This document shows, one piece after another, positions 1 to 21,007 of a stretch of DNA of 21,007 nt. The position numbers were made by a program, and so were the translations under genes. The notes beneath the pieces are model-generated. The model did not search any database, was not told where the DNA came from, and saw nothing but the letters and a program-made list of their open reading frames with translations. Numbering within the stretch: the stretch's first letter is position 1; each line of letters starts with the position of its first letter. The stretch comes from Ginkgo biloba (taxonomy: Eukaryota; Plantae; Ginkgophyta). The stretch covers positions 115,360,901 through 115,381,907 of the forward strand of contig JANKJI020000004.1 of NCBI GenBank assembly GCA_024626585.2, written 5' to 3'.

Positions 1-61
1 TACCCAAGTGTTATCTCAAGAGTCACAGGCGATCTCTCGTTATACTAATTTGATCTAAGAG

Positions 62-478
62 ACCCCCAATTTATGCTTCAAGATACAAGGGGGAGCTCAT
101 CCATCAACCACTACTATAGATGATCCCTTTACATATGCGAGTTAGACATATAAATATTTTCTATGCCCTCTAATATGACAGAAGATCCATAAAATTCTAT
201 TGGTAGGGTTGTAGCCCTAATCAATAATAGTTTTTTTCTAAAGAGGGAGATAGAATGGTTGTAATCCCACCTTTCCCCTCTTGATGATTAGAAAAAACAA
301 TTAAATCCCCTTGGCCAAATGGCATTGAGGGTGGTGCGAAGTTTGTAATCTACAACCTTAATTTCTTGCAAGCGAAGCACTGAGACATTCTTGTTTTCAA
401 ATCTTAGGCTCTTCATAGAGCTTTTTTTGCATGGGTCAGAGAGCCCACACACATTCCAACTAATGCATTTATCATTAA
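62..478 (-). pseudogene. LINE (L1-like) ORF2 N-terminal AP-endonuclease (EEP) domain, decayed
   Basis: Minus-strand translation KCISWNVCGL...LRLQEIK matches the SWNVRGL and LQETK motifs. After frameshifts it continues NHQEGKGGITTILSP (GxGGxAIL), RILWI, NIYMSN (NIYAPN-like) and WLMDELP, with multiple stops. Confidence 0.85.
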
Positions 479-489
479 NNNNNNNNNNT

Positions 490-850
490 AGTGAAGGAAA
501 TTCACAGTGCATGGTTCCTTGCTCATCTTCCCCCAAGTTGGCTAGTACCAGATATGGGTTTTCTAAGGCATCTACAGACTCTCATTTTCTTATACATGGT
601 ATAATATTGGTCCAGGGTTTTTCTTCCACTGGCACCTTTGACCATTTGTGAGTGTAACATTGTTTGGGATTCCAGAGGTGCCAGAGGGGAACGATGGCGA
701 ACCCTATTTTCACCTTGGGGTTTTGGGATGTGCTTCTCCCTAATAGAAGCATTTTTGGCAGGAGGGCTAGCATGAGGGGCTGCTTGAACCTTGGACGATT
801 GTTCCTTAGGAGATACATTGCATCGGAAATGATGAGATACATTTTTCTCT
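490..850 (-). mobile_element. Probable 3' low-complexity tail of LINE ORF1 / inter-ORF region of the same LINE
   Basis: Lies immediately 5' of the endonuclease start on the same strand. The reading frame is S/P/K/R-rich (ORF 523-885) with no diagnostic motif. Confidence 0.35.
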
Positions 851-1112
851 CTTCTCTCACTTAACTGGCTTGCACGTGCATGCATTTGCTAGCAACCACC
901 AAAACATTCGTACATGCATGCATACCCTAACCTGCCAGAAAAAACAACTTTCTTGAAANNNNNNNNNNNNNNNNNNNNNNNNNNNNNNNNNNNNNNNNNN
1001 NNGAATTTGTTTCAAAAATAGAATTTTTTCCCTATACATCCAAAAGTCATAAAAAATGGAAATTTTCCAAAATTGCTAATTTCGGTATGAGTCTTGATGA
1101 CAATATTTCAAC

Positions 1113-1608
1113 ACAAGCTTGATACCCCCTTCAAGTTCCTCGCAAAGAGGACCCCACCATTTTGGGCCACATCCTTTTAAAGTGGATGTCAAGATGGAGA
1201 TCCCGATGTTCTCAAGGAAAATGGAGGTTGAATTGCTTTAGTCTTGGATTCAAGCGTTAGAGATTTATTTGTCATGTCAAGCATACACAGATGATAAAAA
1301 AATCACGTTTGCATGCTTGAAAATGGCAATGAAAGCGTTGCTTTGGAGGGAGATTGTGGCTTGGGATAGAACTTTCAAGAATCTAACTGCAATTATATCA
1401 TGGGATGAGTTCAAGAAGGCTCTCAAGAAGCATCTCTATCCTCAGTTATGAGAACAAGTTGCACATCAAGTGGCACTACCTTCGAAAGAGGCAAAACCAA
1501 ATGGTCTCAGATTATTATGAATAATTTTTGTACTTGATGATATGCAGGGGCATACAAGACTCAAATGAGAATACTATGTTGAGATTTGTGGGCAAGCTCA
1601 TAGCTTCC
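1113..1608 (+). pseudogene. Ty3/gypsy gag (retrotransposon gag domain), decayed
   Basis: PFKVDVKMEIPMFS...SWIQALEIYLSCQAYTDDKKITFACLKM..ALLW...ISWDEFKKALKKHLYP follows the gag pattern (IPxF..W..LE.Y...K..FA.L.....A..WW...W..FK). Contains stops and frameshifts. Confidence 0.8.
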
Positions 1609-2160
1609 NNNNNNNNNNNNNNNNNNNNNNNNNNNNNNNNNNNNNNNNNNNNNNNNNNNNNNNNNNNNNNNNNNNNNNNNNNNNNNNNNNNNNAAATTGT
1701 TTGCAAGATAGCTATGGCTGAATCCAAGGCCATTTCTACAGAAATACAGAAAAGCTTTAAGGAACCACCAAGGAATGGGTGCATAAATCTGTTTATTGAT
1801 GAAGAAACAGCAACAAGCTGAGAACCTCTTGGACAAGCTTGCCAACTCTCAACAGCAGTTGATTTCCTCAATAAAGCAGCTTCAAGGACCATCTGGACCA
1901 TCCTCATTTTCTTTTTCTCAGTCCTCCCCATTATGAAGTCCAGTTACTACCCCTAGACCACCTTTGGGTCAAGTACCAATTGCCCCATTATTCAACTCTC
2001 TCCCAAGACCATCTATGGGTCAAGTCGCAGGAGCACAAAGTGGTGTTGGGACAACAAGTTCGATACCCCCTTCAAGTTCCTCACAAGGAGATCCCCACCA
2101 GTTTGGGCCACATCCTTTTAAAGTGGATGCTACGGTAGAAATCCCAGTGCTCTCAAGGAA
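1113..2160 (+). repeat. 107-bp direct repeat: 1113-1219 vs 2054-2160 (two gag N-terminal segments)
   Basis: Ungapped alignment, about 91/107 identical by hand count. Shared core GATACCCCCTTCAAGTTCCTC...TTTGGGCCACATCCTTTTAAAGTGGATG...TCTCAAGGAA. Confidence 0.9.
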
Positions 2161-2299
2161 CAATGCATTGATATTTCTATTTCTATATGCTGATGAAATT
2201 ACATGTGACATAGTTCCCATGGATCGCACTGGAGTATTATTTAGCAGTCCTTTTCTATATGCTAGAAGGGCTGAAATTTTTCAGGCATTACATTCTTAG
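1964..2299 (+). pseudogene. Second gag N-terminus fused directly to the C-terminal half of a Ty3/gypsy aspartic protease
   Basis: The ORF reads ...PHPFKVDATVEIPVLS (gag start) then ADEITCDIVPMDRTGVLFSSPFLYAR (protease C-terminal DEVxCDVVPxDxCxVLLGxPxLYDR pattern). The catalytic D(S/T)G half is absent. Confidence 0.7.
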
Positions 2300-2489
2300 A
2301 TCAGTCCCAGTTTCTACTTCTTTTGTGCTTGTTACAAGCTCCCAGATGAGGAATCTTGTGGCTCTCAGAAGATGGTACTACTCATGATCCTGCCTAGAAA
2401 AGACCCCGTTTCTGATGAGGAAAAGGGGCTGAAATTAGTCATGAAGACAACAGGACAGTGACAAGAATTGGAAGGAATATTGTCCAAAT

Positions 2490-3058
2490 TTTAGCATGTA
2501 TTCGAAGAACCTAAGGGCCTACCTCATAAGAGGCTCATGGAACATCAAATTGACTTCTTACCAAGAGATCCCCTTCCTAATGGTGTGTTGTACCAAAAAT
2601 CAGTTTTAGAGTGAAGAGATTCGGAGGTAGTTTATACAACTTTTGGAAAAGGGTACATTCAACCTCCCTCCTCTTCATAGGGTCTCCTGTGATTCTTGTA
2701 CCAAAGAAGGATGACACATGGAGGATGTATATTGACCATTAGCAAAATTGCAGTGAAGAATTGTTATCCACTTCCTTGTATTGACAAATTATTAAACTTG
2801 CTTACCAAAGCTAAATATTTTAGTGAGATTGATTTAAAATATGTTTATCATCAAGTACAAATTAAGGAAGAGGATAACTAGAAGATGGGATTTTGAAACA
2901 AGCAAGGTTTATAAAATTTTAGTCATGCATTTTGGACTAGCCAACATGTCGATGATCTTTATGAAATTGATGACGCTTTGATCTATAATAGCACATGGGA
3001 GGAATATCTAGCATGTTCGTTGAGCTCTGTTGAAGCTTTAGGCAGCACAAGCTTCAAG
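2490..3058 (+). pseudogene. Ty3/gypsy reverse transcriptase, decayed
   Basis: VFEEPKGLPHKRLMEHQIDF, LLEKGYIQP, GSPVILVPK, WRMYID, KNCYPLPCIDKLL, KYFSEIDLKYVYHQVQIKEED, LIYNSTWEEYL. Stops, frameshifts and short deletions; ends at an N gap. Confidence 0.9.
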
Positions 3059-4588
3059 NNNNNNNNNNNNNNNNNNNNNNNNNNNNNNNNNNNNNNNNNN
3101 NNNNNNNNNNNNNNNNNNNNNNNNNNNNNNNNNNNNNNNNNNNNNNNNNNNNNNNNNNAATCTTATGTCAATTCAAACCATACATACCAGATACATATGG
3201 AAAAGAATATTATAGAAGAACGAATATATAACCCCAATCAGTTGGAGACCTAACTCCCCCCAAAGGATGAGGTGGACTAAACTACCCGTTCATAATGTCT
3301 AAAGTATTCAGAGCTAAGAGAATACGGGAATCAATGCAACTGGAACAAGAACCATGGAAAGAAATTATGAGACAAAACCATCTACCAACGGATTATGTAG
3401 AAGAACTACAAAAAGAGTGGACAACACAACATATAAGGGGATCCTTAGTTAACAAACCAATGGCCACCCAAAATTATGCTAGAAACTAGGTGCAAAAGGA
3501 AATAACATATCATTATGGCATTACTGATGAAAAGAAGTAGAGGACGCCACTTTTGATCAAGAAGATATAAAGGCATACTTGGCACAAGATGGAGAGAACG
3601 AGTATAAACAAAATAAGATAAGATAAATCCCATGGAAAGGTGTTATACAGTTTAAGGAAATGAGCAGTTGATGGGATCAACAAGTGATGGAAAAATAAAA
3701 AATACAAGTTGGAGAAATTGCATCAAATGGTATACCTAAATCAACAGCAATTGATAGAAGAAGAAGGATTGAGGTCAAAACACTGTAATAAGAAATTCAA
3801 TATAAGACCATTCAAAAGATACATATAAATATTGGAGGACATAACACAAAGTTGGGCTAGCATCTAGCAAACACAATTCAAACTCAAGACTAGCATGCTC
3901 CTATGGAGAATTAAAATAGGTGGAAATGCGCCTCCCAACAAACCTCCAAAACTGAGGTGTACAAGACCCCTTTCCATGCTTGGTTTGTTGAAACGAAATG
4001 AAAATGCATTAATGTCCACTAATAACTAAGAAACAGTCGATGGGACTATAATAATGTCCATAAATGTTACATATCAAGGGAGAGCTTCTAGCCTCTCCGA
4101 AGCAAAATCTAAAAAGGAGGGGGAAAAAACTCTCCTAAGAAGATTTCAGATAAAAAGTAGCAAATACAAGATAAAGTGCACATCCAATAGGAGTTAGAGG
4201 GCCCTTTTAAGCTCCTATCTCGAGCAAAAAAGGTCCTTTAAGGCATCAATCTAGGTCACTGAAAACCTAATACTCTTGCGATCTATGATGATAGACCCGT
4301 GAGTCGTATGCCATCAAAAAATTGCTTAGTCTGTATAATGATCTCGTTTATAATCTTATCATCAATGGCTATCAAACTAGGGTCTATCGTCTATTCATCA
4401 GCCCCTATCTCTCTCCTAGCATCTAAGGTCAAAGCTCCTCTATGCGGCCTAAGAAAATGAGTCTACCTCTTGACCCCAAACCTGGCNNNNNNNNNNNNNN
4501 NNNNNNNNNNNNNNNNNNNNNNNNNNNNNNNNNNNNNNNNNNNNNNNNNNNNNNNNNNNNNNNNNNNNNNNNNNNNNNNNNNNNNNTC

Positions 4589-6328
4589 AAGGATCAAGAA
4601 ATGAGGTGCTCAAGATACAACAACATGACTAAAATCTATTATAATTGAATGGCACAAGAATTGTTGATCAATCCCACCAAGGAATTAGCAACATTGTTAA
4701 AGGAGAACAAGAGTTCAAACCAAAAGACAAGACACAATATGGACTTTGAAAATTAAGGAATCAAATTGGCTGCTAAATAATTGATAGAAGAAGAACAAAG
4801 GTAGAATTTCTAAGCAATTCATGAACACAAAACTGAGCCCGCTCAAAGATACAAACAAACCGAACTATTATAGACATTAGAGATGGAATATGCCTTATCA
4901 AAATCGATACCTCATATTAAGTAAATGGAGAAGACAATGGTGAGTAATGATGACGAGTTCATTTTAAATTAGTAGTATATAAAAGAATCACTAATCATAA
5001 GGACCATGTGATGATGCAATAGGGGCAAACATTCAAACACAAAGATTGAGTAGGTTGATTTGGCTCAAAAGAAGGCACACTTGGAAAAGGCTTTCGTGTT
5101 TTGGGAGAAATGTTTCCTTCACACCAACAGTATATATAAGAGTAAAAGGGCTCTATGAATTACACACACTTAGAATTAGCAAGGAGCAAACATAACAACA
5201 AAGAAGACAAATATGTGGGAAAAAAAGATTATTGCAAGAAAGGTGCACAAACAAAGGCAAAGTGAAAATGAGGAATGAACCATGGCATTTAGAAGAAGAT
5301 TGGTCATAAAAAATGGAGTACACAAATAACCATCAAGAAAGAAGATTATCACATAAAGAGTGGCCATGTGTTTATGCATCAAGCGAGGAATCATAATTGG
5401 CTAGAAAAAGGAACAACATAGACCTTAATTGAAAAGTAGAGGAAAGAAAGATGCCACCACAAGAAATGGCACAAGGAGATAAGGGCAATCCAAACCAACT
5501 GAAGACCCAAGCAAGAGGACCGCATAAACATAATTTCAAAGGAGGCAAATATTGAGGTGCAAAGCCCAATAGCTTGTGTGGAAGAAGAAATCCAATGCAA
5601 AACAAAGTCCAAATGGCATCTAGGGCACCTCTAAACCAATAAGTGAAGAGACATTATACCATAGGAACATGTACAATCTTTCATCGGAGGCTATAAAGAA
5701 ATTGTTGGATCAGTTCAGCAAAGAAAATGTTGTCCTAAGAGATATAGATTTCCTCTTCAAGAAGGCTATGCCAGTAGAGTAGAATAAAGAATTGATGCTA
5801 GAAACGAGGTTGGAGATTAGCATAGCCAAGAAGAATATTGAATTGATTCTTAAGCACATGGAGGAAGTCAATCCTTCACCACTAAGAAAGGCAAATCCTT
5901 TTACAGCCCTATATATGAATGAAAACCACATGACATTGTTGAGCCACAAGGACATGTAAGGCTTCAAAGAAGAAACAAAAAGCATGCTTTAAGGAGCAAC
6001 AAACATATCCATAAGATAGTTGATTTGAATAAGATAGTCATACAAAAATAATTCAACAAGAGGAGACGGAAGTGGTAGAGGACATAAGTCCATAGGATAT
6101 GTAAAGACTTTTGCAAAATGCCTATAAACTAGCTCAGTTAAACAAATAATAGGAGTCTTAAACATTAGGAAAAGAGAGAGAAATTTCTCGTAGTAGTCAA
6201 TGGAATGGGAAACAACACAGGTTGTCATAAACAGGTTAATGTAAAGGGCTATTCTCCCCATTTGGATTGATGTATGTAATCTCGCTTATTTAGTAGAATA
6301 CGGGTTTTGTGTCCCATCTCTTAATTAA
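4589..6328 (+). other. Decayed coding-like (E/K/Q/L-rich, helical) reading frame(s), family not recognised; probably a transposon accessory ORF
   Basis: Strong purine/A skew on +. Long protein-like frames are interrupted mainly by TAA/TAG, e.g. QKKAHLEKAFVFWEKCFLHT (~5070-5125) and LRDIDFLFKKAMPVE*NKELMLETRLEISIAKKNIELILKHMEEVNPSPLRKANPF (~5735-5905). Confidence 0.35.
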
Positions 6329-6404
6329 TAATTAATAGAATATATTTTCATAAAGGAAAACTCTTGAACCATCTCACTAACATAAGATGAGAAATGTCAG
6401 TGGC

Positions 6405-6569
6405 CGGAAATGAATACACATGTGCTCATCACTTACGCACACTATTTGAATCCCCAGTCATGAACCCATGTGAACTGATCTCGGCTCCCGAGATCGCTTC
6501 ATATGGGTTAATGACCCGAGATCAATTCACATGGGTTCATGACTTTCCCACACTATTTAAATCCCCGGT
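6405..6569. repeat. Compound inverted/tandem repeat: four copies of a 28-29-bp unit (+,-,+,+) within a 111-bp-period direct repeat
   Basis: Arm A, 6456-6484, is AGTCATGAACCCATGTGAACTGATCTCGG. Its reverse complement matches 6516-6544 at 28/29 and 6488-6515 at 24/28. A diverged fourth copy at 6405-6433 is 22/29 to 6516-6544. CACACTATTTRAATCCCCRGT occurs at 6438-6458 and 6549-6569. Confidence 0.9.
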
Positions 6570-6586
6570 GCCGACAGCTAATCAGT

Positions 6587-6772
6587 AAACCAAACCCAAT
6601 TCGCCGATGTTCAAGATTATGGGACACTTAAGTCCCAGTTATTGACATCGAGACATTTCCCTTTTGTGTGCTTCATAATGGCTCTGTTTGATTTCATCTT
6701 GTGACCACCGATTGGCAAATCCCACTCGGTATTCGTTAAAACCGAACCCAATTCACTAGTGTCTAAAATCAT
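6587..6772 (+). repeat. 34-bp direct repeat (6587-6620 vs 6739-6772)
   Basis: AAACCAAACCCAATTCGCCGATGTTCAAGATTAT vs AAACCGAACCCAATTCACTAGTGTCTAAAATCAT: 25/34 identical, and all 9 differences are transitions. Confidence 0.75.
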
Positions 6773-7515
6773 TATATTATACTTTCACAGGAATAAATCA
6801 ACAAAAGAAGCGTCAAAATTTCACTCTGTGGCCAATAAAAACTTACTTTCTTCGCAATGAACTCACATTATGTCCCTTTACTGGATACAGGTGCACTAGA
6901 TATCATAACCTTCAATGACTCATATTTGGCCACTGCCTCCACCAAAGGAACTTGATCTTGAGAAGACCGTGTGATGCCCATATTCCTCGTGTAGAGCTTG
7001 GCCTTGTTAATGCCAATATCCCCAATTCTCAGCACTTGATTACATGAAAAACCTGGAGATGATAACAAGGTTCCTACATTAACATGGCGTGGGAAGGAGG
7101 CTTGTACTAGAGCCCTCAACTTTGATGTCCTCCCTATGGGATGATGACAGCATCCCTACACCCTAGAAGCTTTCTTCCTTCATCATTGAATTGAACTGTC
7201 ATGGTCTTACGCACTATGTCACTTTTATTTTTCCATGTCGCTGCCTCCCTTCCTCCTCGTTGCACCCGTCATCCCCTCACATGCACCCTCATCGAAGAGT
7301 TTTCCTTACATATCCTTGAACCATATCCATAATTGTGCCTCCCATAGTTCCCCTTGTTGTTGCCTCTTGTTTCCCCTAGGTCACTCTCCATCCTCGCCAA
7401 CACCATTGCCTTATAGTCTCACGCCTCCCTACACAAAAAAATAAATAAATCAACAAAAAGCTAAAAACAAAAATATAATAAAGTCATTACCTATAGTTTC
7501 TTTTAATTTTTTTTG

Positions 7516-7587
7516 TAGCCCTTAGTTAGGTATCTCATAGTCTTATGGGGCATCCATAAGACTTTCTTTTTAAAACTCTAAGGGCTA
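7516..7587. repeat. Nested inverted repeat (two perfect 10-bp stems)
   Basis: TAGCCCTTAG (7516-7525) / CTAAGGGCTA (7578-7587) enclose AGTCTTATGG (7539-7548), loop GGCAT, CCATAAGACT (7554-7563). Confidence 0.8.
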
Positions 7588-7744
7588 ATGGGTTAATGAA
7601 ATATTCTTATATTTAATCAAATAAGGGAACNNNNNNNNNNNNNNNNNNNNNNNNNNNNNNNNNNNNNNNNNNNNNNNNNNNNNNNNNNNNNNNNNNNNNN
7701 NNNNNNNNNNNNNNNNNNNNNNNNNNNNNNTGTGTGGGGGGGAG

Positions 7745-7891
7745 TGTCAACTATGCAACACAATGATAAAAGAAGAGAGAGAAGACAAGACTACACCCAA
7801 GCCTTTTGACTTCAAACAAGAATCTCATTCATTAATAATTAGCATTAAAGGGATTTATAGTTACAAGGTAGGAAATATAAATATATTGACA
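7745..7891 (-). mobile_element. Putative short (147 bp) LTR, TRIM-like
   Basis: Inverted termini TGTCAA...TTGACA. On the minus strand it follows a purine run (AAGAAAGGATACA) at the end of a long purine-rich tract, and contains TATAAAT and a pyrimidine-rich 3' part. No partner LTR in the window. Confidence 0.4.
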
Positions 7892-8919
7892 TGTATCCTT
7901 TCTTAGAAGGAGTCTATAACTTTGCCTTAAAAGACCTTCCTCTCGATACTTTGACTAATGTCTCTCCTAACTCTACTTCTTTGTCATTTGAACACTTGTC
8001 TTCCTCAATCCTCTACTTCTCCTTAGTCTTCTTCTGCCTATTATCTCTCTCTTCTCTCCTTCTCTACTCTCTTTCATATAGCATCAATCTCTCTCACTTC
8101 CTTTCCCCTCGTGTTCACCTATCTTCCCTACACCTTTTCTTCTCATCTCTCTCTTCTCTCCCTTCTAAGATGCTTTTCCCCTTCCAAAATGTTCTCCCCT
8201 TGCACCAAAATTCTTTCTCTTCTACATTTGATATGGGCAATTAAGATTGTCATTAATTCCCCTCCACTTGGAGTCTCCTACCATCCTCAAGCCCCAAAAT
8301 CTCCTACTCTGGGAATATTTACTTCAAGGGTGCAACCACCTACTACTTTTAATGCTCAAATTCAAGCTTCCCACTCATTGACGTAATCTCTATCCTATGC
8401 CAAACTCTACTTTCTTTGTCAGTCTATCTTTCATTAATGTGGCCTTCCTTCTTCTGCTTAGATCCATCCCTCTTATCAGTAATCCTTCGTCACCATCAAT
8501 CTTCTAAAGGTCTGTGTAATGTTGTTGGTCATCTGTCATCATTGTCAATCTCCATTTTATGAACCTCGCCATCGTCCACTAAAATTTCTTCCTTCATTTG
8601 CTGGTTGTTATCATCACCCCTTGTCGTCAACCCTCTATTATTGTACTTTGATCGTCGGTGTCGACTTCTCAAAATTATGACAAAATTAAAATTCGATGAT
8701 GCTCCTCCCTTAGTATGAGCCCCTACTCATGTTACTCCTTAATACTCCTCTAATTCTTTTCATCTATATTTTTTTAGCTCCTCCTCAATAATCTACATGT
8801 TATCCTCTTGTGGTAACCCNNNNNNNNNNNNNNNNNNNNNNNNNNNNNNNNNNNNNNNNNNNNNNNNNNNNNNNNNNNNNNNNNNNNNNNNNNNNNNNNN
8901 NNNNNNNNNNNNNNNNNNN

Positions 8920-8966
8920 ATATATATATATATATATACACATATGTATACACACACACACACACA
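8920..8966. repeat. Compound (AT)n/(CA)n microsatellite
   Basis: ATATATATATATATATATACACATATGTATACACACACACACACACA directly after an N gap. Confidence 0.9.
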
Positions 8967-8978
8967 TAAATATCTAAG

Positions 8979-9474
8979 CCTTTAATAGTATCTAAGTTTC
9001 CTACGGGATTGGAAGAACTTGTGACATAATTAAGGGAATATATTTTAAGATGTAGGACAGAAAAAAACCATGTGGATTTTGCAGGGATAATTAGAATTAT
9101 TGGCATTAGGAATATGAATCTAGAAAAATTGCTCTCCAACAACATCTATTGGGATTTAAATTTTAAGAGAGCTTCATACAATGAAGATATTAAAGGGGAA
9201 TAAAAGGAAAATGGACTACAAGATGTTTAGTTAAAGATTCTTCATAGTTTGTTGCACTGCGATTACTAGGTGTCAAACTTAAGCCAAGGCCAATATATCA
9301 TGAGGAAGAGATTGAGTAACATTAATTCTCTTATCATTCTTGATAATATCAAAGAGAAGAAGCGATTAGATTCCATCTTATCTCAAAAAGTTATTTTTCC
9401 TGGTAGTAAAGTCATAGTCATGTCTTATGACTCAAATATCTTCAAATGCTGAAAAAACATATTAAAATATGATA
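8979..9474 (+). pseudogene. TIR-type NLR (disease-resistance) NB-ARC fragment, pseudogene
   Basis: One frame from 8979 reads PLIVSKFPTGLEELV (pre-NB linker), AGIIRIIGIRNMNLEKLLSNNI (destroyed P-loop, cf. VGIxGMGGxGKTTLAK), FKRASYNEDIKGE*KENGLQDV*LKIL (TIR-type RNBS-A), SLIILDNI (kinase-2) and PGSKVIVMSYD (RNBS-B, cf. GSRIIVTTRD). Five in-frame stops, no frameshift. Confidence 0.85.
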
Positions 9475-9840
9475 NNNNNNNNNNNNNNNNNNNNNNNNNN
9501 NNNNNNNNNNNNNNNNNNNNNNNNNNNNNNNNNNNNNNNNNNNNNNNNATAAGGTCACAAATGGGATGGAGATGAGAAAAATGCTCTGCTTTGAAGAGAG
9601 GGAAAAATTCTTCACAGAGGAGCATTTAATTTGTACATTGCCATAGTTAATAGATTTGATAGGATTTTAAAACCTTGTCCATGGCCACTACGAAGCCATT
9701 CAAATTTATGCAGGTTGGAAAATAAGCTTCTATACCCTTATTTCTCATATTAGGTCATAATTAGAGCATGATGGAACCCAAGAGAACTAACAAGTTTCTC
9801 CCAAAAGTGTACCATAAAGAGAGTCNNNNNNNNNNNNTTG

Positions 9841-10462
9841 CATGTTATTGCTTTAGATCTTGATAAGATTAATGATGTGACATATAATTTTGCCTCCACC
9901 ACCCTCATTGAGTATTTTATGCGGAGATATCCACCTAAACTTGTCCTCCAATAATGGATTAAAGATTCCTAGGAGGTCCATGTGTGGAAGGTAGTTTCTA
10001 TCTAATACCTCACCAAAGGGTTCTTTTCACTTACTTTTGATTCTATAGGGTCTACACACTAGGTGGTTCTTCAAGGCCCTTGGATATAAAGACGTAATTT
10101 GGTTGTTCTGAATCATTAGGTGGTTGATTTTTTTGTTGAAAATGTAGTCTCATATGCATTCCCTATTTGGTTTGAGTTTCTTGGACTCCCTCTCCTATTA
10201 GGAGAAATGGTCAGGGATATTGTTGCTCCCATTAGTAAATTTATTTGCCATGAATCCCATAGGATGTACAACCCNNNNNNNNNNNNNNCCCTCATCCTCA
10301 TAAAAGAGTCTGTGTAGGTAGAATTATCCAAAAGTATACCTTCATAAGTCATCTTGTCCTTTAGAAATAACAAGTAACTTCATCATCCCATTAGGTTACT
10401 TAAACATTCTCAATACCTACTTTTGCTACCAAAGTTCAAAGCATATGATCAAATACTGACCC
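9841..10462 (+). pseudogene. Plant LINE ORF1 (DUF4283-type RRM-like domain plus zinc knuckle), decayed
   Basis: LTKGFFSLTF, LQGPWI, FPIWFEFLGLPL, KRVCV*VELSKSIP, then after a frameshift NTYFCYQSSKHMIKY*P (eroded Cx2Cx4Hx4C at 10418-10462). Confidence 0.85.
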
Positions 10463-13400
10463 CTACTTTCCAAGTTTGGGCTGCAAACTCTAGACCCTAG
10501 TTTAATGATTGAATTCACTAAAAATAAAAGAAATAATGGTACCAAAGCCTCCTCGGATGTCTCTAAAGAGGATNNNNNNNNNNNNNNNNNNNNNNNNNNN
10601 NNNNNNNNNNNNNNNNNNNNNNNNNNNNNNNNNNNNNNNNNNNNNNNNNNNNNNNNNNNNNNNNNNNNNNNNNATTGATAGTGGATTTTCCCTTGATAAT
10701 GAAAATTGTCTCACGTGTCTCAAGATTCACGCTCAATCTAAGAAGGGGATCATTACTAATCCACACTCTTTGGGAGTGTTGGGAGACATGTTAGGATGGT
10801 TTTCTATGTATCCATTTATTTCCACAGATGTTCTCCTTTAAGATAGGGATTTACACTTGATTTGGGCATGCACATTGTGATGGGAAACCCTTCCTATTTA
10901 CTCCAAGATGCTCAAATGTGCCATACCATCCATAACACAGAGTAGGCGTAGGGTTGTCATGCAAGTTCTCTTTAAGCCTCTGCACCAAAATCATTGACTG
11001 CCCTACTCTTACCCATACCTCTATTTCTACCAATTGGTTCTAAGAAGGGATCCAAAAGGGTCATCAAGATTAGATCCAACTTGTACCTCATGAGCCATGC
11101 TCATTCTCTTTGGCCTTCAATTTCCTATGAATTTGGCATCCATCGTAGATTTGTGTGCATTTGCGCGGTTAGCCTCTACGATGCATCTCTAAGTTTAAAT
11201 GTAGGCCATACATGTGGAAAGATTATGAAATCATGGGGCTCATGCTCCTTTGGTGTGATTTTTCTCTTCTGTTTTATCCATGAACCCATAAACGGGTGTG
11301 GTTGGTCCATGTGTTGTTACTTCAAACCCCCAGGCCTTGTGCTACTTTGCACTATCGTCCCTTTTCTTGTTTTCTCACTATTTTCTCAAGAGGGATTAAG
11401 ATCTTGACAAGTGGTACTATACATACCCCATAACACTATGAGGGGAAGGAGCCCAAAAATTCTGAGACTTGGCACCATTGCCCACTTTTGTGGCTTGCGA
11501 CCCCTTCTAACACTCCAAATGGACCCCCAACTACTGGTGAGTGAAGATGATGCAAGATCACACCATGTGGTATGATCTCAAACTTCATAGGGCCATCATA
11601 AATTTCCACCTCCAAAATAACTTTTGAACTATGCTTATCAAAGGCACATTGGATGATGACACATGTCTTCATCTTAGGACCATCATATTTTTATGAAGTG
11701 CACTAAGTTATTCATCATTTCAAGGAGGGAGACCATGAGATCCTATAATGTGGAATGATCTTATAGAATTGGTCTTCGTGGCCCTTTCCACCAAGGTTCC
11801 TTTTCACCAAGTTTTGAACCTACACAAGAGCCTTGAGTGCATGATTGGGACAGGTGTCAGAATTTTCGAGCATATGGGATCATGGCCTTTTGGCCAAATT
11901 TTGTTTCATATCCCTTTTAAATGAGGGGATATATGAGATGGTGATAGGTTTCAACATCTCACAATTTTAGGGACCCATAACCTTTTAAAATGACTTGTGT
12001 TCTCACCTTTTCCTCTTAGGACCCTACGAGAGTGCGAGCACCTACAATTATGACACTTGGTAATATCTTAGAGTCCAAGAGACTTCACATAATTTCTCCC
12101 AAGTCTTTTTACACTGCTATAATAAGGGAAGGTGGGATGTGATTGAGCCACACGACATGATCACGTGAGCTCGAACCTTGGAACCTTATGGCATAATTTC
12201 CTTATCTTCTTAAACTGTCTGAGGAAGGACACCACATGATATAATCATGCATCACCATTGTGGACTCTAAACTAACCACTTCACCAAAAACCNNNNNNNN
12301 NNNNNNNNNNNNNNNNNNNNNNNNNNNNNNNNNNNNNNNNNNNNNNNNNNNNNNNNNNNNNNNNNNNNNNNNNNNNNNNNNNNNNNNNNNNNGATTAATT
12401 TAACTAAATTTTGTATAGAATCTTTAAGAAATATTTTTTAAGAACTATGTAATGTTCTCATTAGGTTCGTAATGGTGCTACAAGTTCCTTGGAATGAAAA
12501 CCCTATCTTATCTCTAACATGCAATACTTGAATATGCTACATACTAAAAAGCAATTGATTGATAATTTTGGCATCGCTAGAAGCTCCATAAAATTTAAAA
12601 CTTTATATAAAAGGCATGGACTTAGGAAACAAATGACATAGGATTANNNNNNNNNNNNNNNTTGGTATTTGAGAAGTGATATAGGAGAGAAAGCCTTTGT
12701 GGGAATTAGAATTTTAGGGAATTTTGACTATGCAAGGACTACACAAGGGTGGTAGGATGAGGAAGATTTAGAGAAAGTCTACCTCTTTCTTTACCATCTA
12801 CTGCAATCAATTGTGTCACTTTCATAATGGAATGTGAAATTAGAAAGGGATGGGTGGAATTAGAAAGAATTATGAATGATGATAGGAGAGAAGTGGATAG
12901 TAACACTCTTTTAACTAGTGATCCATTAGCCATGGAAAATCTACTTTAGACTTTGAAGGTAGGTGCATTGAGATGGATTGGTGGTGAAATGGTGTGCAAA
13001 GCCTCTTGGGTCAAAACATAGGCCCAAGCATCGAAGGATTTAAAGTAGGGAATTTTAGGAAAAGGATGAAGGGAGGGACCATAACACATATTCTCGATAT
13101 TGAAAACTTAAGATCCTTTTGTCTAGGGGAAATAATTGTTCTCCAGGTCATGGCATGTAATACCAGATGCCAGTTAGCATGCCATTCTCCTAAAATCAAC
13201 AATAATGATTGTTGGTGATAGTGGCATGAATATTTGTACCTCTTGTATCTTTTACAGGGAACTATGTTCCAAATGTCTTTCATTATTGTGATTTTATGTC
13301 TTCAACTATACTTATTCCCTGATCTAGTAAAATGTCCTATACCAGAATGAATCTAGACTCTATTTGTTGCTTCCTTGTATATGTCTCTTTGTATCATCTT

Positions 13401-13519
13401 CTTGTAAGAATAAAGAAATTATTTACATACTTATATTATCCTTATATTGAAAATGGACATGATTTGAATAATGCATTACTTACTGTACAATATTTATAAA
13501 TTTCATTTTCTTTGCATCA

Positions 13520-14412
13520 TATGTAAAATGTTTTAAATATTTCCCATATACTAGAGTAGGCTAGTTCCATCTTCTTATTTTATCTTGAAAGTGTTATTTC
13601 CAATTGACTCTATAATTTCATAAGGTCCAAGATTAAAGGGAATCAAGCTTATGACAAGCATTAGGCTTCTCTTTTGATTTATTCCACATTAAGACTCGAT
13701 CACCCATTTCAAATTCCTTCTTCGAAGCTTTCTTATAAAAAAATTACTTAATCTTTTCCTAGTTGTTTTAAGTAAACAAAATTGTTGTATGCCTTTTCTC
13801 CTCTATTTGTAGAAGGTCAAACAAGTGCCTTTCAATAGGATAATTAGTGAAATCTTTGCCATTTTCTTGAATAATCAACCTGAACACCAAAATTTAGAGG
13901 TTGACTGGTAAGATAAATTCTTTCCCATACAATATGGCATATAGGGAACATACAAGCTCATATTTTGGTGTAATTCTATCTACCCACAAAGCTAAACACA
14001 ACTTAATGTGCCTGTCCAATCAATTCTCTTTCACTATCCTCCAGAGAATTTTGATGAGATTCTTGTTGATTGATTTTACTAAACTATTACCTTGAGTATA
14101 ATAATTAGAGGATGGATCAACAATATCCCATAAGTTATATAAACTCAATCATATTGGCTGATATAAACATAGTTCCCTTATATAACACAATCTAGCTTAG
14201 AAATGTAAACCTCAATAGAATATTTTATTCTAAGAAGTGGACCACCTCATTTGAATAAGCCTTTTTTAAAGGAACGACCTCATCCCATTTAGTTAAATAA
14301 TCTATGGTTTCTAAGATGTACATTAGTCCCTTGCTTGAAGGTGGATTGATCAGACCTGTGAAATCCATATGCCATTGAGTAAATGGATCATCAACTGTGA
14401 TGGGTTGTAAAG
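13520..14412 (-). pseudogene. Ty3/gypsy integrase core plus GPY/F region, non-chromovirus Tat/Ogre-like, decayed
   Basis: LQPITVDDPFTQWHMDFTGLINPPSSKGLMYILETIDYLTKWDEVVPL (cf. PFxxWGLDFIG.INPPSS.GH.YIL.ATDYFTKWVEA.PL), SNYYTQGNSLVKSINKNLIKIL, FEMGDRVLMWN, GPYEIIE. Confidence 0.9.
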
Positions 14413-15472
14413 NNNNNNNNNNNNNNNNNNNNNNNNNNNNNNNNNNNNNNNNNNNNNNNNNNNNNNNNNNNNNNNNNNNNNNNNNNNNNNNNNNNNNNNN
14501 NNNNNNNNNNNNCCATGTGCATCTAGAGTCATTTAAAAGAACCACTCATTTAAGGAGAATTTCACTTCAATATACATAATAAATACAAATAAAATAAAAA
14601 TAAAAATAAAAAATCATGGCCATTAATTAGGCTTTAGTGTGAATGTGTGATTAATAAGCATTTTGAAAACACCATGGATGGTTTATTGAAATGGGTCGGT
14701 GGTTAAGAGTGTAGTAATATAAGTTTTATGGTTTTTTCAAACCAAAGATTTTAGCATCTTGAGAACAAAATAAATTGACATCTTTACCAAGGTATGACCC
14801 CATGCTTGACCACCAAATCTTAACATCATGATAACACACCCTTTAATCCACCCATTTGATCTGAATCCATTTTTCTTTATTTGATCTCGAGTCTACACCA
14901 CACTATGATGACTAGATGATTTAAATAAGGTCTCAAGGTCGATTTCATCTTTATTTTAAATAAAAAGTCAAATTAAATTTAAAAATTAAATTTGTTGGAA
15001 TAGATCTCTCCTGCCATATATCAGTAGGCGTGTGGTGGGGATTTCTTCATCCAACATCTTTTAGCACCGTTGTTAGGGATTGAACATTATGAGTTATTCG
15101 CAAGATGTTAAAATCAAGATTAAGTAAAGGCTAACTAATAAGTAGCTATCAAATAGCGCTGACATATTTTGGGGATTAACACATGATGGTTTATTCAAAA
15201 ACTCATTACATATGTTACATACGTGTAAGTGATAAAACACATAATGAATTGACTTTCCATTTTGGGAGGTGTACATAATGAAATTAATTGATCAAAACAC
15301 ACGTCATTCAAGTTTAAAAATAAAAATAAAAATAAGTGTAAATCATGTTGGCCTTAAAACCCTCTATTGCACGTAGGATCTCATTTAGGACCATGATTCC
15401 ATAGCATTAGGAAAAAATTCAACAAAATACAGAAAATAAAAAGTGAATTAGTGTTATAAGGTAACACCTTCC

Positions 15473-15587
15473 CTAGGGAGTAGCATCCACATGATAAAAA
15501 AAAGGCATTGAGAGAGAGGAGGTGCATTAGATATCATGTAGTGACCTACCCCCCATGCCCTATCATGTTGTCTCTCCTACTCCCTAG
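15473..15587. repeat. 115-bp foldback (MITE- or hairpin-RNA-like)
   Basis: Nested complementary blocks: CTAGGGAGTAG/CTACTCCCTAG, ACATGATA/TATCATGT, GGCAT/ATGCC, AGGT(G)CATTA/TAGTGACCT. Confidence 0.7.
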
Positions 15588-16602
15588 CTTGGCCACAAGC
15601 CCTTATTCTATTCCATCAATTAGTGTAATTTGTCAGATTTATAGTCGAGGGTTCTAGTTACATTCACCATATGGATTTAAACACATTATAAAAGAAAAAA
15701 TTTAAAAGAATTCAAGATGTTATTAATCAATTATCTTAGCATGACCCTTTTCTTGCAAGAATCAATAAAATTTATGTTTTCACCAGGACAATCCCTTCCT
15801 GAAAATAAAAACAATAAAAAATATATACTCAAAATTAAAATGAGTTCATTTAATTCCAAATGCAGACTAATTGTCACCCCTTTGAATGTGGGCCCAATCC
15901 TAGAAGTATAAATTCCACTACCTTCATTTGATGTTGCAACTGATTTCATTTGACATGTTAATAAATTTTTGGATTATTGCTTGGCCAACAACATCAGGAA
16001 TTCATATCACTTGATGATGCTTAATGATGTAGGAGCATCATGGTAGCACTTTGACAAAGTGCATAATTTTGCAAAGGGAAGCAAAGCCAACATATTGACA
16101 ACATATTTTGACAAGTCCACAAGCATTTTGTAGATGAGCATCATCAATCAAGTAAATTGACATCATCACTGCCATAAATTGTTGTGACTGACATCGTCAA
16201 AGAAGAGACATGAGGACTGCTATCATCAGATAGAATGTGACCAACACCGACATGCTCATAAACTCAAGGTTGCCTGAAATGATATAAAAGTATGGGCATG
16301 ATTGTTAAGGGAGAAAAGTTATGTCAATGATAAATGTCAGAGAGAAAGTATTAGTGACTCCGTCATATCACTCACCTGACCAAATTCAATGCACCAAAAG
16401 GACAGAGAAGGAGTCATGTAGGTGGTTGTTTCTTGCACCAAGAAGCATTAAACATTACATCTACCAAGTGACTGAGGAAGAAGAAGAGGCATGGTAGAGC
16501 ATGAATGGTGACAACTCTAGCAAAGCATTAAATCCTCACCAACTGAACCATTAGGTGAAGTAAATCTTCATGCATAAGAAATGGGAAAAATTGAGCATAA
16601 AA

Positions 16603-16610
16603 TATAAAAA
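16603..16610 (+). promoter_or_regulatory. Candidate LTR TATA box
   Basis: TATAAAAA about 580 bp into the LTR, followed by a purine run. Position is plausible for the U3 end; not verified. Confidence 0.4.
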
Positions 16611-16764
16611 GGAAGCAAGAGAGAGGGTTCTTTGGTTGTTGGTTGGTTTTGCAAGTTAGTGTGGATGAATTAGTTAATGAATATGTAGATTGAGTACATC
16701 ACAAGTGAGCAGCACTAAGTGGAGATAGATCATGGAATTTTGGTGTTCAAACACACCTGTAGAT

Positions 16765-17370
16765 CAAGTAGATTTTCCAAACTTGAGGAAACTCAATGAA
16801 TGCTGAAAAACTCATCAAACTTAAGGCAGTCGATAGTAGCGTTGATGAATATTTATAGAATATCGAGTAGATTCATCAAACTTGAGGCAACTCGAAGTGA
16901 AATTGTGAGCCAACATAATCATTGAACTTGAGGCAATCGATAAAGGTGATGATGAATTTACCCTCAATACCTAGTAGATTCACTAAACTTAAGGCAACCC
17001 AATAAATGCCTATAGAATTACAAAAATTGAGGCAGTTGACAGTGGTGTTGAGGTTTCCACCTAGAATACTGAGTAGATTCCCCAAACTTAAGGCAACTCA
17101 AAGTGAAAATCATAGGCTAATAGAATCATCAAACTTGAGGCAATCAGTAGGGGTATTGAGGATTCTACTAATATAATCGAGTAGAATCATCGATTGAGGA
17201 AACTTAGAGACAATCTCATAGAATCATCAATTGAGGCAATTAGTAGAATACTAATAGAACCATCGAGTGAGATTATTCTCAGTGACAACTAGAGAAAAGG
17301 CATTGAGGATTCTACTGACAAAAGAGCAAGTTGAGTAGAGTCAAGTAGAACCACCAATGGAGGTAACTTA
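16765..17370 (+). repeat. Degenerate tandem array inside the LTR with a 206-bp higher-order period
   Basis: Core (TAGA)WTCATCAAACTTRAGGCAA with cores at 16779, 16817, 16878, 16924, 16985, 17023, 17084, 17131, ~17190 and ~17227. Spacings are 38, 61, 46, 61, 38, 61, 47, ~59, ~37. Confidence 0.85.
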
Positions 17371-17865
17371 TGGCTCATGGATAGTGGTCCTATTTTTTTA
17401 TTTGATTTATGATAATCTATTATGATGCCCTATGANNNNNNNNNNNNNNNNNNNNNNNNNNNNNNNNNNNNNNNNNNGAGTTTTATTCCCCATTAGGGTT
17501 TCTCTAGTTACAAAGATTATGTCTTTTCTCTTGGTGTGATTAAATGACTTTGTCTTATGTCTACTTTATTTGTATTATATATATGTTAGTGTTGAGATCT
17601 TATTAGAGATATTTCTTTCACATGTGTGTCAATGATCTTAACTGATAGATAGATTATGGCATCCCAACATCGGGGTTCGCTGACACTATCAGCGGGTCTA
17701 TCATTGAAATCCTAGAAGGAAAGACTATATCAATGCCTATATACAGTGTCAGCATTAGTTTCACTATTGTCGATGAGCCAAGGATTTGATTCATAGACTT
17801 GTGTTAGTTCTACTATGATTGAAAAACATCAAAATACATCAATGAATGACTTGTCTTACGTTAGT

Positions 17866-17877
17866 TGGTATCAAAGC
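17866..17877 (+). other. Primer-binding site (tRNA-iMet)
   Basis: TGGTATCAAAGC, 11/12 to the canonical plant PBS TGGTATCAGAGC, located between the LTR end and the gag ATG. Confidence 0.85.
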
Positions 17878-17934
17878 ATAGTGGTGTATTGAGGAGATAA
17901 CTAGATTGCATTAGTTGGTGAATAAGAAATTAGG

Positions 17935-18920
17935 ATGGCACCTAGAGTAGATAGAACTCTCATTCAGGTGATAAATAATTTAGTGCAAAAGGTCAATGAC
18001 CTTGGAAGTGAATTGAAAAGACAAGGATTGACAGAGAGTGATGTTGAATCAAAACTTGAATATGAAGGACTAGAGCCACCTAGACCAAATGATGAGGACA
18101 TGTTACCCAGATTGTTAAAGAGCAACAGAGGTGGAGAAAAAGTGGAGGTACCAATCTTTGGTGTATGTATGAAGCCAGAAGACCTATTGGATTAGGTCAG
18201 CTCCTTGGAGAAGTATTTTAACTGGGAAGAAATAAAAGATCTTAAGAAGGTGAAGTTTGTGTGCACTAGACTAAAGGAACACACAACCATATGGTGGGAG
18301 AATTTATAAAAGAGAGAGTCTAGAAAATAAAAAAGAAAATTAGGACATGGAAAAAGATGGTGGAGAATCTGAAGGAAATTTTTTTACCCAGAGACTATTT
18401 AAGGAGTTTTAGAATTTGAGGCAGAGAGAGAAGAGTGTACCTGAGTACATCAACGAGTTCTTCAGATTATCAATCTATAAGGACCTTGAAGAATATAAAG
18501 AAAAACCAGTGGTTAAGTATGTCAATGGTTTGAATTATATTCTTCAAGATGAAATTATAATGCACCATATGAAGAATGTCGATGATGCCTATTAGCTAGC
18601 ATTAAAATCTAAGGATAAGTTGGTTAGAAACTTAAAGAAAATACCTTTTGTTAGAGGTGCAGTGACATATTATCAATGACATAAAAGAAGTGTCTAATAT
18701 TGGAATGATGAAGGTCATTTGAGGTATGAGAACACCCATAATTTTATTTCTGACATGTCTTTTCGACCAAGAGAAGAATTTGATGCCTATCATGCTAGTG
18801 TTTGGGGATGATTTTCCCATACCCATGGAAAAGGGTCAGATAGAGCACCACATGCACCTTGAAGATATATGACATGCTTTGGATGTGGGGAAGAAGGTCA
18901 TTGAGTATTTGAGTTCCCAA
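17935..18920 (+). pseudogene. gag with C-terminal zinc knuckle, decayed
   Basis: MAPR...KVEVPIFGVCMKPEDLLD*VSSLEKYFNWEEIKDLKKVKFVCTRLKEHTTIWWE..., and knuckle TCFGCGEEGH*VFEFP at ~18872-18919. Confidence 0.9.
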
Positions 18921-19036
18921 GGTAGAATGATGACAAATCATGACCAAAGGAATTTGGTGCTAATTTGGTTTGACAAGAAGTAGGGCCTAAGCTCACTTGG
19001 ATAGACTAAGTCTACAAAAAATAAAGAGGTGAACCA

Positions 19037-19470
19037 ATGAGTGCATCTCAAAGCAGTTTTGAATTATTGAAGAAGAGGATGACTAAAGCTCTAGTATTAT
19101 CACTTCTAGACTTCAACAAGGTTTGTGTGGTTGAATGTGATACATCAAGAGTCAATATTAGAGTAATACTTAGCCAAGAGAGTAGACCCATTGCATATTT
19201 CAACAAGAAGATAAATGAATCTAGGATGAAGTATTCTACATATGACATGGAATTTTATGCTATGGTGTAGACGATAAAATATTGGTGACATTATTTATTT
19301 CCCAAGGAATTTATACTATTCATGGACCATCAGGATTTAAAGTTTATAAATTCCCAAGGAAAATTGAGCATCTGACATGCAAAGTGGGTTAAATTCTTGC
19401 AAAGCTATTCTTTTGTGTTGAAACATAAGTCGGGGAAGACAAACCAAGTCGCAGATGCCTTAAGCTGGAG
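19037..19470 (+). pseudogene. RT connection / RNase H domain, decayed
   Basis: FELLKKRMTKALVLSLLDF, VECDTS, LSQESRPIAYFNKKIN, YSTYDMEFYAMV, HYLFPKEFILFMDHQDLKFI, HAKWVKFLQ, HKSGKTNQVADALS. Confidence 0.92.
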
Positions 19471-19633
19471 GACAATATTGTTGACCATCATGACGAATGA
19501 GGTTTTTGGTTTTGCTTCGGTGAAGGAGATGTATGCCACCGACGAAGAATTTCAACAAGTCTTCGGATACTTGCAGAACTTGACATCTGACAATGGAGAT
19601 CTTTTGGGGGAATATTTCCTGCAGGAAGGTTAG

Positions 19634-20710
19634 TTGTTCAAGGGTCGACATCTATGCATACCCGACAACCCGATTAGAGAAAATACCATTCAAGAATTTC
19701 ACAGTGGTAGGCTAGGGGGTCACTTTGGTCAGGATAAGACCATTACACTAGTGGTGGAGCAATATTTTTTGCTAGGATTGAAGAGACAAGTGAGCAAGTT
19801 CATGGATCAGTGTAAAATTTGCCAAGTTGCTAAGGGATAGTCACAAAATGTGGGACTGTACAAGCCATTGCTAGTGCTAGATGCACCTTGGACCGACATC
19901 TCAATGCATTTTGTATTAGGGATGTGAATTACTCAAAGGAAAAATGACTCAGTATTTGTGGTTGTTGATAAGTTCTCGAAGATGGCTCATTGTATACCCT
20001 ATTAAAAGACCAATGATGTACGTAGGATAGCGGAGTTAGTCTTCAAAGAAGTAGTCGGACTACATGGGTTGCCAAGGAACATCATGTCCAACCAAAATAA
20101 CAAGTTTCTAAGTCACTTTTGGACAACGTTGTGGAAGAAATTGGACACTAAGATTTAGTTCAGTAGTGTGTATCATCCACAGACCAAAGGACAAACTGAA
20201 GTGGTGAATAGGTCATTAGGCAATCTGTTGAGGAGTTTGGCAAGCGACAAACCCAAACAATGGGACCAAGTCTTGGTACAAGCAAAGTTTGTGTGCAACA
20301 GTTCAATGAGCAGATCAAGAGGATTTGTGCCCTTTCAAGTGGTGTATAGAAAGGACACTAAGGATTGTTATGGACTTGGTCAATATTCCAAGTCATGAGT
20401 GCATCAGTGATGATGTGGATACTATGGAAGAATAGTTGAAGCAAGTTCATAAGGAGGTGAGATGATATTTGTCAGAGAGCAACACAAGGTATAAAACTGC
20501 AATAGACTGACATCGCCGACATAAAGAATTCGAAGTCGGAGACATGGTTATGGTATTCCTAAGAAAGGATAGATTTCCGACAGGAACCTACACCAAGTTG
20601 AAGTACAAAAAGATAGGTAGATTTCATGTCGGATAGTCAAGAAAATCAACGAGATTGCATATGTGGTGGATCTATCGACATCTCACCCATTTTCAACATT
20701 GCAGACTTGT
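19634..20710 (+). pseudogene. Integrase (HHCC zinc finger, core, GPY/F-like region), decayed
   Basis: EFHSGRLGGHFGQDKT...CKICQ, PWTDISMHFVLG, SVFVVVDKFSKMAH, LHGLPRNIMS, YHPQTKGQTEVVNRSLGNLLRSL, FEVGDMVMVFL, KLKYKKIGRF. Confidence 0.92.
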
Positions 20711-20784
20711 AAGAATTCCAAGGGGGTGAACAACCAGAAGAAGCAGTGGTGGATTGGCAGCGATAAGTGCCAAGGAAGAAGAAA

Positions 20785-20920
20785 GAGCAAACTGAACAAG
20801 TGATGGACAAAAAAGTTGAGGAGACCAGAGGAGGCAGTTATTATAGATATCTGGTGAAGTGGGAAGGCTTACCGCAAAAAAATTGTACTTGGATCATAGA
20901 AGAAGAGGTCAGGGGTTTAG
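20785..20920 (+). pseudogene. Integrase C-terminal chromodomain (type II-like)
   Basis: EQTEQVMDKKVEETRGGSYYRYLVKWEGLPQKNCTWIIEEEV. YLVKW and TW are conserved; the first and third aromatic-cage positions appear non-aromatic. Confidence 0.8.
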
Positions 20921-20981
20921 ATGAAGAGAAGTGGAAGAATTTTGAAGATAAGTGTTTACAGGAGGACCTATAATTTTCTAT

Positions 20982-20994
20982 AAGTAAGGGAGGA
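20982..20994 (+). other. Polypurine tract
   Basis: AAGTAAGGGAGGA immediately before the TG that starts the 3' LTR. Confidence 0.8.
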
Positions 20995-21007
20995 TGATGC
21001 AGGAGCA
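20995..21007 (+). repeat. Start of the 3' LTR
   Basis: TGATGCAGGAGCA, 12/13 identical to 16025-16037. Confidence 0.8.

Follow-up and report, generated by a model that had tools for sequence, protein, structure and literature searches.

A 28-nt unit in direct and inverted copies within a Ginkgo biloba intron: probable scar of a local DNA-copying error

Within less than 200 nt, the Ginkgo biloba genome contains a block in which copies of a 28-nt unit follow each other in a +,−,+,+ arrangement. The single inverted copy, arm A, can pair with either of two direct copies, B1 next to it or B2 further away, while a fourth copy, B0, lies upstream. This raises the question of how such an arrangement came about and whether the competing hairpins serve a purpose. 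A sequence-only reading had offered three options: a bistable switch or small-RNA precursor, a set of oriented sites for protein binding or recombination, as in an element end or origin, and the footprint of quasi-palindrome template switching. We analyzed the block within a stretch of 21,007 nt of contig JANKJI020000004.1 (in the following called the window). The block appears to be what a local error in DNA copying left behind, and resembles neither a known RNA gene nor a transposon.

Arrangement and authenticity of the repeat units

All elements described in the sequence-only reading were recovered at their positions by a repeat search, BLAST and unit-by-unit counts (Table 1). The repeat search returned the inverted arms as a pair of 32-nt sequences separated by a spacer of 25 nt, and a BLAST comparison with the whole window confirmed the pairing of A with B2 at an e-value of 1e-8. 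B1 and B2 correspond to a tandem pair of 28 nt (6487-6514 and 6515-6542, 86% identity), which was found by the repeat search as well as by Tandem Repeats Finder. Counted unit by unit, the reverse complement of A matches B2 at 27 of 28 positions and B1 at 24 of 28, the same number as between B1 and B2. The older copy B0 is more distant, with 21/28 matches to B2 and 17/28 to B1. The unit itself contains small palindromic sub-motifs.

B0 and B2 are each embedded in a longer direct repeat. It had been described as 54 bp long with an offset of 111 bp; the offset holds from start to start, and the repeat extends over 63 nt. In both copies, called R1 and R2, the 28-nt unit is preceded by a 9-nt prefix and followed by a 26-nt tail, and their local alignment reaches a z-score of 23 against shuffled sequences. 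The segment outside this alignment runs from the core of A across 3 nt into B1, of which it takes in the first 19 nt; as a whole it forms a near-palindrome. Arm A shares its first 3 nt with the end of R1, and its last 3 nt (6485-6487) become the loop when A pairs with B1. At its end, B1 runs into R2: its last 9 nt serve as the R2 prefix, which matches the R1 prefix at 6 of 9 positions and the end of the unit at 8 of 9. As these 9 nt are part of the older 63-nt repeat, B1 is not an independent full copy of the unit.

Table 1 Features of the repeat block and the adjacent exon (positions within the window).
Feature	Position	Strand	Characteristics
R1, older copy of the 63-nt repeat	6396-6458	+	9-nt prefix, unit B0 (6405-6432), 26-nt tail; 78% identity to 6507-6569
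Arm A, inverted unit copy	6456-6487	−	94% complementary to 6513-6544; minus-strand match to the repeat profile, E 2e-5
Presumed 48-nt near-palindromic insert	6459-6506		Between R1 and R2; spacing 111 = 63 + 48
B1, proximal direct copy	6488-6515	+	24/28 to B2 and to the reverse complement of A; four derived changes
R2, second copy of the 63-nt repeat	6507-6569	+	Prefix, B2, tail; repeat search, alignment and profile
B2, distal direct copy, best partner of A	6516-6544	+	28/29 complementary to 6456-6484
R3, tentative older copy of ~60 nt	6581-6640	+	R2-R3 alignment z 3.4 (3/500 shuffles)
R4, tentative older copy of ~60 nt	6732-6795	+	34 nt at 74% with 6587-6620
5′ splice site, GTAAGT	6841-6846	−	Opens the intron with the block; sequence and depth step at 6847
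Adenylate-kinase P-loop exon	6847-7137	−	Stop codon 6868-6870, degenerate P-loop; 89% to Gb_23853 residues 32-120

Downstream of R2, two further segments in the same orientation, R3 and R4, may tentatively be regarded as still older copies of the repeat on the basis of their alignment with each other (z 7.2, none of 500 shuffles as good) and with R2. In a leave-out profile search they reached window-wide e-values of 1 to 5, which are non-significant. Their position and orientation suggest a history of local duplication.

The block is not an artefact of the assembly. The stretch is present in public sequencing runs of nine studies, and contigs of two runs from different studies, one of 278 nt in run X2 (6311-6588) and one of 531 nt in run X15 (6060-6589), reproduce the block without a single difference, ruling out an artefact for practical purposes. 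Among the contigs of four runs on 5600-7400, a comparison that is blind to rare isoforms, we found no joints, strand changes, inversions or indels within the block.

Some variation was observed just downstream. The X15 assembly shows a two-branch bubble centred on 6590, with polymorphic positions 6589-6593, the X2 contigs break at 6588/6562, and position 6710 is polymorphic (G>A in X15 and in a further run, X19).

Copy number and origin of the block

At 80% likeness, the segment 6311-6588 matched only the contig of its own locus in the DNA run X2, of which ~61% of the contigs were read, and the longer segment 6311-6846 likewise matched only contigs of its own locus. With this coverage, a family of at least five similar copies would very probably be detectable, and copies diverged by more than 20% would escape. 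The block is thus single-copy at ≥80% likeness. The window contains no further copy of the unit with at least 18 of 28 matches, and BLAST found no other copies of the region in it. No known family accounts for the block either. At gathering score, no Rfam family matches it, and the two miRNA families returned at a permissive threshold score 27.8 bits against a required 90 and 24.6 against 95, a generic hairpin shape only. Among the ten local reading frames, none gave a Pfam match near the block, and neither the frame across the block nor that of the exon (Table 1) was found in a protein collection by exact look-up. A degenerate version of the 28-nt pattern was not found in collections of metagenomes and prokaryote genomes, where plant DNA would not be expected, and a scan for bacterial-type promoters and terminators stayed at chance level and was uninformative.

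The ancestral state was reconstructed from the internal paralogues R1 and B0 only. Because B0 carries the letters of B2 at all four sites that distinguish B1 from B2, B2 appears to keep the ancestral state, and judged by these comparisons, A and part of B1 look like new material. Counted against this state, B1 has four derived changes, one of them inside the old prefix, A has one and B2 has none. As the distance between R1 and R2 equals one 63-nt repeat plus 48 near-palindromic nucleotides at a single-copy locus, the footprint of a template switch fits the anatomy best. Template switching is an established route to perfect reverse-complement stems in one event (PMC8794818, PMC7954356), and a reverse-complement copy of the adjacent segment lies at short range here (94% over 32 nt, 25 nt apart). 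Quasi-palindrome template switching, the third of the options named at the outset, therefore agrees best with the anatomy; its suggested direction, in which A was copied to make B2, finds no support, since B2 holds the ancestral state by the same comparison. With a probability of roughly 0.6, we consider the block a single-copy template-switch and fold-back scar or duplication scar in a decayed array of ~60-nt direct repeats inside a Ginkgo intron.

We infer the order of events and the switch mechanism, together with the absence of a function, as follows. The old copies R1 and R2 would initially have lain head to tail. A template switch during replication or repair would then have put 48 nt, the presumed insert 6459-6506, between them: the new strand would have copied the R2 unit backwards, giving arm A, and by folding back on A it would next have copied 19 nt in the forward direction, giving the new part of B1, until synthesis realigned on the 9-nt prefix of R2 via its likeness to the end of the unit. 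The outcome would be the −,+,+ arrangement beside the older + copy B0 and, as a by-product, transcripts across the block that are able to form a hairpin of 29-32 bp.

Two points sit less easily with this scenario. The new material has acquired four later changes, and three of them lie within the 19 new nucleotides of B1 (p ~0.05, our own estimate). Such an excess is unexpected for an equal age of A, B2 and the new part of B1, so that two events or error-prone synthesis may be needed. In addition, a perfect 29-bp stem on the minus strand of an apparently transcribed region also fits a young functional hairpin, which counts against reading the block as a scar.

One unlikely alternative takes the block for the remnant of an old DNA transposon (a MITE, a fold-back element or subterminal repeats) with the units in two orientations as its former transposase-binding sites. 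It draws on the presence of several unit copies in both orientations within ~500 nt, including weak 17/28 copies at 6249 (minus strand), 6590 and 6742, which exceed a local chance expectation of ~0.1, and on the richness of the window in Ty3 fragments (capsid, RT, RNase H, integrase and chromodomain). Against it, no other copy at ≥80% likeness was found in the DNA run, in which the flanking segments 5661-5904 and 6140-6281 did draw diverged paralogous contigs, several of them below 90%. There is no clean target-site duplication, as no flush direct repeat flanks either 6456-6544 or 6396-6575. Together with the lack of a dispersed multi-copy family in X2 at 80% likeness and in the window, this argues that the block is not a MITE. 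Furthermore, the outer ends of the block are complementary over only nine interrupted pairs, and A and B2 are nearly identical (27/28), with the other copies at 75-86%, which speaks for a recent local event instead of an inherited element structure.

Compared with described systems, the block is closest to short-range template-switch or quasi-palindrome mutations (four-point model; PMC8794818, PMC7954356), with which it shares a nearby reverse-complement copy within tens of bases, a near-perfect stem, a single-copy locus and a change that resembles a complex insertion and not point mutations. In contrast to these, the event is here read from the internal paralogues (R1 and B0) only, the block needs two switches (one backwards and one, by fold-back, forwards) or two events, and the divergence of the proximal arm B1 exceeds the expectation for a single event. 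With plant MITEs and fold-back elements the block has in common a length below 200 nt, inverted arms and a location in an intron of a transposon-rich genome, but it differs in having no detected multi-copy family or target-site duplication and in that its arms lie within a local direct-repeat array. R1, R2 and, tentatively, R3 and R4, following each other in one orientation over ~400 nt, resemble a decayed minisatellite with units of ~60 nt; unlike in such an array, the identities do not exceed 78%, the spacing is irregular (111, 74 and 152) and one partial unit is inverted.

Position in an adenylate-kinase intron

The block lies 272-451 nt into the intron that follows the P-loop exon of an adenylate-kinase gene on the minus strand (Table 1). 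For the minus-strand frame at 6871-7155, the sole relative among 1.8 billion representative sequences was a 188-amino-acid protein of Ginkgo biloba in EukProt, Gb_23853, which matches the Pfam adenylate-kinase domain (ADK, E 6.5e-15). Its residues 1-32 are identical to the translation of 7406-7311, and residues 32-128 align to 7137-6847. The exon following 6847 is absent from the window, the intron running instead into Ty3-type retroelement debris. The exon frame had no matches in the PDB sequence search or a protein atlas.

In runs X15 and X19, the contig depth shows a 20- to 40-fold step exactly at 6847 (13 to 281 in X15, 10.5 to 236 in X19). From their labels both runs could only be guessed to be RNA, and by this step they behave like RNA. 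At 7108 the contigs of both runs depart from the window and continue identically with foreign sequence, and the upstream end of the abundant mRNA contig was not found in the window at up to three mismatches. In X15 the depth on the block is ~6, or ~2% of that on the exon, which matches the expectation for unspliced precursor. Run X22, a set of raw RNA reads, placed none on the stretch, a result that carries no weight as a test. Passive transcription as an intron of this adenylate-kinase gene copy, from the minus strand, is the best explanation for the presence of the block in these data.

The exon itself is a mosaic. Contigs of X2, X15 and X19 differ from the window at 26-28 positions between 6870 and 7076, and the variant letters in these runs remove the stop codon and restore a canonical P-loop. 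By comparison, only 0-2 differences occur over 6311-6869, and in one X2 contig the window-identical segment 6562-6869 is continuous with the variant letters. There are 16 transitions, 13 of them at CG or CHG sites of the variant. Possible explanations of the mosaic are a patch of gene conversion, the merging of a second locus by contig simplification, and an artefact of polishing. Run X19, which is labelled organism B, contains 6564-6876 with four differences and the same exon variant. It has no contig on 5905-6563, a segment that includes the hairpin block; low coverage, divergence and absence are all possible reasons.

Predicted folding and the possibility of a hairpin RNA

The predicted fold energy of the 180-nt block is −65 kcal/mol for the plus strand (z-score −5.9) and −76 kcal/mol for the minus strand (z-score −6.5), and none of 200 shuffles was as good. 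The individual hairpins of A with its two possible partners differ in energy: A:B2 reaches −50.8 kcal/mol on the plus and −54.4 kcal/mol on the minus strand (89 nt), and A:B1 about −37 to −37.8 and −33.4 to −33.6 kcal/mol, respectively, so that A:B2 is more stable by 13-21 kcal/mol. Its stem comprises 29 pairs on the minus strand, G-U pairs included, and is free of mismatches there; the plus-strand stem contains one, so that the strand preference depends on a single position. The distant arm is thus the better partner by fold energy. This preference, described as unusual in the sequence-only reading, goes back to only four to five substitutions and is only marginally non-random (p ~0.05-0.14, our own binomial estimate assuming equal rates).

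Two mutually exclusive hairpins, as envisaged in the switch or small-RNA option, do exist in the predictions; bistability does not follow from them given the gap of 13-21 kcal/mol, and no RNA family was matched. The predicted share of molecules in which B2 is unpaired and only A:B1 is formed amounts to ~2e-10 on the plus and 2e-16 on the minus strand, and DNA parameters gave the same order. An equilibrium bistable switch was rejected, the two folds having unlike free energies (−50.8/−54.4 against about −37/−33 kcal/mol). For the direct path from A:B1 to A:B2, we estimated a barrier of 28-32 kcal/mol, which is a heuristic upper bound. If A:B1 formed first during transcription, it could therefore persist in the model, a kinetic possibility and not a demonstrated switch.

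Unlikely, in our assessment, is a function of the block as a young hairpin-RNA or proto-MIRNA locus, in which the 29-bp A:B2 duplex of the minus strand would be diced and B1 would act as a kinetic decoy that forms first and limits processing. The mismatch-free minus-strand stem of 29 pairs, counting G-U, at −54.4 kcal/mol would provide the duplex, the block lies within the 531-nt contig of the RNA-like run X15, and a barrier of 28-32 kcal/mol makes a kinetic trap plausible. De novo miRNA hairpins arising from template switching have been described (PMC10710096). These resemble the block in having a perfect stem of about the length of a miRNA duplex, apparently made in one step in an apparently transcribed region; they differ in that they come from primates, and the present case is a gymnosperm intron known from its sequence and predicted fold. 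Against such a function stand the Rfam scores (27.8 and 24.6 bits), far below their thresholds of 90 and 95, and the structure of the hairpin. Plant miRNA precursors normally have a lower stem beyond the duplex, and here there is none outside the 29-32 bp. The strand preference comes from one mismatch position only, run X19 (organism B) has no contig on the block, and no literature match was found for the arm sequence or for the gene identifier Gb_23853.

A more specific version appears very unlikely, namely that the block is a newborn intronic hairpin-RNA gene, created by a template switch in an expressed adenylate-kinase gene, within its first long intron. Its 29-bp stem would be diced, and the older, proximal B1 would serve as a co-transcriptional decoy that sets the share of transcripts reaching the processable fold.

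Read as a template-switch scar, the block would be a clean gymnosperm example of an old repeat array turned by local copying errors into a long perfect stem with a competing partner. Hairpin-RNA genes are believed to originate from raw material of this kind. If small RNAs came from the arms, the locus would be a hairpin gene at birth, with the copies that preceded it still readable beside it; otherwise, it would be a mutational scar of an ordinary kind, situated in a very long intron.

We dismiss as highly improbable an array of oriented protein-binding or recombination sites, for example an origin or an invertible segment, which is suggested by nothing but the arrangement itself and the small palindromic sub-motifs of the unit, whereas the block is single-copy and intronic, has no recombinase gene beside it, shows no joints, strand changes or indels in any run compared and contains old copies that decay freely (75-78%). 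The corresponding option of an element end, origin or recombination site likewise finds no backing in other copies, a target-site duplication or inversion isoforms among the contigs.

Elsewhere in the window, a long A-rich stretch spans 3000-6300 on the plus strand with an AT skew of 0.2-0.34. Because 5661-5904 and 6140-6281 draw diverged paralogous contigs, this stretch probably consists of old repeat DNA, ending ~100 nt short of the block. On the other side, 7190-8400 is strongly C/T-rich and of low complexity, with a GC skew down to −0.5, and is followed by an AT/AC microsatellite at 8920-8973. Ty3/gypsy fragments were found on the plus strand at 1242-3250 and 17926-20970 (capsid, a weak RT, RNase H, an integrase zinc finger and a chromodomain), and a weak Ty3/gypsy integrase core lies at 14228-14410 on the minus strand. 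The window also contains 15 runs of 10-100 N each (e.g., 4487-4586 and 7631-7730). Within 16769-17323, where the reading frame 16879-17097 had no Pfam match, diverged direct repeats of 38 nt and ~100 nt occur together with a 36-nt tandem repeat at 17182-17271.
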